64,000 nucleotides of DNA, taken from positions 1,454 to 65,453 of the forward strand of contig DATALD010000096.1 of the NCBI GenBank assembly GCA_036261255.1, in the 5' to 3' direction. Shown here one piece after another: positions 1 through 64,000 of this stretch; the first letter of the stretch is position 1, and each line of letters opens with the position of its first letter. The translations under genes and the position numbers were made by a program. The notes below the pieces were generated by a model, which saw only the letters and a program-made list of their open reading frames with translations, did not search any database and was not told where the DNA came from. The DNA comes from Bacteroidales bacterium (GTDB taxonomy: Bacteria; Bacteroidota; Bacteroidia; Bacteroidales; VadinHA17).

Positions 1-281
1 CATTTGGTTACCTTATGACCGCAGTGCGCGAATTACAGCATGAAGGCAGAGAGGTAAGTCTTGTCAATTTCAATTATATCAATCCATTGCCTGGAAATGT
101 TAAGGATATCTTCAGAAAATTCAGGAAGATAGTTGTTTGCGAGCTTAACCTTGGGCAATTTGCAGATTATCTGCGAATGAAACACCAGGAGTTTACCTAT
201 GAGCAATGCAACAAAGTACAGGGAAGTCCTTTTACTGTAAGAGAAATTAAAGAAAAATGTGTAAAAATACTGGAGGGATGA
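1..281 (+). CDS. korA: 2-oxoacid:ferredoxin oxidoreductase alpha subunit, C-terminal fragment (5' end outside the window)
   Basis: The reading frame is open to the window edge. The C-terminal sequence (VNFNYINPLP...CELNLGQFADYLR) resembles the C-terminus of KorA/OorA-type alpha subunits. The beta subunit gene follows after 3 nt. Confidence 0.7.
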   Translation, partial: FGYLMTAVRELQHEGREVSLVNFNYINPLPGNVKDIFRKFRKIVVCELNLGQFADYLRMKHQEFTYEQCNKVQGSPFTVREIKEKCVKILEG

Positions 282-284
282 AAC

Positions 285-1304
285 ATGGCTGATGCAGTTC
301 AGAAACCTGCTCCGAAAGATTTTAAGAGCGACCAGGAGGTAAGATGGTGCCCGGGTTGCGGCGATCATTCAGTGCTTAATGCTGTTCAACGCGCCCTTGC
401 AGAACTTGATATTCCACGGGAAAAATTTGCTTTCATATCAGGGATAGGCTGTTCTTCGAGGTTTCCGTATTATATGAATACTTATGGTTTTCATAGCATA
501 CATGGACGTGCAGCCGCTATTGCAACCGGTGTGAAAACAGCAAATCCTGAACTTTCTGTATGGGAGATGACCGGTGATGGTGATGCTCTTGCAATCGGAG
601 GGAATCATTTTATTCACGCGATAAGACGCAACATTGATATTAACATTATTCTTTTCAATAATGAGATTTACGGTCTTACGAAAGGTCAGTATTCACCTAC
701 ATCACAGAGAGGTACGGTCACAAAAACATCACCCTTCGGCTCAATTGAAGAACCTTTTTCACCAGGTGAACTTGTAATTGGGGCAAGAGGCAAATTCTTT
801 GCAAGAACAATTGATGTGAATGTTCCATTGTCAACTGAAATATGTATTAAGGCTGAGAAGCATAAGGGCACCTCAGTTATTGAAATTCTTCAAAACTGTG
901 TCATTTTTAATGATGCCATTCATGAAGGGATCACTGCTAAGGAAGTGAAAGAAGAGAGAACAATTATTCTAAGACATGGTGAGAAGATGTTATTTGGTAA
1001 GAATAACGAGAAGGGACTTGTTCTTGAAGGACTTAAATTGAAGGTGGTCAATATTGGTGAAAATGGCATCACTGTTGATGATATCCTGGTGCATGATGCT
1101 CATGAGGAAAACCCCGGGATTCATTACATGCTGGCCAATATGAAGTATCCCGATTATCCTGTTGCACTTGGAATAATAAGGGCTGTACAATCAGAAACTT
1201 ACGAAAATGCAGTAGCAAACCAGATAGCAGCAGTGAAGGCTTCTTCATCGATAAGGTCAATGGATGACCTTCTAATGAGCGGAAACGTGTGGGAAGTAGA
1301 ATAA
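285..1304 (+). CDS. korB: 2-oxoglutarate/2-oxoacid:ferredoxin oxidoreductase beta subunit (TPP-binding)
   Basis: 339 aa. Carries RWCPGCGDHSVLNA, GIGCSSRFPYY and the TGDGD...GGNH TPP-binding signature typical of KorB/OorB. Confidence 0.85.
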   Translation: MADAVQKPAPKDFKSDQEVRWCPGCGDHSVLNAVQRALAELDIPREKFAFISGIGCSSRFPYYMNTYGFHSIHGRAAAIATGVKTANPELSVWEMTGDGDALAIGGNHFIHAIRRNIDINIILFNNEIYGLTKGQYSPTSQRGTVTKTSPFGSIEEPFSPGELVIGARGKFFARTIDVNVPLSTEICIKAEKHKGTSVIEILQNCVIFNDAIHEGITAKEVKEERTIILRHGEKMLFGKNNEKGLVLEGLKLKVVNIGENGITVDDILVHDAHEENPGIHYMLANMKYPDYPVALGIIRAVQSETYENAVANQIAAVKASSSIRSMDDLLMSGNVWEVE

Positions 1305-1323
1305 ATTTACTACTTTAACCCAG

Positions 1324-4300
1324 ATGATGGAAGATCAAACAAAGAGCAATATTGATTATGGCAGACTGCTCCATGAACAACAGGAGAGGCTGAAGGAGCT
1401 TGCATGCATTAATCGGACTACAGCCATTCTTAAAGAAGGCAAGCCAATTGATCAATCTCTTCACCAGATCGTTCTTCTCCTTCCCGCAGCATGGCAATAT
1501 CCCGATTATACTGTTGCCCGTATAAGGTTTATGGGCAAGGAATTTGTTACTTCAGATTTTTCTGAAACAGCATGGCGGATGAGCCAGGAATTCACAACAA
1601 TCGATGGCAATGAAGGATTAATTGAGGTTTTCTATACCAACAATTTTAAAGATGAACATGAAGGTCCTTTTCTTAAGGAGGAAAGGGATCTAATCCAGAA
1701 TATCGCCAATATAATAACTGGATATATCAATAGTTACAAAGCAAGGGATATAATCAGCCCCAGAACTGAAGATGATTCTGCCACCGAAGTATCAGAAAGA
1801 AAGCTTCTCCAGAAGTTTATTGACAGGAACAACAGGGAAAGAGACATATTCCACGATCTGATGCCATTCAGGGTAAGGGAAATTCTTCTTGTGGCAAACC
1901 TTTATGACGCATATTCGATCGAGGGCGAAGGCAGGTTCTCAGATCTTATGCTTGGTGAGTATGCCCAGATGAACCTTGCGGCCTCAGTTCCCCGCCTCAC
2001 AGGGGTGTCCGGAGAGGAAGAAACTCTTAACAAACTTAAATCACGACACTATGATCTAATAATAATTATGGTTGGTGTCGAAAAGGAAAGCCAGCTTCAA
2101 CTTTGTAAAAAGATAAAAGATCAGTATCCTTACATTCCTACATTCCTTCTTCTCAACAATGCTTATGATGTTCCGTTTGTGAAAGAGCAGAGAAAGCTGG
2201 GGGTTCGTTTCGACAATTTCTTTGTCTGGACAGGTGAATCAAATGTTTTTTTTACGATGGTGAGCCTTCTTGAAGACAAGGTCAACGCAGACAACGATAC
2301 AAGAAAGGGTCTTATAAGGATCATTATGCTTGTGGAGGATTCAGCAAAGTATTACTCAAATTATCTTCCCCTGCTTTACAGGCTCGTGATGGACCAGACA
2401 AAAAGCCTTGTTGAAGATGTATCAACAGATGAGCTGAACAAAATTCTCAAACTAAAAGCGCGTCCGAAGATTCTCCTTGCGTCAGATTATGAATCAGCGC
2501 TTGAGATCTATAAAAAGTACAGGGATAACCTGCTTTGTATAATCTCTGATATGAGATTTCCAAGGAATGGAACGAAAGATAATTTGGCCGGATATGATCT
2601 GATAAAACAGATCAAGAATGATCTGCCAAATCTCCCGGCAGTATTACAATCCTCTGATCGTGAGAATTCAAAATATGCATTTGAGCTTAAGGCAAACTTT
2701 ATAAATAAGAATTCTGAAAGCCTGTTACAGGATCTTAAATCATTCATTAACTATTACCTTGGCTTTGGTCATTTTGTTTATCGTGACAAAAAAGGAGGAC
2801 AGATAGCAGTTGCCAAATCAATGAAGGAGTTTGAGGAAATACTCCAGACAGTTCCCGAGGATTCACTTTTATATCACGCGATGAAAAACCATTTCTCTCT
2901 CTGGCTTATGTCGAGGGGAGAGGTAAAGATTGCAAGGATGATTGGACCGATGACTGTTGCTGATTTCAAAAGTATTAAGGATATGCGAGAGTTCCTTGTG
3001 GCCCTTATAAGACAGAGGCGCAGGGAATTGAACAGGGGTAAGGTCGTAAATTTCGAGGAGAATGCAATTCTTGATGATACAAATGTTGTTGGCCTTGCAA
3101 GTGGTTCTCTTGGTGGCAAGGGGCGTGGACTGGCATTTATAAATACTCTGCTCTACAGTTTTGAATTGGGCAGGCTCATACAGGGCATCAGGATAAAATC
3201 ACCTGTCACCCTTATTATTGGAACAGAAGAGTTCGATTTGTTCATGGACCGGAACCACCTTTGGGAGAAGGTTACCAAGAATCTTGAATTCAGAGAATTA
3301 CAGAAGCTATTCATTGAAGGAAGCTTAAGCTATACTCTTGAAAAGAAGCTCAGAGTTTTGACAAAACAACTTATAAAACCTCTGGCAGTCAGATCATCAA
3401 GTCTTTTTGAAGATTCAGCAACACAGCCATTTTCGGGAGTTTTCGGAACATACCTTCTTCCTAACAATCATCCTGATCAGGAAATAAGAATGAAACAGCT
3501 TACAAATGCAATTAAGCTTGTATTCTGTTCAATTTATTCGCCTGAATCAAGAAGATTCTTTGAAGCAATCAATATTAAGATTGAACTTGAAAAGATGGCA
3601 GTGGTTTTGCAGACCGTAGTTGGCAACCAGTATGAAAATGTGTTCTATCCTCATATTAGCGGTACTGCACAATCATTTAACTTTTACCCCGTTTCACATA
3701 TGACTCCTGAAGACGGTGTTGCAATTGTTGCTCTTGGACTGGGTCAGTACGTCGTTGAAGGTGAAAATGCATTCAGGTTCTCACCATCTTACCCTTCACT
3801 CGATGTTGTTTCGCAAAAAGATATCTATAAATACAGTCAGGTAAAGTTTTATGCAGTTGACCTGTCAAAAAATCAACCAGATCTTTTGCAAGGTGAGAAC
3901 GCAGGTCTTGCAATGCTTGATATTGCTGTTGCAGAACATCATGGGACTTTAAACCACTGTGCTTCTGTCCTTAGTCCTGATAATGATATGATTACACCTG
4001 GCCTCGATAAGCCTGGCCCAAGGATCGTTAATTTTGCCAACATCCTTAAATATGAATATATCCCGCTCGCATCAACAGTTAAACTTATTCTCGAGATTGT
4101 CGAAGAAGCTATAGGGACCCCGGTAGAAATTGAATTTGCCGTCGACCTTACAAAGGATGATGCTGGTAATGCTTCATTTTATCTTCTGCAGATTAAGCCT
4201 CTTGTGGGTAGCGGAGCAGGTTATTCTATTGATCCCGGAGAAATAAACAAGGATGATCTCATTATGCTCACCAAAAAGAGTATGGGGAATGGGATCATTG

Positions 4301-4764
4301 ATAATCTTACTGACATAATCTTTGCAGAGCCTGAAAAATTCAGCGCGAAAAACTCAAATGCTATGGCCAGCGAGATCAGCAAAATGAACGAGAAGATGGT
4401 TAAGGAAAAACGAAAATACATTCTCATCGGCCCCGGTCGCTGGGGCACCAGAGACCATCTGCTTGGGATACCTGTCGTCTGGTCGCAGATAACAAATGCC
4501 AAAATAATTGTTGAGGTCAATATCCATGGAAAATTCCTTGATGCCTCATTGGGATCACACTTCTTTCATAATGTGACATCAATGAACGTAGGATATTTTT
4601 CAGTTAATCAGGGTGTTGATGGTGGCTTTATTAAGTGGGAGAAACTTTGTTCAGTTGAACCTGTTGAAAAAGGGGAATACTTTACTCACATAAGACTAGA
4701 TAATCCTGTAAATGTCAGGATGGATGGTAAAAAAAGTATTGCCTATATCTCAGGTAGAATCTAA
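1324..4764 (+). CDS. Multidomain signalling-type protein: N-terminal sensor-like domain, two receiver-like domains, PEP/pyruvate-binding (PPDK_N ATP-grasp) domain, and a conserved C-terminal domain of unknown function
   Basis: 1146 aa. GSLGGKGRGLAF and LAVRSSSLFEDSATQPFSGVFGTY match the nucleotide-binding domain of PEP synthase/PPDK/rifampin phosphotransferase. The receiver-like segment is IIMLVEDS...LLCIISDMRFP...AVLQSSD...FINK. I see no TSHAA-type swivel-His motif. It starts 19 nt after korB. Confidence 0.6.
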   Translation: MMEDQTKSNIDYGRLLHEQQERLKELACINRTTAILKEGKPIDQSLHQIVLLLPAAWQYPDYTVARIRFMGKEFVTSDFSETAWRMSQEFTTIDGNEGLIEVFYTNNFKDEHEGPFLKEERDLIQNIANIITGYINSYKARDIISPRTEDDSATEVSERKLLQKFIDRNNRERDIFHDLMPFRVREILLVANLYDAYSIEGEGRFSDLMLGEYAQMNLAASVPRLTGVSGEEETLNKLKSRHYDLIIIMVGVEKESQLQLCKKIKDQYPYIPTFLLLNNAYDVPFVKEQRKLGVRFDNFFVWTGESNVFFTMVSLLEDKVNADNDTRKGLIRIIMLVEDSAKYYSNYLPLLYRLVMDQTKSLVEDVSTDELNKILKLKARPKILLASDYESALEIYKKYRDNLLCIISDMRFPRNGTKDNLAGYDLIKQIKNDLPNLPAVLQSSDRENSKYAFELKANFINKNSESLLQDLKSFINYYLGFGHFVYRDKKGGQIAVAKSMKEFEEILQTVPEDSLLYHAMKNHFSLWLMSRGEVKIARMIGPMTVADFKSIKDMREFLVALIRQRRRELNRGKVVNFEENAILDDTNVVGLASGSLGGKGRGLAFINTLLYSFELGRLIQGIRIKSPVTLIIGTEEFDLFMDRNHLWEKVTKNLEFRELQKLFIEGSLSYTLEKKLRVLTKQLIKPLAVRSSSLFEDSATQPFSGVFGTYLLPNNHPDQEIRMKQLTNAIKLVFCSIYSPESRRFFEAINIKIELEKMAVVLQTVVGNQYENVFYPHISGTAQSFNFYPVSHMTPEDGVAIVALGLGQYVVEGENAFRFSPSYPSLDVVSQKDIYKYSQVKFYAVDLSKNQPDLLQGENAGLAMLDIAVAEHHGTLNHCASVLSPDNDMITPGLDKPGPRIVNFANILKYEYIPLASTVKLILEIVEEAIGTPVEIEFAVDLTKDDAGNASFYLLQIKPLVGSGAGYSIDPGEINKDDLIMLTKKSMGNGIIDNLTDIIFAEPEKFSAKNSNAMASEISKMNEKMVKEKRKYILIGPGRWGTRDHLLGIPVVWSQITNAKIIVEVNIHGKFLDASLGSHFFHNVTSMNVGYFSVNQGVDGGFIKWEKLCSVEPVEKGEYFTHIRLDNPVNVRMDGKKSIAYISGRI

Positions 4765-4774
4765 AAAGTGTTGT

Positions 4775-7747
4775 ATGACTATCATTGAAGGAGTACCAGA
4801 TCTGCAGAAATACGATTTTACAGATACTTCATTCGATCTACTGATGCAGAAACGAATACACAGGGTATTGATAATATGCAGCAACTATGATAATTACATG
4901 CTTGAAGAGGATGGAAGGATTGATGAACAGATATTCAATGAGTATGCTTCTTTGAACCTGAGAGATCCGCCATCGTTTGTTCAGACCGATAATGCGGAAG
5001 ATGCATTCAATATCCTCAGTGAAGGGAATGTCGATCTTGTTATTTCGATGCTTAGTCTGAAAGGCACTGATGTATTTGGCCTGGCAAAGAGAATAAAATC
5101 AAAATATGCGGATATCCCGATAGTTGTTTTGACATATTTTTCAAGGGAAGTATCAATGCGCCTTGAAGGAGAGGATCTTAGTGCAATTGACTATGTTTTT
5201 TGCTGGCTCGGTGATGCATCCCTTATACTGGCAATAATTAAACTGCTTGAGGATAAGATGAATGCCGATTACGACATTGAACATATTGGCGTTCAGGCCA
5301 TAATTCTTATTGAAAATTCAATTCGTTATATCTCTGTCTATCTCCCAAACATATACAGGATCATACTTCTTCAATCGATAGATTTTCAGCGTGAAGCGCT
5401 CAATGAACACCAACGAATGCTTATAATGAGGGGAAGACCAAAAATTCTTCTCGCAAACAATTTTGACGATGCCCTGGCCCTTTATAAAAAATATAAATAC
5501 AACGTTCTTGGTATTATATCAGATATCAGCTATAAAAGAAATAACCAGCAGGATGAAAATGCAGGAATAGAACTCTGTAAGGTTGTAATGGCCGATGATG
5601 ATAACGTTCCTTTCCTTTTGCAGTCATCGAATGAATTGCACAGGAAATCGGCTGAAGAAATGGGAGCAGGTTTTATTTTCAAATATTCAAAATCACTTTC
5701 ACTCGAATTAAGAAACTTCGTTATACAGAACCTTGCTTTTGGTCCGTTTGTGTTCAGGAACCCCGACACGCTAGAGCCAATAGCTATTGCAACTGACCTT
5801 CAGAGTCTTCAACAGAAACTACTTACAATACCTGATAATACTATTGAATACCATGCTCATAGAAATCATTTCTCAAAATGGCTTAATGCAAGAGCATTGT
5901 TCCCTGTTGCCCAGATGTTCAAATACATCCGGAAAGAGGATTTTGAGACAATGGATGAGATGCGGAGGTTCCTTTATGTGGCTATCTCAAGTTTCCGTTT
6001 CGGGAAGGGGCGCGGCATAATTGCAAAATTCGACAAGACAAGTTTTGATGAATACCAGACATTCTCAAGAATTGGTGATGGTTCAATCGGAGGTAAAGCA
6101 AGGGGCCTGGCTTTTATAAACAGGATAATAAAGAATAATAAGCTTTTTAATAAGTTTCCGGATGTTCTAATTACAATACCAAGAACAGTTGTTCTGAGTA
6201 CAGACATCTTCGATGAGTTTATGGAAAATAATAACCTGTACGCGGTAGCTTTGTCTGATCGCTCCGATGAAGAAATACTTAACAGGTTCCTTAATGCCGA
6301 ACTCCCCAGCCATGTTTACCAGGATTTCTATGCATTCCTTGCTGTTTCAAGAAATGTGCCTCTTGCAGTAAGATCGTCAAGTAAACTTGAAGACTCTCAT
6401 TACCAGCCATTTGCTGGTGTTTATTCAACATACATGATCCCCAGGGTTACTGATAATAAACTAATGGTAAAGTTATTATCAGATGCCATCAAAGAAGTTT
6501 ACGCCTCTGTCTATTATAAAGCAAGTAAAGCATATATGACAGCTACCTCGAATGTTATTGACGAGGAAAAGATGGGGATTATTCTCCAGGAGGTATGCGG
6601 GAACAAACATGGGGAGATATTCTATCCGACTCTCTCAGGGGTTGCACGTTCCATAAATTACTATCCGATAGGCTCAGAAAAAGCCGAGGATGGCATTGTG
6701 AACCTGGCGTTCGGTCTCGGAAAATTGATTGTAGAGGGTGGCCAGGCTTTGAGATTTTCACCAAAATTCCCCAAAAAGATACTTCAGCTTTCATCACCTG
6801 AAACTGCTCTTAGAGACACGCAGAAGGTTTTCCGTGCTCTTGACCTCAATCTAAGCAGCTTCGTGCCATCGACCGATGATGGAGTAAATATTCTGAGGGT
6901 AGATCTAAAAGATCTTAGGAACGATGCAGCTCTACGGTATGTTGCTTCAACTTATGACAGAACCAACAATATGCTTCGCGATGGTATAATACACCCTGGT
7001 CCAAGGGTTATAACTTTCGCTAACATTCTTCAGCATAAGACCTTTCCGCTTGCCGACATCCTAAATACATTGCTTGAGATAGGCCAGAAGGAGATGAATA
7101 ATCCCATTGAGGTAGAGTTTGCCGCAAATCTCGAAACACCGGCAGGCAGTCCAAGGATCTTTAATTTTTTACAACTAAGACCAATTGTACACACTGAAGA
7201 GACACAGAGCATTAACCTGCAACACATTAAAAAAGAAGATACTATAATATACTCTGAATCAGCATTGGGAAATGGTATATTCAAAGGAATAACAGACATA
7301 GTCTATGTAAAGCCTGATAGTTTCAATCCGGCAAACAACAAGATACTGGCTGTTGAAATAGAAAATCTTAACTCAGAATTTTCCAAAAGCGGAAAGGGTT
7401 ATGTACTTATAGGGCCGGGTAGATGGGGCTCAACAGACCCATGGTTAGGTATTCCTGTAAAGTGGCACCAAATATCAGCTGTTAGAATAATTATCGAATC
7501 GGGTTTAAAAAATTACAGGATAGATCCAAGCCAGGGAACGCATTTTTTCCAGAATCTTACATCATTCAGGGTCGGCTACTTCACAATTAATCCTTTCATA
7601 AATGAAGGATATTATGATGTTGAGTACCTCAATAATCTCCAACCTGTTTTTGAAAATAACCGGATAAGGCATGTTCGCATGAAGGAATCACTTGAGATTA
7701 TGATCGACGGACGTAATCACAAAGGTGTTATTATGAAGATGTTGTAA
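4775..7747 (+). CDS. Paralog of the preceding gene: receiver-like domains plus PEP/pyruvate-binding (PPDK_N) domain and the same C-terminal domain, without the N-terminal sensor domain
   Basis: The track ORF 4712..7747 overlaps the upstream gene. The first non-overlapping ATG is at 4775 (MTIIEGV). Shared motifs: GSIGGKARGLAF, LAVRSSSKLEDSHYQPFAGVYSTY, LIGPGRWGSTDPWLGIPVKW, GTHFFQNLTSFRVGYF. Confidence 0.6.
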   Translation: MTIIEGVPDLQKYDFTDTSFDLLMQKRIHRVLIICSNYDNYMLEEDGRIDEQIFNEYASLNLRDPPSFVQTDNAEDAFNILSEGNVDLVISMLSLKGTDVFGLAKRIKSKYADIPIVVLTYFSREVSMRLEGEDLSAIDYVFCWLGDASLILAIIKLLEDKMNADYDIEHIGVQAIILIENSIRYISVYLPNIYRIILLQSIDFQREALNEHQRMLIMRGRPKILLANNFDDALALYKKYKYNVLGIISDISYKRNNQQDENAGIELCKVVMADDDNVPFLLQSSNELHRKSAEEMGAGFIFKYSKSLSLELRNFVIQNLAFGPFVFRNPDTLEPIAIATDLQSLQQKLLTIPDNTIEYHAHRNHFSKWLNARALFPVAQMFKYIRKEDFETMDEMRRFLYVAISSFRFGKGRGIIAKFDKTSFDEYQTFSRIGDGSIGGKARGLAFINRIIKNNKLFNKFPDVLITIPRTVVLSTDIFDEFMENNNLYAVALSDRSDEEILNRFLNAELPSHVYQDFYAFLAVSRNVPLAVRSSSKLEDSHYQPFAGVYSTYMIPRVTDNKLMVKLLSDAIKEVYASVYYKASKAYMTATSNVIDEEKMGIILQEVCGNKHGEIFYPTLSGVARSINYYPIGSEKAEDGIVNLAFGLGKLIVEGGQALRFSPKFPKKILQLSSPETALRDTQKVFRALDLNLSSFVPSTDDGVNILRVDLKDLRNDAALRYVASTYDRTNNMLRDGIIHPGPRVITFANILQHKTFPLADILNTLLEIGQKEMNNPIEVEFAANLETPAGSPRIFNFLQLRPIVHTEETQSINLQHIKKEDTIIYSESALGNGIFKGITDIVYVKPDSFNPANNKILAVEIENLNSEFSKSGKGYVLIGPGRWGSTDPWLGIPVKWHQISAVRIIIESGLKNYRIDPSQGTHFFQNLTSFRVGYFTINPFINEGYYDVEYLNNLQPVFENNRIRHVRMKESLEIMIDGRNHKGVIMKML

Positions 7748-7871
7748 GGTTGTATGGGTTGTAAAAATTGAAGGTTGTAGGTTGTAAAGGTTGTAAAGAT
7801 TGCCTTGCTCCTTCAAACTACATTACCTACAATTTTCAAATTTTCAAATTCAAAAATCAAATTTTCAAATT
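7741..7871. repeat. Intergenic word-repeat tract: GGTTGTA x5-6, then TTTTCAAA(T) x3-4, with a partly inverted segment between them
   Basis: GGTTGTA read directly at 7748, 7758, 7773, 7780 and 7789, plus GTTGTAA at 7741. CCTACAA at about 7826 is the reverse complement of TTGTAGG. TTTTCAAA at 7833, 7841 and 7863. The tract lies between convergent genes. Confidence 0.8.
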
Positions 7872-8749
7872 AAACTTGCTGCTTCAGCTGGTATATCTTT
7901 GTTGACCTTCCTGATAAGCCCTGACAAAACGCACCCGGGGCCGACTTCGGTGAATGACGATGCGCCGTCAGCGATCATATTGATGACTGTCTGTGTCCAG
8001 CGTACCGGTGACGTAAGCTGAAGGACAAGATTAGCCTTGATTGTATCCGGATCTGTTGAAGGTTTAGCATTTACGTTCTGGTAAATTGGGCAAATTGGTT
8101 TTTTGAAGCTAGTATTTTTTATTGCTTCCTCAAGCTCAAGCCTAGCAGGTTCCATAAGTGGCGAATGAAAAGCGCCTCCAACAGCAAGTTTGAGAGCCCT
8201 TTTTGCACCTTTTGCTTTTAATAATTCAATTGCCCTGTCAATACCTTCGTTTGAGCCTGATATTACTAGCTGGCCTGGACTATTATAATTAGCAGCCACA
8301 ACAGTCTCGGAAATTGAATCACAGACCTCTTCAACGATTTTATCATCGAGACCGAGGATTGCAGCCATAGCAGATGGTGTTTTTTCGCATGCTTTCTGCA
8401 TCGCTGAAGCCCTTCTTGAAACGAGCAGCAGGCCGTCCTCGAATGAGAGAGCTTTTCCTGCAACGAGTGCAGAAAACTCACCAAGCGAGTGACCCGCAAC
8501 CATTGCCGGCTTGAAAGAATCACCAAGTACTGCTGCCAGTATTGTTGAATGAAGGAAAATACCAGGCTGGGTTACCCTTGTTTGTTTCAGATCTTCGTCT
8601 GTCCCAGAGAACATGATTTCAGTAATGCTGAATCCAAGTATCGAATTTGCTTTATTGAACATCTGTGCAGCATGATTTGACTTCTCATATAAATCTTTTC
8701 CCATGCCACTGTATTGGGCTCCCTGTCCGGGAAAAACATAAGCTTTCAT
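7865..8749 (-). CDS. fabD: Malonyl-CoA:ACP transacylase
   Basis: 294 aa. FPGQGAQYSGMG, the GHSLGEFSAL active-site motif, and the typical length. Confidence 0.9.
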   Translation of the reverse strand: MKAYVFPGQGAQYSGMGKDLYEKSNHAAQMFNKANSILGFSITEIMFSGTDEDLKQTRVTQPGIFLHSTILAAVLGDSFKPAMVAGHSLGEFSALVAGKALSFEDGLLLVSRRASAMQKACEKTPSAMAAILGLDDKIVEEVCDSISETVVAANYNSPGQLVISGSNEGIDRAIELLKAKGAKRALKLAVGGAFHSPLMEPARLELEEAIKNTSFKKPICPIYQNVNAKPSTDPDTIKANLVLQLTSPVRWTQTVINMIADGASSFTEVGPGCVLSGLIRKVNKDIPAEAASLI

Positions 8750-8859
8750 TGAAGAGGTATTTATTTGTAATTTTTATGGGTGTCAAAAATATAAAATTCC
8801 GTTAATCACGCAAGCTCAAGCAGCGAAAACGTAAAACAGGAAAGAAATTTATGAGTTAA

Positions 8860-9528
8860 TCAATGAAGCTTAACACCAATCAGATGAATAAACTCCTCAC
8901 GGGTATTCAGTTGTTCGAGAAAGACACCAGTGAAGGCAGATGTTGTTGTTACAGAGTTTTGTTTTTGTACTCCCCTGATTTGCATGCACATGTGCTGGGC
9001 TTCAATAACAACAGCCACCCCTTCAGGTTGTAGCGTACTATGGATACAATCTCTAATCTGCGTAGTTAATCTTTCCTGAACCTGGAGCCTTCTTGAGAAC
9101 GCTTCGACAACCCTTGCTATTTTGCTTAGCCCTGTTATATAACCGTTCGGGATATAGGCAACATGAGCTTTCCCGAAGAATGGAAGCATGTGGTGCTCGC
9201 ACATAGAGTATATGTCAATATCTTTAACAAGAACCATCTGTTTGTATTCTTCCCTGAACATTGCCGATCTGAGTATCTGTTCAGCATTCATGTTGTAGCC
9301 ATTAGTAAGAAAATGCATCGCTTTAGCAACTCTTTGAGGTGTTTTCAACAAGCCTTCTCTTGAGGGATCTTCACCAAGAAGTTCAAGCACTCTGTGGTAT
9401 ATGTCAGACAGTTCATGAATGTTTTCAGCATTCCATGATTCAATTTTATTATAACCATTGGTTATCGGTCCGGAACCATCATTTACTTTTTCGATTCTTT
9501 TTTCTTCGTTTTCGATCTTTTTAGCCAT
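8860..9528 (-). CDS. folE: GTP cyclohydrolase I
   Basis: [30 protein letters not shown] and RLQVQERLT motifs. I take the start at the internal ATG (MAKKIENEE), which overlaps the queD stop by 8 nt (ATGGCTAA). Confidence 0.88.
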
Positions 9529-9937
9529 AGTACTCAATAGAATTATTTTCAGTTTCTTCAATCTTAACACAATGCAGGCGTGCGCCAAGTTGTTCGATAT
9601 CAGGTTTGAGCTCCTTCCAGATAGCTACCGCAAGATTTTCTGTTGTTGCAATTTTGTCTTTCATGAAATCAACCTCGGTATTAATGTTTTTATGATCGAG
9701 CTTTGATATTATTTTGTCATTAAGAACTTGCTTTAAGATGTTGATATTCATCACAAAACCATGTTCAGCAGATGGTTCGCCTTTTATTGTTACCCATAAT
9801 TCATAATTGTGTCCATGCCAGTTAGGATTGGAACACTTTCCAAAGACCTCCATATTTGCTTCATCGCTCCAGTCAGGACGGTACATTCTGTGGGCAGCAG
9901 AAAATCTTTCTCTTCGGGTCAGATAAATCATCGGCAT
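9521..9937 (-). CDS. queD: 6-carboxytetrahydropterin / 6-pyruvoyl-tetrahydropterin synthase family
   Basis: 138 aa. FSAAHRM...[15 protein letters not shown] is typical of the PTPS/QueD family. Translationally coupled to folE. Confidence 0.8.
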
Positions 9938-10023
9938 ATACGTTTATTATTACAATATTATACAATAATTTTGTTTTCATTATTCGCATACATATATTTA
10001 ATTTAAGTTTTTTCTTCCCAAAA

Positions 10024-10704
10024 ATGCTTATGAGAATACTGTATATAACAGCAACTGATGCTGAGTCTTTTGCCCTTAGCAACATACAAGGGATCTCCCG
10101 GGCTGGGAATTCCTTCAGGTTCGGGAATACGGAGATAGAATTGCTTGTATCAGGGGTTGGCACAGTTGCTACAGCATGGAGCATGATGAAATGGTTCTCA
10201 GACAACGGCAGACCTGATTTAGCAATAAATGGAGGTATTGCAGGGAGTTTCAGTGAGAATACTTATATTGGCGATGTAGTAATGCCTGTGGAAGAATGCT
10301 TTGCCGATGCAGGAATTGAGGATAATGATGAGTTCAGAACACTTTTTGAAGCAGGATTGACCAATCCTGATGAGTTTCCATTCATTGGTGGAAAACTTCA
10401 TTCAAATGAAATGTTCAAGCAGATTTATAGCGAAGATATCAGTAAGGTCAGGGCAATCACAACCGGAACAACAACCGGATCGGTTAACTCACGTGAGAAA
10501 TTAATTCACAAATACAGTCCTGACATAGAAACAATGGAGGGAGCTGCCTTTTTTTATATTTGTGCTCGTGAAAACGTTCCTTTCTTTGCTTTAAGGGCAA
10601 TCTCAAACAAAGTAGGCCCGCGAAACAGGAAAGAATGGAATATTGCACTTGCCCTTCAAAACCTCTCAGGAGCTATTAATGATGTATTATTAAAACTTCA
10701 ATGA
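10024..10704 (+). CDS. mqnB: Futalosine hydrolase-like nucleosidase (PNP/MTAN fold)
   Basis: The track ORF begins at 9856 inside queD on the opposite strand. The plausible start is the ATG at 10024 (MLMRILYITATD). Contains METMEGAAFFYIC...ALRAISNKVG. mqnD follows 4 nt later. Confidence 0.6.
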   Translation: MLMRILYITATDAESFALSNIQGISRAGNSFRFGNTEIELLVSGVGTVATAWSMMKWFSDNGRPDLAINGGIAGSFSENTYIGDVVMPVEECFADAGIEDNDEFRTLFEAGLTNPDEFPFIGGKLHSNEMFKQIYSEDISKVRAITTGTTTGSVNSREKLIHKYSPDIETMEGAAFFYICARENVPFFALRAISNKVGPRNRKEWNIALALQNLSGAINDVLLKLQ

Positions 10705-10708
10705 ACAG

Positions 10709-11542
10709 ATGAAGCTAAATCTCGGTTTCTCACCTTGTCCGAATGATACATTCATATTTGAGGCAATGGTACATGGCAGAATTGACACTGAAGGCATTGA
10801 ATTTGAATATTTTCTTGCCGATGTGGAAGAGCTCAATAAAAGAGCCTTCGCGGGTGATGTGGATATAACTAAGATGAGCTATCATGCTTATGTTTATGCA
10901 GCAAAGAATTACCTCATCCTTGATTCTGGTAGTGCACTTGGATACCGGAATGGACCTCTTCTCATTAGTAAAAAAAGAGTTTCAAAATCGGACCTGCCAG
11001 GTTTAAAGATTGCCATACCAGGGAAATATACTACTGCTAATTTATTGCTCAGCATAGCCTGGCCTAATGCCATGAACAAGGTGGTATATCTTTTTTCAGA
11101 TATAGAACAGGCTATCCTCGACGGAGAAGTTGATGCCGGGCTTATTATTCATGAATCGAGGTTTACTTACCAGAAAAAAGGATTACATAAAATTGCCGAT
11201 ATGGGAGAATTCTGGGAGAAGCTTACAGGGTTGCCAATACCACTTGGAACAATTGTGGTAAAACGTAGCCTTCCGAAGGAGATTATGATGAAGGTAAACA
11301 GGATCATCAGGAGAAGTCTTGAGTATGCTCTTAAAGATGGCTCTGCATCTCAAGCATTCGTTTCTGAGAATGCACAAGAAATGGAAGAATCTGTTATGAG
11401 CAGTCATATAAAACTTTACGTGAATGAGTTTTCACTTGATCTTGGAGATATAGGTAGAAAAGCTGTTTCGGAGTTATACAGGATTGCCGGAAATAAAGAA
11501 ATTATTCCGACACTACCTGAAAGAATTTTCCTTATTCAATAA
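10709..11542 (+). CDS. mqnD: 1,4-dihydroxy-6-naphthoate synthase (futalosine pathway)
   Basis: 277 aa. The N-terminal GFSPCPNDTFIFEAMVHGRIDTEG signature is characteristic of MqnD (VitK2 biosynthesis family). Confidence 0.75.
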   Translation: MKLNLGFSPCPNDTFIFEAMVHGRIDTEGIEFEYFLADVEELNKRAFAGDVDITKMSYHAYVYAAKNYLILDSGSALGYRNGPLLISKKRVSKSDLPGLKIAIPGKYTTANLLLSIAWPNAMNKVVYLFSDIEQAILDGEVDAGLIIHESRFTYQKKGLHKIADMGEFWEKLTGLPIPLGTIVVKRSLPKEIMMKVNRIIRRSLEYALKDGSASQAFVSENAQEMEESVMSSHIKLYVNEFSLDLGDIGRKAVSELYRIAGNKEIIPTLPERIFLIQ

Positions 11543-11629
11543 GATTACAGCGTGATAATTCCTATTTTTGAACATAGCTTTTCGTTTATTGTTTTTATAA
11601 TGAAGTGTAAACTTAAATAACAAAGCAAC

Positions 11630-12205
11630 ATGGCATTTGAACTCCCTAAACTATCTTACAAACCTGATTCACTGGCACCCTTTATCAGCGCCGAAACAAT
11701 CGACTTTCATTATGGCAAGCATCACCAGGCTTATGTCAACAATCTGAATGGTCTTGTTTCCGGAACAGAATTTGAAAACGCAAGTCTTGAGACAATTATT
11801 AAAAAAGCTGAAGGGGGAATATTTAATAATGGATCGCAGGTTTGGAATCATACCTTTTATTTCGAATCATTTTCTCCAAAAGGACTTAGAAAGCCAGAAG
11901 GATCTATTAGTGAGGCGATTAATAAAGCATTTTCCTCCTTTGATTCTTTCAAAGAGCAATTCAGCAAGTCTGCCGGAACATTATTCGGCTCAGGATGGGT
12001 ATGGCTCGTGAAGAATGAAAATCGAGAACTGCAGATCGTACAGGAATCCAACGCTGGTAACCCATTGAGAAAGGGGTTGATCCCATTGTTAGCATGCGAT
12101 GTTTGGGAACACGCATATTATATTGATTACAGGAACAAAAGACCTGATTACATTAAAAATTTCTGGGAGATACTCGATTGGGAAATAATATCCTCAAGGT
12201 TCTGA
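11630..12205 (+). CDS. sodB: Fe/Mn superoxide dismutase
   Basis: 191 aa. FELPKLSY...FHYGKHHQAYVNNLN...DVWEHAYYIDYRNKRPDY. Confidence 0.9.
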   Translation: MAFELPKLSYKPDSLAPFISAETIDFHYGKHHQAYVNNLNGLVSGTEFENASLETIIKKAEGGIFNNGSQVWNHTFYFESFSPKGLRKPEGSISEAINKAFSSFDSFKEQFSKSAGTLFGSGWVWLVKNENRELQIVQESNAGNPLRKGLIPLLACDVWEHAYYIDYRNKRPDYIKNFWEILDWEIISSRF

Positions 12206-12241
12206 GTTAAATATTCCTTAGAAGCTAAAAAAAAACAAACA

Positions 12242-12814
12242 ATGGATCTGAAGAGTCTTGTATTAAAGAACCGTTCATACAGGAGGTTCAATGAAACACA
12301 CAAAGTTGAATATCCCGTTCTTGAGAAATTAATCGATCTTGCCCGCTTTACGCCATCTGCGGGAAACAGACAACCGCTGAAATTCCTGTTATTTAATACT
12401 CCTGAGAAGTGTGACAGGATTTTCCCTTCTCTGTCGTGGGCTGGTTATCTTAAGGAATGGCCCGGACCTGAAGAAGGAGAAAGACCATCAGCCTATGTAG
12501 TTATTCTTGGTGATAAATCAATATTTGAAAGTTTTGGAACTGACCTGGGAATAGTTGCTCAAACAATAATGCTTGGGGCTGCAGAAATTGGTCTTGGTGG
12601 CTGCATGATACAATCAATAAAGAAAGAAGATCTTCGTCAGGAGCTTAAGTTGCCTGATATATATGAGATTTTACTTGTTCTTGCAATTGGGAAACCGGTT
12701 GAGGAGGTCGTTATTGATGATGTGAAGTCAGGAGAAATAAAATACTGGCGCGATGTAAACAAAATTCATCATGTTCCAAAAAGAAACCTGAGCGACCTGA
12801 TTCTAAAGTTATGA
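12242..12814 (+). CDS. Nitroreductase family protein
   Basis: 190 aa. RRSYRRF-like N-terminus (NRSYRRF), SAGNRQP, and the typical length and organisation. Confidence 0.7.
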   Translation: MDLKSLVLKNRSYRRFNETHKVEYPVLEKLIDLARFTPSAGNRQPLKFLLFNTPEKCDRIFPSLSWAGYLKEWPGPEEGERPSAYVVILGDKSIFESFGTDLGIVAQTIMLGAAEIGLGGCMIQSIKKEDLRQELKLPDIYEILLVLAIGKPVEEVVIDDVKSGEIKYWRDVNKIHHVPKRNLSDLILKL

Positions 12815-13512
12815 GGCTTTTTTTAATTCTGTTTTTCTTCTACCTCTTTCAGGGTATTGATCTCCAGGGTCAGAAACGTACAATACAATTGCAGGGTAAT
12901 GTAATGGCATCAGAATCACTTTCACCGCTTCCTGACTCCAGGATTGTTATCAACAGAAAGATTGAGGCTGTTACAGATGCCCAGGGTAACTTTTCATTAG
13001 TGGTTCTTACAGGAGATACTGTTACTTTCAGCCGGCTTGGCTATAAAGATACACAGATGGTTATCAATGACTCGCTCAAAAATACAACTTATACGTCAGG
13101 TATCTTTATGGACAGCGATACGATTTCAATTGATGAAGTAATTATTGTCCCATCTCTTGATTATGTGAAGGCAGATCTTATGAATCCTTCATTAACAACC
13201 TCAAGAGAATTTGAAAATGCAAAGTATAATATTGCTTTTTCTGCTTACATGGGAAGAAATAGCGCAGGAAGTCTTGGTGATCCTTCCTTAAACTATAATC
13301 TGATTCATAAAAAACAGACTATCGATGCCTCAGAGAAAGGAGGTATCGCATCGAGTGGGATGGTCAGCCTAAATCCATTAGCTATTGGACTGGCTGCAGT
13401 CTATTTGATTAAAAATGGATTGCCCGAAAAACCACAACCAATTAAAAGAACAATCCCGGATTATGAGCTTGAGCTAATCAAGAAAGAATATCTCAGGAGA
13501 CAAAGACAATAA
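12811..13512 (+). CDS. Secreted protein with carboxypeptidase-regulatory-like (CarbopepD_reg) N-terminal domain
   Basis: Signal-like N-terminus. GNVMASES..PLPDSRIVIN....TDAQGNFSLVV..GDTVTFSRLGYK pattern. 4-nt overlap with the upstream gene. Confidence 0.5.
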   Translation: MRLFLILFFFYLFQGIDLQGQKRTIQLQGNVMASESLSPLPDSRIVINRKIEAVTDAQGNFSLVVLTGDTVTFSRLGYKDTQMVINDSLKNTTYTSGIFMDSDTISIDEVIIVPSLDYVKADLMNPSLTTSREFENAKYNIAFSAYMGRNSAGSLGDPSLNYNLIHKKQTIDASEKGGIASSGMVSLNPLAIGLAAVYLIKNGLPEKPQPIKRTIPDYELELIKKEYLRRQRQ

Positions 13513-13527
13513 GCTAATATCTAAGGA

Positions 13528-14439
13528 TTATCCTTTTATGAAGATTGCCTTTATTATGTGAGCGGCCATTTTTGGATTTTCTTTAAGCCGTCTTGTAGAG
13601 TAACCAAACCATTTTTCTCCAAAAGGAACATAGACTCTCATGTTATGACCCGCTTTGACAATACTATCCCTGAGAGAAGGGGTTACACCATAGAGCATTT
13701 GGAACTCGTACATGTCTTTTGATACCTTGTACTTTTCAATCAGTCTGTATGCGCCCTCAATCAGGGGTTTGTCATGTGTTGCAATTCCTACTTTAACACC
13801 ATTCCTGAGCATGAATTCAAGATCTTCAAGGTAGTGATCATTAATCTCCTGGTATTTTTTATATGCAATTTCAGCTGATTCAATGTAAATACCTTTACAC
13901 AGCCTGAAATTCAAGGGAGCATCAGGTTCATGCATATCCATCAAATTATTGATGTCTTTATAAGTACGCTTAAGGTAAGCCTGCAATACAAGCCCAACGT
14001 TTAATGGGTATTCTTTTTTTAACCGTCGGTAGAGTTCAATTTCCATATCTGTGCAGGGAGCATCCTCCATGTCGATCCTAATAAAGCCATTGTATGATGC
14101 GGCTTTGGCAACTATATCTCTTAAGTGTCCGTAACAAACTTCCTTATCAATGAGAAGCCCGAAACTTGTAGGTTTAACTGAAAAATTCCCGTTAATAGAA
14201 TTCCTGTAAGAGACATCAATAAGATCAAGGTACTCTTTTTTATTGGTTTCAGCTTCGTCGAGATTCTTGATGAATTCGCCAAGGACATCAATTGAAACTT
14301 TTATTCCTTTGTTATTCAAGTCTTTGGAAACCCGCATAGCATCTTCAACGGTTTCACCTGAGATATAAGATTTCGAGAATATCCAGATGAATTTTTTCGG
14401 CATGTACGGCAACATAGCCGCAATCAACTTATTAAACAT
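13528..14439 (-). CDS. Proline dehydrogenase family protein (stand-alone)
   Basis: 303 aa. IDMEDA, QAYLKRT and the C-terminal YVPFG..W.GYSTRRLKENP motif typical of monofunctional PRODH. Confidence 0.75.
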   Translation of the reverse strand: MFNKLIAAMLPYMPKKFIWIFSKSYISGETVEDAMRVSKDLNNKGIKVSIDVLGEFIKNLDEAETNKKEYLDLIDVSYRNSINGNFSVKPTSFGLLIDKEVCYGHLRDIVAKAASYNGFIRIDMEDAPCTDMEIELYRRLKKEYPLNVGLVLQAYLKRTYKDINNLMDMHEPDAPLNFRLCKGIYIESAEIAYKKYQEINDHYLEDLEFMLRNGVKVGIATHDKPLIEGAYRLIEKYKVSKDMYEFQMLYGVTPSLRDSIVKAGHNMRVYVPFGEKWFGYSTRRLKENPKMAAHIIKAIFIKG

Positions 14440-14621
14440 AGTGACTTGATTCTAAGATTCAGTTAAAATGAGTGTCAAAATAACAGGTTCATTGTATATT
14501 TTTAAATGACCTTTATCATTCGTAACAAATTTATTATCCATAATCTCGTATTAATTCAGAAAATTTTTCATAAAATGCAACCATTTGATAACCCGAAATG
14601 TCTTAGAAATGTCCTCAGAAA

Positions 14622-15179
14622 ATGATGAGTGACCAGCAAATAATAGAAGGTTGTGCAAAACATGACAGAATAGCACAGCAGGAATTATACGATCAGTATT
14701 CGCGCTTTCTACTTGGAGTATGTATGAGGTATGCGACAGACAGATCGGAAGCTGAAGATATTTTACAGGAGAGTTTTTTGAAGATCTTTTTTAGTATAAA
14801 AGATTTCTCGGGATCAGGTTCTTTTATAGGTTGGCTTAGAAAGGTAGCTGTGAACACTGCTATAACTCATTATCACAGAAATTTGAAGTTCAGATACCAT
14901 CTTGAAATTGAGGAATATGTTTCGATAGAAGCCGGAGTTTCAAGTTTTGAAGAAGATTTTTTTACATCTGATGAGTTACAGAAAGTATTAAACGATTTAC
15001 CGGCAGGTTACAGAATGGTTTTTAATCTTTATGCTATTGAAGGTTATAAACATAAGGAGATAGCTGAAATGCTCGGGATAGATGTTAATACCTCGAAATC
15101 ACAATACAGCAGGGCTAGATCTGCATTAAGGGAAAAACTTGAGCTGCTTGAAAAGCTTAAAAAAAGATATAATGAATAA
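14622..15179 (+). CDS. ECF-type RNA polymerase sigma-70 factor
   Basis: 185 aa. Region 2 (AEDILQESFLKIF....WLRKVAVNTAI) and region 4 (LPAGYRMVFNLYAIEGYKHKEIAEMLGIDVNTSKSQYSRAR). Confidence 0.85.
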   Translation: MMSDQQIIEGCAKHDRIAQQELYDQYSRFLLGVCMRYATDRSEAEDILQESFLKIFFSIKDFSGSGSFIGWLRKVAVNTAITHYHRNLKFRYHLEIEEYVSIEAGVSSFEEDFFTSDELQKVLNDLPAGYRMVFNLYAIEGYKHKEIAEMLGIDVNTSKSQYSRARSALREKLELLEKLKKRYNE

Positions 15180-15215
15180 ATAAACAATACTTATTTGATC
15201 AAAGGGGATAAAAAA

Positions 15216-16481
15216 ATGGACATTGAGGAATTATTCAGGCATAAGCTTGAGAATGACGAGATAATTCCATCGAAGCAAGTTGGGCAGATTCTGATGAGGA
15301 AACTTGCATTGCGTGAGTTCATGAGTTTTAATCCTGCCCGCTTTAACATATATTACCTTGGCGCTATTGTGGCCGGTATTATTGTTACCGCAGCTTTGAT
15401 TTTATCTGGGAAAGATGATAAAGAAGCTGAAAAACAAATTCCTCCTCAGACAAGATCAGAAATTTCAATCCCGGTTCCCGTAGCCAGCATTGAGAAACAA
15501 TCTGTTATCGCGGGTGCAAAGTCGAGAAACAGTTCGAGAATTGCATCCTCATCGGAGAGGACTCCTGAAGTAATTGAATTAAGTAAACAATTGACAGAAA
15601 GAACCAATTTTGATGGCGAAGAAAAAAAATCGATTGATGTTTCTAATATTCTGGTAGATAAAAAAGCAGCAGAAATTACCTCCGGAAATAAAGTCATGTT
15701 TAGTCCCTCTGTTTTAACAGGCTGTGTTCCATTAAACGTTCATTTCGAACAAGGAACGGACGAATATGAATCATGCCTATGGTCTTTTGGAGATGGGGGT
15801 AGTTCTACAGACAGGAATCCTGACTGGCTCTTTAAAAATGAAGGTTCGTATAATGTTGTTCTGACTGTTTCAAATGCGGGAAGATCAGAAAGTTATGCAA
15901 CGACAATAACAGTACATCCACAGCCTGTAGCAGATTTTTCGATATATCCCGAGAGTCCTGTTCTTCCTGATGATAAAGTAATGTTCAGGAACTTTTCAAC
16001 AAATGGAGTATCATACTTGTGGAACTTTGGAGATGGTACAGGTTCAACAGATTTCGAACCTGAACATAAATATGATAAATACCTTGCTTATTCAATTAGC
16101 CTTGTTGCACGATCAGAGTATGGATGCACAGATACAATCACCAAGACAGATATTTTCTCATCCACAGATTACTACATCAGGATGCCTAATGCCTTCATTC
16201 CTAATATTGGCGGATCTACAGGAGGCATTTATTCAGCAACTAGTGATGAAAAGTCTGAGATCTTTCATCCGGTTTCAAATGGAGTAACCGAATTCTCAAT
16301 GACTATCCATAGTAAGCTTGGGATAACTCTTTTTGAAACAAAAGATATTTACACCGGCTGGGATGGTTATTATAAAGGACAATTATGCAATTCCGGCGTC
16401 TATATCTGGAAGATAAAAGGACGGTTCAGGAATGGAGAGACATTCATTCAAATGGGCGATGTCACATTATTAAAAAAGTGA
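15216..16481 (+). CDS. Single-pass membrane protein (anti-sigma-like position) with low-complexity linker, two PKD-like repeats and a T9SS type-B (CHU_C / gliding-motility) C-terminal sorting domain
   Basis: ATG at 15216 (MDIEELFRHKLEN). Hydrophobic helix YYLGAIVAGIIVTAALILSG about 50 aa in. WSFGDGGSS...YNVVLTVSN and WNFGDGTGS repeats. C-terminus reads PNAFIPN...IFHP...GWDGYYKG...GVYIWKI...GDVTLLK. Confidence 0.65.
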   Translation: MDIEELFRHKLENDEIIPSKQVGQILMRKLALREFMSFNPARFNIYYLGAIVAGIIVTAALILSGKDDKEAEKQIPPQTRSEISIPVPVASIEKQSVIAGAKSRNSSRIASSSERTPEVIELSKQLTERTNFDGEEKKSIDVSNILVDKKAAEITSGNKVMFSPSVLTGCVPLNVHFEQGTDEYESCLWSFGDGGSSTDRNPDWLFKNEGSYNVVLTVSNAGRSESYATTITVHPQPVADFSIYPESPVLPDDKVMFRNFSTNGVSYLWNFGDGTGSTDFEPEHKYDKYLAYSISLVARSEYGCTDTITKTDIFSSTDYYIRMPNAFIPNIGGSTGGIYSATSDEKSEIFHPVSNGVTEFSMTIHSKLGITLFETKDIYTGWDGYYKGQLCNSGVYIWKIKGRFRNGETFIQMGDVTLLKK

Positions 16482-16620
16482 TTCCTGCTTCATTTTTTTG
16501 ATGTACATAATGAAACAATTGAGCAATGCGGTTCGTTTAAGGATAAAAATATACGTAATAAGTAAGGAATATTAAATTCAATTACTTATTTTCGTCGACA
16601 TTAACCTAACGAGACCAATC

Positions 16621-17610
16621 TTGGCGAAGAGGGTACAATATTTTATTCTGATTTTGCTTTTAGTTAGTACTGAATTTTATGGACAGGATCCGACATTCTC
16701 ACAATTCTATGCTAATGCCCTTTACCTGTCACCTTCATTCGCCGGAGCTACAGCAGAATACAGGCTTGGTATAAATTATCGCGACCAATGGCCGTCTATT
16801 CCCGGAAAGTTCAGAACTTACAGCATATCATTCGATAAGGCAATGCCTAATTTTAATTCAGGCATTGGCATACTTGCCACTTATGATGTTGCAGGTAGTG
16901 GCGATATGAGTACAACAAATATCGGATTGTTGTATTCTTATGATTTTAACCTGAACAAAGAATGGCATATAAGGCCAGGTGTTAATTTCAAGTTTTTTTA
17001 CCAGGGCCTTGATATATATAAGCTTGTCTTTGCCAGTTCAATGCAGGGCAATGGAACATCAAGTATGGTTTCGCCTCCTCCTTTTGATAATGTGGCTGAT
17101 GTTGATTTCTCTACTTCAGCTTTGGTTTACAATGAAGCTACCTGGGCAGGTTTGTCACTTGATCATCTGCTCAAACCACGGACATCTTTCTACGGAAATG
17201 ATGATTTTATTCCTGTCAAAGTAAACATTTATGGTGGTATCCAGGTGCTTAATAAATCACGATTGAGAGTTAAAAAACAGGAGGTTATGTCAATTGCTAT
17301 GAACTTCCAGAAACAGAGTAAATTTTACCAGACTGATGTTGGGCTTTATTATTACAAATACCCACTTATTTTCGGAATGTGGTATAGGGGTATTCCTTTT
17401 ATGACATCCCAGGCAGGTGATGCAATTATCGGGCTCGTTGGAATTAAAACAGAACAAATTCACATTGGCTACAGTTACGACTTCACTATTTCGAATCTTA
17501 TCGCAAATACTTCAGGAGCGCACGAAATTTCACTTATTTACGAGTTTAATAACCTTACTCTCGGGCAACAAAGAAAACGTATAAGAGCAATACCTTGTCC
17601 GGAATTCTGA
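16621..17610 (+). CDS. PorP/SprF-family type IX secretion system membrane protein
   Basis: 329 aa with a TTG start. QDPTFSQFYANALYLSPSFAG and YRDQWPSIPG are hallmark N-terminal motifs. Located directly after a type-B CTD protein, the usual pairing. Confidence 0.8.
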   Translation: MAKRVQYFILILLLVSTEFYGQDPTFSQFYANALYLSPSFAGATAEYRLGINYRDQWPSIPGKFRTYSISFDKAMPNFNSGIGILATYDVAGSGDMSTTNIGLLYSYDFNLNKEWHIRPGVNFKFFYQGLDIYKLVFASSMQGNGTSSMVSPPPFDNVADVDFSTSALVYNEATWAGLSLDHLLKPRTSFYGNDDFIPVKVNIYGGIQVLNKSRLRVKKQEVMSIAMNFQKQSKFYQTDVGLYYYKYPLIFGMWYRGIPFMTSQAGDAIIGLVGIKTEQIHIGYSYDFTISNLIANTSGAHEISLIYEFNNLTLGQQRKRIRAIPCPEF

Positions 17611-17688
17611 GAACATGCCTTTTATTATTCTAAAAACTTATTGATAAATGCTGTCATTTATTAAAATGTTTATATTTGCGGCTGATTA

Positions 17689-18306
17689 ATGTTAAAAATA
17701 AAAAATAACATGATGAAGAATCTTACTATAGGTTTATTTGCATTACTTTTTCTTGCTATCGGAGGTTTATACTTCTTGTTTTTCTTTTCAGGCAGCAAAG
17801 AGTCTGCTCAACCTGCTGCTACAGAAACAGCAATAACTGGTGGGATAGCATACGTTAATATAGATTCATTGATCTTCAAATTCGATATGTTCACCGATAG
17901 AAGCAATGAGCTTCAGAGCAAAACAAGAACAGCAGAAGCCGAATTAAATTCTAAGGGAACGAAATATGAAAAGGGGATAAAAGATTACCAGGAAAAAGTT
18001 TCAAAAGGTCTTGTTACAAGGGCAACAGCTGCAGAAATGGAGACTTCTCTTACAAACCAGCAACAGGAGCTCATATCATTGCGCGATAAACTTCAGTCTG
18101 ATCTTATGGAAGAGGAAAGTGTTATGAACAGGCAGATACTTGACTATATAACAAAATATCTCGAAGAAAACAAAGATCAATATAATTTTCAATTTGTTCT
18201 TGGTAAGAGCTTCGGTAGCGTCGTTTTATATAGTGATACTGCTCTTGATATAACAAATAAGGTGCTTGAAGGTCTGAATCAGAAGTACCAGGCAGAGAAA
18301 AAATAA
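17689..18306 (+). CDS. OmpH/Skp-family periplasmic chaperone
   Basis: Signal/TM region followed by a coiled-coil-rich, Q/E/K-rich body of about 170 aa. The true start may be the ATG at 17710 (MMKNLTIG). Confidence 0.6.
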   Translation: MLKIKNNMMKNLTIGLFALLFLAIGGLYFLFFFSGSKESAQPAATETAITGGIAYVNIDSLIFKFDMFTDRSNELQSKTRTAEAELNSKGTKYEKGIKDYQEKVSKGLVTRATAAEMETSLTNQQQELISLRDKLQSDLMEEESVMNRQILDYITKYLEENKDQYNFQFVLGKSFGSVVLYSDTALDITNKVLEGLNQKYQAEKK

Positions 18307-18310
18307 TCCT

Positions 18311-19549
18311 ATGGGATTTGCCTCATCCTGGCTGGAAAAGAGCGCATTATTCCCGCAATTCATTGCTGAAGAACCTGATTACAAAACAGGTATTATAATA
18401 GTTGTACCGGCTTATAATGAGACAGGTATAACGTGTTTATTGGATTCCTTATTAAGATGCGAAGAACCTGACTGCAAAGTTGAAGTTCTTATTGTTATCA
18501 ATGCACCTCCTGATGCGCCTGAAGAACATATCATTAATAATGAGCTGAGTATTTCGAATATTGAAGACTGGAAATTGATAAACAAACCTTTTTTCAGGCT
18601 TTATGAATTTGAAACAAGACCTCTCCCGGGGTGGGGTGTCGGAATGGCAAGGAAAAGCGGTATGGATGAAGCTCTGAGAAGGTTTAGCCTGATAGAAAAC
18701 ACTAACGGAGTGATCGTGTCGCTTGATGCTGATTGCACAGTTCAGGCGAATTATTTTAGATCGATAGAATCAATACTATTAAGGGAAAAGAGCAGAATGG
18801 CTTGTTCCATATACTTTGAACATGAAACGAGCGATACTGGTTGCATTGATATTCTGAGGTACGAGTTGCACCTCAGGTACTACGTCAATGGATTGATTTA
18901 TTCAGGATTTCCATATTCATTTCATACTGTCGGTTCAGCAATGGCAGTAAAAGCTCTTCAATACATGAAGGTTGGGGGGATGAACCGTAAGCAAGCCGGT
19001 GAAGATTTTTATTTCATTCAAAAGCTGGCAGGAGCTGGTGATTATTTTAATTTAACGGCAACAACAGTGTTTCCTTCATCAAGAAGTTCATCAAGGGTAC
19101 CTTTTGGAACAGGCCCAACAATGGAGAAGCTTTCGAAAGGCATGGAAAATCAGCTGCTTACATATAATTTTCAGGCATTCAACGATTTAAAAGATTTTTT
19201 TGATAAAATCCCATTAATGTATCAGACTGATAATGAGTTATCTTTTGAATATAATAAGCTTTCGCCGGGAATACGATCCTTTCTTTCATTAGGGGAATTG
19301 TTGTTGAAAATTACTGAAATCAAGAAAAACACTTCATCTTATGAATCCTTTAGGAAGAGATTCTTCACCTGGTTTAACATGTTTAAAATAATTAAGTTTA
19401 TGAATCATGTTCATAACAATTTTGTTAAGAAGATCCCGGTTGGCGAAGCTTCAAAGATCTTATTAAAAAATACAGGTAAGGTCATGGATGATGCCGGAGA
19501 AATTGAATTATTGCGTTTTTTCAGGATGCAGGATAGAGGTGAAGTTTAG
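18311..19549 (+). CDS. Glycosyltransferase family 2-like protein
   Basis: 412 aa. IIVVPAYNETG...VLIVINA...SLDADC pattern of GT-A fold enzymes. Confidence 0.6.
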   Translation: MGFASSWLEKSALFPQFIAEEPDYKTGIIIVVPAYNETGITCLLDSLLRCEEPDCKVEVLIVINAPPDAPEEHIINNELSISNIEDWKLINKPFFRLYEFETRPLPGWGVGMARKSGMDEALRRFSLIENTNGVIVSLDADCTVQANYFRSIESILLREKSRMACSIYFEHETSDTGCIDILRYELHLRYYVNGLIYSGFPYSFHTVGSAMAVKALQYMKVGGMNRKQAGEDFYFIQKLAGAGDYFNLTATTVFPSSRSSSRVPFGTGPTMEKLSKGMENQLLTYNFQAFNDLKDFFDKIPLMYQTDNELSFEYNKLSPGIRSFLSLGELLLKITEIKKNTSSYESFRKRFFTWFNMFKIIKFMNHVHNNFVKKIPVGEASKILLKNTGKVMDDAGEIELLRFFRMQDRGEV

Positions 19550-19920
19550 TTATTACGTCTAGTGATCTGCCTTTCTTCTTTTGGTGTAAGTATTATATAA
19601 AGGTCCTCATCGGCCTTTTTCATCCTGTATTGTTCTCGGGCAAACTTCTCAAGGTTATTATTGTCTGTTTTGAGTTCTTTCAACTTTCGCTGATCAGTCT
19701 GTATCCTTTCAATGTAGTATTCCTTGTCTTTTTTAAGCTTTTTTAATTCCCTCATTTCCTTATATCTTGAGATAAGGTTATTGGAATCGAGAAAGATAAG
19801 CCATGCAAGAAATATAATGATTGTCAGGATGTACTTATTCCTGAGTACGGGTGGTAATTTTTCGATGATTTTTAACCTGATCATACGAAACAAACGTAAT
19901 ACTTTTTTTTCAACTGCCAC
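19546..19920 (-). CDS. Septum formation initiator (FtsB/DivIC-like) protein
   Basis: A small protein with one TM helix (ILTIIIFLAWLIFL) followed by a coiled coil and EKFAREQYRMKKADEDLYII. The start codon is uncertain. Confidence 0.6.
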   Translation of the reverse strand: MAVEKKVLRLFRMIRLKIIEKLPPVLRNKYILTIIIFLAWLIFLDSNNLISRYKEMRELKKLKKDKEYYIERIQTDQRKLKELKTDNNNLEKFAREQYRMKKADEDLYIILTPKEERQITRRNN

Positions 19921-19960
19921 TCATGATGTAACCATTTGAAACCATTCGTTTGGATAAGCT

Positions 19961-21238
19961 TTAGTCCTTAATATTGTTCAGAGTATTCACAGTTTTAGTA
20001 CATAATACCCTGTCGAATCTCTCGCGGGGATTTCTGTAGTAAATAAGGATTATATAATCATTTTCAGTTTCAAAATGATTTCCTTCGAAAGGTTCTCTTG
20101 TTTCAATCTGATCACCTTTTTTCAAAAAAACATACTCGTAGTTATACCATCCCTGTTTGAGGAGGATTGTAGATTCATATTGATTGGCTAAGGGGTTATA
20201 GAACATCTTATTGGCGCTATCAAGGCGCCAATTGTTGAATGCTCCGCTAACATAAATTTCACCTCCGTTAATTTCCTTTCCTGGTAAAGTAAAATAAACA
20301 AATACATAATCGGCATCAGTCTCCGGATCTTGTCCTTCCTGATAGGCAATGATATATTTCCCATTTATGTCCTTTGAATAAAAATAGGGCTTAAATTCCC
20401 TATTGTCGGATGGTTGAAGAAATACATTATAGTTTGACATTAGGAATTCCACATCTCTCACATTCTCTGATTTATAGCGAATGCTTTTTATGTCGAAATA
20501 CCTGAATTCGTTTCCTCCCGGGAATGTAACCTTGTCGGACAGCGAACTGTATTTAAGATCATTATTACCCTGGAAGTCAGCTTTAAGATTATTTTTTGAT
20601 GTACCCCATTTCCCATTCTGAAGTATTGAAGCATATATATTCCTGAATGGATCATTCAGGCCAATTCCGGAATAATTATATGTAAAATCGATTTGCTGAT
20701 GTGTTTGGTAGTTATCACCTGCCATTCTTGGCCTCTGGGCGATTGCTTCAATTGAACCGGCATTCTCCGTAACAATAAACCTGCAAGTAAGCACCGGGTC
20801 ATCTTTCTTCCCGGGTTCATAAACAAGTATCAGGTAATTTCCGGATAGCTTCAAACCAGCCCTTTCATTCGGGAAAACAAGACTGTAATGGTAATAACTT
20901 ACTGTGGTATTGAATGATGATTTATAATCATCCAAAGGATTCTCCTCAAAGCCTTCTAGATAATCCCCAATAAAAATATTTGAGTTATTCCAGTCTTTGT
21001 CGCAATGAACAAAAGTGTAATAAAATGATTCTGCCTGATCTGAGAGGATATCAAACTGAAGCTTAAGCTTTTCGTTACTGTTTAACTTTATGATGGGATA
21101 TGACAGGTTCCAGTCTTCCTTCGTCAGTTGAACTGTTTTGACCCTATCGTTTCGAACATTCACATCTGATGAATTGTTCTGTCCGAATAACAATGAGGTA
21201 TTAAAACATATCAAAGCAAGAAAAAATACAGGACGCAT
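19961..21238 (-). CDS. DUF5103 / T9SS-plug-like domain protein (tentative)
   Basis: 425 aa with a signal peptide. VKTVQLTKEDWNLSYPII...FVHCDKDWN resembles what I recall of the DUF5103 family. Called from memory only. Confidence 0.4.
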   Translation of the reverse strand: MRPVFFLALICFNTSLLFGQNNSSDVNVRNDRVKTVQLTKEDWNLSYPIIKLNSNEKLKLQFDILSDQAESFYYTFVHCDKDWNNSNIFIGDYLEGFEENPLDDYKSSFNTTVSYYHYSLVFPNERAGLKLSGNYLILVYEPGKKDDPVLTCRFIVTENAGSIEAIAQRPRMAGDNYQTHQQIDFTYNYSGIGLNDPFRNIYASILQNGKWGTSKNNLKADFQGNNDLKYSSLSDKVTFPGGNEFRYFDIKSIRYKSENVRDVEFLMSNYNVFLQPSDNREFKPYFYSKDINGKYIIAYQEGQDPETDADYVFVYFTLPGKEINGGEIYVSGAFNNWRLDSANKMFYNPLANQYESTILLKQGWYNYEYVFLKKGDQIETREPFEGNHFETENDYIILIYYRNPRERFDRVLCTKTVNTLNNIKD

Positions 21239-21437
21239 TCAAAAAATTTTTGTACTTAAATAAGTTATTTTATAACCTGACCTGTAAATAACAAAAAAGT
21301 TTAGAACATTACAAAAAAGAAATATCAATAATCAGGCCATAGCAGCAATGTAATGGTTTGTTATGATCTTTAACACTAGCAGAACAAACTCTATATTTAA
21401 TTGTTTATTTTTGATTGTTAATTAAATAACACAAAAG

Positions 21438-22790
21438 ATGCCCTCATCATTGGTCTTAAGAAGAGGTTTCAACATTCCTTTACAGGGCGAGGCAGCAAAA
21501 AAGCTTTCTCTTGTTGAAGAACCTGCTTTATTTGCTATTAAACCACCAGATTTTCCCGGGTTGATTCCAAAACTTAATGTAAAACAAGGTGATAAGGTTA
21601 TAGCCGGTTCAGCTTTATTTCATGATAAGATTCGCCCGGAAATACTATACACCTCACCGGTTAGTGGAAAAGTAACCGCTATAAACCGTGGTGACAGACG
21701 TACTGTTCTTGAAGTTGTTGTTGAAAAAGCCGGAAATGAATCTGTAGATTTTGGGAGATCTGATCCTGAATCAGTAACAAGGGAATTTGTCAAAAAAGTA
21801 TTGCTCATTTCCGGGTTATGGCCGACGATAAGGCAGAGACCTTACCATGTTGTTGCTAAACCCTCAGATGTGCCAAAGTCAATATTCATCTCATGTTTTG
21901 ATACTTCACCACTTGCTCCGGACTATAACTTCATTCTTGATAAACTCAGCTTAGCAAGTTTCAGGAATGGAATAAATGCTTTAAAAAAGCTGACAAATGG
22001 CAAAGTTAATCTTGTACTGAAAGACAGCGGCCATTTATCTGAGGCTCTCACAAGTATGGCCGGGGTGAGTATTAATTTCATTAGTGGGCCTCATCCTGCC
22101 GGCAATGTAGGCGTGCATATCCATCATCTCGACCCATTGATCAAGGGACAAGTTGTGTGGTACGTGAATTTTCAGGATGTGTTTTCAATTGGAAGAATAT
22201 TTGAACAAGGTAATTACATCCCTGAAAAGATTATTGCTCTGACTGGTTCTGAAGTGATAGATCCACAATATTATAGAGTAAGAACAGGTGCATCTGTCAG
22301 CTATATTGTTAAAGACAATGTTAAACCAGGTGAGGTGAGGTATATTGCCGGGAATGTTCTAACCGGAACAAAGATAAGTGAAACAGGATATCTTGGCTTT
22401 TATGATTCGCAGGTAACTGTTATACCTGAAGGCCGTTATTACGAGTTCTTTGGTTGGGCTAAACCCGGAGCCCGAAAATTCAGTTTCCATAAAGGTTTCT
22501 TATCAAAACTTTATCCTAAAAGGAAATACAGGCTCGATACAAATCTTCATGGAGGTGAGCGCGCATTTGTTATGACTGGCGACTACGAAAAAGTTGTCCC
22601 TATGGATATATTCCCAATGCAGCTCTTCAAGGCGATTCTTGCTGAAGATATTAATACTATGGAGAACCTTGGCATTTACGAAGTCGCTGAGGAGGATCTT
22701 GCATTATGTGAATATATTTGTCCCTCCAAAACAGAGATACAGGCAATAATAAGGAGAGGGATTAGCCTGATGATGAAAGAAATGAGTTAA
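21438..22790 (+). CDS. nqrA: Na+-translocating NADH:quinone oxidoreductase subunit A
   Basis: 450 aa. First gene of a six-gene nqr cluster. The N-terminus RRGFNIPLQGEA and the length fit NqrA. Confidence 0.88.
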   Translation: MPSSLVLRRGFNIPLQGEAAKKLSLVEEPALFAIKPPDFPGLIPKLNVKQGDKVIAGSALFHDKIRPEILYTSPVSGKVTAINRGDRRTVLEVVVEKAGNESVDFGRSDPESVTREFVKKVLLISGLWPTIRQRPYHVVAKPSDVPKSIFISCFDTSPLAPDYNFILDKLSLASFRNGINALKKLTNGKVNLVLKDSGHLSEALTSMAGVSINFISGPHPAGNVGVHIHHLDPLIKGQVVWYVNFQDVFSIGRIFEQGNYIPEKIIALTGSEVIDPQYYRVRTGASVSYIVKDNVKPGEVRYIAGNVLTGTKISETGYLGFYDSQVTVIPEGRYYEFFGWAKPGARKFSFHKGFLSKLYPKRKYRLDTNLHGGERAFVMTGDYEKVVPMDIFPMQLFKAILAEDINTMENLGIYEVAEEDLALCEYICPSKTEIQAIIRRGISLMMKEMS

Positions 22791-22806
22791 ACATACTATT
22801 ATTTAA

Positions 22807-23979
22807 ATGAGTTCTCTACGCAGGAAGATTGATAAGATCAAACCCCATTTTGAAAAGGGTGGAAAGTTTGAAAAGTTTCACTCAACTTTTAATGCATTTG
22901 AGACCTTTATTTTTGTGCCTGACCAGGTCACAATTAAAGGATCTCATGTCAGAGATGCCATGGATCTCAAAAGAACAATGACAATTGTTATTATTGCCAT
23001 GCTTCCACCGCTTTTATTCGGTGCATACAATATCGGACTTCAGCATTTCAGTTCCTTAGGAGTCGATTCCAATCTCTGGCAAAATTTCTGGTTTGGATTT
23101 GTAAAAGTACTTCCCTTACTTATTGTAAGTTATGGTGTCGGATTGGGAATTGAATTCATTGCAGCCCAGATAAGAGGACACGAGGTAAACGAAGGCTTTC
23201 TTGTTACCGGTATGCTGATACCTTTAGTTATGCCTGTTGATGTGCCTCTGTGGATGCTGGCTCTTGCCACTGCCTTTTCGGTAATAATTGGGAAGGAAGT
23301 ATTCGGTGGCACAGGCATGAACATATTCAATCCTGCTTTGATGGCACGTGCTTTCCTGTTTTTCAGTTATCCCGGCTGGATGACAGGCGATAAAGTATGG
23401 GTTGAAGGCTTGATAAATGCGACAAACGTAGCTGATGGCTATTCCGGAGCTACCCCTCTTGGAGAACTAGCCCTGGGTGGGGGAATACAGCAACTACCTT
23501 CTCTCCTTGAGATGACCGTCGGGACAATACCCGGGTCGATTGGGGAGACATCGAAAATTGCAATACTGCTAGGCGCTCTGATTCTTATCATAACTGGGAT
23601 TGGCAGTTGGAAGATTATGCTAAGTATGTTCCTTGGGGGCGCCTCAATAGGTCTGCTCTTCAATATTATTGGAGCCAATCCTTACATGCAGGTGCCTTTC
23701 TACTATCATTTTTTAATGGGTGGCTTTGCTTTTGGAGCTGTTTATATGGCTACAGATCCTGTCACAGCATCACAAACAAGCAGGGGGAAGTGGATCTATG
23801 GCTTTTTGATCGGATTTCTCTCCGTACTATTCAGGGTATTAAATCCTGCTTATCCCGAGGGTGTTATGCTTGCTATATTATTAATGAATCTTTTTGCGCC
23901 TCTTATCGACTATTCTATTATCCAGGCAAGTGTTAACCGGAGAGCTAGACGCGCTCAGGCTTTAAATAAATTATTATAA
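22807..23979 (+). CDS. nqrB: Na+-NQR subunit B
   Basis: 390 aa, polytopic. Contains GGTGMNIFNPAL, YSGATPL and MATDPVT(A)SQT (FMN-attachment region). Confidence 0.9.
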   Translation: MSSLRRKIDKIKPHFEKGGKFEKFHSTFNAFETFIFVPDQVTIKGSHVRDAMDLKRTMTIVIIAMLPPLLFGAYNIGLQHFSSLGVDSNLWQNFWFGFVKVLPLLIVSYGVGLGIEFIAAQIRGHEVNEGFLVTGMLIPLVMPVDVPLWMLALATAFSVIIGKEVFGGTGMNIFNPALMARAFLFFSYPGWMTGDKVWVEGLINATNVADGYSGATPLGELALGGGIQQLPSLLEMTVGTIPGSIGETSKIAILLGALILIITGIGSWKIMLSMFLGGASIGLLFNIIGANPYMQVPFYYHFLMGGFAFGAVYMATDPVTASQTSRGKWIYGFLIGFLSVLFRVLNPAYPEGVMLAILLMNLFAPLIDYSIIQASVNRRARRAQALNKLL

Positions 23980-23981
23980 AG

Positions 23982-24698
23982 ATGAAAGAGTTCAGTAGTA
24001 AATATATTTTTTTCTTTTCAGTTGTAATGGTGATTATAGTCGCCGTTTTCCTTTCCCTGGCAGCAACCCTTTTACAACCCAGGCAAACCAAGAATATTGA
24101 AATAGACAAGAAGAAAGGGATGCTTGAATCAATAGGAGTCTCTTCTGTTCCGCAGACAACCGAGGAGTTGTACGATAAACATGTAACAGGAAGTTTCGTA
24201 ATTACTAACAATGGGGAGGAAGTTCCGGGCGTAGATGCATTTAATATTGACGTCAGGGCAGAACAACGCAAACCTCTGGAACAACAATATCTTCCGGTAT
24301 TTAATGCACAGACAGATAATGGCGAACAGCTGATAATTCTTCCATTGCAGGGGAAAGGTCTTTGGGGGCCCATTTGGGGCTATATTTCTATTGAATCAGA
24401 TATGAATACAATTTTTGGAGCAACATTCGACCATAAGGGAGAAACACCTGGATTGGGAGCTGAAATTAACACACCCGATTTTGAAGTGATGTTTCAGGGA
24501 AAAAAACTATATGAGAACAATGAATTTGTATCTATTGGAGTCCTTAAAGGAGGAGCACGTGATGATGATCCTCACAATGTAGATGCCATTTCAGGAGGAA
24601 CAATTACAAGCAAAGGACTTCAAAAAATGTTGCTTGAGGGAATCGGCAAATACAATAAATTTTTAACAGTGAACAAATCGGAGAACAAAGATGAATAA
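23982..24698 (+). CDS. nqrC: Na+-NQR subunit C
   Basis: 238 aa. N-terminal TM helix, GLWGPIWGY and the [13 protein letters not shown]-binding motif. Confidence 0.88.
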
Positions 24699-25311
24699 CT
24701 GGAAATTATTTACAAGCCCCTTAGGAAGGGACAATCCTATTACAGTTCAGGTTCTTGGTATCTGCTCTGCCTTGGCAGTAACAGTTAAGCTAAAACCTGC
24801 TCTCGTTATGGCTCTATCTGTCATAGTGGTGGTTGCCGTATCAAATGTGGTCATAGCCGCAATGAGAAAGTATATTCCTGATAAGATCAGGATAATTGTT
24901 CAACTTGTTGTAATTGCAACTATGGTAATTCTTGTTGACCAGTTTCTGAAAGCATTTGTTTTCGATATAAGCAGGCAACTATCTGTATTTGTTGGTCTTA
25001 TCATAACCAATTGTATTTTGATGGGACGACTTGAAGCATTTGCTATGGGTAACAAACCATGGCCTTCATTTATTGATGGACTCGGTAATGGCACAGGATA
25101 TGGGGTAATCCTTGTTATAGTTGCCTTTTTCAGGGAACTACTCGGATCAGGAACAATTCTGGGATACCCATTGCTTCAAAAAGCAGGTATATACTCTTTG
25201 GGTTATGAGAATAATGGAATGATGATATTACCCCCTGCAGCTCTGATTGTTGTTGGTTTGATAATTTGGGTTCAGAGGAGCAGAAACAGAGCATTGATTG
25301 AAAAAAAATAA
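24691..25311 (+). CDS. nqrD: Na+-NQR subunit D
   Basis: 206 aa, polytopic. [17 protein letters not shown] motif. 8-nt overlap with nqrC. Confidence 0.9.
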
Positions 25312-25316
25312 GAATT

Positions 25317-25934
25317 ATGGAGAATCTTCTTAATATTTTTGTCAAATCCATTTTTGTCGAAAACATGATCTTTGCCTTTTTCCTGGGAATGTGCTCATTC
25401 CTGGCAGTGTCAAAGACCGTTAAAACCGCTATTGGTTTAGGCATAGCAGTAATTTTTGTTCTTTCAGTTACAACACCGATAAATTATCTGCTTGAAAATT
25501 ATATTCTTAAAAAAGGAGCTTTAACATGGTTAAATGAAAGTTTTGCTGATGTTGATCTTAGCTTTCTCACTTTTATTGTGTTCATAGCAGTTATTGCAGC
25601 AATTGTGCAGCTGGTGGAAATGGTTGTAGAGAAATACAGTCCCTCTCTTTATAACTCTCTCGGCATTTTTCTCCCGTTGATTGCTGTAAACTGTGCAATA
25701 CTTGGAGGATCGTTATTTATGCAGGAAAGAGAATATGGGACTCTTGCTGAAGCAGCTGTTTTCGGATTTGGTTCGGGCATTGGATGGATGCTTGCAATAA
25801 TTGGCCTTGCAGCAATACGAGAAAAAATGCGTTACAGCAATGTACCTGATCCTCTTAGAGGATTGGGAATTACATTTATTCTTACAGGCCTTATGGCCAT
25901 CGCTTTCATGGGCTTCATGGGTATTACAATTTAA
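25317..25934 (+). CDS. nqrE: Na+-NQR subunit E
   Basis: 205 aa, polytopic. [18 protein letters not shown] and [12 protein letters not shown] motifs. Confidence 0.9.
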
Positions 25935-25948
25935 ACAATGATGAGTTT

Positions 25949-27217
25949 ATGATACTGGCAATGCCGATACTGGCGATAACTACAGGACAAACTATTTTGT
26001 ACAGTCTGATTGTCTTTCTTATAATAATTCTTCTGCTTGTCAGTCTTCTGATTTTTGCAAAAGATAAACTTTCTCCCAAAGGGAAAGTCAGGCTGCAGTT
26101 AAATAATCGTGAGCTTGATGTCAATCCTGGTTCCAACCTGCTTTCAACATTGTCAGGTAACGGCATCTTTCTGCCTTCAGCTTGTGGAGGTGGTGGTACA
26201 TGCGGGCTTTGCAGGTGCCAGATCGAAGAGGGTGGTGGCTCGATCCTTCCAACAGAAACAGGTTTCTTTTCAAGGAAAGAACAACAGGAAAAATGGAGGC
26301 TCAGCTGCCAGGTTAAAATAAGAGAAGATCTTAAAGTAAAGGTTCCTGAATCTGTTCTCGGAATAAAAAAATTCACATGTGAAGTAGTATCAAACAGAAA
26401 CGTTGCAACTTTTATAAAAGAGCTTGTAGTTAAAATGCCCGAAGGTGTTGATCTTGAATTCGAACCGGGTGGTTATATCCAGATCGATGTGCCAAAATAT
26501 GAGGCAGGTTTCAGAGATATTTTTGTTGAAGGTAACTTTAGAAGCGACTGGGATAAATTTAAAATGTGGGATCTCTCGATAAAGAATAATGAGGAATCAT
26601 TCAGGGCTTATTCTATGGCTAATTTTCCTGCAGAAAAAAATCTTATCAAACTCAATATCAGGATAGCCACACCACCCTGGGACAGGGTTAAAAATGATTT
26701 CCTCAACGTACCCCCTGGCTTGTGTTCAACTTATATCTTCACACGAAAACCCGGTGATAAGATCAGTTTATCAGGTCCTTATGGTGAGTTCCATATAAAA
26801 AATACCTCTGCCGAAATGATTTATATTGGAGGAGGAGCTGGTATGGCGCCACTAAGATCACATATATTCCATCTTTTCAAAACTCTGAAGACAACAAGGA
26901 AAGTATCTTTCTGGTATGGTGCAAGATCAACAAGAGAGGTATTTTATGAAGATGAATTCAGGGCAATTGAGAAAGAGTTCCCGAATTTTTCATTCCACCT
27001 GGCTCTCTCAGAACCATTGCCTGAAGATAACTGGACAGGATACACAGGATTCATCCACAAAGTATTACTTGATAACTATCTTTCAAAACATGATGAACCT
27101 GAAGATATTGAGTACTACTTCTGCGGTCCTCCAATGATGAATGGCGCTGTCATAAAAATGCTTGATAATCTTGGTGTGCCCAAAGACAATATTTCATTTG
27201 ACGATTTTGGAATATAA
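25949..27217 (+). CDS. nqrF: Na+-NQR subunit F (2Fe-2S ferredoxin plus FAD/NADH domains)
   Basis: 422 aa. N-terminal TM helix, CGGGGTCGLCRC cluster motif, RAYSMAN FAD motif, GGGAGMAP NADH motif. Confidence 0.92.
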   Translation: MILAMPILAITTGQTILYSLIVFLIIILLLVSLLIFAKDKLSPKGKVRLQLNNRELDVNPGSNLLSTLSGNGIFLPSACGGGGTCGLCRCQIEEGGGSILPTETGFFSRKEQQEKWRLSCQVKIREDLKVKVPESVLGIKKFTCEVVSNRNVATFIKELVVKMPEGVDLEFEPGGYIQIDVPKYEAGFRDIFVEGNFRSDWDKFKMWDLSIKNNEESFRAYSMANFPAEKNLIKLNIRIATPPWDRVKNDFLNVPPGLCSTYIFTRKPGDKISLSGPYGEFHIKNTSAEMIYIGGGAGMAPLRSHIFHLFKTLKTTRKVSFWYGARSTREVFYEDEFRAIEKEFPNFSFHLALSEPLPEDNWTGYTGFIHKVLLDNYLSKHDEPEDIEYYFCGPPMMNGAVIKMLDNLGVPKDNISFDDFGI

Positions 27218-27272
27218 GTCAACAAGCTTCCCTGTTATTTATTTATACCTTTGTTGCCTTAACTATTAAGAA

Positions 27273-28295
27273 ATGAGGGTATACTTTAATCTGATCCTGT
27301 TCAGCTGCATCTTATTCATATCATGTAAAGAAAAAGCTCCTGTAATTGAAGGTTTCAACGGTTTTATCCAGGGTACAACATACAGTATTTTGTATGATGA
27401 TAACAAGAACACAGACCCGGAAGACTTAAAGATGAAAGTAGAAAAGATATTGAAGGACTTTGATTTGTCGCTATCATTGTATGTTGATTCTTCAATATTA
27501 TCCCGAATAAACAAAAACGAAGAAGTTGTTCCTGACGAATACTTCATGCAGGTATATAAGAAAAGCGTTGACCTATCGCAGATGACTGATGGAGCTTTTG
27601 ATATTACAGTTGGACCACTTGTTTCAGCCTGGGGATTTGGCCCGGATGAACATAAGAATTTTGATCAATCAAAACTCGATAGTCTGCTTAGGCTGACCGG
27701 GATGGATAAAGTACGAATCGAAAATGACAGGGTTGTGAAAAGTAACTCCGGAGTTAAACTTGACTTCAATGCAATTGCACAGGGGTACTCTGTTGATGTT
27801 GTTTATGATTATCTGAAGTCATCAGGTTATAAAAATTACCTCATTGAAATAGGCGGAGAAGTCAGAGTTAAAGGAAAAAAGGCTGGTGAATACTGGAGAA
27901 TAGGTATAGACCGTCCTGTTGATAATAACCTGGTACCTGGTAATGATCTTAAAGCTATAATCAGAATTTCTGATGAAGCTCTGGCAACTTCAGGCAATTA
28001 TAGAAAGTTTTATGTTGAAGACGGTATAAAATATTCCCATACAATTAATCCGAAAACAGGATATCCGGCAAAAAACAGTCTTCTTAGCGCTACAATACTT
28101 GCATCGGATTGTGCAACTGCTGATGGCATTGCAACTGCATGCATGGTAATGGGAGTAGATGAGGCAATAAAATTTATTGAAGCAAGACCACAATTTTTAG
28201 CCTATTTTATTTTTTCGGATAAAGAAGGAAATTATAAAACCTGGACATCTGAAGGATTGAAGGAAAGGTTGACTGACCTTGAGAATAATCAATAA
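27273..28295 (+). CDS. apbE: FAD:protein FMN transferase (ApbE family lipoprotein)
   Basis: 340 aa. Lipoprotein signal (LFISCKEK), GAFDITVGPL, ALATSGNYRKF and HTINPKTG motifs. Immediately downstream of nqrF. Confidence 0.88.
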   Translation: MRVYFNLILFSCILFISCKEKAPVIEGFNGFIQGTTYSILYDDNKNTDPEDLKMKVEKILKDFDLSLSLYVDSSILSRINKNEEVVPDEYFMQVYKKSVDLSQMTDGAFDITVGPLVSAWGFGPDEHKNFDQSKLDSLLRLTGMDKVRIENDRVVKSNSGVKLDFNAIAQGYSVDVVYDYLKSSGYKNYLIEIGGEVRVKGKKAGEYWRIGIDRPVDNNLVPGNDLKAIIRISDEALATSGNYRKFYVEDGIKYSHTINPKTGYPAKNSLLSATILASDCATADGIATACMVMGVDEAIKFIEARPQFLAYFIFSDKEGNYKTWTSEGLKERLTDLENNQ

Positions 28296-28510
28296 ATCCT
28301 TCCACAATTACAACCTGCCGATCCTCCATGTGAGTTGCATCCTACCTCATTTTGTGAGGCACATGTGATCCCTCTTTTTCTCATTTCCTCATTTCCGCTT
28401 ATATGAAGTTCGGGGAACCGGCTTTTTGGCTTCAGGAGCATGCGGATTCCAAATCCGATTGCTGCAACTGCCAGGAATATCAAGCTTAATATGAGGACTT
28501 TAATAAACAT
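28289..28510 (-). CDS. Small membrane protein with a C-terminal four-cysteine cluster (candidate NqrM-like maturation factor, speculative)
   Basis: 73 aa. N-terminal TM helix (KVLILSLIFLAVAAIGFGI), basic stretch, then ITCASQNEVGCNSHGGSAGCNCG. It fills an otherwise empty 400-nt gap and is convergent with apbE, overlapping it by 7 nt. Confidence 0.5.
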   Translation of the reverse strand: MFIKVLILSLIFLAVAAIGFGIRMLLKPKSRFPELHISGNEEMRKRGITCASQNEVGCNSHGGSAGCNCGRIY

Positions 28511-28693
28511 AATTGTACTTTTTTAAGCGTTTAATCTCGCCAGGTAAAGTTATGTTACATTTTTCAATTAAAACTCTCATTTAAACAACCGTCATGAAAT
28601 TTTGTTTTAAGAGTACACTATTAAACACTTTTTATACGGTTTGTCATAAAACCAGAATAAATACAACTTAGCCACTCTTTAAAAATCATTTAA

Positions 28694-31204
28694 ATGAAAC
28701 AATCCGTTAAGAACCAGGGAAACAACATAACAGGAGATACTCTCCTTATGAATAAGAATTCAGCCGGGGATATTTTAAAAGAACTTAATCTCACCCGTCA
28801 AGCAGTTATACATGATTTCAGACTGGCCAATCTAAGCCGGTTTTTGAGCATAACAGGCAGGCGGGAGGTGTTAACAGGAAAAGCAAAATTTGGAATATTC
28901 GGAGATGGTAAGGAGATTATCCAGATAGCAATGGCAAAGCAATTCCTCGATGGCGATTGGCGATCAGGATACTACAGGGATCAAACTTGGATGATGGCTA
29001 TGGGATTATATGATTCAATTGAATTCTTCCACCAGCTATATGGGAATACAAGCCGTGACGTACTTCATGGTAGTGGAGGGAGGGTATTTAACAATCATTT
29101 CTCAACCCAGAACGTTAACCCCGACGGAACATGGCGAGACCTGACAAAACAGAAGAATTCCTCAGCCGATGTCTCACCAACAGCTACGCAGATGCCACGA
29201 CTTCTTGGTCTGGCCTACGCCTCTAAACTGTTCAGGCAAAACAAAGAGTTACACCAATACTCAACACTCTCAAGGAAAGGAAACGAAGTTGCATTTGGAT
29301 CAATTGGTGATGCCAGTACTTCAGAAGGACATTTCTGGGAAACTATGAATGCAGCAGGTGTGCTCCAGATACCTCTTGCCATATCTGTTTATGATGATGG
29401 TTATGGTATATCGGTTCCCAAGAAATACCAGACAACAAAAGGAAGTATATCTGAGATACTCAAAGGTTTTGAAGCTGAAGAAGGTAAGCCTGGAATTCTG
29501 ATTTATAAAGGAAAAGGATGGGATTATCCGGGACTTATAAAGATATACAGGGAAGGCATCGCAGTCTGTCGCGAGAGACAGGTACCTGTTTTATTTCATA
29601 TCGATGAAGTAACGCAACCCCAGGGCCATTCTACTTCGGGATCGCATGAGCGATATAAAGGCGAAGAAAGGTTGAAGTGGGAAACAGATTTTGATCCGAT
29701 TAGGAAATTCAGAGAATGGATTGTTGCATCAGGGATCGCCAATGATGAGGAACTTGATAAGGTTGTTGCTGAAGCTGATGAAGAAACAAAAGAGTCGAGA
29801 AGAAAAGGATGGGAGATGTTTCAGGAGCCCATTAAAATTGAGAGGGATGCTCTTGTGAAAATCATAAATGAAAGAACATGTAAATGCTCTTCTGAAATAA
29901 AAGAAAAGACTCTTGAGGAATTTACTGAAGAGCTTAAAAGAGTGATCTCACCAATCAGAAAAGATAATTTTGTGACAGCCAGGAAGATCCTTAGGAATGT
30001 ATGTAAATCGTGTCAGGTTTCGGACAATCTTAAGGAGCAACTTGAAGGATGGCTTGTCAGGAACTTTGAGGACGCAAGGAAAGGTTATAACTCTTTTCTG
30101 TATAATGAGACGCCCACTTCAGTTCTGAATGTAAAGCCAATTCCTCCAGTATATTCTGAAAACTCCCAGGAGGTTCCCGGAAGGCAGATACTAAGAGAAA
30201 ACTATGATGTATTATTTGGGAAGTATCCATTACTTACAATTTTCGGAGAAGATGTCGGCAAGATAGGAGGCGTAAACCAGACACTTGAAGGCTTGCAGAA
30301 AAAATATGGCGAGTTGCGAATAACTGATACTGGTATCAGGGAAGCAACGATACTAGGGCAGGGAATAGGACTTGCTTTAAGGGGCATGCGTCCAATCGCG
30401 GAGATCCAGTACTTCGATTACCTGATGTATGCTTTACAGTTGCTGAGCGACGATCTTGCAACAACATATTACAGGACTGCGGGGCGAATGATGGCTCCAC
30501 TTATTATTAGTACCAGGGGCCACAGGCTTGAAGGTATTTGGCATTCAGGCTCACCTGTGAGCATGCTTGTAAATGCAGTGCGAGGAATATATGTTTGTAC
30601 ACCAAGAGATATGACAAGAGCAGCAGGTTTCTATAACACCCTACTTGAAGGAAACGATCCTGCTGTTGTCATTGAACCATTAAATGGATACAGGTTAAAA
30701 GAACTGCTTCCTGACAATATTGGTAAATACAGGCTTCCTCTTGGTATTCCCGAAATACTTAATGAAGGCACTGATATAACAGTTGTGACGTATGGTTCAA
30801 CTACGAGAATAGCATCTGAAGCTGCCAGGCAACTTGCAAGCCATAATGTTTCTGTGGAACTGATAGACGTTCAAACACTTGTTCCATTCGACCTTCCACA
30901 TTCGATACTTAAATCAATTAAGAAGACAGGAAGAGTCCTTTTCCTTGACGAAGATGTTCCGGGAGGAACAACTGCCTATATGATGCAGCAGGTTCTGGAA
31001 AAGCATGGAGCATGGCAGTATCTTGACAGCAAACCCAAGACGCTTACAGCAAGAGATCACCGTCCTGCTTATACTACTGATGGTGATTATTTCTCAAAAC
31101 CCAACGCGGAGGATGTATTCGATGTTATATATGAAATAATGAGAGAAGCCAGGCCTGAAAAATATATCAGCCTGACTGATTCAAGAATTGCTGGTCTGCT
31201 ATGA
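28694..31204 (+). CDS. Fused 2-oxoacid dehydrogenase E1 component (alpha/TPP-binding and beta/transketolase-like halves in one polypeptide)
   Basis: 836 aa. N-terminal half has GSIGDASTSEGHFWE (TPP motif). C-terminal half has DVGKIGGVNQTLEGL...ITDTGIREA and a transketolase C-terminal-like end. Confidence 0.7.
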   Translation: MKQSVKNQGNNITGDTLLMNKNSAGDILKELNLTRQAVIHDFRLANLSRFLSITGRREVLTGKAKFGIFGDGKEIIQIAMAKQFLDGDWRSGYYRDQTWMMAMGLYDSIEFFHQLYGNTSRDVLHGSGGRVFNNHFSTQNVNPDGTWRDLTKQKNSSADVSPTATQMPRLLGLAYASKLFRQNKELHQYSTLSRKGNEVAFGSIGDASTSEGHFWETMNAAGVLQIPLAISVYDDGYGISVPKKYQTTKGSISEILKGFEAEEGKPGILIYKGKGWDYPGLIKIYREGIAVCRERQVPVLFHIDEVTQPQGHSTSGSHERYKGEERLKWETDFDPIRKFREWIVASGIANDEELDKVVAEADEETKESRRKGWEMFQEPIKIERDALVKIINERTCKCSSEIKEKTLEEFTEELKRVISPIRKDNFVTARKILRNVCKSCQVSDNLKEQLEGWLVRNFEDARKGYNSFLYNETPTSVLNVKPIPPVYSENSQEVPGRQILRENYDVLFGKYPLLTIFGEDVGKIGGVNQTLEGLQKKYGELRITDTGIREATILGQGIGLALRGMRPIAEIQYFDYLMYALQLLSDDLATTYYRTAGRMMAPLIISTRGHRLEGIWHSGSPVSMLVNAVRGIYVCTPRDMTRAAGFYNTLLEGNDPAVVIEPLNGYRLKELLPDNIGKYRLPLGIPEILNEGTDITVVTYGSTTRIASEAARQLASHNVSVELIDVQTLVPFDLPHSILKSIKKTGRVLFLDEDVPGGTTAYMMQQVLEKHGAWQYLDSKPKTLTARDHRPAYTTDGDYFSKPNAEDVFDVIYEIMREARPEKYISLTDSRIAGLL

Positions 31205-32962
31205 TTCAGTAATGCCAATAGTTTTGAGAAGCTCCATTGCTGCTTCACGTGGGCCATTTGCTTCATATCCTGGTATGCCTAGTCTTGTTCGCATCTGCCC
31301 CACGTATACATTTTTGTCGAAGAATACATCAAAGTACTTCCTGGCAATTGAATCGTGAAGTTCTTTGTACTCGGTAGGGCCAAAGATATTAGCAAAATAT
31401 GAATGAACGAGACCGCTTGTTGTTGTTGTTCCTTTACTCATAACAGCTCCTTCACTGAAAGTATCGAAGGCAGATTCAGCGTTAGGGAACCTCTCTATCA
31501 CGGGGTGCTCATTATCAATTTCCTCAAAATTGTTTGCATAGAGGATATAATCAATTCTATGGCCTTGGATTAATGTTTCATATTTTGTAACAGGGATTAC
31601 TATCCTTGCATTCACCTGTGCGGGGTTCATAATAATTGACCTGTCGAGATGGCCATAAGCATATCCAGGCTGGAGATCGTCGAGCCTCAGAAATGCACCT
31701 ATTTCTGTTCCATAACCAACAGGATAGCCTTCATTGTCAAACTCAATTGAGCCCATATCGTCGGCTATTATCGTAAGCTGTCTGATATGTTTTTCGCCCA
31801 ACACCCTGAATGCCTCAAGGGTTTCAGATTTACCTGCTCCGGTGTCGCCCATCATAAGAATTGTAGCTTCCTTATTCCCCTGGAGAAGTATCTTTACCAT
31901 TGCCCCATGGAAAGGCATTTTCCCTGTCTTCATAATTATCGAATTGTGCAGGGTAAGCATCATCTTCTTGAGATAACCGAAATAACCGAACTCAGGTCTG
32001 TTAGGGACTGCACCCACAAAGATCCCGTTCTTATCATCATCACAGAAAACTGTTGAGTATTTTGCCAACCCGTCAACTGCATTTCCGGGAACGCCATAGA
32101 AGAATACTGCATCGGGCTTTCTCTTCAGATCTTCATCTTCGGCAAGCTTAAAGAGATTACAAAGTGAGAATCCCAGTTCATAGAATTTCAGATGAAAATA
32201 AACCATTATGAGCTGTTTCCCAACCATTGCCGGATAACATAACCATTCTTCCGGATTCAGATCGACAAGATCTATAGGGTTCTGTTGAATCTTTTTGAAA
32301 TGACCTGTCCTCTTGTTCATTGGTTGTTGAATTACAAGAGGGGGGTAGATAAGCATTTGCCTGATTACCGGGACACTATTAAGCTTTGTGTATCTGTTAT
32401 CGGGATATAATATATTTTTAGGCAACGAAATTACTGCCATTTCAGCGCCGGCTGGCACCTGTCTGTATACAGAAGGGTGGCTGCCGCTAATATTCTCTTC
32501 TATATGACGATAAACAGTCCTGACGAGGTGAGTAAGACGTTCAATTGTCTCGTTGAATGTACGATAAGGCCTCTTGTCAAGACGATCACCTTCAGAGTCA
32601 TTAATAATGAACCTGTCAAAGTGTCTCCAGTAATCATAGAGGTATTCAACAAAATCACCAAGAAGATCGGAATCAGAAAGGAATACTTTTGAACCCTCAA
32701 AAATGTGCGGCACAACATTTTTTTCATACTTGACAAGATGAAGAAGTGTTTTGACAAGATCATCAACAGCTTCTTTCGAAATTTCACTATTCTTAAAAAT
32801 ATTCAGCAATGGAGAATTCTTTGCTTTGAGGTTTTCAAGACAATGATCAAGGATAATCCTGAACTGTGCGCTTGGAAGCATTTCGTCAGCTGTTTCACAC
32901 ATTCTTTCCCTGATGTTAAAAACAGCTTTGTTACCGATAATTCTAAGTGAGTTCTTCTGCAT
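31199..32962 (-). CDS. Uncharacterised protein with an HPr-kinase/PEPCK-like P-loop domain
   Basis: 587 aa. FHGAMVKILLQGNKEATILMMGDTGAGKSETLEAFRVLG....LTIIADDMGSI parallels the HPrK/P core pattern (G.SG.GKSE...ADD). The N-terminal 330 aa or so has no motif I recognise. Confidence 0.5.
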   Translation of the reverse strand: MQKNSLRIIGNKAVFNIRERMCETADEMLPSAQFRIILDHCLENLKAKNSPLLNIFKNSEISKEAVDDLVKTLLHLVKYEKNVVPHIFEGSKVFLSDSDLLGDFVEYLYDYWRHFDRFIINDSEGDRLDKRPYRTFNETIERLTHLVRTVYRHIEENISGSHPSVYRQVPAGAEMAVISLPKNILYPDNRYTKLNSVPVIRQMLIYPPLVIQQPMNKRTGHFKKIQQNPIDLVDLNPEEWLCYPAMVGKQLIMVYFHLKFYELGFSLCNLFKLAEDEDLKRKPDAVFFYGVPGNAVDGLAKYSTVFCDDDKNGIFVGAVPNRPEFGYFGYLKKMMLTLHNSIIMKTGKMPFHGAMVKILLQGNKEATILMMGDTGAGKSETLEAFRVLGEKHIRQLTIIADDMGSIEFDNEGYPVGYGTEIGAFLRLDDLQPGYAYGHLDRSIIMNPAQVNARIVIPVTKYETLIQGHRIDYILYANNFEEIDNEHPVIERFPNAESAFDTFSEGAVMSKGTTTTSGLVHSYFANIFGPTEYKELHDSIARKYFDVFFDKNVYVGQMRTRLGIPGYEANGPREAAMELLKTIGITES

Positions 32963-33069
32963 GGATTTATTTTACAATTGCGGCAAAAATATGACATTAT
33001 TTAATTGATGATAAGTTTTTACTTAATTATTTTTGTATATTATTAATTACGAACTTAATAAATGCAATT

Positions 33070-33660
33070 ATGCCACAGGATATTGACTTGTTTGACATAA
33101 TGCCCGAAGATAAAATTCCTGAAAAGGGGAAAATTCTTATTTCTGAGCCTTTTCTTCCAGATACTTTCTTTAACCGAAGCATTGTTTACTTAACAGACCA
33201 TTCGCCTGAAGGTTCGGTTGGATTCATCCTAAACAAAAAAATCGATCTTAAAATCAGTTCTGCAATAATGGGGTTCGAAGGTTGGGATGAAGAGCTTAAT
33301 ATGGGTGGCCCTGTTGCTCCTGATACTATACATTATCTTCATAGCCTTGGATTCATAATTCCAAAAAGTATTCAAATTGAAGAAAATATTTTTTGGGGAG
33401 GAGATATTGATAGCATAAGAGGCCTTATCAGAACAGGACAGGTTAAGAAGTCGCAGATCAGATTCTTTCTTGGGTACTCAGGTTGGTCTGCAGGGCAGCT
33501 TGAAAGAGAATTAAAAGAGAATTCATGGGTTATTGCAAAAGTTAACCATGAAATAATAATGAACAACAGGGGAGAGGATACATGGAAAAGGATTCTAAGG
33601 AGCCTGAGATCCAAATATAGACGATGGGCTGATTTTCCTGATTCCCCGGAAATGAATTAA
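33070..33660 (+). CDS. algH: YqgE/AlgH family (UPF0301) protein
   Basis: 196 aa. GKILISEPFLPDTFFNRSIVYLTDHSPEGSVGFILNK and GGPV...LH motifs. Confidence 0.8.
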   Translation: MPQDIDLFDIMPEDKIPEKGKILISEPFLPDTFFNRSIVYLTDHSPEGSVGFILNKKIDLKISSAIMGFEGWDEELNMGGPVAPDTIHYLHSLGFIIPKSIQIEENIFWGGDIDSIRGLIRTGQVKKSQIRFFLGYSGWSAGQLERELKENSWVIAKVNHEIIMNNRGEDTWKRILRSLRSKYRRWADFPDSPEMN

Positions 33661-33685
33661 GCCTTTAAAGCCTTTACAGCTTTGA

Positions 33686-34696
33686 TCAGATATGCAGTAT
33701 CTTAAAAACAAGTTCTTTTAGCAGTTCTCCATGATCTGTTCCGGGATCTTCGTACCCCTTTGACCTTAAATCATAAGTTCTTAGAAAGCTTATTATCATT
33801 ACTGTCTTCTGGATATTGTATTTTCTTGCAGCAGTTTCGTAGTCTTTAACGAAGAAGGGATTTATTTTCAGAGCTGCAGCTACATTTGATTTTGATTTGT
33901 CTGCCAGCGAATGATAAGTAAGCAATTTGCTGAAGAAGCTGAATAATGAAGCTATTGTTAGAGTCAGGGGATTATCTTTAAGGTTGTCGGCAAAGTACCT
34001 GATAATCATGTTTGATTTCAGAATGTTTTTCTCGCTAATGGCTTTTTGAAGCTCAAAATTATTGTAGTCTTTACTTATCCCGATGTTTTTCTCTATAATA
34101 GAGGTAGTTATCTCCGGCTTACCTTTTGGAAGAGTGATAATAAGCTTTTCAAGCTCATTAGCAATCTTATGCAGATCAGTACCGAGGTATTCGGTTAACA
34201 TCGCACTGGCGGCGGGATCGGTTCTGATTCCTTTTGTCATCAGGTATCGTTCAATCCACCCCGGGATTAAATAATCTCTTATTTTGGCTGATTCGAAGTA
34301 AACGCCGGTTGATTCAAGCAGCTTTATGAGCTTAGTTCTTTTATCAGGTGTTTTGTATTTATAGTTTATAACAAGAATTGTCGAAAACAATGGCTTTTCA
34401 AGATAAGCAGACAAATCCTCTATTTTCTTTAATGACTGAGCTTCTTTTATTATAACAACCTGGTGCTCTGCCATCATCGGAAATCTTCTTGATGTATCAA
34501 TAATTAGTGGCACAGAAGTATCTTCTCCGTAGAGGATAATCTGGTTAAAAGCCTTTTCTGATTCTGAGAGAACATTATCGGCAATGTAATCAGTTATTAT
34601 GTCGATATAATAAGGTTCTTCACCGGCAAGAAAATATATTGTTTTAAATTTCCGGCTTTTAAGGCCTGACATTATTTCTTCGAATGTTGCAGGCAT
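33686..34696 (-). CDS. holA: DNA polymerase III delta subunit
   Basis: 336 aa. N-terminal YFLAGEEPYYID pattern and the usual length. Divergent from an HsdR_N-like gene, as is common in Bacteroidota. Confidence 0.75.
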   Translation of the reverse strand: MPATFEEIMSGLKSRKFKTIYFLAGEEPYYIDIITDYIADNVLSESEKAFNQIILYGEDTSVPLIIDTSRRFPMMAEHQVVIIKEAQSLKKIEDLSAYLEKPLFSTILVINYKYKTPDKRTKLIKLLESTGVYFESAKIRDYLIPGWIERYLMTKGIRTDPAASAMLTEYLGTDLHKIANELEKLIITLPKGKPEITTSIIEKNIGISKDYNNFELQKAISEKNILKSNMIIRYFADNLKDNPLTLTIASLFSFFSKLLTYHSLADKSKSNVAAALKINPFFVKDYETAARKYNIQKTVMIISFLRTYDLRSKGYEDPGTDHGELLKELVFKILHI

Positions 34697-34698
34697 AA

Positions 34699-35469
34699 TC
34701 AGAATCTAAGATGTTTAACAGATACCCCATTTTTCTTTATCTCCCGAAGCGCCTCAATACCAATCTCAAGATGCATTTTTACATAATCCTGCGTAACCTT
34801 AAGATCACTTGATTCTGTTTTGATACCTGTTGAAATCATCGGTTGGTCAGATACGAGTAAAAGCGCTCCCGTTGGTATCTCATTTACAAAACCAACTGTA
34901 AATATTGTAGCAGTTTCCATATCAATTGCCATTGCCCTCGTCTTGATGAGATATTTTTTAAACCTGTCATCATATTCCCAAACCCGTCTGTTTGTGGTGT
35001 ATACAGTCCCTGTCCAGTATTCTCTTTTAAACCTTGTAATTGTTGTTGAAATGGCGCTTTGTAGCTTAAATGCAGGTAAAGCCGGAACTTCATTGGGTAG
35101 GTAATCATCAGATGTTCCATCGCTCCTTATTGCTGCAATGGGCAGTATAAGATCGCCAAGAGTATTCTTTTTTTTCAATCCTCCACATTTACCAAGGAAA
35201 AGAACGGCTTTAGGTGAAATTGCGCTTAGAAGATCCATTATTGTTGCCGCATTAGGACTGCCCATGCCGAAGTTTATTATTGTTATTCCTTCTGCAGTAG
35301 CACTAGGCATATTCTTATCCCTGCCATCAACAGGGACATTATTCCATTTTGCAAACAAATCAACATAATATGTGTAATTTGTTAGCAGGCAGTACTCTCC
35401 GAAGCTGTCGAGCGATTTGCCTGTATATCGCGGAAGCCAGTTATTGACAATCTCCTCTTTGGTTTTCAT
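34699..35469 (-). CDS. amn: AMP nucleosidase-like nucleoside phosphorylase (short form)
   Basis: 256 aa. INFGMGSPNAATIMDLL...FLGKCGGL and MDMETATIF motifs of the PNP/UDP_1 fold. Confidence 0.7.
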   Translation of the reverse strand: MKTKEEIVNNWLPRYTGKSLDSFGEYCLLTNYTYYVDLFAKWNNVPVDGRDKNMPSATAEGITIINFGMGSPNAATIMDLLSAISPKAVLFLGKCGGLKKKNTLGDLILPIAAIRSDGTSDDYLPNEVPALPAFKLQSAISTTITRFKREYWTGTVYTTNRRVWEYDDRFKKYLIKTRAMAIDMETATIFTVGFVNEIPTGALLLVSDQPMISTGIKTESSDLKVTQDYVKMHLEIGIEALREIKKNGVSVKHLRF

Positions 35470-35547
35470 TATTATTATTTTGTTTTTATCTCATATATTT
35501 GAAGAACCTTAAACAAGGAACAGGTTCCGTAAAAATACAAAACAAAG

Positions 35548-36012
35548 TTGAAACAGCTTAACCTGCCACAGTATACGTTTAAAATATCAGGCGAAGAAGG
35601 ATCGGAGATGATCCTCGACACGATAAGGAAGAAGTATGTAAGGCTTACCCCTGAAGAATGGGTTCGTCAGAATTTTATCCGGTACCTTGTAGTTGAAGGG
35701 AAGTACCCTCCAGGGTTGCTTAGTGTTGAGGTAATGTTCATGCTAAACAAACTCAAAAGGAGGATTGACATTCTGATACACAACAGGTGGGGCAAACCTG
35801 TGATGATTGTCGAATGCAAAGAGCCTGGTGTAAAAATCGATGATAAAGTATTCGACCAGATAGTAAATTACAATCTTGGCCTTAGGGTACCATATATTGT
35901 TGTTACAAATGGAATTGTGCACTATGCCTGCAGGTTAAAAGACAATGAACCGGGCTATGAATTCATGAATGTTATTCCTCTTTATGATGAAATCAACGTT
36001 GAAGCCATATGA
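35548..36012 (+). CDS. Type I restriction enzyme HsdR N-terminal domain-like (PD-(D/E)xK-type) small protein
   Basis: 154 aa with a TTG start. LTPEEWVRQNFIRYL...RIDILI....PVMIVECKEP pattern. Confidence 0.65.
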   Translation: MKQLNLPQYTFKISGEEGSEMILDTIRKKYVRLTPEEWVRQNFIRYLVVEGKYPPGLLSVEVMFMLNKLKRRIDILIHNRWGKPVMIVECKEPGVKIDDKVFDQIVNYNLGLRVPYIVVTNGIVHYACRLKDNEPGYEFMNVIPLYDEINVEAI

Positions 36013-36971
36013 TTGACGTTACATGTGCCATAATCAGGAATGAGGAAGATGATATACTCATCGTTCAGAGAGGAGAAGCCACAGATCATCCATTTAAATG
36101 GGAATTTCCAGGAGGTAAGCTGATGCGTGGTGAGTCTCCCGAGGACTGTGTTATCAGGGAGGTAAAAGAAGAACTTTCAATCGATATTGTAATTATCAAA
36201 AGACTTGCCGATGTGGAATACGATTATGGCATCAAAAAGATAAAGCTAATACCGTTTGTATGTGATACTCTTGAAGATGTTCCTTTTCTCTCAGAACATA
36301 TAGCATATAGATGGGTCACTGCAATTGATTTTACAGGGATTGACTTTTCTGAAGCTGATGTTATTGTGGCAGATAACTATGCAAAGATAATTGGTTTCAA
36401 AAAACAAGTCGTTGAAGAAACAGACAATGATGTTGAATTGAACGAAAGGGAGATATGCGATTTTATCAATAAAATGAAAAGCTCAAATGAAGCTGAATGG
36501 ATGGCAGCTTCGGTTAATGAAAATCGTAGACTTCTTAAAAAACTTATAGAACTTTCATATTCCGATGATCAGAAGCTGGCTTCTCATTCTTCATGGATCC
36601 TTAGTAAAGCTTATGAGAAAAATCCTGACCTGATTGATTCTGATTTGAATAGTATTATTGAATCTCTCCCATCAGTTCATAACGAAAGTGTAATGCGATC
36701 GTTGCTCAAGATCTATTCCTTAAGCGATCCGGCAAAGCTTAATTCAAAATCCCAGGGTTTGCTTGCAGATATTTGTTTTAAGCACTTGAATTCAGGTCTT
36801 TCTTCAATAGGCGTAAAAGCCTATTCAATGGAGATACTATATAACTTAACATTAATTTATCCTGATCTATCTACTGAACTTGCATTATCTCTCAGAAATG
36901 TAGCGGATGTAGATTCAGCAGGTATTCAATCAAAAGTAAGAAGTATACTTAAAAGACTTGATAAGACGTAA
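36009..36971 (+). CDS. Nudix (MutT-like) hydrolase fused to a C-terminal helical-repeat (HEAT-like) domain
   Basis: 320 aa. Nudix box GGKLMRGESPEDCVIREVKEELSI. About 190 aa of alpha-helical repeat-like sequence follows. ATGA overlap with the upstream gene. Confidence 0.7.
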   Translation: MIDVTCAIIRNEEDDILIVQRGEATDHPFKWEFPGGKLMRGESPEDCVIREVKEELSIDIVIIKRLADVEYDYGIKKIKLIPFVCDTLEDVPFLSEHIAYRWVTAIDFTGIDFSEADVIVADNYAKIIGFKKQVVEETDNDVELNEREICDFINKMKSSNEAEWMAASVNENRRLLKKLIELSYSDDQKLASHSSWILSKAYEKNPDLIDSDLNSIIESLPSVHNESVMRSLLKIYSLSDPAKLNSKSQGLLADICFKHLNSGLSSIGVKAYSMEILYNLTLIYPDLSTELALSLRNVADVDSAGIQSKVRSILKRLDKT

Positions 36972-36990
36972 ATAATACTGATAAGAAACA

Positions 36991-37731
36991 TTAAACTTCC
37001 AGTATAAAAACAGGCACTTCAAATCCGGCTTTCTGAAGAATTGACCATGCAACATTATATACTTTGATTCCATTATGGGTCTTACCTTCATGGTAACCCC
37101 TGTGAGCATGCCCATGGAAAACCCCGACTATATCATTGTAACGGCTAAGAGGTTCTTCAAGCCTTGAACAGCCAAGAAAAGGAAAAACCTCTTCAGGTTC
37201 ACCTGCAACTGTACCCTTAACCGGTGAATAATGCATTAGCACAACCTTCTTTACTCCTTCATGGTCTTCGTCAAGTCTCTTTAAAGCCCTGTCAAGATTA
37301 AGAGCTTCATTCACAGCCTCTTTTACAAATAATTTCATTGCTTCTTCCCCAAAGAGGCTTAACATGTGATTGTCGAATCCACCACCAAAGCCTTTTACTC
37401 CTGCGATCCCGATATTCTTTAAGACAACATATTCACCTTCAAGTACATGAACATTTTCATTTTGAACAATATGCCTTATCAGCTTTTGTCTCCCTTTCTC
37501 ATGGTCATGGTTACCCAGAACAACAACAACAGGAATACTGCAATTCTTAAGTTCATCTGATAATACTTGTGCTTCTGCCTCATCGCCTGTATATGTCAGA
37601 TCGCCTCCTATAAGAAATATGTCAGCGCGTTTCGATATTTCCCTGAAGTAATCTGTCCATATACCTTTATCGGTAGATTTTACATGAATATCTGCAACAG
37701 CTGCAATTCTTGTTTTCTTTGTGTCAGCCAT
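36991..37731 (-). CDS. Metallophosphoesterase (calcineurin-like)
   Basis: 246 aa. AVADIHV, GGDLTYTG, GNHDH and GHAH motifs in canonical order. Confidence 0.8.
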   Translation of the reverse strand: MADTKKTRIAAVADIHVKSTDKGIWTDYFREISKRADIFLIGGDLTYTGDEAEAQVLSDELKNCSIPVVVVLGNHDHEKGRQKLIRHIVQNENVHVLEGEYVVLKNIGIAGVKGFGGGFDNHMLSLFGEEAMKLFVKEAVNEALNLDRALKRLDEDHEGVKKVVLMHYSPVKGTVAGEPEEVFPFLGCSRLEEPLSRYNDIVGVFHGHAHRGYHEGKTHNGIKVYNVAWSILQKAGFEVPVFILEV

Positions 37732-37742
37732 ATCAGGTTATT

Positions 37743-38483
37743 TTAAACTGACCTCATTGTGATAGCCTTGTAATTCCATTCCTTAATATCTGTAGAGTAT
37801 TGAGTCTGATCAATAATGGGTCCTCTGCAGATCCTCTCAACTGAAGGAGGAAGATCGTATTGCTCATTAGCTCTTGAGATAAGTTCGTCAAAAAGCCATT
37901 TCGGGATTATTTCATGAAAATCAGAAGGATAGACAAACTGAAAGATGATTAGTTGAGAAAGCAAAAGATGCCAGTGTTGTTCGAAACGAGAAAGCAATCT
38001 TTTCCAGTCGAGTGTTTTTCCTGTTTTAAGTATCAGATGGTTAACATCGGCTCCGTCAAACCTTTCCCTGTTCTGGACGTATATTTTAGCCCATATCAGT
38101 TCTTCGGGTGGTATCAAGTGTACTTTGAGGCCCGAGAACTCAGCCTTTACTGAAAATTCGTACCATGTATCATCAACGGTGCATATATGGTTTACAGTAT
38201 CAAAAATAATATCTATATAATAATCATTCTTAAACACTTTTGCCAACCATCTGATATCAGTCAGTTCAGTTTTAAAACCAAGCTCAGAGAAAAATTTGAT
38301 GATCTTTGGATACTCAGTCGATTTGCAGAAAACATCGAGATCCTTAGTATCACGGAATATTCCGGTGTAATGAAAAAAGGCAAATGCTCCTCCAAGCATA
38401 TAGTTAGCGCCGCTGTTATTCAACAATTCAAGAGCTTCCTTGTAAAATACATGTGCTTCAATAATTTGTTCCTCTGTAAGCAT
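37743..38483 (-). CDS. Nucleotidyltransferase-fold protein of unknown function
   Basis: 246 aa. GGAFAFFHYTGIFRDTKDLDVF matches the G[GS]...DxD minimal nucleotidyltransferase signature. 11-nt gap to the downstream metallophosphoesterase. Confidence 0.45.
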   Translation of the reverse strand: MLTEEQIIEAHVFYKEALELLNNSGANYMLGGAFAFFHYTGIFRDTKDLDVFCKSTEYPKIIKFFSELGFKTELTDIRWLAKVFKNDYYIDIIFDTVNHICTVDDTWYEFSVKAEFSGLKVHLIPPEELIWAKIYVQNRERFDGADVNHLILKTGKTLDWKRLLSRFEQHWHLLLSQLIIFQFVYPSDFHEIIPKWLFDELISRANEQYDLPPSVERICRGPIIDQTQYSTDIKEWNYKAITMRSV

Positions 38484-38504
38484 TTTTGGCGGATGTTTTC
38501 AGAA

Positions 38505-40358
38505 TTATCTTTCTTTAACCCCGGAGTATACACTTACACTCCAGTCGGGAACATTAAGCCTGTCGTGGGCATTAACCGATACCGGTAAGGGGATGGCATT
38601 AATACTGCCATCCTTCTTTTCGTTCCATTTTGCTTCTTTTGAGTCAGCAAGCTTTATCCATGTTGAATGTTGTGACGGAACAAAGAATTCAATATCAGCA
38701 TCAGAGAAATTGAAAAAACTGACAATATAGCTTTTTGCATTTCCATCACGTCTAAGAATTGTAAGTCCGCTTTCGCCTGTAACATTAACCTCAATATCAT
38801 CTTTTATTGTATTCCTGAGTGCGTCCCTGTTTCTCCTTAGAGCTATCAGCTCCTTTGTCCACTGAAGGATTAGCTTGTTTTTACCTGACAATCTCTTTTC
38901 CTTGTTGAGCTTTGATTGAAAGAAGGTATTTTCATCCTGCGGATCAGGGGGTTCAACATCCCACTTAAATGCCTCGAATTCCTTTTTTCTTCCTTCTCTC
39001 ACCGCTTTAATAAGAGCCTCATCACTGTGACTAATGAAATATAAAAAAGGGTTTTCTTCACCATACTCTTCGCCCATAAAAAGCATCGGGATATATGGTG
39101 AAAGAATAATTGCGGCAGCAGCAAGTTTCAATTGCTCAAAGCCAACCAGGACTGATATCCTTTCTCCAAGGACACGATTCCCTATCTGATCGTGATTTTG
39201 GTTAAAAACAACAAATTTATGTCCTGGAATTCCTGCTGAGCTGTTTCCGTATTTTCTTTTTCTGAACCTCACCATTTCGCCGCTATGCACGAAGCCATCT
39301 TTATATGCTTTGGCAAGCTGTTCTATTCGCCCGAAATCTGCATACCTGGTTTTACCCGCGGGATGAAGTAAGACATAAAGAGCATGATGAAAATCATCAA
39401 GCCATTGTGCTTCGAATGAGAAGCCTCCAACTTCTGATGATTTCACAACTTTAGGATCATTGAGATCAGATTCGGCAATAACATGCATCACGCGACCTTC
39501 TCTGAATTCTGCATCCCTGATCTTTTCCATTGTAAGATCCCAGAAATGCCTGGAACCCGAATCATAAATTGCATGGATTGCATCAACTCTTATACCGTCG
39601 ATATGATAGTTTGTAAGCCAGAAAACAGGGTTATCAGAGAAGTAATCCCTGACACCATCACACCATTCATCATCAAGGTTTATTGCATCACCCCAGGGAA
39701 CCTGGTATTTCCTGGTGAAATATGGCCCAAAACTGCCGAAATAATTTCCTTCCGGGCCCAGGTGATTATATACAACATCAAGGAATACAGCGATGCCCAT
39801 GCTGTGGCAGGCATTCACAAGCTTTTTTAAACCTGATGGGCCGCCATAACTGTTCTGGACAGCATAAGGGTAGACACCGTCATATCCCCAGTTCCTTGAC
39901 CCTGGAAATTGGGCGACCGGCATTAGCTCGATAACATTTATACCAATTGAGGCAATATCATCCAGGTATGGTACAATTGCTTCAAATGTTCCTTCGGCTG
40001 TGAATGTCCCGGTATGAATTTCATAGATAACAGCATCTTTAAGGTTAATTCCTTTCCATCCGGTATCCGTCCAATTGAACTTTTCATGATTTACAACCTG
40101 CGATGGCCCGTGTACTCCTTCAGGTTGAAAATTCGATGCCGGATCAGGCAAATTATTTCCGTCATCAGGGCGGTAAAAATACCTTGTACCTTCACCGGCT
40201 TCTTCAACTATTGCCGTAAAATATCCCTCCTCATCTTTATCCATTTTATACTCTTCGTTAACAGGATTTAAAAGATGTAAGATCATGCTTTCTTTCTCTG
40301 GGGCCCATACAGTAAAGCGGCAATTTGGACCGGTAATTTTTGTTCCAATTTTACTCAT
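38505..40358 (-). CDS. treZ: Malto-oligosyltrehalose trehalohydrolase-like GH13 enzyme
   Basis: 617 aa. FTVWAP, IYEIHTGTFT, GINVIELMPV, WGYDGV, DVVYNHLGPEGNY, GIRVDA and NHDQIGNR. Confidence 0.75.
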   Translation of the reverse strand: MSKIGTKITGPNCRFTVWAPEKESMILHLLNPVNEEYKMDKDEEGYFTAIVEEAGEGTRYFYRPDDGNNLPDPASNFQPEGVHGPSQVVNHEKFNWTDTGWKGINLKDAVIYEIHTGTFTAEGTFEAIVPYLDDIASIGINVIELMPVAQFPGSRNWGYDGVYPYAVQNSYGGPSGLKKLVNACHSMGIAVFLDVVYNHLGPEGNYFGSFGPYFTRKYQVPWGDAINLDDEWCDGVRDYFSDNPVFWLTNYHIDGIRVDAIHAIYDSGSRHFWDLTMEKIRDAEFREGRVMHVIAESDLNDPKVVKSSEVGGFSFEAQWLDDFHHALYVLLHPAGKTRYADFGRIEQLAKAYKDGFVHSGEMVRFRKRKYGNSSAGIPGHKFVVFNQNHDQIGNRVLGERISVLVGFEQLKLAAAAIILSPYIPMLFMGEEYGEENPFLYFISHSDEALIKAVREGRKKEFEAFKWDVEPPDPQDENTFFQSKLNKEKRLSGKNKLILQWTKELIALRRNRDALRNTIKDDIEVNVTGESGLTILRRDGNAKSYIVSFFNFSDADIEFFVPSQHSTWIKLADSKEAKWNEKKDGSINAIPLPVSVNAHDRLNVPDWSVSVYSGVKER

Positions 40359-41953
40359 GATTCTGTTACCCTGATTATTATACCCTCATCTCCGCCAAGA
40401 TTGATTTCTTCATCAATTGGTAATCCTTCAAGCTCAGGTGATGTTGCAAACCTGATTGTTCCTTTTAATGATACCCTCTTTGATTTGAAATAACATGGAC
40501 GGTGGCTCAGGTTAAGTACAATAAGGAATGTGGAATGTTCAGGCTTTTTCCTGAAATATGCTATCATTTGCTTATCGGAATGAAATGGCGAGTAATCACC
40601 TGACATAAGAGTTATCTCCTTTTGGCGGAAATCAATAAGCTTCCTGTAAAATGTCAGCATAGAATAAAAGTCATTCTTCTCTCTCTCGATATTAACCCGG
40701 TGATAGTGCCTGTCAATGGGAAGCCAGGGTTTAACCTGGCTGAATCCTGCGTACTCGCTGTTATCCCATTGCATCGGAGTTCTGGAAGGATCACGGCTGA
40801 GGTTTTTATCCGGCATATTCAATCCCTGGGGATCTCTGATATCTGAAGAAGGTACCGGAACATCCCTCATACCGATTTCATCACCATAATACATAGTTGG
40901 GGTTCCCCGGAGTGTCAGCAGTAATATTGCCGCTATTTTTGCCTGGTTCAATCCAACCCTGCTTGTTATCCTTGGCTGATCATGATTCCCAATAACCCAA
41001 TTTGGCCAGGCATTTCCGGGAAGTGCACTCTCATATTCATCGATCATTGATGATATTTTCTGCGCTTCCCATGGCGCTGATATCAGAGCGAAGTTAAACG
41101 GTAGATTTGCGCCTTTACCGTTCGTTCCATAGTAGGTAACAAGCCTTTGGATCGGCAGGTATATTTCTCCAATCATCAAATGTTCAGGATATTGATCAAT
41201 GATGCTTCGCATCTCTGTTACAATATCATGAGTTTCAGGCTGATCTGTTGAATATACCGGAAGCAAAGAATCGTATGTCGCCATGTGTTCCTCATAGTTC
41301 GGATTCTTTGGATTATCGCGGAGATTTTTATCCTTTATAAGATGCCATACAACATCTATTCTGAAACCATCAATCCCCTTATTCAACCAGAAACGCATTA
41401 TATCATACATTGCTTCCCGCACTTCAGGATTTCTCCAGTTCAAGTCAGGTTGTTCCTTCAGAAATGCATGATAGTAATACTGTCCTGTTTTTTTATCTAG
41501 TTCCCAGGCAGATCCTCCGAAAACACTTAACCAATTATTCGGGGGGCTGCCATCAGAAAGAGGGTCATACCATAAATACCAGTCTCTTTTAGGATTATCG
41601 AGTGTCGATCTTGATTCAACGAACCATGGGTGCTGATCTGAAGAATGGTTTGGCACAAAGTCCATGATGATCTTAAGATCGCGGTTATGGACCTCCCTGA
41701 CAAGCTCTTCGAAATCATCAAGTGTACCGAAGATGGGGTCAATACCTTTATAATCTGAGATATCGTATCCGAAATCAGCCATTGGCGAAGGACATACCGG
41801 CGATAACCATAGAGCCTTAATCCCCAGCCATTTAAGATAATCGAGTCTGCGGATTATCCCCCTTAGATCACCTATTCCGTCATTATTGCTATCCTGAAAT
41901 GATCGTGGATAGACCTGGTATATAATACCTGTCTGCCACCAGTAAAGACTCAT
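40355..41953 (-). CDS. GH13 alpha-glucosidase / oligo-1,6-glucosidase-like enzyme
   Basis: 532 aa. WWQTGIIYQVYPRSFQDSNNDGIGDLRGI, DFVPNHSSDQHPWF, GFRIDV and GEIY motifs. 4-nt overlap with treZ. Confidence 0.8.
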   Translation of the reverse strand: MSLYWWQTGIIYQVYPRSFQDSNNDGIGDLRGIIRRLDYLKWLGIKALWLSPVCPSPMADFGYDISDYKGIDPIFGTLDDFEELVREVHNRDLKIIMDFVPNHSSDQHPWFVESRSTLDNPKRDWYLWYDPLSDGSPPNNWLSVFGGSAWELDKKTGQYYYHAFLKEQPDLNWRNPEVREAMYDIMRFWLNKGIDGFRIDVVWHLIKDKNLRDNPKNPNYEEHMATYDSLLPVYSTDQPETHDIVTEMRSIIDQYPEHLMIGEIYLPIQRLVTYYGTNGKGANLPFNFALISAPWEAQKISSMIDEYESALPGNAWPNWVIGNHDQPRITSRVGLNQAKIAAILLLTLRGTPTMYYGDEIGMRDVPVPSSDIRDPQGLNMPDKNLSRDPSRTPMQWDNSEYAGFSQVKPWLPIDRHYHRVNIEREKNDFYSMLTFYRKLIDFRQKEITLMSGDYSPFHSDKQMIAYFRKKPEHSTFLIVLNLSHRPCYFKSKRVSLKGTIRFATSPELEGLPIDEEINLGGDEGIIIRVTES

Positions 41954-42018
41954 GTTGTTTCACTTGGTATGTAGAGAGAACAACAATTTCAGGAGGAATG
42001 TTTTGAATTATTGCTGTT

Positions 42019-43425
42019 TTACCTAAGCTCCTTAACCCAACCAGCTATTATGTTTAATGCCTCAGGTGAGAATGTTTCATCGATTGTTGAGTACTCAGCC
42101 GGCAGACCTGTTTTGCAATGCTGGAAAAGATGATTTAAGCCTGGCATTTCGATTGTTTTAACATTTGTATTGCCACCAGATTTCAGAGCTTTCTCAATAG
42201 CTTTCAGGTTTACACCGGCAGCAACCTGGAGATCTAAGCTTCCGTTCAGTGCAAGAACCGGACATTTTACTTTTTTCCAGAAATCAGCGGGATTAGTAGA
42301 TACAAAATATCTGAGCCAGTTGAGTGTAATAGGTTGAACACTTGATTTTACCTGTTGTAATCCAATTTCAGCTTCCTCGGGGGATAGTTTTAACTGACCT
42401 GCCATCTTTATATATGCATCAACCATCTTTTCAGATGCCTTGTTGTTATCTTTTTCCTTTTTCAGAATTGAGAAAAGTACACTATTAACCTTCTCATTTT
42501 CTTTTATTTTCTTACCACTAACACCTGATGTTCTGCTTAAGTCAGCAGCTTGGTTTTTGATAATTATATCACCAGTGAGACCTGCCCCTGAGAGGGAAAC
42601 TATAAAATCAACGTCATTACGTGAAGAAGCCACAATTGCGGCGATCATACTACCCTCGCTATGACCAATCATCCCAATGCTTCCTTGTTTTATCCTCTTG
42701 TCTTTTTTCAGGAATTCAAGGGCTGCTTCCGCATCAGATGCAAAGTCGAGAGAAGTTGAAGTAAAGATGTCGCCTGTCGATTTTCCAACACCCCTGTCAT
42801 CATATCTTAACACTGCAATACCCTGGCGTGTAAGATAATCTGCAATAACAAGAAAAGGTTTATGCCCCATCAATTCTTCGTTTCTGTTCTGAGCGCCGGA
42901 ACCTGTTATAAGTATCACAGCAGGAAACGGTCCATTACCCTGGGGAATCGTCAGAGTGCCTGCAAGAATTGCTTTCCCTTTCTCATTCCTGAATGTCACT
43001 TCTTCATCTTTGTAAGGATATGGACGAACAGGTTCCTGTGGTTTTCGCGTAGAGAATTCGGTTGTAAGCCTAGTAAGGTTAAGCTTCAACGCCATTCCAC
43101 CCTGGGAGAAAGTGCCGTTTATTGTCGTATCATTAACTAAGGATCCCTGATACTCAGCTCTTAGTGTTGGCGCCATAATTATAAAATCACGCCCAGTGAT
43201 GTTAATTGGACCTACCTTTATGCCTTCTGCTCCCTGGTCGGGACTGTCGAGAGTCACAATAAGACTGTCATACTCATCAGCAGTGATATTGAAAACTATT
43301 CTCAAATCAATGGCTCCGGTTGTTAACTTACCAATCCATGATCCTTTTATAAGATCACGACTTGATTGTGCCGATGAAATATGAACTGTAATAATAAGAG
43401 AAAGGATTAAAAGAACTTTTTTCAT
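42019..43425 (-). CDS. Secreted alpha/beta hydrolase
   Basis: I take the start at the internal ATG (MKKVLLILSL...) rather than 43458. GHSEGS nucleophile-elbow motif, with a signal peptide. Confidence 0.65.
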   Translation of the reverse strand: MKKVLLILSLIITVHISSAQSSRDLIKGSWIGKLTTGAIDLRIVFNITADEYDSLIVTLDSPDQGAEGIKVGPINITGRDFIIMAPTLRAEYQGSLVNDTTINGTFSQGGMALKLNLTRLTTEFSTRKPQEPVRPYPYKDEEVTFRNEKGKAILAGTLTIPQGNGPFPAVILITGSGAQNRNEELMGHKPFLVIADYLTRQGIAVLRYDDRGVGKSTGDIFTSTSLDFASDAEAALEFLKKDKRIKQGSIGMIGHSEGSMIAAIVASSRNDVDFIVSLSGAGLTGDIIIKNQAADLSRTSGVSGKKIKENEKVNSVLFSILKKEKDNNKASEKMVDAYIKMAGQLKLSPEEAEIGLQQVKSSVQPITLNWLRYFVSTNPADFWKKVKCPVLALNGSLDLQVAAGVNLKAIEKALKSGGNTNVKTIEMPGLNHLFQHCKTGLPAEYSTIDETFSPEALNIIAGWVKELR

Positions 43426-43454
43426 TTTGCTAATACGATTATCATAAAAACCAA

Positions 43455-43513
43455 TCATTCACTCATTCACTCATTCACTCATTCACTCATTCACTCATTC
43501 ATTCACTCATTCA
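43455..43513. repeat. 8-bp tandem repeat (TCATTCAC), about 7 units
   Basis: Perfect units at 43455, 43463, 43471, 43479 and 43487, with degenerate units after. Sits in the divergent promoter region between the hydrolase and yedF. Confidence 0.9.
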
Positions 43514-43595
43514 AAAAAGCAAAGTAATGAAATTCATTTATGTTCCGCTATTTTCTAAGGTTCTTTATTAATTTTACGCTGTTTAAAATCTGAAA

Positions 43596-44222
43596 ATGAA
43601 GATAGTTGACACAAGGGGACAAGCCTGCCCGGCGCCTATAATTGCAGCCAAAAAAGCTTTAAAGGAATCTGTTGCAGGCGAATTATTTGAAATCCTTACG
43701 GATAACCTGACTTCGTATAATAATCTTATGAGATTTCTTAAGGATAATAAAGCTGCAACGAAGGTTGAGAAACATGAAAAGCATTGGAAACTTACAGTAT
43801 CAAAGGCAAACTCCGAAAGCAATGGAGGTATTGCCGAAATAGATGCAGGAGACTATTGCAGTACCGAGATTGCTCATTTCGAAAAGGGTGATTTTATTGT
43901 TGTAATATCTTCAGACAGGATGGGTGAGGGTGATATTGACCTTGGGAATCTTCTCATTGGAAATTTCATAAAAGCATTAAAAGATCTTGATAAACTTCCC
44001 GATAAGATTATTTTTTATAATAGTGGAGTTAAACTGGCAACAAAAGATTCGTCGTACTCAGTACACCTTCAGGACCTTGAGAAGATGGGTGTCGATATCA
44101 TTCTTTGCGCAACATGTGTAAACCATTATAAACTTGAAAACGCTATTGCAGTTGGCAACCTTGGCAATATGTTTTCAATTGCTGAAGCTATGGCATGTGC
44201 CGAGAAAGTAATCAAACCATAA
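43596..44222 (+). CDS. yedF: YedF-type sulfurtransferase-like selenium metabolism protein (TusA-like N-terminus plus DsrE-like C-terminus)
   Basis: 208 aa. DTRGQACPAPIIAAKKAL TusA/SirA motif. Directly upstream of selD. Confidence 0.7.
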   Translation: MKIVDTRGQACPAPIIAAKKALKESVAGELFEILTDNLTSYNNLMRFLKDNKAATKVEKHEKHWKLTVSKANSESNGGIAEIDAGDYCSTEIAHFEKGDFIVVISSDRMGEGDIDLGNLLIGNFIKALKDLDKLPDKIIFYNSGVKLATKDSSYSVHLQDLEKMGVDIILCATCVNHYKLENAIAVGNLGNMFSIAEAMACAEKVIKP

Positions 44223-44226
44223 TTAT

Positions 44227-45270
44227 ATGATGAAGGTTGACCTGTTAAAGATGGTTGAAAGCGGAGGCTGTTCAAGTAAGATTCCACCACAACAGCTTGA
44301 AGAGATACTTAAGTATCTTCCACTTCCGGCTGATCCCAATATTCTTGTCGACATAGATACACATGATGATGCAGGGGTATACAGGATAAATGATGAGCTG
44401 GCAATAGTACTGACAACTGATTTCTTTCCACCTGTATGCAGCGATCCCTATGAATTCGGCCAGATTGCTGCCACAAACTCAATAAGCGACGTATATGCCA
44501 TGGGTGGCGATCCTATCCTTGCTTTGAATATTATGATGTTTCCATCGGTGAAACTTCCCATGGAAGCTTATGCTGAGATCATGAAGGGAGGGTATGACAA
44601 GGCTGCAGAAGCAGGGGTGAGGATAATTGGTGGCCATACAATTGATGATTATCCTCCGAAGTATGGGCTTGCAGTAATTGGATTTGTTCATCCACAGAAA
44701 ATAATAACAAATTCAGGAGCAAGGGCTGGAGATAAGCTCATTATTACAAAGCCATTAGGGGCAGGTATCTTAAGCGCGGGGTTCAGAATGGGAATGTCAA
44801 ATGAGGAGGAGTTCAGCGCTGCCACAGAGAATATGAAAATTCTGAATAGAACAGGCGCTGCCGTAATGAAGCAGTTTAATCTGAAGGGAGCTACAGATAT
44901 AACAGGATTTGGACTCTGTGGACACGCCCTTAAGATGGCAAGAGCAAGTGATGTCACAGTTACTATCAATATGTCTAATGTGCCATTGCTAAAAGGTACA
45001 TATAACCTTATTGATGAGGGATGCATACCCGGCGCTGCTTTCAGGAATCTTGAATATTGTGAACAATTCCTTAGGACAAGCGATGATCTTGATTATAACC
45101 TGAAGATGATCGCTTTTGATGCACAAACCTCCGGCGGACTTTTGATGTGTGTTCCTTCTGACTTAGCAGATGAGGTTCTTACCGATCTGAAAAGTTCGGG
45201 CTTAACTCAATCCGCAATAATCGGTTCAGTTCAAGATAAAAGTGATAATTATCTCGTTCTAAATCATTGA
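44227..45270 (+). CDS. selD: Selenide, water dikinase (Cys-type)
   Basis: 347 aa. N-terminal GGCSSKIPPQQLEEIL (Cys and Lys aligned with E. coli Cys17/Lys20), DDAGVY, and AIR-synthase-like GHTIDD. Confidence 0.85.
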   Translation: MMKVDLLKMVESGGCSSKIPPQQLEEILKYLPLPADPNILVDIDTHDDAGVYRINDELAIVLTTDFFPPVCSDPYEFGQIAATNSISDVYAMGGDPILALNIMMFPSVKLPMEAYAEIMKGGYDKAAEAGVRIIGGHTIDDYPPKYGLAVIGFVHPQKIITNSGARAGDKLIITKPLGAGILSAGFRMGMSNEEEFSAATENMKILNRTGAAVMKQFNLKGATDITGFGLCGHALKMARASDVTVTINMSNVPLLKGTYNLIDEGCIPGAAFRNLEYCEQFLRTSDDLDYNLKMIAFDAQTSGGLLMCVPSDLADEVLTDLKSSGLTQSAIIGSVQDKSDNYLVLNH

Positions 45271-45278
45271 TTTATAGT

Positions 45279-45385
45279 CTCTGACCTGCGCCCTGTACTC
45301 TGGGCCCTGTGCCAACTGCCCTGGCTCTGCACTCTCTGCCAACTGCCCTGCGCTCTCCGCCCTGCGCCCTGCGCCCTTTGCCATG
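45279..45385. repeat. GC-rich degenerate tandem tract (CTGCGCCCTG / TGCCAACTGCCCTG words), G-run-rich on the minus strand
   Basis: CTGCGCCCTG-like words at about 45286, 45347, 45360 and 45367. TGCCAACTGCCCTG occurs twice. The tract lies between the convergent selD and Nudix genes and is far more GC-rich than its surroundings. Confidence 0.8.
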
Positions 45386-45390
45386 AGCCA

Positions 45391-46008
45391 TCAGTCAAAC
45401 ACCGTTTCAAACACCGGCTTATTCTTTGCATCGAAACACAACTCAATCTGCTCCCTGTTATTTCTTTCAACAGATAACTCAGGTAGATTTTCAAGTGAGA
45501 AGAAATCAGCTCCATAAGTTTCCATATTATCGGCGAAGTTCCATTCTATAAGTTCACATTCTACGAAGATCTTGTAAATTGTATAAGGATAGACGAAGTT
45601 GTTCTGCCTGTTAGCTGTTAGTATGGCTATAATGCGTTTTGGTTTAACAATGGCTCCGGCTTCTTCAGAACACTCCCTCACAGCTGATTCATAAACTGTA
45701 GAATTTACATCTGCCCATCCGCCCGGGAGTGACCATTTACCATCTATTTTTTCCTTTGCCATCAATATTGAATCGCCTTTGAATACTGCTGACCTGATAT
45801 CGACCTTTGGTGTCTGATAACCTGTTTCATTAGCAAACAGGTTAACAAGTTTCTCATGAGCCAGCCCTGTATATTCCTGCATTATTGCTACTGAAAGTTC
45901 CCGAAGTTTTTTATACCTGTCTATATCATAAGGGTTCTCCGAAAATGTAAGTCCGGCCTGTGCTATCGACTGTATTTCTGTTACCCATGTAAGCCATTTT
46001 TTTTCCAT
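45391..46008 (-). CDS. Nudix hydrolase with Nudix_N-type N-terminal domain
   Basis: 205 aa. WSLPGGWADVNSTVYESAVRECSEEAG Nudix box. The N-terminal helical domain (ITEIQSIAQAGLTFSENPYDIDRY) is typical of this subfamily. Confidence 0.75.
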   Translation of the reverse strand: MEKKWLTWVTEIQSIAQAGLTFSENPYDIDRYKKLRELSVAIMQEYTGLAHEKLVNLFANETGYQTPKVDIRSAVFKGDSILMAKEKIDGKWSLPGGWADVNSTVYESAVRECSEEAGAIVKPKRIIAILTANRQNNFVYPYTIYKIFVECELIEWNFADNMETYGADFFSLENLPELSVERNNREQIELCFDAKNKPVFETVFD

Positions 46009-46034
46009 ATTTTCATTTAATTGAAGAGCATAAT

Positions 46035-46066
46035 AAAAAAGGCGTTCATAACCGAACGCCTTTTCA
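46035..46066 (-). terminator. Rho-independent terminator hairpin (symmetric A-run and T-run)
   Basis: GGCGTTC (46041-46047) pairs with GAACGCC (46054-46060). It is flanked by AAAAAA and TTTT and lies just downstream of the FadL-like gene. Confidence 0.7.
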
Positions 46067-46086
46067 AAATTAATATTTTTCAGATA

Positions 46087-47442
46087 TTATTTTCCAAAAT
46101 AAAAGTCAGCTCCGATACCTAGAATCATTGTTTTCTTTGCATGAGTTTCTGTGATTGGAGTTAAACGAACCAATTGTTTGGTATCATCAGAATAGAATGT
46201 ATACTGACCGCCAACATTGATATCAATTTTGTCGTTAATTCTATAACCAAATCCAGCGCCGAATGAATTCGTGTTTGTACTGTATGTCTGGTCACTCTGA
46301 TAGTTGGTATTAACACTTGTTGCAGTTGCCATCCAGCCGGCGCTTACTCTAAGCTTTTCTGTAAGACCATACTCGGCTCCAAACCCGTATTCGAGGAAAT
46401 TTTTATCTATAGTATTTGGGTTTATTGCTGCAGTATTAAGATCTTTATCGAAATAGATGTCAAAACTTCCGGCAAGGGTTAATTTGTCAATTGGTTTATA
46501 TTCTGCACCAAAAGTTAACATGGCCGGCATATCAGCCCTGTATTTATTGTTGTCAACAAACATCCCGCCGGCATCTTTACCATTAATAACATTTGTTGTC
46601 ATTTCAAGCTTAGTTGCAAATTCATATTTAACAGCAACATTGAGGTTCTCCATTGGAGCAACATTTACGCTAAAAATTGGTGCAATGCCGGAACCTGTTT
46701 CCTCAACATCTACTTCCTTGTTAGCAGTTAACACTGCATAGCTGGATTGACCAATAGTTGTAAAGAAGGCGGGAGCAGATACCATTGCACTTGTTGGATT
46801 TGCCAAAGGATGATATGGGTTTATCATAATATTTGCAATCGATCCGTTATATGTGTTTTTTGCACTTACATACCGTACTCCTGCTGATACTGATATTATC
46901 TCATTAATCTGGTAAGCAGCGTTAGCCTGATATCCAAAATATACAGATTTTCCTTCAAAAAATATGTCTGCTGAATACAAAGTTGTTATTAAACCCATCG
47001 ATGAAAGAAGAGGTTTCAGTTCGGAGATCCCCATCTCGAATGAAGGCAAACCTTCATCATACTTTGCACCACCTCCACCACCAACAGGATTGAAACCTGC
47101 TGAAAATGAAAACTTCCCTGTATTGTATACTGCATATATGCCCGGGAATAATGGAGCGCTTACTTTCCCTATATATTCTTTGGGTGAATCAGTAAGAAAA
47201 GTATAATTATTGGTGACTGTTCTTGTCTGGCTTATTGTCTGATTGCTTACAGAGAAGAAGATACCATCACCAAGCTTAGTCAATCCGGCAGGATTATAGT
47301 AAACAGCGTCAATTGAAGTAGATGCATTTCTATTCTGCATCCTTGTAAATAATGCGCTCTGATTGTTGTTTGTCACCAGTCCGCCTGCGAAAATGCTCCC
47401 GCATATAAGCAGCCCTGTCGAAAAAAGTAAAAATTTTCTCAT
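46087..47442 (-). CDS. Outer-membrane transport protein, OMPP1/FadL/TodX family
   Basis: I take the start at the internal ATG (MRKFLLFSTG...). Signal peptide, NQSALFTRMQNRNASTSIDAVYYNPAGL, and beta-barrel-like alternating pattern ending in F..K. Confidence 0.65.
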   Translation of the reverse strand: MRKFLLFSTGLLICGSIFAGGLVTNNNQSALFTRMQNRNASTSIDAVYYNPAGLTKLGDGIFFSVSNQTISQTRTVTNNYTFLTDSPKEYIGKVSAPLFPGIYAVYNTGKFSFSAGFNPVGGGGGAKYDEGLPSFEMGISELKPLLSSMGLITTLYSADIFFEGKSVYFGYQANAAYQINEIISVSAGVRYVSAKNTYNGSIANIMINPYHPLANPTSAMVSAPAFFTTIGQSSYAVLTANKEVDVEETGSGIAPIFSVNVAPMENLNVAVKYEFATKLEMTTNVINGKDAGGMFVDNNKYRADMPAMLTFGAEYKPIDKLTLAGSFDIYFDKDLNTAAINPNTIDKNFLEYGFGAEYGLTEKLRVSAGWMATATSVNTNYQSDQTYSTNTNSFGAGFGYRINDKIDINVGGQYTFYSDDTKQLVRLTPITETHAKKTMILGIGADFYFGK

Positions 47443-47604
47443 AGATAGAGTATTAAGATTATATGGCAGTAATACTGCTTTCAGTTTTAACTTTGTCAAA
47501 TGTAAAAAAATAATTTATTTCCACAAGTCTAAAAATCAATGTTGATAATTAATGACTTATAAAGTTGCGTAAAATCAGGTCGAAAAGAAATAAAGAAGCT
47601 TCGG

Positions 47605-47757
47605 ATGTTTAAAGTGTTTCAGGTGTTTCAAATGTTTCAAATGTTTCAGGTGTTTCAAATGTTTCAAGTGTTTCAGATGTTCCAGATGTTTCAGGGTTAT
47701 GACAAAAGCGACTTTATAATAACTCTGAAACGCTGAAACGCTGAAAACTCTGAAACA
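47605..47757. repeat. Ten tandem 9-bp units (RTGTTTCAR) followed after about 30 nt by four inverted CTGAAAC words. The array is also an open 43-codon frame.
   Basis: 47605-47694 is exactly 10 x 9 bp. CTGAAAC occurs at 47725, 47733, 47741 (variant) and 47750. The frame from ATG 47605 to TGA 47736 reads MFKVFQVFQMFQMFQVFQMFQVFQMFQMFQGYDKSDFIITLKR. Confidence 0.85.
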
Positions 47758-47796
47758 ATTTCATACTTTTGAATTAATTAAGTAATTATTCACAGT

Positions 47797-48582
47797 ATGA
47801 ACAGAAAAGTAGCTCTTATCACCGGAGCGTCATCAGGCATTGGAAGAGAACTTGCACTTATCCATGCGGACAAGGGTGATGATCTTGTGCTTGTGGCAAG
47901 AAGTATTCAGAAAATGCAGGAACTGAAGGATGAGATTAAAAGCAAGAAAGACATTGATATCATAATTATAGGCAAAGACCTTTCTGAGAAGGGTGCAGCT
48001 TCGGATGTCTTTAAAGTGCTTCAGGAGAAGAATGTTGTCCCTGATTATCTCATTAACAATGCCGGCTTTGGCGATTTCAGCCTGTTTGCCGAGAGTGACT
48101 GGAATAAACAGGAACAGATGATAAATGTTAATATAACCGCATTGAGCCACCTCACACGTCTTATCATTCCATTGATGATTCAGAGAGGTAGCGGAAAGAT
48201 CCTCAATGTTGCTTCACTTGCATCATTCCAGCCCGGCCCCACTATGTCGGTGTATTTTGCTTCAAAAGCTTACGTACTCAGCTTTTCACAGGCTTTACAC
48301 AATGAACTTAAAGAGCATGGGATCACAGTTACAGCTCTGTGTCCCGGATCAACCGATACATTATTTCATGCGGTAACAATGGGCGATCCTTCATTACTTA
48401 AAGAAAGAAAAATGGACTCTCCAAGAGATGTTGCTCTCTTCGGTTACGATGCCATGATTAAAGGGAAACCGGTTGTTATCTATGGATTTAAAAACAAACT
48501 TGTTGTCTTTCTGTCACGCTTTCTCACAAGAGAGTTTATTGCAAGTAAAGCCAGGAAAATACAGGAATCAAAGCATATTTGA
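47797..48582 (+). CDS. Short-chain dehydrogenase/reductase (SDR)
   Basis: 261 aa. TGASSGIG, NNAG and S...YxxSK (YFASKAY) catalytic motifs. Confidence 0.85.
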   Translation: MNRKVALITGASSGIGRELALIHADKGDDLVLVARSIQKMQELKDEIKSKKDIDIIIIGKDLSEKGAASDVFKVLQEKNVVPDYLINNAGFGDFSLFAESDWNKQEQMINVNITALSHLTRLIIPLMIQRGSGKILNVASLASFQPGPTMSVYFASKAYVLSFSQALHNELKEHGITVTALCPGSTDTLFHAVTMGDPSLLKERKMDSPRDVALFGYDAMIKGKPVVIYGFKNKLVVFLSRFLTREFIASKARKIQESKHI

Positions 48583-48663
48583 AGGACTTGACATCAAGGA
48601 TTTAAATAATTCTGAAGGAATGTTTAATAAATAATTTAACTACTTGATATCCAGAATATTATT

Positions 48664-48705
48664 CCCCCTCTCTTTCAGGAGAGGGAGAATGATGGGGTGA
48701 GGTCG
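48664..48705. other. Hairpin CCCTCTC-N6-GAGAGGG followed by GGGGTGAGG, between convergent genes
   Basis: CCCTCTC 48666-48672 pairs with GAGAGGG 48679-48685. There is no T-run on either strand. Confidence 0.4.
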
Positions 48706-48716
48706 GTTATTACCAT

Positions 48717-50078
48717 TCAATCAGGGAAATTCAGCCCTTTCAGAACATTATCAACTTCTTCATTTGTCATTTCATGGTCGGGTAGATTACCCTCGAAATA
48801 TTTCTCATAAGCAGAAATATCCAGGTGCCCGTGGCCGCTTAAGTTGAAGAGGATCGTTTTTGAAACGCCTTCGAGATCAGCTTTCCTTGCTTCATCGAGA
48901 GCGCCTGCAATGGCATAAGTAGATTCCGGAGCAGGAAGTATACCTTCACTCTTTGCAAACATCACACCTGCTTCGAAACATTCCCTCTGCATCTTCGATT
49001 TTGCTTCAATCAGTCCATCTTTCAAAACCTGGCTTACAAGCACACCAGCACCATGATACCTAAGTCCTCCTGCATGTATCTTTTCAGGGATAAAATCATG
49101 ACCGAGAGTATACATTGGAAGCAGTGGAGTAAAACCTGCAGTGTCACCAAAGTCATACATGAATTTACCTTTTGTGAGTTTAGGGCAGGATGCTGGTTCT
49201 ATTGCAACTAGTCTTGTCTTTGTTTTGTTTGTAAGGTTTTCTCTCAGGAATGGAAATGCAATTCCCGAGAAGTTTGATCCACCTCCGAAACATCCGATAA
49301 CAACATCGGGATAGTCGCCTGCTTTTTCAATCTGTATAAGGGCTTCCTGTCCGATAATTGTCTGATGAAGGATCACATGGTTTAGAACGCTTCCCAGGGA
49401 GTATTTTGTGTAAGGATCCTGTGCTGCAACTTCCATAGCTTCTGAAATGGCTATCCCCAGACTTCCGGGAGATTCCGGATCTTCTGCAAGAACTCTTCTG
49501 CCTGCTTCAGTCATTGGACTTGGCGAAGGAACTACTTTTGCATTATAGCTGTTCATAAGGAGTTTTCTGCCGGGTTTCTGGTTGTAACTTACCTTAACCA
49601 TGAAAACAAGGCACTCCAAACCAAAATGTTGTGCTGCCCAGCTTATTGCACTTCCCCACTGACCTGCCCCGGTTTCTGTTGTGATCCTCTTTATTCCTTC
49701 TTTCTTATTGTAATATGCCTGAGGGATGGCTGAGTTTGCTTTGTGAGAACCGGAATAGTTTCCACCTTCATATTTATAATAGATCTTGCTTTTTGTTCCG
49801 AGATTTTTTTCAAGGTTGATAGCCCTGAAAAGAGGAGATGGACGATATATCTTATAAAGATCAAGTACCTCATCGGGAATGTCAATATAACGTTCCTGTG
49901 ATACTTCCTGTCTTATTATTTCCATCGGGAATACAGGTGCAAGAGCATCGGGGCCTATTGGCTGGCGTGTTCTCGGGTCGAGTGGAGGAAGAGGTTTGTT
50001 GGGCATATCCGCAACAATATTGTACCATTGCCGTGGCATCTCCCTTTCGCTAAGTAGAATTTTTGTTGACTTTTTCAT
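48717..50078 (-). CDS. trpB: TrpB-like PLP-dependent enzyme (tryptophan synthase beta, type 2)
   Basis: 453 aa. The long N-terminal extension (PRQWYNI..D) is typical of TrpB2. GGNYSGSHKANS PLP-lysine region and GCFGGGSNF. Confidence 0.8.
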   Translation of the reverse strand: MKKSTKILLSEREMPRQWYNIVADMPNKPLPPLDPRTRQPIGPDALAPVFPMEIIRQEVSQERYIDIPDEVLDLYKIYRPSPLFRAINLEKNLGTKSKIYYKYEGGNYSGSHKANSAIPQAYYNKKEGIKRITTETGAGQWGSAISWAAQHFGLECLVFMVKVSYNQKPGRKLLMNSYNAKVVPSPSPMTEAGRRVLAEDPESPGSLGIAISEAMEVAAQDPYTKYSLGSVLNHVILHQTIIGQEALIQIEKAGDYPDVVIGCFGGGSNFSGIAFPFLRENLTNKTKTRLVAIEPASCPKLTKGKFMYDFGDTAGFTPLLPMYTLGHDFIPEKIHAGGLRYHGAGVLVSQVLKDGLIEAKSKMQRECFEAGVMFAKSEGILPAPESTYAIAGALDEARKADLEGVSKTILFNLSGHGHLDISAYEKYFEGNLPDHEMTNEEVDNVLKGLNFPD

Positions 50079-50107
50079 AGTTGTTATTGGTTATGTGTTT
50101 ATTGTCT

Positions 50108-50141
50108 AAAATCAAAAAGGCACACTGTGAATCAGTGTGCC
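50108..50141 (-). terminator. Attenuator terminator upstream of trpB2
   Basis: On the minus strand GGCACACTG-ATTCA-CAGTGTGCC (a 9-bp perfect stem, 50119-50141) is followed by TTTTTGATTTT. It ends 30 nt before the trpB2 ATG. Confidence 0.7.
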
Positions 50142-50180
50142 TTTATAATTATATCGTCGGATGCTATATATCAGCCTGCT

Positions 50181-50237
50181 TCACAGTTTATTCGTTCGAC
50201 TGCGCCAGGACCAGGTATGTAACATTTTATTCATCAT
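50181..50237 (-). CDS. Trp-codon leader peptide MMNKMLHTWSWRSRTNKL
   Basis: The minus strand reads ATG ATG AAT AAA ATG TTA CAT ACC TGG TCC TGG CGC AGT CGA ACG AAT AAA CTG TGA. Two Trp codons sit in a W-S-W arrangement. The stop lies 39 nt upstream of the terminator stem. Confidence 0.6.
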   Translation of the reverse strand: MMNKMLHTWSWRSRTNKL

Positions 50238-50255
50238 TTGTTCATCAAAGCTGTA

Positions 50256-50288
50256 CAAAAATAAATAAAATTTTAAATTGTCATCAAA
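50256..50288 (-). promoter_or_regulatory. Candidate Bacteroidota-type promoter (TTTG-N21-TATTTTTG) for the trp leader
   Basis: On the minus strand TTTG is at 50288-50285 and TATTTTTG (TAnnTTTG consensus) at 50263-50256, 18 nt upstream of the leader ATG. Confidence 0.35.
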
Positions 50289-50407
50289 AATCGGTTTTTT
50301 TTTAAAAATTTATCGAAAAATCATGTGATGAATAAATTTCTATAAGCCGCTACAGCTGCTGAATATGAGTAACCCCTGAAATATGCCGCTTCGGCGTCAT
50401 GTCAGTT

Positions 50408-51658
50408 TCACTCATATATCACTGCACCCAGTCTCTTCATATCTTTATAAAAGTCTGGGTATGATTTGGCGACACATTGCGAGTCTCTTAGGTAGATCCT
50501 TCCCGAGGCGCCAAGCGCTACGGTGGCCATGGCCATTGCTATTCGGTGGTCCTCGTGCGACTCAACTTTTGCTCCAATAGGGGTGCCTCCGGTGACAGAC
50601 ATCACATCATCGCTGATATCGATTTTTATATTGAGCTTTTCAAATTCTTTTTTCAATGTGTCAGCTCTGTTGCTCTCCTTGTGAATGAGTCTTGACGCAC
50701 CAGAGATATGTGATGTTCCTTTACAATATGTTGCCAGCGTAACAAGAGGAGGGAACAGATCGGGACAATCAGTTGCATCAAAGTCAAATGCTTTAAGATC
50801 TGATGACGAAACATCAACCTGGTCGTTCTTAATGTTTATCCTGGCTCCAGCTTTGTTAAGTGCATCGAGTATCACTTTATCGCTCTGCTTACTCTTGCAG
50901 CTTAGGCCTGTTACGCTAAGATCACCCTTAATAGCTCCTGCCACAAGAAGGAATGCAGCGCCGCTCCAGTCACCCTCCACTTCGTACCTGCCCGGGATAT
51001 ACTTCTGGTTACCTTCTATTGTAAAGACCTTGTAATCATTATTGCTTATTTCGATGCCAAAATGTTTCAGCAATCCAATTGTCATATCTATGTATGGGCG
51101 GCTCTTAAGATTCTTTACGTTGATCTTTGAATCTTTTTTTGCAAGAGGCAAAGCCATCAATAATCCTGTAAGGAGCTGGCTGCTTATTGATCCGTCAATC
51201 TCGCATTCGCCTCCTTTCAGGGGACCTTTAACTGTCAGCGGAAGATATCCTTCTGTTGTTTTGCAGCTGGCCCCGAGCTGTGAAAGAGCATCGGCTATCA
51301 TCGACATCGGCCTTTTCCTCAATGTTGCTGCTCCTGATAGTGTTATATCGATAGGATAAAGTGCAGCAACAGGGGAGAACATCCTAATAGCAAGGCCAGA
51401 TTCTCCGCAATTCAGCTTTGTTTCTTTCAGCTCTGAGGAACCGGTAATCCGTATTTCACCAGGCTGCGGTTCTACTCTGGCGCCTAATCCTGCTGCAACA
51501 CTCAGTGCTGCAAGTCCATCATCACAGTATGAAGGATTAATAATAATGCTCTCACCGTTTGCCAGAAGAGCTGCAGCTATTGCTCTCTGTGTCATGCTTT
51601 TTGATGCGGGCGCCCTGACTATCCCTTGCACTTCCGACGGATCGAAGGATCTTTCCAT
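50408..51658 (-). CDS. aroA: 3-phosphoshikimate 1-carboxyvinyltransferase (EPSP synthase)
   Basis: 416 aa. APASKSMTQRA, LNCGESGLAIRM, DHRIAMA and the typical length. Confidence 0.88.
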   Translation of the reverse strand: MERSFDPSEVQGIVRAPASKSMTQRAIAAALLANGESIIINPSYCDDGLAALSVAAGLGARVEPQPGEIRITGSSELKETKLNCGESGLAIRMFSPVAALYPIDITLSGAATLRKRPMSMIADALSQLGASCKTTEGYLPLTVKGPLKGGECEIDGSISSQLLTGLLMALPLAKKDSKINVKNLKSRPYIDMTIGLLKHFGIEISNNDYKVFTIEGNQKYIPGRYEVEGDWSGAAFLLVAGAIKGDLSVTGLSCKSKQSDKVILDALNKAGARINIKNDQVDVSSSDLKAFDFDATDCPDLFPPLVTLATYCKGTSHISGASRLIHKESNRADTLKKEFEKLNIKIDISDDVMSVTGGTPIGAKVESHEDHRIAMAMATVALGASGRIYLRDSQCVAKSYPDFYKDMKRLGAVIYE

Positions 51659-51682
51659 ATCACTATCTTTTATCTTTTAAAA

Positions 51683-52795
51683 TTATTTTGTTTCAGTACT
51701 CCCAGAGCCATCGTTCATGACTTTCATCTGGTGGTTTATCGACTCCTGGTGTATCGCTTTAAAAATGGTGTCAATAAACTCGGTACTGAGACTTTTTGTT
51801 TTAGCCCTGGATAAAACTTTATTAATGATTTCATCCCAACGGGTGCTTTGCAAGATAGTAATATTATTTTCCTTTTTATATTGTCCTATTGTTTCTGCGA
51901 CTTTCATTCTTTGTTCAAGAATATCTAAAAGATGATCATCGTAGACGTCAATTCTCTGTCTTAGTTCACCAAGTACATCAAGCAATTTAGGATCAGAAGG
52001 GTTGGCATTCCTGAAGATAAGCCTGCTAAGCAGCTCCTGAAGGTCATTTGGTGTGAGCTGTTGAGCTGAATCGCTTAAAGCTTTTGCCGGGTCGATATGC
52101 GATTCGATCATCAGGCCGTCGAAGTTGAGGTCCATCGCTTTTTGAGAAATTTCGTGGAGAAACATTCTTGCTCCTGAGATATGGCTTGGATCGCAGATAA
52201 TTGGCAGGTCAGGAATACGACGTCTTAGTTCAATAGGAAGCTGCCAGTTAGGCTGGTTCCTGTAAAGGGTTTTCTCGTATGCGGAGAATCCCCTGTGAAT
52301 AGCGCCAATGCGGGTTATACCTGCACGTGCAATCCTCTCAATTGCACCCATCCACAGATCGAGATCGGGATTGATCGGGTTCTTGACGAGCACCATTACA
52401 TCAACACCTTTAAGGGCATCTGATATCTCCTGAACAGTAAACGGATTCACCGAAGTTCTTGCCCCTATCCAGAGCAGGTCTATACCATATTTCAGAGCTT
52501 CATAGACATGTTTCTCATTGGCTACTTCGGTTGCTACAAGCAAGCCGGTTTCCTGTTTTACAGTTCTCATCCACTTGAGACCTTCACTGCCAACCCCTTC
52601 AAATGAATTTGGACGTGTACGAGGTTTCCAGATACCGGCCCTGAAAATGCTTATCTGGTCTATTTTAGCAATCTGCCTTGCTGTCTCAAGTACCTGCTCT
52701 TCGCTTTCAGCGCTGCATGGTCCTGCAATCAGGAAAGGTTTTCCTTTGTAACCTCTCCAGTCTTTTACCGGTGAACTTTCGTATTTAAGTACCAT
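51683..52795 (-). CDS. Bifunctional DAHP synthase (class I-beta) / chorismate mutase
   Basis: 370 aa. AGPCSAES...IFRAGIWKPRT...DPSH (KDO8P/DAHPS I-beta). The C-terminal LRQRIDVYDDHLLDILEQRMKVAETIGQYK is an AroQ chorismate mutase helix. Confidence 0.8.
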   Translation of the reverse strand: MVLKYESSPVKDWRGYKGKPFLIAGPCSAESEEQVLETARQIAKIDQISIFRAGIWKPRTRPNSFEGVGSEGLKWMRTVKQETGLLVATEVANEKHVYEALKYGIDLLWIGARTSVNPFTVQEISDALKGVDVMVLVKNPINPDLDLWMGAIERIARAGITRIGAIHRGFSAYEKTLYRNQPNWQLPIELRRRIPDLPIICDPSHISGARMFLHEISQKAMDLNFDGLMIESHIDPAKALSDSAQQLTPNDLQELLSRLIFRNANPSDPKLLDVLGELRQRIDVYDDHLLDILEQRMKVAETIGQYKKENNITILQSTRWDEIINKVLSRAKTKSLSTEFIDTIFKAIHQESINHQMKVMNDGSGSTETK

Positions 52796-52842
52796 ATTTT
52801 ATTGTTTTCAATTATTTAACAGCAATAATGATTAAAAGATTC

Positions 52843-53688
52843 TTAGTGCAGTATTTTCCTGATCTTATTTGCTTCTTCCATCAGGTTTTTTAAGCCAACG
52901 GTATCCTCTTTAACTATCATGTCCCTGAAGGCATTCATTTTTTCAACGTAAGTATCGAGTACTTCAAGAATGTATTTTGAGTTTTCAAGGAAGATAGGGG
53001 CCCAAGTCTCACTATTACTTTTCGCAAGACGGACAGTGCTTTCAAAACCTCCCCCTGCGAGTGCAAGAATATTATGCTCCTCTTTCTCTTTATCGAGAAC
53101 GCTTAGAGCGAGGGAGAATGATGTTATGTGTGAGATATGTGAAACATAAGCAACATGGATATCATGATCTTCAGAGTTCATGAAGATCTTTTTCATGTTC
53201 AGGATATCGAGCATTTTTTCAACTGTCTCGAGAGCATCTGCATCGCTCAACTCCTTGTCGCAGATTATTGCAGTTTTATAGTCGAAGAGTCTTCCGATAG
53301 CTGCCAGGGGACCTGAGAACTCTGTTCCGGCCATGGGATGAAGAGCAACATATCTCCCACGCCCGGGATGTTTCTTTGATGCTTTTGCTATCCCAGACTT
53401 TGTAGATCCCATGTCTGTAACAACTTTTGATGTTCCATGGATCATGTCAAGGATCTTTATTATTATCTTTCTATTTGTGTTTACAGGTGTGGAAAGTATT
53501 ATAAGATCACTTTTGGCAATTGCATTTTCCAGAGTATCAATATCATCAACAAGTCCTGTGAGTTTTGCAATATTACTATGCTGAATGTTTTTTTCAACCC
53601 CGGTAATGTGAGTGGCAAAACCTCTTTTTCTGAGGTCTACCATCAGTGAACCCCCGATAAGTCCTATTCCTACAACAGCTACATTCAT
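52843..53688 (-). CDS. tyrA: Prephenate dehydrogenase
   Basis: 281 aa. N-terminal VAVVGIGLIGGS Rossmann motif and HPMAG motif. Confidence 0.8.
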   Translation of the reverse strand: MNVAVVGIGLIGGSLMVDLRKRGFATHITGVEKNIQHSNIAKLTGLVDDIDTLENAIAKSDLIILSTPVNTNRKIIIKILDMIHGTSKVVTDMGSTKSGIAKASKKHPGRGRYVALHPMAGTEFSGPLAAIGRLFDYKTAIICDKELSDADALETVEKMLDILNMKKIFMNSEDHDIHVAYVSHISHITSFSLALSVLDKEKEEHNILALAGGGFESTVRLAKSNSETWAPIFLENSKYILEVLDTYVEKMNAFRDMIVKEDTVGLKNLMEEANKIRKILH

Positions 53689-53704
53689 TTTCTTCTTTTC
53701 TGTA

Positions 53705-54871
53705 TTAATTGATTTCCAAAGTTTTTAATCTTTTGTAAGCTTCATTAAGCCTTTCTTCGGTAGCACATAGTGAGATCCTTATATATCTCTGACCATTATC
53801 TCCGAATATAAACCCTGGAGTTATGAAAACATGCACCTTGATAAGGAAATTTTCAATAAAGGTTTCGCACGAAGGGATTTCATCAGGGATCCTTCCCCAC
53901 ATGAACAGACCTGTTTGCTTTATATCATAATCGCATTTAAGCAGATCCATTATCTTCTCAACTATTTTTCTCCTTTTCTCATAGACTGAATTGACTTCAT
54001 CGTACCATGCAGGTGGATTATTCAATGCATTCACGGCTGCAGCCTGTAATCCAAGGAACATCCCTGAATCCATATTGCTTTTCACCTTGAGTATACTGTT
54101 AATGAGCTCATTTTTCCCTGCAACCATACCAATACGCCAGCCGGCCATATTATGTGATTTGCTAAGTGAGTTGAGCTCAAGAGCAACATCCATTGCACCT
54201 TCAGTACAAAGAATGCTTTGATAATCCTTATTCAGAACAAAACTGTATGGATTATCGTTGCAGATAAGGATGCCATGTTTCAATCCGAAATCAACAATTT
54301 TCCTGAAAAGGGCAGGGGATGCCTTAGTTCCGGTAGGCATGTGAGGATAATTCAACCACATCAATTTTACCCGGCTGAGATCAGTCCTCTCAAGAGCTTC
54401 AAAGTCAGGGAACCACCCTTTTTCTTTAACCAGATCGTATTTCTTTATTACCCCACCAACAAGGTTTGTTACAGATGAATATGTAGGATAACCAGGGTCA
54501 GGGACAAGAACCTCATCGCCAGGATTAACATACGCCATGCTTATATGCATTATTCCTTCCTTGCTTCCCATTAGCGGCAGTATTTCTTTTTCGGGATCAA
54601 GAATTACATTGAAATACTTTTTATACCAGTCCGCAAAAGCTTTCCTCAGAGCAGGAGTTCCTTTATAGCTCTGGTAGCCATGAGATCCGGGTTTAGAAGC
54701 CTCCATTGAAAGAGCTTCGATAGTTTCCTTTGAAGGAGGTTGGTCGGGGCTTCCGATACCAAGGTTTATAATATCAGCTCCTTCCTTTCTCATCCTGTCT
54801 ATCTGGGCGAGCTTTGTCGAGAAATAGTATTCCTGGACAAGATTTGTACGGTCAGCGGGTTTAATTATCAT
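53705..54871 (-). CDS. Class I/II PLP-dependent aminotransferase (probably aromatic/prephenate aminotransferase)
   Basis: 388 aa. NLGIGSPD, NPGYPTY-like (PDPGYPTYS), NYPHMPTG and SLSKSHNMAGWRIG (PLP lysine). Sits inside the aromatic operon. Confidence 0.75.
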   Translation of the reverse strand: MIIKPADRTNLVQEYYFSTKLAQIDRMRKEGADIINLGIGSPDQPPSKETIEALSMEASKPGSHGYQSYKGTPALRKAFADWYKKYFNVILDPEKEILPLMGSKEGIMHISMAYVNPGDEVLVPDPGYPTYSSVTNLVGGVIKKYDLVKEKGWFPDFEALERTDLSRVKLMWLNYPHMPTGTKASPALFRKIVDFGLKHGILICNDNPYSFVLNKDYQSILCTEGAMDVALELNSLSKSHNMAGWRIGMVAGKNELINSILKVKSNMDSGMFLGLQAAAVNALNNPPAWYDEVNSVYEKRRKIVEKIMDLLKCDYDIKQTGLFMWGRIPDEIPSCETFIENFLIKVHVFITPGFIFGDNGQRYIRISLCATEERLNEAYKRLKTLEIN

Positions 54872-55694
54872 AGCTCATTTCTCCTTTAAAGTATACTCCT
54901 AAGATTTCAAGATTGCTTGTATGATGTTCAAGTATCCTCCTGATAACTGTTGATTTTGTATCCTTGTCTAGTTCAAGGTCGAGGTAGAACATGTATTCCC
55001 ATTCACCATTGAGCCTGGGAACAGATTGTATTTTTGAGAGGTTGATGTTAAGATTTGAGAGGATCACAAGTACAGCAGCAAGAGAACCTGGCTTATGTCC
55101 GGTTGAAAAACAGATCGATACTTTATTGCCTTTTTTGTTTCCTTTTTGTTCATGGCCCACGACAAGGAATCTTGTGTAATTCTGTTTGTATGTTTCTATT
55201 CCTTCGGCAAGTATTTCGAGATCATAGATTTTTGCTGCCTGCATTGGGGCAATTGCTGCAACTCCCACCAGGTTATTCTCTCGTACCTGCCTGGCGCTGG
55301 CAGCGGTATCTTCGCTTTCAACAAGAGTTTTTCCGGGATGTTCATTCAGAAAAGCCATGCACTGGGCAATAGCAATCGGATGAGATCTTATCTCCCTGAT
55401 ATCTTCCATTTTCTGACCTTTCAGAGCCATCAGGTTCTGCCTGATCCGGAGGTTCTGCTCTCCAAGTATCTTTAATCCCGATTCTCTGATTAATGTATAA
55501 TTATACAGAATGCTGCCTGACCGGGCATTTTCAATTGCCATCACTGCAAAATCAGCTTCACCTTCCTTTACTTTATTAAGAGTAAGATCAAATGTAGGAC
55601 ATGGAACTATCTCAATGTCTTCATCATAAATGAAATACTGCCTAGCTGCAGCTTCGTGAAATGAACCTTTTTCTCCCTGGATAGATACTTTCAT
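54861..55694 (-). CDS. pheA: Prephenate dehydratase
   Basis: 277 aa. IQGEKGSFHEAAA, VMAIENARSGSI, TRFLV and a C-terminal ACT domain (GSLAAVL). Confidence 0.85.
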   Translation of the reverse strand: MKVSIQGEKGSFHEAAARQYFIYDEDIEIVPCPTFDLTLNKVKEGEADFAVMAIENARSGSILYNYTLIRESGLKILGEQNLRIRQNLMALKGQKMEDIREIRSHPIAIAQCMAFLNEHPGKTLVESEDTAASARQVRENNLVGVAAIAPMQAAKIYDLEILAEGIETYKQNYTRFLVVGHEQKGNKKGNKVSICFSTGHKPGSLAAVLVILSNLNINLSKIQSVPRLNGEWEYMFYLDLELDKDTKSTVIRRILEHHTSNLEILGVYFKGEMSYDN

Positions 55695-55706
55695 TGTAGC
55701 ATAATT

Positions 55707-55740
55707 AAAATGAAAAAGGCCCCTTTTTCCGGGGCCTTTG
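55707..55740 (-). terminator. Attenuator terminator upstream of pheA
   Basis: On the minus strand AGGCCCC-GGAAAAA-GGGGCCT (55717-55737) is followed by TTTTTCATTTT. It ends 12 nt before the pheA ATG. Confidence 0.7.
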
Positions 55741-55780
55741 TTTTATTTAATTTTATAATTAACAATATACAATATGCCCC

Positions 55781-55846
55781 TTATCTGTTTTTAAAATAAA
55801 AATAGAAGTAAAAAAAGGTGGCAAATATGTTCTGTGAAATCTTCAT
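55781..55846 (-). CDS. Phe/Tyr-rich leader peptide MKISQNIFATFFYFYFYFKNR
   Basis: The minus strand reads ATG AAG ATT TCA CAG AAC ATA TTT GCC ACC TTT TTT TAC TTC TAT TTT TAT TTT AAA AAC AGA TAA. Six Phe and three Tyr codons fall within 11 positions. GGGGC directly after the stop can pair with GCCCC of the terminator's 5' arm. Confidence 0.65.
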   Translation of the reverse strand: MKISQNIFATFFYFYFYFKNR

Positions 55847-55863
55847 ATCGTTGTTTCAGCTTA

Positions 55864-55893
55864 CAAAAATATATTAATTTTCATATTCTCAAA
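55864..55893 (-). promoter_or_regulatory. Candidate Bacteroidota-type promoter (TTTG-N18-TATTTTTG) for the Phe/Tyr leader
   Basis: On the minus strand TATTTTTG is at 55871-55864 and TTTG at 55893-55890. The leader ATG is 17 nt downstream of the -7 box. Confidence 0.35.
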
Positions 55894-55974
55894 TAAAATA
55901 TTAAAATTATTATTGAATCTATTGAAAAAATAAAGCTGGAATTAATTATTGTATTGTTATTTGACCACCCACCC

Positions 55975-56556
55975 TCATTTATGCCTTTTCTTCAACACAT
56001 CTTCGATCTCTTCCATTGTTGTTCCCTTTGCTTTTAGAAGGATTAACAGGTGATATAAAAGATCTGCCGCTTCGTTTTTAAAGAGATCCATGTTATCATC
56101 TTTCGATTCAATGACAAGCTCTACAGCTTCTTCTCCAACCTTTTGTGCAACTTTATTTATCCCTTTTCTGAAGAGTTTGTTGGTATATGAATCACCTGCG
56201 TTGTCTTCAATCCTTTGATTAATAATTTTTTGTAACCTGTATTGAAAACCTTTCGCCGTTTCTTCTTTAAAACATGATGTTGTCCCTTCATGGCATGTTG
56301 GTCCGACAGGGTCGACTTTTATTAAAATTGAATCACTATCGCAATCAGCCATGATTGTTTTAACAAGAAGGAAATTACCAGATGTTTCTCCTTTTGTCCA
56401 CAGCCTGTTCTTGCTGCGACTGAAGAATGTTACTTTGTTTTCCTTTATTGTCTTCTCCAATGCTTCCTCGTTCATATAACCTACCATCAGAACCTGCATT
56501 GTCTCATTGTCCTGGATTACGGCCGGAACAAGTCCTTTACTGAAATCAATTTTCAT
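55975..56556 (-). CDS. hisIE: Bifunctional phosphoribosyl-AMP cyclohydrolase / phosphoribosyl-ATP diphosphatase
   Basis: 193 aa. LVPAVIQD, FFSRSKNRLWTKGETSGN and CHEG (HisI), then a C-terminal EEAVELV...EAADLLYHLLILL (HisE). Confidence 0.9.
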   Translation of the reverse strand: MKIDFSKGLVPAVIQDNETMQVLMVGYMNEEALEKTIKENKVTFFSRSKNRLWTKGETSGNFLLVKTIMADCDSDSILIKVDPVGPTCHEGTTSCFKEETAKGFQYRLQKIINQRIEDNAGDSYTNKLFRKGINKVAQKVGEEAVELVIESKDDNMDLFKNEAADLLYHLLILLKAKGTTMEEIEDVLKKRHK

Positions 56557-56590
56557 TTTTAATATTTTTATTCAGTTAAAATATCTTTAT

Positions 56591-56643
56591 GCGTGCCCTA
56601 CCCTGCACCTAGTACCTAGTACCCAGCACCTAATGCCCACCCA
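56591..56643. repeat. C-rich (mRNA-sense G-rich) word tract inside the his operon between hisF and hisIE
   Basis: GCCC(T)ACCC occurs at both ends. GCACCTA(G/A)T occurs twice and CCTAGTAC twice. The minus-strand sense carries five GGG runs. Confidence 0.7.
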
Positions 56644-57399
56644 TCATATCCTAACCCCGATTTTCTCACCTTCCAGATATCTCTTCAAATCGGGTATCAT
56701 AATCTCTCCAAAATGAAATATGCTGGCAGCCAATGCAGCGCTGCAGCCGGTTTGCACAAAGACATCCCTGAAGTGCTCCATATTACCCGCACCACCTGAG
56801 GCAATAACAGGGATATTCACACTTTCAGTAATCATTTTTGTTATATCAATTGAAAATCCATTTTTCGTTCCGTCAGAATTCATCGAGGTTAGGAGTATCT
56901 CGCCTGCGCCAAGACTCTCAGCTTTTCTTGCCCATTCAACAGCATTGAGCCCCGTCTGCGTTCGACCGCCATCAACAACAACAATCCATTCATTATCAAT
57001 AAATTTTGTGTCAATGGCAGTTACTACACACTGGTTTCCGAACTCTGATGCAATTTCTGAAATCAAAGCAGGTCTTCTCACAGCTGATGAATTGACTGAA
57101 ATTTTATCTGCACCGCCTTTTACCAGGACATTTACATCTTCAACTGTGTTGATCCCTCCACCGACCGTAAAAGGTATATTTATCTCTGCTGCAATTCTTT
57201 TGACAAGCTCTGCAAGAGTTTTCCTGTTCTCGATTGTTGCCGTGATATCAAGAAAAACAAGTTCATCGGCGCCCTGGAGTACATATTCTTTTGCAAGGTC
57301 CACCGGATCACCAGCATCCCTGATATTAACGAAGTTTATTCCTTTCACAGTCCTGCCATTTTTTATGTCGAGACAGGGTAAAATTCTCTTTTTCAACAT
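56644..57399 (-). CDS. hisF: Imidazole glycerol phosphate synthase cyclase subunit
   Basis: 251 aa. [24 protein letters not shown] and ASGGAG motifs. Confidence 0.92.
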
Positions 57400-58106
57400 A
57401 ACTCGCCGAGTTCTTTAAGGGTTATTCTACCTTCATATATTGCTTTGCCCACAATTGCTCCTTCGCAACCTGCCTTCTTTAGATCATACAGATCATTAAC
57501 TGAAGTTACCCCGCCACTAGCTACAAGTTTAACAGGTGCAACTGCTAAGATCTCCTTATAAAGCTCAACAGATGGTCCTTCAAGCATGCCATCGCGTGAT
57601 ATGTCAGTACAGATCACATACTTAACTCCAAGTTGCCTGTAATTGTCAATAAATGTGATTATATCTTTATCAGAGGTCTCAGTCCATCCGCATGTTGATA
57701 TTTTCAACCCCATAGAATCGGCTCCAAGGATGATCCTTTCAGTACCAAAATCCCTGAGCCAGGTAAGGAACTGGGGTTTGTCAAACACAGCCACGCTTCC
57801 GCCAGTTACCTGTGAGGCGCCGGCATTAAAAACTGCAGTTAGATCAGCTGTTTTTCGTATCCCGCCGCCAAAATCAATCTTCAGGCTGGTGGCATTTGAA
57901 ATATTCTCGAGTATCTTAATGTTGACAAGCTTCTTTTCTCTTGCACCATCAAGATCGACAAGATGCAGGTATTTTAAACCATTGTTTTCAATTTCTTTTG
58001 CAACTGCAACCGGATCGTCGTTGTATACCTTTTTCGAGCTGAAGTCGCCGCGTGTAAGCCTTACACATTTTCCACCGATGATATCGAGAGCAGGTATGAT
58101 TCTCAT
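57393..58106 (-). CDS. hisA: ProFAR isomerase
   Basis: 237 aa. [23 protein letters not shown] and ASGGV motifs. Overlaps hisF by 7 nt. Confidence 0.9.
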
Positions 58107-58681
58107 AATTCGACGAAGTTCTTAAGTATTACTTCACCTAACCCGGCAGATTTTTCAGGGTGAAACTGAGTGGCATAAAAATTATCTTTTTGCAGCGCCG
58201 CACTGAATGGCAGAATATATCTACAAGCAGCAATTGTATCATTACATATCTCAGCATAGTAGCTGTGAACATAATAAACATCAGCATTTTTATCAAGGCC
58301 CCTGAACAGGTTTCCACTCAGACTTTCAAAGTTATTCCAACCCATGTGGGGTATTTTATCTTCAGGAGGGAATAGCTTTACATCAGTGTTGAATATTCCA
58401 AGGCAGCTTGTGTTGCCTTCTTCAGAATACCTGCACATTAATTGAAGTCCGAGGCATATCCCCAGAACAGGATTCTTAAGTGATATTATGGTCTTATCGA
58501 GTTTTTTTGCAGTAAGATACCTCATTGCCGAGCTTGCTTCGCCCACGCCGGGGAAAATGACTTTGTCAGCTGCTGCGAGGATACGTGGATCATCTGTGAT
58601 AAGATTTTCATAACCAAGTCTGTTAAGGGCATTCTGTACTGACAGTATATTCCCGGCATTGTATTTTACTATTGCTATCAT
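58103..58681 (-). CDS. hisH: Imidazole glycerol phosphate synthase glutamine amidotransferase subunit
   Basis: 192 aa. [20 protein letters not shown], and HSY/QFHPEKS triad elements. Confidence 0.9.
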
Positions 58682-59766
58682 AGTTTCCCTTTAGTTGACG
58701 GAAGGTTAGAACTTCCAGTAAGCGATACTGCCTTACCAAGCGACCTTGCAAATCCCTTAAAAATAGCTTCAATCTTGTGGTGCTCATTCTCACCTTCCGA
58801 AGTAATGTTGAGATTACATTTTGCCGAATCGGAAAATGATTTGAAGAAATGAAAGAACATTTCAGCAGGCATCTCACCGATTTTTTCTCTTGTGAATTTA
58901 ACATCCCATACAAGCCATGGTCTTCCACCCAGGTCTAGTGCTACCTGTGCAAGACAGTCGTCCATTGGAAGAACAAAGCTGTATCTTTCAATACCCTTCT
59001 TTCCACCAAGAGCTTTCAGAATTGCCTCCCCGAGAGCAATTCCAATATCTTCAACAGTATGATGTTCATCCACGTTCAGATCACCTGAAGCTTTTATTGA
59101 AAGATCAATATTCCCATGTCTTGCTATCTGATCGAGCATGTGATCAAAGAACCCTATACCTGTGCTTATTGAACTTTTTCCTGAGCCATCGAGATTAACA
59201 TTCACCTGTATTGAAGTCTCGGATGTCTTTCTTTCAACAATGGCAATGCGTGGTTTGACTTTCAGGAACCTGTAAATTTCAATCCAGGATGTTGTTGTTA
59301 ATGCAGCTTCGCCTGATCTCTCAGTGTTGATGTAGATTGCCTTGCACCCTATATTTTTTGCAAGCTCAATATCAGTTTTTCTGTCGCCTATAACATACGA
59401 ATTTCCAAGGTCAATCCCCTTTGCAAGGTATTTTGTAAGCATTGCGGTCCCTGGTTTTCTTGTAGGAGCATTCTGTGAAGGGAAGGTCCGGTCGATGAAG
59501 ATTTCCGAGAAAACAACTCCTTCTCCTTTGAGTATTTCAAGCATCTTGTTCTGTACCGGCCAGAATGTTTCTTCGGGAAATGAATCGGTTCCGAGTCCAT
59601 CCTGATTGCTTACAATTACAAGCTCGTAGTCTGTTTCTGCAGCTATCTTTGAAAGGTTCGTAATAACCCCTGGCAGAAATGTGAATTTGGAAAAGCTGTC
59701 AATTTGCTCATCCTGTGGTTCAATGAGGATCGTTCCGTCCCTGTCGATGAAAAGTACTTTTTTCAC
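58678..59766 (-). CDS. hisB: Bifunctional histidinol-phosphatase / imidazoleglycerol-phosphate dehydratase
   Basis: 362 aa. N-terminal HAD domain (LFIDRDGT...VSNQDG). C-terminal IGPD domain ([21 protein letters not shown]). Confidence 0.9.
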
Positions 59767-59787
59767 AATTATTGTTTTTTCAGAGAA

Positions 59788-60840
59788 TTAGTTATTTCCC
59801 TTATGCTGTTCATATTCTTTTATTGCCTTCAGAAGTTCATCATTCTCATTTTTCCTGCCTATAGTTATCCTGACACAATTTCTTATGATGCTGTTCCTGT
59901 TCCTGATTATTATATTCCTTTTTACAAGATAATTATAAAGCTCAGTAGCATCACTAACTTTTGCAAGGAGAAAATTTGAATCGGATGGGTATACTTTTTC
60001 GATAATTCCCAGTTTTGTAATCTGTTCTGCAACTCTTTCACGTTCTTCGATAAGGGCGGCGACAATCTCTTTGCTTTCTTCTTCCTGTCTAATCCTTGCA
60101 AGAGCAGCTTTTTGGTTGATCGTACTAATATTATATGGTGGTTTCACTTTGTTGAAATATTTCACGATCTCCTGATCTGTAAATGCCATTCCAATTCTTG
60201 CAGCGGCAAGACCTCTGGCCTTGCTGAAGGTCTGCATAATTATCAGGTTATTGTACTTCTCAACAAGTTTAATAAAAGATTGTTTTTTGCTAAAATCAAT
60301 ATAGGCTTCATCAATAACAATAATCCCGTTAAAGTTTTCAAGGAGAAATCTTACATCCCGTTCATCTACTGAATTTCCGGTAGGGTTGTTCGGGGAGCAA
60401 ATGAAGATAAGCTTTAGATTTGCATCAGAAAGGTTTTTCTTTATCTGGGGAATGTCAGGCTGGAATTCCTCATTGAGAGGGATCTTAACCAGGGCTATGT
60501 CGTTTATACCTGCTGATACCTCATACATACCATAAGTAGGAGGGAGGATCATAGCTTTATCTTTTCCGGGAACACAAAATGTTCTGAAGCAAAGATCTAT
60601 TATCTCGTCACTTCCGTTACCGATGAATATCCTGTTGGCATCAATATTCTTCTTCTCAGAGATTGCTTTTTTGAGCTCTTTCTGGTATGGATCAGGATAA
60701 CGGTTTAGTGTACCGTATGGATTTTCATTTGCATCAAGAAAAATACCATCACTTCCCTTGAACTCATCGCGTGCGCATGAGTATGGGGTTATCTTCAGGA
60801 TGTTTTCCCTGACAATATTTTTTATTTCAATCATTTGCAA
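59788..60840 (-). CDS. hisC: Histidinol-phosphate aminotransferase
   Basis: 350 aa. LDANENPYG, CSPNNPTG, DEAYIDF and TFSKARGLAAARIG. Confidence 0.9.
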   Translation of the reverse strand: MQMIEIKNIVRENILKITPYSCARDEFKGSDGIFLDANENPYGTLNRYPDPYQKELKKAISEKKNIDANRIFIGNGSDEIIDLCFRTFCVPGKDKAMILPPTYGMYEVSAGINDIALVKIPLNEEFQPDIPQIKKNLSDANLKLIFICSPNNPTGNSVDERDVRFLLENFNGIIVIDEAYIDFSKKQSFIKLVEKYNNLIIMQTFSKARGLAAARIGMAFTDQEIVKYFNKVKPPYNISTINQKAALARIRQEEESKEIVAALIEERERVAEQITKLGIIEKVYPSDSNFLLAKVSDATELYNYLVKRNIIIRNRNSIIRNCVRITIGRKNENDELLKAIKEYEQHKGNN

Positions 60841-62116
60841 TGTCTTTTAATCTTATTGTTACTGCGTTGCCGTGTCCTGCCAGCATTTCAGCTTCAGCCA
60901 TAAGCTCAACAACAGGACCAAGTATCTTTATTCCTTCTTCTGTAACTTCCTGGAATGTAATACGTTTTGAAAAACTTTCAGTAGAGACCCCGCTGTAGTT
61001 TCTTGCGTACGCATTCGTTGGGAGGGTATGGTTAGTACCTGATGCATAATCACCAAGGCTCTCGCAGCTGTATTTCCCAAGGAAAACTGAACCTGCATTG
61101 ATGACCCTTAATGCATTCATTTCAGGTTTAGATGTTGCAATTATAAGGTGTTCAGGAGAATACATGTTGCTGAAATCCATGCAATCATCGATAGACGATA
61201 ATAGGATCAGCTTGCTGTTTTCAAGTGATTTTGATATTATATTAAGTCTTGGAAGTTTCCCAGCCTGCTCTTTAACTTCTTCCTTAGTTTTCTCAAGAAG
61301 CGCTTTATCATCCGTAACAAAAATCACCTGGCTGTCGGGACCATGTTCAGCCTGTGAAAGAAGATCGGCAGCAATGAACCCGGGATTTGCTGATTTGTCT
61401 GCAACTATCAGAACCTCGCTGGGACCTGCTGGCATATCGATAGCAACACCTTCCATCTGAACAAGCTGTTTTGCTTTTGTAACATATTGGTTTCCGGGAC
61501 CAAAGATTTTATAAACCCCCGGGACACTTTCTGTTCCATAAGCCATTGCAGCAATAGCCTGAGCGCCACCGATCTTATAAATATCTTGCAATCCTATCAG
61601 TTTTGCAGTGTAAAGTATGAGGGGATTCACAAGACCATCGCGACCAGCAGGAGTACATACAACAATTGTCTCACACCCGGCCATTTTAGCAGGGATGCCG
61701 AGCATTAGGAGAGTTGAGAATAATGGTGCACTGCCCCCCGGAATATAAAGGCCCACTTTTTCAATTGGCTTGCTTTTTCTCCAGCAACGTACTCCTTTTG
61801 ATGTCTCAACTTTTTGTTCGTCGATTATCTGTGAAGCGTGGAATTTCTCAATGTTCTTTCCTGCGAAAATGATAGCTTTTCTTAAATTTTCAGGAACCAG
61901 CTTTTCCGCATCATTTAGTTCCTTTTCACTTACCTTGAAGGATTCAGGAATATATGAGTCAAACTTGTTGCAATAAAACCTAAGAGCTTCATCTTTTTCT
62001 GTCCTAACGCGATAGAGGATGTCCCTTATGGCATCCTCAAGGTATGATTTGCCTATTCCGGGTCGTTCACAAAGATCAGCCCATTTTCCTTTTTCTGGCA
62101 GGAGTATTGTATTCAT
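60827..62116 (-). CDS. hisD: Histidinol dehydrogenase
   Basis: 429 aa. YIPGG.APL, AGPSEVLI..D, QAEH and SPEHL motifs. Confidence 0.92.
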   Translation of the reverse strand: MNTILLPEKGKWADLCERPGIGKSYLEDAIRDILYRVRTEKDEALRFYCNKFDSYIPESFKVSEKELNDAEKLVPENLRKAIIFAGKNIEKFHASQIIDEQKVETSKGVRCWRKSKPIEKVGLYIPGGSAPLFSTLLMLGIPAKMAGCETIVVCTPAGRDGLVNPLILYTAKLIGLQDIYKIGGAQAIAAMAYGTESVPGVYKIFGPGNQYVTKAKQLVQMEGVAIDMPAGPSEVLIVADKSANPGFIAADLLSQAEHGPDSQVIFVTDDKALLEKTKEEVKEQAGKLPRLNIISKSLENSKLILLSSIDDCMDFSNMYSPEHLIIATSKPEMNALRVINAGSVFLGKYSCESLGDYASGTNHTLPTNAYARNYSGVSTESFSKRITFQEVTEEGIKILGPVVELMAEAEMLAGHGNAVTIRLKDIAND

Positions 62117-62973
62117 TACATTATCATTTTTTCAATTGGTATTACAAGGATACCTTCAGCTCCGGCTTTTCTAAGCTGATCGATCCTTTCCCAGAATTCA
62201 TCTTCTTTCACTACTGAGTGCAGGCTGCACCATCCTTCCTGTGCGAGTGGCAGGACAGTTGGACTCTTCATGCCTGGCAGTATTGAACAGATCTTCTCGA
62301 TTGCTGATGTAGGCGCATTGAGGAGAATGTATTTGTTCTCCTTTGCGTTTTTAACTGACCTTATCCTGAAAAGGAGTCTTTCGAGTATTGCCAGCTTTTC
62401 AGCGTCAAGATTCTTATTCCCGATAATAACAGCCTGGCTTTTAAGTATAGTCTCAACTTCATGAAGACCATTTGTGAGCAATGTGCTTCCAGAGCTTACA
62501 ATATCACAAACTGCATCAGCAAGGCCGATTCCGGGAGCAATCTCTACGCTTCCACTTATCTCTTCAATATCTGCTTTAATACCATTCTTCACCAGAAACG
62601 ATGACAGGATATTGGGGTAGCTTGTTGCAATCCTTTTATTCATAAAATATGCAATCCCCGTATACTTGTCTTCTCTTGGAATGGCAAGACTTAGCCTGCA
62701 ATGTGCAAAGCCAAGCTGTTCTATTACATTGACATCCTTTCCGGCTTCAAGCATCATATTTTCTCCGAGTATCCCAATATCGGCTACCTGTTGTTCGACA
62801 TATTGTGGAATATCATCATCCCTGAGAAACAATAGTTCAACAGGGAAATTCCTAGCTTTTGATTTCAGAACTCCTGCGCCATTTGAGAATTTTATCCCGC
62901 ATTCTTCAAGAAGCAGCTTTGAATTATCACTAAGCCTGCCGCTTTTCTGGATTGCAATTTTAAGTTCGCTCAT
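62116..62973 (-). CDS. hisG: ATP phosphoribosyltransferase (long form)
   Basis: 285 aa. LKIAIQKSGRLS, DIVSSGSTL and a C-terminal regulatory domain. 1-nt overlap with hisD. Confidence 0.9.
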   Translation of the reverse strand: MSELKIAIQKSGRLSDNSKLLLEECGIKFSNGAGVLKSKARNFPVELLFLRDDDIPQYVEQQVADIGILGENMMLEAGKDVNVIEQLGFAHCRLSLAIPREDKYTGIAYFMNKRIATSYPNILSSFLVKNGIKADIEEISGSVEIAPGIGLADAVCDIVSSGSTLLTNGLHEVETILKSQAVIIGNKNLDAEKLAILERLLFRIRSVKNAKENKYILLNAPTSAIEKICSILPGMKSPTVLPLAQEGWCSLHSVVKEDEFWERIDQLRKAGAEGILVIPIEKMIM

Positions 62974-62997
62974 TTAATTAATTTTTCATGATGAATT

Positions 62998-63036
62998 AAA
63001 AACAGAAAACCCGTCTGATCTTCTCCGACGGGTCCC
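62998..63036 (-). terminator. Attenuator terminator upstream of hisG
   Basis: On the minus strand ACCCGTC-GGAGAAGATCA-GACGGGT (63009-63033) is followed by TTTTCTGTTTTT. It ends 24 nt before the hisG ATG. Confidence 0.7.
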
Positions 63037-63067
63037 TGATATTAATTTTAAAACACAAAATACCAAA

Positions 63068-63124
63068 TCACCTCGCCTGGGAAACTGGGAAATGATGATG
63101 ATGATGTGTGTTTTTCCTGATCAT
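63068..63124 (-). CDS. hisL: His-codon leader peptide MIRKNTHHHHHFPVSQAR
   Basis: The minus strand reads ATG ATC AGG AAA AAC ACA CAT CAT CAT CAT CAT TTC CCA GTT TCC CAG GCG AGG TGA. Five consecutive His codons. The stop is 31 nt upstream of the terminator. Confidence 0.7.
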   Translation of the reverse strand: MIRKNTHHHHHFPVSQAR

Positions 63125-63225
63125 ACTTTAATATTTAAATGCAAAGAAAACAAAAAAATGTAAAATGAAACAAAAATCAGTAAAAAGATTTAAAATTTTG
63201 TTTAAGAACTTGTTAGTAAAAGCAG

Positions 63226-63340
63226 AATTTCCTTAGGAATTATCCGTGGTTTTATCCATGTAACCCGTGAAAACCGTGGTAAGTAAGAAATGTTTAATTT
63301 CACCACGGACTCCACGGAGTAGACGGTTTTTTCACGGAAA
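63226..63340. repeat. CCGTGG / CCACGG / CACGGA word tract forming a long imperfect inverted repeat downstream of the leuB-like gene
   Basis: The left arm holds CCGTGG (63244), CCCGTGAAAACCGTGGTAA (63264-63282). The right arm holds TCACCACGG (63300), CCACGG (63312) and GACGGTTTTTTCACGG (63322-63337). CCGTGAAAA..CCGT and ACGGTTTT..CACGG are reverse complements. Confidence 0.75.
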
Positions 63341-63361
63341 CATCAAATAATTTATCTGTGA

Positions 63362-64000
63362 TTACAGGTTTTCAGCTACAAGGTCACCAACTTCTGTTGT
63401 TGAGTAACCCATCTTGCCAGCGCCCATGTCTTTCAGCTTTTTGCCTGTAACAAACATCACTGATGCTTCAATAGCTTTTGCAGCTTTCTCCTCACCAAGA
63501 TGTTCAAGCATCATCCCTGCACAGCTAATTGCTGCAAGAGGGTTGATAACATTCTTGCCTGTATACTTCGGAGCAGAACCACCAATAGGTTCGAACATCG
63601 AAACTCCTTTTGGGTTGATGTTTCCGCCTGCTGCAATACCCATCCCGCCCTGAGTCATTGCTCCAAGGTCAGTGATTATGTCACCGAAGAGGTTTGTTGT
63701 TACGATAACATCAAACCATTCCGGGTTTTTGACCATCCACATGCATGTTGCATCAACATGATAATATTCACGCTTGATATCAGGATATTCGGCCTGGCCT
63801 ATTTCATGGAAAGCTCTTTCCCAGAGATCGAAAACGAATGTGAGAACATTTGTTTTACCACAGAGAGCGAGAGTTTTCTTCTTATTTCTTTTTCTTGTAT
63901 AGTCAAAGGCATATCTAAGGCATCTTTCAACCTGCATCCTTGAATATATCATATTCTGGATAGCAACTTCGTCAGGAGTTCCTTTCATCATTATACCACC
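63362..64000 (-). CDS. leuB: Isopropylmalate/tartrate dehydrogenase family protein, probably 3-isopropylmalate dehydrogenase (N-terminus outside the window)
   Basis: The frame is open to the window end. [12 protein letters not shown]...GG.G.A...NINP and [22 protein letters not shown] motifs of the beta-decarboxylating dehydrogenase family. Confidence 0.6.

Follow-up and report, generated by a model that had tools for sequence, protein, structure and literature searches.

What does the interval in front of a trpB2 gene do, and what does it say about the enzyme encoded there? The role of stand-alone TrpB2 is unsettled: indole salvage, O-phosphoserine-dependent tryptophan synthesis and a function unrelated to Trp supply have all been considered. 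The gene discussed here lies in a 64,000-nucleotide stretch of DNA from a Bacteroidales bacterium (the window, about 40% GC), whose other genes include one for a T9SS plug protein and an NQR operon. Its product is a type-2 TrpB, as the initial annotation of the window had recognized. It scores 708 bits with NF009057 and 628 bits with TIGR01415, and reaches 138 bits with the canonical trpB model TIGR00263, far below the cut-off of 392. The same annotation had called the gene an orphan, a lone trpB2. This description has to be abandoned, because trpB2 sits at the tail of an aromatic operon, as it also does in most close relatives. The order on the minus strand is the his operon, a gap, pheA-aminotransferase-tyrA-DAHPS/CM-aroA, a second gap, and trpB2. 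The second gap is 329 nt long and contains all the elements of the leader. It is bounded by two genes:

48717-50078, minus strand: trpB2, a TrpB-like PLP enzyme of 453 aa (Pfam PALP; NCBIfam NF009057 and TIGR01415 above their cut-offs)
50408-51658, minus strand: aroA, with which the pheA-aromatic operon ends (Pfam EPSP_synthase)

Two further leaders are found in the window. A His5 leader (MIRKNTHHHHHFPVSQAR) with a hairpin and a T-tract precedes the first his gene. A second leader, FFYFYFYF (MKISQNIFATFFYFYFYFKNR), also with a hairpin and a T-tract, precedes pheA and is conserved in 16 related metagenome loci. The presence of His and Phe/Tyr leaders in the same window indicates that the host uses leader-peptide attenuation routinely.

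The aroA-trpB2 gap holds a promoter, a short ORF with Trp codons, a hairpin and the ATG of trpB2 (at 50078, about 30 nt past the terminator), all four on the minus strand and all at the positions given by the initial annotation. From the sequence and from modelled folds, the arrangement is very probably a ribosome-mediated transcription attenuator, which would tie the expression of trpB2 to the supply of charged tRNA-Trp. The promoter and the ORF are located as follows:

50285-50288, minus strand: TTTG, the -33 promoter element of the Bacteroidetes type, with a 21-nt spacer to the -7 box
50256-50263, minus strand: TATTTTTG, the -7 promoter element, which fits the Bacteroidetes consensus TAnnTTTG
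50181-50237, minus strand: the leader ORF MMNKMLHTWSWRSRTNKL with its TGA stop, 18 codons, ATG at 50237 and TGA at 50183-50181
50205-50213, minus strand: the regulatory codons TGG-TCC-TGG (W-S-W), the TGGs at 50213-50211 and 50207-50205

The evidence that the ORF is translated comes from its composition and from its conservation. Of all reading frames of 10-30 codons that begin with ATG in the window (529 over six frames), only 2 contain WW or WxW, the leader ORF being one of them. The initial annotation had named a lack of the small ORF or its Trp codons in relatives as a refuting observation, and the comparison clearly went the other way. The frame is open from an ATG to the first TGG in 112 of 115 distinct leaders, compared with 6 and 12 for the two control frames, and in 99 of the 115 the ATG stands exactly 8 codons before that TGG, despite variable codons between them. 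Both TGG codons are invariant in an alignment of 30 genomes (A1, 188 columns). The codon between them encodes Ser in 83 of the 115 leaders (TCG 34, TCC 27, TCT 22), and in the other 32 it is CGC (10), TGG (7), TGC (6), TTG (6), CAT, TTA or TTC. A caveat for the attenuator model is that the Trp codons are just two and are not adjacent.

The peptide itself looks conserved (MK...LYIWSWRSS...AVKQAII), so that the ORF might be thought to encode a functional small protein, with the hairpin as its terminator. The length of the peptide, however, ranges from 13 to 33 residues in the 115 leaders, residues 3-7 near the N-terminus vary freely, and the ORF is always linked to trpB2. The stop codon shifts while the underlying nucleotides stay constant. 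In all 115 leaders it lies between -13 and +20 nt relative to the C of CUGUGA, and the motif GCUGUGAA...GCC.UUAUAUAA is kept 3' of the Trp codons on whichever side of it the stop codon falls, both in the 30-genome alignment and in the 115 leaders. A stop that moves over constant nucleotides indicates selection on the RNA rather than on the C-terminal part of the peptide, and the probability of a functional small protein is next to negligible. Fixed nucleotides combined with a moving end of the frame therefore point to an RNA switch that is read by the ribosome and has no functional peptide.

The 182-nt leader folds better than its shuffled versions (z = -2.7). Alignment A1 supports three mutually exclusive helices, the 1:2 helix, the antiterminator and the terminator, all of which are at least 91% paired, show compensatory changes and exceed the shuffled and slid controls. 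They are also the alternative structures found when the minus-strand leader is folded, a check that had been proposed along with the attenuator. The strands of these helices are:

50199-50223, minus strand: region 1 (GUUACAUACCUGGUCCUGGCGCAGU), which forms the 5' side of the 1:2 helix and holds the Trp codons (RNAalifold consensus)
50161-50187, minus strand: region 2, the switching strand (ACUGUGAA ... GGCU ... AUAUAUAGCAU), whose partner is either region 1 or the terminator
50124-50131, minus strand: the 3' strand of the antiterminator (UUCACAGU), equal to the terminator loop and the top of the 3' arm, which pairs with 50187-50180
50116-50144, minus strand: the terminator hairpin, with the core GGCACACUG/CAGUGUGCC at 50141-50119 extended by AAA/UUU
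50108-50118, minus strand: the T-tract TTTTTGATTTT, conserved in A1

In helix 1:2, GUUAUAUAnCUGG...UGGCGCAGC pairs with GCUGUG...GCC.UUAUAUAAC. Pairing in the RNAalifold consensus is 84% for the segment at columns 20-33/69-81 and 96% for that at columns 39-44/57-62. Two-sided changes occur at 5 pairs, and the helix is present in the minimum free energy (MFE) fold of the free window RNA. CUGUG of region 2 is invariant in A1 and the A that follows is nearly so; in the window, the leader's stop codon falls inside this region. The terminator is 97.8% paired, with two-sided changes at 6 of its 12 pairs. The initial annotation had described it as a perfect 9-bp hairpin. The hairpin (GGCACACTG-ATTCA-CAGTGTGCC in DNA letters, 50141-50119) and the T-tract are indeed there, and the stem can be extended from 9 bp to 12 bp (50144-50116).

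The conservation of the leader RNA and its alternative structures could also be expected of a riboswitch, or of an element binding a protein or a tRNA (T-box, TRAP-like or other), that senses Trp or tRNA-Trp directly, whether or not the ORF is translated. Since the first UGG is able to pair with GCC in helix 1:2, its conservation could be partly structural. The second UGG, however, is invariant although it is unpaired in that helix, and the ATG and the whole-codon spacing are conserved in spite of the variable sequence between the ATG and the Trp codons. There is no complex conserved ligand-binding core, neither the T-box nor any other Rfam family matches the window, the leader or seven related loci, and the sibling leaders in the window use His and Phe/Tyr codons. 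Direct sensing is therefore very unlikely, and the ribosome-mediated attenuator is the reading followed below.

In the antiterminator, GCUGUGAA pairs with UUCACAGC, which is made of the terminator loop and the top of the 3' arm, and GCC also pairs with the GGC that forms the base of the 5' arm (GGC at 50141-50139 with GCU at 50175-50173 in the window). In the window, ACTGTGA (50187-50181) is complementary to TCACAGT (50130-50124), which makes 8 bp when the flanking A-U pair is counted. The antiterminator is 96.7% paired in the 30 sequences, compared with 26-45% when the partner strand is slid by 1-3 columns. Two-sided changes are found at three pairs, 63-120 (AU to UA), 64-119 and 57-126, this covariation coming from few lineages and most positions being invariant. 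Two of the loci (L010 and L016) carry GCUGUGUA together with UACACAGC, four genomes have GAU with AUC, and an A-U pair in the window and in L018 is mostly G-C elsewhere. A terminator loop that is conserved and covaries in this way is hard to explain otherwise, and it therefore argues for the antiterminator pairing.

Constrained folding of the 30 aligned leaders, with the position of the ribosome represented by a mask, gave a pattern that is uniform in the 24 leaders listed; the energies given here are those of the window. The free RNA forms helix 1:2 and the terminator (-36.8 kcal/mol). With a ribosome on the stop codon (the stop and 12 nt masked), only the terminator is formed (-21.3 kcal/mol). 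When the second TGG occupies the A site (mask extended to +12 nt) and the 3' arm is still incomplete, the antiterminator becomes the MFE structure (-16.6 kcal/mol), as it does in all 24 of the leaders listed among the 30 aligned when the same mask is applied to RNA lacking a complete 3' arm. The ACTGTGA/TCACAGT pairing, which had been proposed from the window as a competing structure, is thus conserved and covarying, and is freed by the mask of a ribosome stalled at the Trp codons and covered by a ribosome at the stop codon. The broader claim of ribosome-mediated attenuation finds in silico support in the conserved Trp codons and frame, the covariation of the terminator and the switching folds; all the predictions of the model that could be checked on sequence held.

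In full-length RNA under the same stall mask, the terminator is the MFE structure, -25.7 kcal/mol versus -17.4 kcal/mol for the forced antiterminator. The switch must therefore be kinetic, because the complete terminator outweighs the antiterminator even when region 1 is masked. The terminator of the E. coli trp attenuator is likewise more stable than its antiterminator. In the trpB2 leader, the 3' strand of the antiterminator is mostly transcribed after the 5' arm of the terminator, and only the GCC:GGC and the AU-rich inner pairs are possible earlier. The kinetic advantage is less obvious than in E. coli trp because the 3' strand of the antiterminator consists mostly of the loop and the 3' arm. 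The kinetic preference for the antiterminator is the weakest point of the attenuator model.

These properties leave some room for an attenuator with a different antiterminator, in which region 2 would act through the AU-rich segment and GCC:GGC only, or which would have a Rho-dependent component. The terminator is stronger than the antiterminator proposed here, whose 3' strand emerges late from the polymerase, and the AU-rich inner pairs differ among the sequences. The terminator loop, however, is invariant or covarying and is the exact complement of region 2 in 30 genomes, and the same arrangement is found in flavobacterial trpE leaders. Such a variant of the mechanism is unlikely, and the exact antiterminator pairing proposed here is moderately probable.

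The leader has its own promoter. Of 114 related leaders, 106 have a TAnnTTTG box ahead of the ATG, compared with 10 of 114 shuffled controls, and in 95 leaders the distance from the end of the box to the ATG is exactly 5 nt. In the window this distance is 18 nt, owing to a 13-nt insertion. Because the box adjoins the ATG, most leader mRNAs would start at the ATG or a few nucleotides away. Because the promoter is conserved, the leader and trpB2 can be transcribed independently of the operon. A terminator scan of the interval from aroA to the leader promoter found no strong terminator, so that transcripts reading through from aroA would meet the trpB2 attenuator too. Some of the transcripts entering the leader probably arise in this way.

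The simplest alternative to attenuation is that the hairpin is a plain terminator of the pheA-aroA operon and that the ORF with its two Trp codons is a coincidence. The hairpin does lie downstream of aroA with no other strong terminator between them, and in one relative (L008) it directly follows the aroA stop codon, the leader being absent. The conserved promoter between aroA and the leader speaks against this explanation, as do the conservation of the ORF, the frame and the TGG codons in 112 of the 115 leaders and the conservation of the terminator loop, which covaries with region 2. At four loci (L026-L028 and L030), moreover, trpB2 lies away from the aromatic operon with the leader and the hairpin still attached to it. 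Comparative sequence data already contradict the plain-terminator explanation, which is extremely improbable.

The distribution of the leader among relatives was examined in two scans. In genomes, with one genome per species, the TrpB2 protein query gave 80 loci, those related to the window belonging to Bacteroidales and Rikenellaceae MAGs. Among the 31 loci with 79-86% TrpB2 identity, all from close Bacteroidales, 29 have the same leader at the same position. Of the two leaderless loci, one is cut by a contig end and the other is L008, which lost the leader and retains the hairpin, an example of the hairpin existing apart from the switch. In more distant Bacteroidales, trpB2 is preceded by Trp-rich leaders with other sequences, MKKLNKHNWRWRNKSIL (WRW) in L037, ...NWWWQ... 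in L043 and ...YWWWHKM in L063, each with a different terminator after it. A Caldithrix locus (L053) also has a Trp-rich leader of different sequence, ...NWRWWWC... (WRWWW), before trpB2. No such leader was found at the TrpB2 loci of Flavobacteriaceae, Niabella, Saprospiraceae and other phyla among the 80 loci.

In metagenomes, the DNA pattern TGGCGCAGC-N8-16-GCTGTGA-N30-60-WTCACAG matched 120 loci. The next gene is TrpB2 in 96 of them, and 3 are at a contig end. The other 21 were rejected as GC-rich chance matches in which the features of the leader are absent, including one repeated element in six contigs. The leader is thus specific for trpB2; in neither scan was it seen before another gene. 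In all, over 120 independent loci show the complete arrangement.

In silico, then, the leader has the features of the attenuator class: an ORF with codons for the end product, an intrinsic terminator before the gene, and an alternative, mutually exclusive antiterminator that forms or fails to form according to the ribosome mask. The following sequence of events is proposed. Transcription would start from the TTTG/TATTTTTG promoter, probably supplemented by read-through from aroA, and the 18-codon leader would be translated while RNA polymerase moves downstream. When Trp is sufficient, the ribosome would reach the UGA within ACUGUGA (in the window) and cover region 2; after its release, regions 1 and 2 would pair again. 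In either case, the GGCACACUG/CAGUGUGCC hairpin and the U-tract would form, and transcription would terminate about 30 nt before the trpB2 ATG. When Trp is scarce, the ribosome would stall at UGG-UCC-UGG and cover region 1 (UGGCGCAGU), leaving region 2 free. The free ACUGUGAA would then pair with UUCACAGU, that is, with the terminator loop and the top of the 3' arm, and GCU/GCC of region 2 would pair with the GGC that begins the 5' arm at its base; the terminator would be unable to close and the polymerase would enter trpB2. If the model is true, a change of ACUGUGAA to UGACACUU would abolish induction. We infer that translation and transcription are coupled at the trpB2 leader and that the leader responds to Trp; we know of no demonstration of transcription-translation coupling in Bacteroidales.

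An attenuator of this kind suggests that more TrpB2 is wanted precisely when charged tRNA-Trp is low. That over 100 genomes and contigs of Bacteroidales conserve a Trp-codon attenuator for trpB2 alone suggests that TrpB2 has a role in Trp supply. A wider interpretation is possible, if rather doubtful: trpB2 would be a starvation-induced Trp synthase, working for example from scavenged indole, and would be the part specific for Trp at the end of an aromatic supra-operon. This supra-operon would have two successive attenuators, the second with an unusual antiterminator that captures the loop and the 3' arm. If this were true, transcripts from the operon promoter would have to pass a Phe/Tyr leader at the head of the operon and then a Trp leader inside it in order to express trpB2. 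As for annotation, current RNA family models miss three leader attenuators (His, Phe/Tyr and Trp) in one 8-kb stretch.

Literature searches on attenuation as a means of controlling trpB2 yielded only Merkl 2007 and Seliverstov 2005 as relevant, and a search on attenuation in Bacteroidetes yielded a general survey of leader genes only. At the gathering scores, no Rfam family matched the whole window. A permissive scan of the leader gave only sub-threshold matches driven by the terminator (AbsR25, RF04312 and miRNAs). On the strand opposite to the start region of trpB2 in L001 and L010, the FopS sRNA model (RF04319) reaches 30-34 bits, short of its gathering score of 56.

Several known leaders were considered as relatives of this one. 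TRAP-binding leaders contain 9-11 (G/U)AG triplets spaced 2-3 nt apart; between 50237 and 50119 there is no GAG and one UAG, and this class was rejected. T-box leaders were rejected as well, the Rfam T-box models having no match in the window or the related loci. The trpB motif (RF04312; Narunsky et al. 2024, PMC11109978) is a riboswitch candidate of Firmicutes and Fusobacteria that sometimes precedes trpB. It resembles the trpB2 leader in being a cis-regulatory leader with a terminator. Its match to the window (22.1 bits, gathering score 59) covers the terminator only, and it was set aside as an unrelated riboswitch candidate. Actinobacterial trp attenuators, predicted by comparative genomics also before secondary trp loci (Seliverstov et al. 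2005, PMC1262725), are similar in having leader peptides with 2-3 UGG codons, a terminator and an antiterminator, but they are GC-rich and unrelated in sequence. The 'trpB2' of that paper is the second copy of trpB in a trpB2A operon and not a member of the TrpB2 (TIGR01415) family.

The initial annotation had presented leader-peptide attenuation as textbook knowledge on proteobacterial trp operons. The mechanism is indeed the textbook one, but the host is a Bacteroidales bacterium, and such leaders are already known in Bacteroidetes as Bacteroid-trp (Rfam RF01692; Weinberg et al. 2010, Genome Biol 11:R31, PMC2864571), for which attenuation by a peptide leader was presumed by the authors, who termed the motif "a loosely conserved hairpin". 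The two have much in common: occurrence in Bacteroidetes, a short ORF beginning with MK and containing at least two UGG codons, an AU-rich element, a terminator, and a gene of Trp synthesis downstream. A Bacteroid-trp seed before trpE reads CAUACUUGGCAAUGGCGCAGU where the window reads CAUACCUGGUCCUGGCGCAGU. The flavobacterial seeds have the same switch design, GUCGUGAA being exactly complementary to the terminator loop and 3' arm UUCACGAC. The regulated genes differ. Among the three seed flanks examined, the flavobacterial one and ABCM01 stand before trpE and the Bacteroides one before trpB1, in each case as the first gene of the trp operon, and none stands before trpB2. The gene downstream of the Bacteroides seed is a canonical trpB1 (...GYYGEFGGAYVPE..., with the motif FGGAYVPE). 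The RF01692 model gave no match in the window at its gathering score, in the leader at E<=10 or in seven related loci at E<=1. Conversely, an nhmmer profile of the trpB2 leaders placed 12 of 12 seeds above 240 shuffled sequences, with low scores (1.5-18.6 bits) that come from the stretch between the ATG and the UGG only, a similarity that shared function could also produce. The Rfam Bacteroid-trp model thus misses a large and well-conserved subfamily.

The enterobacterial trpL leader, to which the Yanofsky attenuation model applies, provides a mechanistic parallel outside the phylum. The E. coli peptide ends in ...WWRTS*, the window has ...WSWRSR.. and relatives have ...WWWRSS*, in each case Trp codons followed by Arg-Ser/Thr-Ser. 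Both leaders have regions 1:2, an antiterminator, a stronger terminator, and a stop codon whose position lets a terminating ribosome cover region 2. The similarity is partly visible to the enterobacterial family model, as Trp_leader (RF00513) scores 37.8 bits on L010 and 29.9 bits on L021, below its gathering score of 41, and its match to L010 aligns UGGUGGCGCA..., the 1:2 hairpin and the terminator; in the window it gave no match at E<=10. The two systems differ in phylum, promoter type and regulated gene, and the Trp codons of the window are separated by one codon. They differ also in the strand captured by the antiterminator, which is the 5' arm of the terminator (region 3) in E. coli trp and mainly the loop and the 3' arm in the trpB2 leader. 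The trpB2 leaders form a large and tightly conserved subfamily of a known kind of attenuator.

Two further leaders on the minus strand of the window have the layout of an attenuator. By sequence, 55715-55846 is a second putative leader attenuator, before pheA, and 63009-63124 is a third candidate, before the his operon. Their parts are as follows.

Elements of the pheA and his leaders
ATG 55846, stop 55783-55781, minus strand: pheA leader ORF, MKISQNIFATFFYFYFYFKNR
55739-55715, minus strand: pheA leader hairpin, AAAGGCCCCGG-AAAAA-GGGGCCTTT, with T-tract
ATG 63124, minus strand: his leader ORF, MIRKNTHHHHHFPVSQAR
about 63033-63009, minus strand: his leader hairpin, ACCCGTC...GACGGGT, then a T-tract

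The pheA leader is preceded by a TAnnTTTG box, and 20 nt separate its hairpin and T-tract from the pheA ATG at 55694. The same Phe/Tyr-rich leader, with its terminator, is also carried by 16 related metagenome loci; the Rfam search of the window gave no match to the pheA leader. The his leader ORF contains five His codons in a row, and the first gene of the his operon (ATG 62973) lies downstream of the hairpin and T-tract. Rfam models applied to the window at the gathering score did not match this leader either.

Adjacent Trp codons occur in only one other small ORF of the window, MCIYVDKNIGISRKWKILKYLFKLLWWNLT, at 44364 on the minus strand, which lies near or inside a plus-strand ORF (44227-45270). 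Its adjacent Trp codons are probably due to chance.

The promoter spacing of the trpB2 leader (50238-50263 in the window) was compared with that of related trpB2 loci (L001-L031, from close Bacteroidales genomes, and L081-L200). The -7 box TAnnTTTG ends exactly 5 nt 5' of the leader ATG in 95 of 114 related leaders, a distance which implies that the leader-peptide mRNA must be leaderless or nearly leaderless. In the window, a 13-nt insertion between the -7 box and the ATG extends the spacing to 18 nt.

In a close relative, L008, the promoter and the leader ORF have been lost upstream of trpB2, and one element is found there:

L008:3940-4000: region of the terminator-like hairpin GGGCACGCTGTTCATAGCGTGC with T-tract, directly after the aroA stop codon and followed by trpB2

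This hairpin, deprived of its switch, would act alone. Outside Bacteroidota, the trpB2 of a Calditrichota MAG (Caldithrix sp., L053) is preceded, in the region L053:3787-4000, by the ORF MNIFVNFQQLITTPLNWRWWWCIYSDRWAE and a hairpin with a T-tract. This points to an origin or spread of trpB2 leaders with Trp codons beyond Bacteroidales.

The enterobacterial Trp_leader model, RF00513 (gathering score 41), matches two Bacteroidales trpB2 leaders with 37.8 bits (L010:3857-3959) and 29.9 bits (L021:3859-3965). The alignment spans UGGUGGCGCA..., the 1:2 hairpin (region 1, with the Trp codons, paired to region 2) and the terminator. The likeness could have arisen by convergence, or the UGG-CGC-A motif could be deeply conserved. 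Sub-threshold matches to the Bacteroidetes FopS sRNA family, RF04319 (gathering score 56), were found at L001:3916-4014 (34.2 bits) and L010:3920-4008 (29.6 bits). They lie on the strand opposite trpB2, antisense to its translation start region and the terminator, and may be only an effect of a bidirectional hairpin combined with a typical Bacteroidetes start region.

The Bacteroid-trp motif was originally described only as 'a loosely conserved hairpin' (PMC2864571). In the flavobacterial trpE leaders of its seed alignment (Weinberg et al. 2010; PMC2864571, supplementary files 14 and 136), GUCGUGAA is exactly complementary to the terminator loop and 3' arm, UUCACGAC. The antiterminator geometry of these trpE leaders is that of the trpB2 leaders.

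Follow-up and report, generated by a model that had tools for sequence, protein, structure and literature searches.

The region directly upstream of pheA in this uncultured Bacteroidales lineage very probably encodes a ribosome-mediated leader-peptide transcription attenuator, through which the pheA operon would sense charged tRNA-Phe and tRNA-Tyr. The element lies on the minus strand of the window (the whole 64,000-nucleotide stretch of DNA that was analysed), as do all the features located below, and precedes a candidate regulated operon (50408..55694) whose genes were assigned from the ORF list and Pfam matches. Specifically, these are pheA (55694-54861; PDT-ACT product, ATG at 55694), a class I/II aminotransferase gene (54871-53705), tyrA for prephenate dehydrogenase (53688-52843), a gene for a DAHP synthase fused to chorismate mutase (DAHPS/CM; 52795-51683) and aroA for EPSP synthase (51658-50408). 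An earlier reading of the DNA, made from the sequence alone (the sequence-only reading), had described this operon as joining enzymes of the Phe and Tyr branches to steps of the common pathway, and the Pfam matches agree with that description. Neighbourhood comparison showed the same gene order in relatives. The operon holds both pheA and tyrA, and codons 11-18 of the leader all specify Phe or Tyr, the cognate amino acids.

The leader is preceded by a putative promoter of the Bacteroidota type, made of a -33 element TTTG (55890..55893), an 18-nt spacer and a -7 element TATTTTTG (TAnnTTTG; 55864..55871) that ends 17 nt before the leader ATG, just as had been proposed from the letters of this stretch. 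We take the TTTG / TAnnTTTG pair to be the promoter consensus of Bacteroidota. The -7 element is nearly invariant in 75 aligned relatives, in which TTG or TTTG is also kept at equal spacing, and a sigma-70 scan of the region did not report the pair, as expected for a promoter of this type. By analogy with the mapped pheA start of Flavobacterium psychrophilum, transcription is predicted to begin near 55858, leaving a 5′ UTR of about 12 nt. The leader has no Shine-Dalgarno sequence.

The leader ORF itself is pheL-like, encodes MKISQNIFATFFYFYFYFKNR in 21 codons followed by TAA, and occupies positions 55781..55846, with its ATG at 55846 and its stop codon at 55783-55781, exactly where the sequence-only reading had placed it. 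Its count of nine Phe or Tyr codons in eleven was likewise correct, codons 8-18 reading FATFFYFYFYF. The putative regulatory run is formed by codons 11-18, FFYFYFYF (55793..55816), and codon 8 (55825-55823) is an additional Phe. No obvious rare-codon bias was seen in the leader when set beside the genes of the window (TTT/TTC 0.52/0.48, TAT 0.64). The ORF exceeds chance expectation: of the 1067 short ORFs starting with ATG that the two strands of the window contain, no other had at least 8 aromatic residues in 10 (the runner-up had 6), and 20 block-shuffled windows yielded two such ORFs in all.

The comparison set comprised 78 usable species-representative pheA loci with PheA identities of 68-87%, and 75 relatives were aligned using MAFFT for the structure and promoter comparisons. 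A leader that was missing or not F/Y-rich in orthologous loci had been named beforehand as contrary evidence; an F/Y-rich leader was found in 77 of the 78 loci, its stop about 85 nt before pheA. The leader ATG is invariant and, counting the window's own, 64 of 78 leaders have exactly 21 codons, the range across relatives being 18-21. The peptide is conserved at its N terminus (MNIVYKY) and at its basic C terminus (KNR). With few exceptions codons 11-18 specify Phe or Tyr, and substitutions among them preserve an aromatic residue: of 123 non-consensus codons, 105 remain Phe, Tyr or Trp, compared with 16 of 72 (22%) random single-nucleotide neighbours. The first positions of these codons are a nearly invariant T (five non-consensus cells altogether), and variation takes the form of T/A at the second position, which exchanges Phe and Tyr, and T/C at the third; seven species of one clade carry TGG (Trp) as codon 15. 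By this comparison of sequences, the aromatic run is under codon-level selection. The clade with the Trp codon has no his genes upstream and still keeps the leader, and in the only locus without a leader (L058) pheA sits directly behind another gene; the element therefore tracks pheA, not hisIE.

The leader is followed by a predicted intrinsic terminator, a hairpin AAAGGCCCC-GGAAAAA-GGGGCCUUU of 9 bp, six of them G-C (55715..55739; terminator scan and folds), with a U-rich tail UUCAUUUU (55707..55714). The shorter stem drawn earlier, AGGCCCC-GGAAAAA-GGGGCCT (55737-55717), is present and extends to these 9 bp at 55739-55715, and the distance of 12 nt given between tail and pheA was also right, the ATG being at 55694. 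The tail had been written as TTTTTCATTTT, in which the U-tract is real and one T was counted in both stem and tail, a trivial slip. Five terminator-like sites were observed within 55400-56300 against 0.4 expected. When the sequences were folded one by one, with alignment columns as anchors, a hairpin of 8-11 bp was obtained for each of the 75 aligned relatives, followed in 74 of them by at least five U among the 8 nt after the stem. The 75 relatives carry 58 distinct hairpin sequences, and the stem changes are compensatory (for example U-G, U-A or C-G at column 128).

It could be argued that this hairpin is a plain his-operon terminator and that the F/Y-rich ORF arose by chance in intergenic DNA rich in T. 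Indeed, the end of the upstream hisIE and the leader ATG are 129 nt apart with no terminator in between, and about 0.1 equally F/Y-rich ORFs are expected per shuffled window. Chance, however, would not keep frame, length and aromatic run in 77 of 78 species or give rise to codon-level selection, and the leader has its own conserved putative promoter. Moreover, the clade lacking upstream his genes retains both leader and hairpin, and distant orders with other upstream genes also carry the pair. The hairpin may in addition end his transcripts, but that leaves the ORF unexplained. On the grounds of gene context and conservation we rejected this reading, which we regard as scarcely credible.

Two segments flanking the leader stop and the terminator account for the alternative fold. 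Region 2, the switch segment AAGGGGCAUAUUGUAUAUUGUU (55761..55782), begins within the stop codon and folds with either region 1 (see below) or region 3; region 3, ACAAAGGCCCC (55731..55741), identified by folds and by a between-order duplex test, supplies both the terminator's 5′ arm and the antiterminator's 3′ strand, so that these two structures are mutually exclusive in the folds. The sequence-only reading had located a GGGGC directly after the stop codon (55780-55776), where it is indeed found, and had proposed that its pairing with GCCCC forms the antiterminator. This pairing holds, but its 5 bp would be too weak alone and form part of a longer helix, to which UUGU (55772-55769) paired with ACAA (55741-55738) is added and which encloses a small A/U hairpin, UUAAUU-AUAA-AAUUAA (55747..55762). 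A similar small hairpin occurs at the equal place in four example folds (the window, L006, L053 and L057). The antiterminator of the relatives is an 11-bp helix, GGGAUUUUUGU:GCAAGGGUCCC, and that of the window is interrupted (5 bp, an internal loop, 4 bp). In the window the calculated energy is -14.8 to -16.6 kcal/mol for the terminator versus -9.6 to -13.6 for the antiterminator.

The homologue of region 2 in the relatives, the box GGGGAUUUUUGUAUACAGAUA, is almost invariant among the 75, and the antiterminator helix is 95% paired across these species as against 39-72% with the partner slid. RNAalifold on the MAFFT alignment gave a consensus of only 7 pairs, belonging to the antiterminator helix; the terminator escaped it, its 3′ arm being misaligned by loops of variable length, hence the use of per-sequence anchored folds. 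Within the close clade no column covariation was found in the antiterminator, as both strands are nearly invariant and offer none to detect. Between orders, regions 2 and 3 are complementary with unrelated sequences in seven of nine lineages (z = -3.3 to -6.8, an energy z-score for the duplex and not a column-by-column test), the complementarity being weak in two distant lineages, L085 and L086.

A box this constant could also be a binding site through which a TRAP-like protein, an sRNA or another trans factor, or else a ligand recognised by a riboswitch-like aptamer, would govern attenuation, with the ORF incidental or auxiliary. Its near-invariance in 75 species goes beyond what simple pairing needs, and the lack of covariation in helix 2:3 inside the clade points the same way. 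A segment with two pairing partners is nonetheless expected to be frozen, and other orders keep the aromatic run and the 2:3 complementarity, not the box. A trans factor would furthermore give codon-level selection no role. Rfam searches of the whole window matched no family at the gathering threshold, and thus no T-box or riboswitch, neither of which appeared among the 37 matches of a relaxed scan either. We consider control by such a factor very unlikely.

Region 1 completes the 1:2 / 2:3 / 3:4 architecture in the predicted folds, and its helix with region 2 was absent from the sequence-only reading. In MFE folds of the window, the inner part of region 1, UGCC(A)CCUU in codons 8-11 (55815..55823), pairs with AAGGGGCA (55782-55775), and the outer part, AACGAUAU (55845..55852), made of 5′ UTR and start codon, pairs with AUAUUGUU (55768-55761). 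The equivalent of the inner helix (columns 37-42:80-85) is 85% paired across the 75 species. The outer helix of the relatives uses codons 4-6, GUAUACAAA:UUUGUAUAC, and is 88% paired, the window using other nucleotides; at its column pair 25:92, U-A is replaced by C-G in 12 species. Overall helix 1:2 is 87% paired compared with 31-74% when slid, and it shows 25 double-change cells; shuffling gave 13.5 ± 3, and 25 was not reached in any of 500 shuffles. This covariation rests mostly on one column pair and may mirror few evolutionary events. Helix 1:2 belongs to the full-length MFE structure in all 75 species, and in a truncated free transcript helix 2:3 beats it in 61 of the 75.

The same stretch of RNA bears on whether conservation might instead reflect a real small hydrophobic peptide, acting in the membrane or in trans and followed by its own terminator. 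Strong conservation that includes MNIVYKY and the basic KNR would suit a functional peptide, and trans-acting leader peptides are known (for example peTrpL of Sinorhizobium). Within the run, however, F, Y and W swap freely while non-aromatic changes are rare; residues 9-10, the most variable of the peptide, preserve a C/U-rich RNA that pairs with GGGG rather than any amino acid; and the Tyr-to-His change at codon 5 is accompanied by a compensating change in the non-coding partner. The element is also always found directly before pheA, overlapping a terminator/antiterminator pair, and distant lineages retain the aromatic run alone. There is in our judgement only a slender chance that peptide function explains the conservation, and a trans function may exist on top of attenuation.

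The ribosome-position dependence of the proposed attenuator was examined by footprint-masked folding in 75 species, with a ribosome modelled on the F/Y run or at the stop codon. With the ribosome stalled on the run the antiterminator formed in 72-75 of the 75 species, with the ribosome at the stop in none, and the free full-length RNA adopted helix 1:2 together with the terminator in every species. The modelled leading edge falls at 55783-55780 when the last Phe codon is in the A site and at 55771-55768 when the stop codon is, a geometry that fits the switch. These models match both halves of what had been supposed of the ribosome, namely that at the stop it would mask GGGGC and let the terminator form, and that when stalled on F/Y codons it would leave GGGGC free for the antiterminator. 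In the stalled-ribosome folds the terminator nevertheless remains the MFE structure in 62 of 75 species, and read-through must therefore be kinetic, relying on an assumed kinetic window.

Based on these features, we propose that the Bacteroidota-type promoter would start transcription some 12 nt ahead of the leader ATG, with immediate translation of the 21-codon leader. With ample Phe and Tyr, the ribosome would reach the UAA, where its footprint would hide the adjoining GGGGCAUAUUGU of region 2; after its release, region 1 in the 5′ part of the leader would capture region 2. Regions 3 and 4 would then be free to pair as AAAGGCCCC/GGGGCCUUU, and this hairpin and the U-tract behind it would make RNA polymerase stop some 12 nt short of pheA. 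Under scarcity of either amino acid, the ribosome would stall on codons 11-18, covering region 1 with its leading edge short of region 2, which could pair with newly made region 3 (GGGGC:GCCCC plus UUGU:ACAA); the terminator would be blocked and the operon transcribed. The operon is thus most likely on only under shortage of Phe or Tyr. We know of no demonstration of tight transcription-translation coupling in Bacteroidota.

A sensor other than tRNA charging can be imagined, either a nascent peptide that arrests in response to free aromatic amino acids (TnaC-like) or a Rho-dependent device. The peptide is conserved and basic residues adjoin its stop codon, as an arrest peptide might require. 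Such peptides need specific residues, though, and here F/Y/W swaps and lengths of 18-21 codons are tolerated, with wholly different sequences in other orders. The polarity would also be opposite, since plentiful amino acid would stall the ribosome and let transcription read through, a response of no use to a biosynthetic operon, and the presence of an intrinsic terminator with a matching antiterminator leaves Rho unneeded. We find this highly improbable and retain attenuation by tRNA charging as the preferred reading.

Among known systems, the best match of the relaxed Rfam scan was RF01859 Phe_leader, found over the full-length model and on the correct strand (34.3 bits, E = 3.7e-4). Since 34.3 bits fall well below the gathering threshold (55), membership of this family was rejected; U-rich codons and a terminator probably account for the resemblance by convergence. 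The pheL-pheA arrangement of E. coli and other gamma-proteobacteria likewise consists of a short ORF with Phe codons, then a GC hairpin and U-tract before pheA, and is controlled by alternative terminator/antiterminator pairing. In E. coli, pheL contains Phe codons only and tyrA is controlled by TyrR. The leader described here, in contrast, mixes Phe and Tyr (and Trp in one clade), its operon adds tyrA, DAHPS/CM and aroA, and its promoter is of the Bacteroidota type without a Shine-Dalgarno sequence.

The architecture also resembles that of E. coli trpL: four segments pair in mutually exclusive ways, the regulatory codons come a few codons ahead of the stop, a ribosome halted at the stop would block segment 2, the free full-length RNA is predicted to fold as 1:2 plus 3:4, and the antiterminator is weaker than the terminator. 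As the antiterminator is less stable than the terminator, the choice between them would be a kinetic one of the trpL kind. In trpL the Trp codons lie within segment 1, whereas here the regulatory codons occupy the loop of helix 1:2 and follow most of region 1; amino acids and phylum differ as well. The mixed codons recall the enterobacterial ilvGMEDA (Ile/Leu/Val) and thr (Thr/Ile) leaders, which combine codons of all amino acids that depend on the operon, so that any single shortage derepresses it; these leaders concern other amino acids and have no sequence relationship to the one described here. Overall, this is a known kind of control and nothing departs conceptually from the classic attenuation model.

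Within the phylum, the Bacteroid-trp leader is a leader-peptide attenuator of an amino-acid operon (Weinberg et al. 2010, PMC2864571). No Bacteroid-trp match was obtained anywhere in the window with Rfam at the gathering threshold. A second attenuator-like element, a His-codon leader with a terminator, precedes hisG in the window; the pheA leader differs from both in regulatory codons, sequence and structure. The two elements of the window show predicted leader-peptide attenuation to be used repeatedly in the source genome.

A counterpart exists in F. psychrophilum, where Guerin et al. (2021, PMC9723704, Table S7) annotate the pheA-aspC3 leader THC0290_N_0195 as an element of leader-peptide attenuation. 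That study gives a mapped start site, a 170-nt 5′ transcript upstream of pheA with the leader MNTNNTFYSNNSFYFYWNIGRDCYMVI, condition-dependent read-through in poor medium and no Rfam match (PMC9723704). This leader, from the same phylum, also stands before pheA and an aminotransferase gene, has a mixed aromatic run (SFYFYW) and a post-run box GGGAUUGUU complementary to the terminator 5′ arm ACAAUCCC, with a U9 tail following; the logic of its fold is that seen in the leader of the window. With 27 codons it reads through region 2, stopping 20 nt past the start of that region, whereas the stop of the window leader abuts region 2, and pairwise alignment of the two is poor outside the aromatic run and a GGGAUU box.

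Analogous F/Y/W leaders were seen in five other Bacteroidota lineages as well as F. psychrophilum, their sequences differing and the complementarity being kept. An F/Y/W run upstream of pheA with a complementary terminator arm was found in the window, its clade, F. psychrophilum, Wenyingzhuangia, Pedobacter, Parapedobacter and a Cyclobacteriaceae MAG; a Prolixibacteraceae leader, as a sixth lineage, is doubtful. What the distant lineages have in common is the aromatic run; the remainder of the peptide and the box GGGGAUUUUUGUAUACAGAUA are not shared. Such leaders thus occur in Bacteroidales, Flavobacteriales, Sphingobacteriales and Cytophagales, and their spread shows predicted attenuation by mixed Phe/Tyr (at times Trp) leaders to be the rule before pheA in Bacteroidota. 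A literature search for an explicit description of a Bacteroidales pheA leader found generic or neighbouring statements only, and the published record on such leaders amounts to one supplementary-table entry (F. psychrophilum) and two passing remarks, with a hint for Bacteroides. Vitreschak and colleagues are said to have treated attenuators in Bacteroidetes/Chlorobi in 2004 (FEMS Microbiol Lett).

The gene upstream raises a wider issue. Of 62 species in which hisIE precedes the element, 60 lack any terminator-like hairpin in the interval from hisIE to the leader. It is conceivable, and in our estimation rather unlikely, that the upstream his operon has no intrinsic terminator other than the pheA attenuator and that the two operons form a his-phe/tyr ‘supraoperon’, with one leader integrating two or three aromatic amino acids for both branches and the common pathway. 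If so, transcripts from the His-regulated hisG promoter would enter the aromatic genes only under scarcity of Phe or Tyr (or Trp in one clade). As a separate and equally tentative matter, these leaders could make up a phylum-wide uncurated RNA family. No Rfam family covers the aromatic pheA leaders of Bacteroidota, and the alignment and helix map obtained here are enough to seed a curated one. Bacteroidota start translation without a Shine-Dalgarno sequence and their transcription-translation coupling is little studied, so that a conserved attenuator with a predicted 5′ UTR of about 12 nt would be a convenient natural reporter of coupling. For the aromatic operon of this uncultured Bacteroidales lineage, the element provides a well-supported regulatory annotation.

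The leader of the pheA operon occupies the minus strand behind hisF and hisIE, its 5' neighbours. A promoter-like TTTG (55893-55890), read from the sequence, is followed after an 18-nt spacer by an equally promoter-like TATTTTTG (55871-55864), which stands 17 nt before the ATG (55846) of a 21-codon ORF, MKISQNIFATFFYFYFYFKNR. This ORF ends at TAA 55783-55781 and also appears in the mechanical ORF list. GGGGC (55780-55776) comes next, then about 40 A/U-rich nucleotides and the terminator hairpin AAAGGCCCC-GGAAAAA-GGGGCCUUU (55739-55715), which was seen in the sequence and was among the five terminator-like sites found by a terminator scan of a 900-nt region, against 0.4 expected. Its tail, UUCAUUUU (55714-55707), closes 12 nt before the pheA ATG (55694). 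The coordinates that the sequence-only reading had assigned to promoter, ORF, GGGGC, hairpin and pheA all matched the sequence; in its version of the tail one T had been counted twice. The same hairpin also scores as a plus-strand terminator, with GTTTTATTTA after it there; no plus-strand gene converges on it, and this score is probably mere hairpin symmetry. The genes that follow encode a PDT-ACT prephenate dehydratase, a class I/II aminotransferase, prephenate dehydrogenase, a DAHP synthase-chorismate mutase fusion and EPSP synthase. Among the 1067 short ORFs of the window, the leader ORF alone contained at least 8 aromatic residues in 10, and shuffled windows gave an expectation of about 0.1 ORFs that aromatic per window.

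The closest PheA matches were proteins of uncultured Bacteroidales (78-88% identity), and a scan of species-representative genomes yielded 80 orthologous loci with PheA identities of 68-87%, nearly all from Bacteroidales MAGs. Two had too short an upstream sequence and were left out of the leader count; a short ORF of the same design stood at the same place in 77 of the 78 usable loci, with the consensus MNIVYKYFISFYYFYFYFKNR and a stop about 85 nt 5' of pheA. Exactly 21 codons were found in 64/78 leaders (the window's counted). At L058, the sole leaderless locus, another gene precedes pheA by 53 nt and the downstream aromatic genes are missing. In two further loci, L023 and L043, small changes abolish the usual stop, and the leader continues across the GGGAUUUUUGUAUAC box until it meets another TAA, so that it has 28 and 30 codons, respectively; in distant orders, too, the corresponding segment (region 2, below) is inside the ORF. 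At locus L061 (~4003-4125), about 120 nt with inverted ends (GAAACCCACGTG ... CATGTGGGTTC) are inserted between the attenuator terminator and the start of pheA, perhaps a small mobile element or a repeat.

The leader ATG is invariant among the relatives, and the first position of codons 11-18 is a near-invariant T (5 non-consensus cells in total); changes fall mostly at the second position (T/A, the Phe/Tyr switch) and the third (T/C, synonymous). Non-consensus codons here still encode Phe, Tyr or Trp in 105/123 cases (85%), compared with 16/72 random single-nucleotide neighbours that stay aromatic. Judged from this alignment, the run is under selection for codon identity, as regulatory codons would be. 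Codon 15 is TGG (Trp) in seven species (L053, L054, L056, L060, L066, L069 and L076), whose run reads ...YCFWFYF or ...YYFWFYF, which suggests that this clade senses the third aromatic amino acid too. Residues 9-10 vary (IS, AS, AP, NL and others) and the RNA there stays C/U-rich.

An alignment of 75 distinct leaders brought out four segments, which can pair as three helices. The box directly 3' of the stop, GGGGAUUUUUGUAUACAGAUA (region 2; AAGGGGCAUAUUGUAUAUUGUU, 55782-55761 in the window), is almost invariant and can pair with the terminator 5' arm, GCAAGGGUCCC (region 3; ACAAAGGCCCC, 55741-55731). RNAalifold returned few consensus pairs, all in this 2:3 helix, which was 95% paired against 39-72% when its partner was slid. 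No covariation was found in it among these close relatives because both strands are frozen. The sequence-only reading had drawn the antiterminator as GGGGC with GCCCC; that pairing is present (55780-55776 with 55735-55731), but the helix is longer, adding UUGU (55772-55769) with ACAA (55741-55738) and enclosing an A/U hairpin (55762-55757 with 55752-55747). Region 2 has an alternative partner inside the leader ORF (region 1), codons 4-6 (GUAUACAAA) pairing with UUUGUAUAC and codons 9-10 (AUCUCC) with GGGGAU. In the window, the inner part of this 1:2 helix joins UGCC(A)CCUU (55823-55815, one bulged A) to AAGGGGCA (55782-55775) and the outer part joins AACGAUAU (55852-55845) to AUAUUGUU (55768-55761). 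It was 87% paired across the 75 species against 31-74% when slid. Double-change cells numbered 25, compared with 13.5 +/- 3 after shuffling (0/500 reached 25), and the main signal came from column pair 25:92 (U-A to C-G in 12 species). That a function of the peptide itself explains its conservation is very improbable, as this would leave unexplained the free interchange of Phe, Tyr and Trp, the RNA-level conservation of codons 9-10 and a compensatory Tyr-to-His change. In every one of the 75 species the terminator (3:4; 55739-55731 with 55723-55715 in the window) is 8-11 bp long, with 58 distinct sequences and compensatory stem changes, and at least 5 U follow within 8 nt past the stem in 74/75. 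Mean segment energies were similar (-17.0, -15.2 and -16.7 kcal/mol for 1:2, 2:3 and 3:4).

The ribosome was modelled with a footprint reaching 12-15 nt beyond the first A-site nucleotide. With the A site on any Phe or Tyr codon up to F18, its edge lies no further than 55783-55780 and region 2 is free; on the stop codon, the edge is at 55771-55768 and covers GGGGCAUAUUGU. When each leader was cut before the terminator 3' arm and folded with the footprint masked, a stall on the run gave the antiterminator in 72-75/75 leaders and a ribosome at the stop in 0/75. For free full-length RNA, all 75 species gave helix 1:2 together with the terminator. When the free transcript was truncated, 2:3 outcompeted 1:2 in 61/75, and with a stalled ribosome the terminator was still the optimum of the full-length RNA in 62/75; kinetics must therefore settle the outcome, the situation also in the classic trp attenuator. 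Overall, the leader is very probably a ribosome-mediated attenuator, and helix 1:2 plausibly has a role in attenuation. Leader conservation and the masked folds support the earlier proposal of a Phe/Tyr leader and terminator, and the proposal now also takes in a longer antiterminator, a helix 1:2 and phylum-wide conservation.

Six distant loci were chosen from diverse PheA representatives, and in five an F/Y/W-rich leader is present, with a GC hairpin and its U-tract between it and the adjoining pheA. Leader peptides were MNLFNTYGFYYFFFFTKEERLFVC in Wenyingzhuangia (Flavobacteriales), MKFNATYYFGYFYYSNKSRA in Pedobacter and MMLTRNNAYWFFGFFYFSSESRD in Parapedobacter (both Sphingobacteriales), MNSNQRFYFWFYYYQSLRDLR in a Cyclobacteriaceae MAG (Cytophagales) and MSNFGAYYFYFLTFR in another Bacteroidales MAG; that of a Prolixibacteraceae MAG is a weaker, doubtful case. 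RNA emerging from a run-stalled ribosome was complementary to the terminator 5' arm in 7/9 lineages (the window and F. psychrophilum counted; z = -3.3 to -6.8 against shuffles), through pairs unrelated between orders: GGGAUUGU/ACAAUCCC, AGAGACUUUU/AAAAGUCUC, GCCGGGAUU/AGUCCCGGC and GGGACU/AGUCCC. This complementarity is between-clade evidence for the predicted 2:3 helix, of a kind lacking in close relatives. Control by a factor or ligand that binds the invariant box is very unlikely, since the box varies across orders whereas aromatic run and complementarity are kept.

Between the hisIE stop and the leader promoter (55975-55894, minus strand) the window has no terminator-like hairpin, and none was found between hisIE and the leader in 60 of the 62 sequences with hisIE upstream (window counted), where the hisIE stop lies a median of 197.5 nt from the leader ATG. 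For this reason the pheA attenuator terminator may also end his-operon transcripts, linking both operons. It is extremely unlikely that the hairpin is only a his terminator behind a chance ORF: in the Trp clade the 4 kb upstream contain no his genes, yet leader and hairpin are kept, and genes other than his neighbour the leader in distant orders. A second candidate leader-peptide attenuator lies 5' of hisG (63124-62973, minus strand), where an ORF with five consecutive CAT codons, MIRKNTHHHHHFPVSQAR (63124 to 63068), is followed by the hairpin ACCCGUC-loop-GACGGGU, then UUUUCUGUUUUU and the hisG ATG (62973); the F. psychrophilum hisG leader, MSLNQLHHHHFHICSQAKC, is analogous.

A riboswitch or T-box was rejected, as no such Rfam model matches. 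The best relaxed Rfam match was RF01859, Phe_leader (enterobacterial pheL), at 34.3 bits against a gathering threshold of 55, so the leader would work like pheL and stand outside that family. The ilv and thr leaders, too, are known to mix codons of more than one amino acid. Bacteroides were said to "potentially use a pheL gene" (Gurvich et al. 2011, PMC3082878), and a putative attenuator from Merino's database was placed before the B. thetaiotaomicron pheA>hisHb>aroA-aroQ>tyrA operon (Song et al. 2005, PMC1173090). The F. psychrophilum pheA leader was annotated as an attenuation element with a leader peptide; its start site was mapped and read-through in poor medium reported, with no Rfam match (Guerin et al. 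2021, PMC9723704); this element folds by the same logic as the window leader. The attenuator concept is already known and the window leader is conceptually not new; its uses lie in annotation, as a seed for an RNA family and in studies of transcription-translation coupling in Bacteroidota.

Follow-up and report, generated by a model that had tools for sequence, protein, structure and literature searches.

A predicted histidine leader-peptide attenuator, with its antiterminator strand at the leader stop codon, upstream of hisG in a soil Bacteroidales bacterium

The window analysed in this work is a 64,000-nt stretch of contig DATALD010000096.1 from a soil Bacteroidales bacterium (assembly GCA_036261255.1), and all coordinates given below are positions in this window. 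The genes hisG, hisD, hisC, bifunctional hisB, hisH, hisA, hisF and hisIE were all identified by NCBIfam equivalog models on the minus strand, where they follow one another in the order hisG-D-C-B-H-A-F-IE down to position 55975; the eight-gene hisGDCBHAF-IE operon proposed in the initial annotation was borne out by these matches. The upstream neighbour of the operon is a partial leuB-like gene. A nested strong hairpin (~63320..63255, minus strand; -33.5 kcal/mol, z = -3.8) is located directly 3' of the leuB-like gene and contains repeated CCGUGG/CCACGG motifs, with UUUU after the inner stem. This hairpin is probably the terminator of the leuB-like gene or a repeat element. A search of RNA-seq runs returned six public runs with this sequence, of which five are DNA metagenomes from soil and the sixth is of an unclassified kind. 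The first gene of the operon and the features that precede it, up to the candidate promoter, are as follows.

62116..62973, minus strand: hisG, first gene of the operon (NCBIfam TIGR00070 at 179 bits, and TIGR03455)
63068..63124, minus strand: leader peptide ORF, MIRKNTHHHHHFPVSQAR followed by UGA (read from the sequence; homologous sORFs in relatives)
63092..63106, minus strand: five consecutive CAU His codons, the putative sensing codons (one CAY x5 match in the window)
63142..63149, minus strand: putative -7 box TTTCTTTG of the promoter, which deviates from TAnnTTTG (76 of 78 aligned leaders have a similarly placed box)
63171..63174, minus strand: candidate -33 element TTTG of a putative Bacteroidota-type promoter (sequence reading)

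The leader ORF is 18 codons in length, reads ATG (63124-63122) ATC AGG AAA AAC ACA (CAT)x5 TTC CCA GTT TCC CAG GCG AGG TGA (63070-63068) and encodes MIRKNTHHHHHFPVSQAR, in agreement with the earlier description of a minus-strand ORF running from 63124 to 63068 with five CAT codons in a row. A run of five CAY codons was found once in the 64-kb window, compared with 0.01 expected from dinucleotide shuffles.

The candidate -33 TTTG is separated by 21 nt from the -7 box that follows it. In the alignment of leaders from species-level relatives described below, the end of a T[A/T]nnTTTG box was located 15-20 nt (mode 18) upstream of the leader ATG in 76 of 78 sequences; the box was a canonical TAnnTTTG in 69 of these and TTnnTTTG in the other seven, which include the window. 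Since this conserved promoter box precedes the leader ATG, the leader appears to be a transcription unit of its own. The predicted transcription start is at ~63136, which would give an A/U-rich 5' UTR of ~12 nt without a Shine-Dalgarno sequence. An imperfect TAnnTTTG box had already been reported in the initial annotation; the box is indeed present, but its place is 63149-63142 and not about 63146-63154. A generic promoter/terminator scan detected neither the candidate promoter nor the terminator of the leader and was set aside, the promoter having been missed because it is of the Bacteroidota type rather than the sigma-70 type, and the terminator because of its 11-nt loop (>8 nt) and an internal mismatch.

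Six RNA elements were delineated between the His codons and the end of the U-run, four of which are numbered as regions 1 to 4.

63087..63096, minus strand: region 1, anti-antiterminator AUCAUUUCCC (MFE of the free leader)
63070..63082, minus strand: region 2, antiterminator 5' strand X, UCCCAGGCGAGGU (constrained folds, comparison of 78 leaders and shuffle control)
63035..63067, minus strand: antiterminator inner hairpin, UUUGGUAUU (63067-63059) with AAUAUCAGG (63043-63035) (folding)
63022..63038, minus strand: region 3, terminator 5' arm CAGGGACCCGUC(GGAGA), common to antiterminator and terminator (folding)
63003..63018, minus strand: region 4, terminator 3' arm UCAGACGGGUUUUCUG (folding; helix 94-96 % paired in the alignments)
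62998..63009, minus strand: U-rich tract UUUUCUGUUUUU, predicted site of attenuated 3' ends (sequence reading)

The GC-rich stem and U-run between the leader ORF and hisG (63038-62998) have the composition of an intrinsic terminator. The core hairpin is made up of ACCCGTC (63033-63027), GGAGAAGATCA and GACGGGT (63015-63009), and is followed by TTTTCTGTTTTT, which ends at 62998. Folding extended the stem to CAGGGACCCGUC/GACGGGUUUUCUG (63038-63003), the folded stem starting at C 63038. The hisG ATG (62973) is found 24 nt beyond the T-run, and the distance from the leader stop codon to this ATG is 94 nt. The sequence supported the hairpin, the T-run and the 24-nt spacing as first described, whereas the 31 nt given for the interval between the TGA and the hairpin applies only if counted from G 63036, the interval to the core stem being 34 nt. 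When the leader region was folded without a ribosome, a structure of -40.8 kcal/mol (z = -3.1) was obtained that contained the 1:2 hairpin and the terminator.

Region 2 consists of the last leader codons and the U of the UGA stop. Its core, CAGGCGAGG (codons Q-A-R), closely resembles the terminator 3' arm UCAGGCGGG in sequence and therefore pairs with the terminator 5' arm. In the full helix, UCCCAGGCGAGGU (63082-63070) is paired with ACCCGUCGGAGA (63033-63022) over 13 pairs with two one-base bulges, and the inner hairpin extends this antiterminator helix and brings regions 2 and 3 together. The mutually exclusive helices that had been sought by eye when the locus was initially annotated were therefore found, with CAGGCGAGG pairing with the terminator 5' arm.

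The effect of ribosome position was modelled by masking the A-site codon plus 9 nt, a footprint size assumed from E. coli, and the cotranscriptional state was modelled on a transcript that stopped short of region 4, the terminator 3' arm. This cut transcript formed the 2:3 helix when the ribosome was at His 9 (-18.2 kcal/mol) or His 11 (-16.9 kcal/mol); with the ribosome at the UGA stop the energy was only -0.8 kcal/mol, because the region 2 strand was covered. The MFE structure of the full-length transcript was the antiterminator (-22.6 kcal/mol) for a stall at His 10/11 and the terminator (-17.7 kcal/mol) for a ribosome at the stop. In the ribosome-free fold, AUCAUUUCCC was paired with GG-C-GAGGUGAU, His codons 10-11 and UUCCC sequestering the antiterminator strand, and the terminator also formed (-36.2 kcal/mol for a transcript from ~63136, the stretch that gave -40.8 kcal/mol being slightly longer). 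In the masked folds, the antiterminator was left free by a His stall but was blocked when the ribosome sat at the stop, and the three modelled states correspond to the classical 1:2 + 3:4, 2:3 and 3:4 arrangements. We consider it likely that the antiterminator is the helix between UCCCAGGCGAGGU and the terminator 5' arm, together with the inner hairpin.

Conservation among close relatives was investigated by a HisG scan limited to one genome per species, which yielded 80 loci with hisG 78-90 % identical. These were from Bacteroidales/Bacteroidota MAGs, except for two with evidently mislabelled bins. The two (L002 and L044) carry a Bacteroidales-type hisG and the same leader in MAGs labelled Chloroflexota and Methanobacterium, and are probably binning contaminants in public records. 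In 79 of the 80 relatives, the same place was occupied by a leader ORF that has three or more His codons, the exception being L071, which has H-Q-H. The His run was also found upstream of hisG in 55 of 80 distant metagenomic loci (see below), and its conservation ahead of orthologous hisG genes, which the initial annotation had put forward as a check, was thereby confirmed. The terminator was present in the leaders of all species-level relatives, and the consensus of their leader peptides was M.YK.SHHHFHTCFQAR(R) followed by the stop.

Leaders from 78 of the species-level relatives were aligned (alignment A1), and all 78 contained three to six His codons. The best-conserved stretches in A1 were the RNA segments CAGGCGAGG, ACCCGUCUGA and UCAGGCGGGU, not the peptide. 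The CAGGCGAGG core was almost invariant across the 78 leaders and was kept in five loci in which the ORF ends two codons earlier (L053, L061, L062, L073 and L074); since it is retained where it is untranslated, this segment is conserved as RNA.

For a cut transcript with a His stall, the antiterminator was the predicted MFE structure in 76 of the 78 relatives, whilst a ribosome at the stop gave the terminator in 77 and the absence of a ribosome gave the terminator in all 78. As a control, the nucleotides separating the stalled ribosome from the terminator were subjected to dinucleotide shuffling. Upstream pairing of 7 nt or more of the terminator 5' arm was found in 100 % of native compared with 31 % of shuffled sequences, and the mean energies were -18.5 and -10.2 kcal/mol, respectively. 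In A1, the terminator was 95.5 % paired and the antiterminator 94.3 % (outer helix 95.2 %, inner helix 93.2 %), compared with 35-50 % when the partner was slid by 1-3 columns. The equivalent of the inner helix, AUGAUAU/AUAUCAU, was 93 % paired in the 78 leaders, with G-U pairs and a few compensatory changes. Covariation among the close relatives was weak and almost absent, because the helix segments barely vary.

RNAalifold, when applied to the alignment of 78 leaders, returned the terminator only and no alternative helix, and the alternative helices were therefore tested explicitly. At equilibrium with a stalled ribosome, the terminator was favoured over the antiterminator in 95 % of relatives, from which it follows that the switch must be kinetic. 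The sequence of the region 1:2 pairing in the window was not conserved in the relatives. These can form as an alternative a small CUUGCU/GGCGAG hairpin (90 % paired, without covariation and absent from the window), which is a possible counterpart of the region 1:2 pairing. A helix between the His codons (CACAU-C-AUCAU) and AUGAUAUGUG was rejected as the 1:2 pairing of the relatives; this candidate was 80 % paired, its outer two pairs were mostly unpaired, and all measures were at or below the shuffled level.

A further box, such as UGCUCAGAC, was observed 15-25 nt upstream of the hisG ATG in 23 of 79 relatives (L005, L009-L012, L021, L022, L025, L038, L039, L042, L043, L050, L060, L066, L068, L070 and others), the window being without it. 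Over 7-12 nt, this downstream box is perfectly complementary to the terminator 5' arm and loop (GUCUGAGCA), shuffled tails giving complements of 5 nt or less, and it changes along with the loop in L039, L060 and L070. Judging by this complementarity, the box may be a third partner of the terminator 5' arm in read-through transcripts, with a putative role in hisG translation or transcript stability.

When HisG was compared with a set of 5.8 billion proteins, only relatives that were at least 82 % identical were among the matches listed, and no diversity was added by this search for that reason. A distant set was assembled by searching HisG against a representative library at 50 % identity, making a distant alignment from the matches and scanning metagenome contigs. 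The set comprised 80 metagenomic loci with 52-65 % identity to the distant query, and a His-rich sORF was present upstream of hisG in 55 of them. Several classes could be distinguished.

Window type: peptide ending in HHHHFHTCSQAR before the stop
Peptide ending in AQAR: terminator ACCCGUUUGA/UCAAACGGGU, antiterminator strand UCAAGCGAGG
Peptide ending in HHHHFLPNG: terminator GGCUUACC/GGUAGGCC, antiterminator strand GGGUAGGCU across the UAG stop
Variant of the HHHHFLPNG class: terminator arm GUAAGCCC, antiterminator strand GGGUAAGCC, UAA stop
Peptide ending in PNE: antiterminator strand CGGUGGGC just after the stop, CGGUAAGCC in the terminator

The strand and the terminator matched each other within the individual classes, GGGUAGGCU with GGUAGGCC, GGGUAAGCC with GUAAGCCC, and CGGUGGGC with CGGUAAGCC. 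A terminator could be recognised in 51 distant leaders, for which pairing was analysed automatically. Under a His stall, 42 of these had 70 % or more of the terminator 5' arm paired upstream, compared with four when the ribosome was at the stop, and the antiterminator strand was located at approximately -17 to +13 nt from the stop codon in most of the 51.

A joint alignment was made of 50 leaders of the window and AQAR types. The antiterminator pair formed by columns 37/93 was GC in 34 leaders, AU in nine and GU in four, and the same terminator position with its 3' partner was CG in 34, UA in 14 and UG in two; this covariation indicates that the antiterminator strand tracks the terminator across lineages. 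On sequence grounds, such tracking is the strongest argument for a functional pairing. Double changes in the wider alignment were found at three pairs of the terminator helix and at one antiterminator pair only, and those at columns 37/93 may have arisen from few evolutionary events.

In several classes of distant leader, the TTTG of the presumed -7 box ended 7-8 nt upstream of the leader ATG (leaders with such a close box were L086, L091, L096, L116, L122, L126, L128, L137, L142 and L145). Given this spacing, leaderless or nearly leaderless translation would be possible.

The Rfam scan of the whole 64 kb on both strands identified no family at its gathering score. RF00514 (His_leader) gave 19.9 bits (E = 1.3) compared with its gathering score of 49, which does not support membership of this family. 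In the region 62500-63500, there was no T-box match at E <= 10, and RF01692 (Bacteroid-trp) was absent from the matches at the same threshold. The earlier term 'hisL-type' attenuation is hence apt for the mechanism, given the conserved His run and the competing helix, but not for the family, RF00514 being below its gathering score. The Bacteroid-trp motif has reportedly been interpreted as a probable attenuator whose leader peptide contains Trp codons. Like the leader studied here, it is a Bacteroidetes cis-regulatory leader before an amino-acid biosynthesis operon, although the amino acid, the sequence and the operon are different.

The hisL leaders of E. coli and Salmonella resemble the present leader in having a His-codon ORF before hisG, an intrinsic terminator and mutually exclusive helices that are chosen by ribosome position, and super-attenuation without translation is predicted for both. 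Apart from the CAU run and a terminator of generic type, however, no homology between the two can be detected. The hisL ORF possesses seven His codons compared with five here, and the present leader is without a Shine-Dalgarno sequence. The enteric his leader follows a six-segment A-F scheme, whereas the present leader has four competing segments and an inner hairpin, and its antiterminator strand overlaps the stop codon. In its 1:2, 2:3, 3:4 logic the leader is similar to E. coli trpL, in which the terminating ribosome likewise masks segment 2, the terminator is likewise stabler than the antiterminator and the choice is likewise kinetic. The stop codon of trpL, however, precedes segment 2, which is reached by the footprint only, whereas here segment 2 is formed by the last three codons.

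Bacteroidetes/Chlorobi are said to have been named by Vitreschak et al. in 2004 among the groups with predicted attenuators. Within the same phylum and upstream of the same genes, hisG and pheA (the latter preceded by a candidate leader at 55846..55713 in the window), conserved 5' elements with leader-peptide clues have been described in Flavobacteriaceae, where they had no Rfam match (Guerin et al., 2021; PMC9723704). In contrast to the present work, these reports did not propose an explicit antiterminator for the Bacteroidales family studied here, and the flavobacterial-like metagenomic leaders (ACCCGUUUGA/UCAAACGGGU with UCAAGCGAGG) are unlike the window in sequence. Several sORFs of B. thetaiotaomicron are reminiscent of leader peptides (Ryan et al., 2020; PMC7366714), and the Bacteroid-trp cis-regulatory motif (RF01692) was reported by Weinberg et al. 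(2010; PMC2864571). Bacteroidota his leaders were not covered by Naville & Gautheret (2010) or by Brewer et al. (2021). On the basis of the earlier reports on leaders of this phylum and of the enteric his and trp mechanism, leaders of this kind are known and had already been anticipated in Bacteroidota, and existing knowledge of attenuation as a mechanism is unchanged. The present work adds an explicit model for the leaders of this Bacteroidales family, and with it the rule that the antiterminator is embedded at the stop codon.

What was computed directly comprises the sequence elements, how well they are conserved and their potential to pair in the three modelled states. On the evidence of the modelled folds, the feature is very likely to be a ribosome-mediated leader-peptide attenuator that senses charged tRNA-His. 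From these data we infer the promoter, the translation of the sORF, the limits of the ribosome footprint, the kinetic competition and the response in vivo, and the mechanism would operate as follows. Transcription would start ~12 nt upstream of the 18-codon ORF, which is without a Shine-Dalgarno sequence, and read-through into hisGDCBHAF-IE would be controlled by four competing RNA segments, with region 1 in or just after the His codons, region 2 at the stop and regions 3 and 4 as the terminator arms, the last of these acting with the U-run. When His is plentiful, the ribosome would reach the UGA and cover region 2, allowing 3:4 pairing and termination at ~63000. When His is scarce, the ribosome would stall on the CAU run and cover region 1, leaving region 2 free. 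The 2:3 helix and inner hairpin (~-17 kcal/mol) would in that case have formed before region 4 is made, the terminator would not form and the operon would be transcribed. If the leader is not translated, 1:2 pairing would allow the terminator to form. We know of no demonstration of ribosome-RNA polymerase coupling in Bacteroidota.

The leader ORF could also work via Rho, with ribosome release at the UGA exposing the RNA, or via hisG translation or mRNA stability, the hairpin and U-run not being the regulated step. Such a mechanism is compatible with the equilibrium folds of the full-length transcripts, in which the terminator prevails in most relatives irrespective of stalling, and the downstream box of 23 of the 79 relatives hints at a post-termination layer. 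The window itself is without this box, however, at least 4-5 U are conserved directly after the hairpin, which is a hallmark of intrinsic termination, and the 94 nt between the leader stop and the hisG ATG are too many for reinitiation coupling, making this explanation very improbable.

An even smaller probability is assigned to the segment from CAGGCGAGG to the terminator being bound by a factor that acts in trans, whether a protein (an antiterminator or a helper of termination) or, as in a T-box, uncharged tRNA, in which case the His ORF would be secondary. Such a site would be in keeping with the near invariance of the segment in 78 relatives, which goes beyond the needs of pairing, and with the weak covariation among close relatives. 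Against this, no T-box or other Rfam family was detected at E <= 10 and none at its gathering score in the window, and the His codon run is conserved in all classes. Moreover, the segment in the distant leaders is entirely different in sequence and yet always matches its own terminator, which fits RNA-RNA pairing rather than a common protein site. A chance association, with the hairpin a plain terminator of the leuB-like gene or an insulator and the sORF either untranslated or coding for a peptide with its own function, is more improbable still, given that the upstream gene has its own strong hairpin (~63320-63255), that a conserved promoter box separates this gene from the sORF, that the His run occurs in 79 of 80 relatives and in independent classes, always before hisG, and that the peptide varies outside the His run, conservation being partly at the RNA level.

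Attenuation by the ribosome that translates the leader peptide is accordingly the reading that we prefer for this locus. There is about an even chance that his leaders of Bacteroidota form an uncurated set that extends throughout the phylum, includes the present leader and has at least three to four classes, and that in this set a copy of the terminator 3' arm is placed at or near the stop codon and the terminating ribosome acts as the anti-antiterminator.

A candidate second leader-peptide attenuator was observed at 55846..55713 (minus strand), upstream of pheA (54861..55694). Its Phe/Tyr-rich sORF (55846..55781) encodes MKISQNIFATFFYFYFYFKNR, and GGGGC (55780-55776), which mimics the terminator 3' arm, is found directly after the UAA stop. 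The terminator is AAAGGCCCC-GGAAAAA-GGGGCCUUUUU (~55738-55713). The ribosome-free structure has the ORF segment GCCACCUU paired with AAGGGGC, together with the terminator (z = -3.0). As modelled, the putative pheA leader is of the same design as the his leader.

Gene regulation in Bacteroidales has been little studied, and the leader described here is without an Rfam family. The analysis provides a concrete model, including the coordinates of all competing segments, of how soil Bacteroidales may switch His biosynthesis. The leader alignment could be used to seed a covariance model, which would guard such sORFs from neglect or miscalling. The pheA leader and the many distant hisG leaders suggest that classical attenuation is common in Bacteroidota, and its commonness bears on transcription-translation coupling in the phylum. 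If the mechanism holds true in vivo, the pioneer ribosome would keep up with RNA polymerase in a phylum whose translation initiation does not rely on Shine-Dalgarno pairing, and in some classes translation of the leader may begin on nearly leaderless transcripts.
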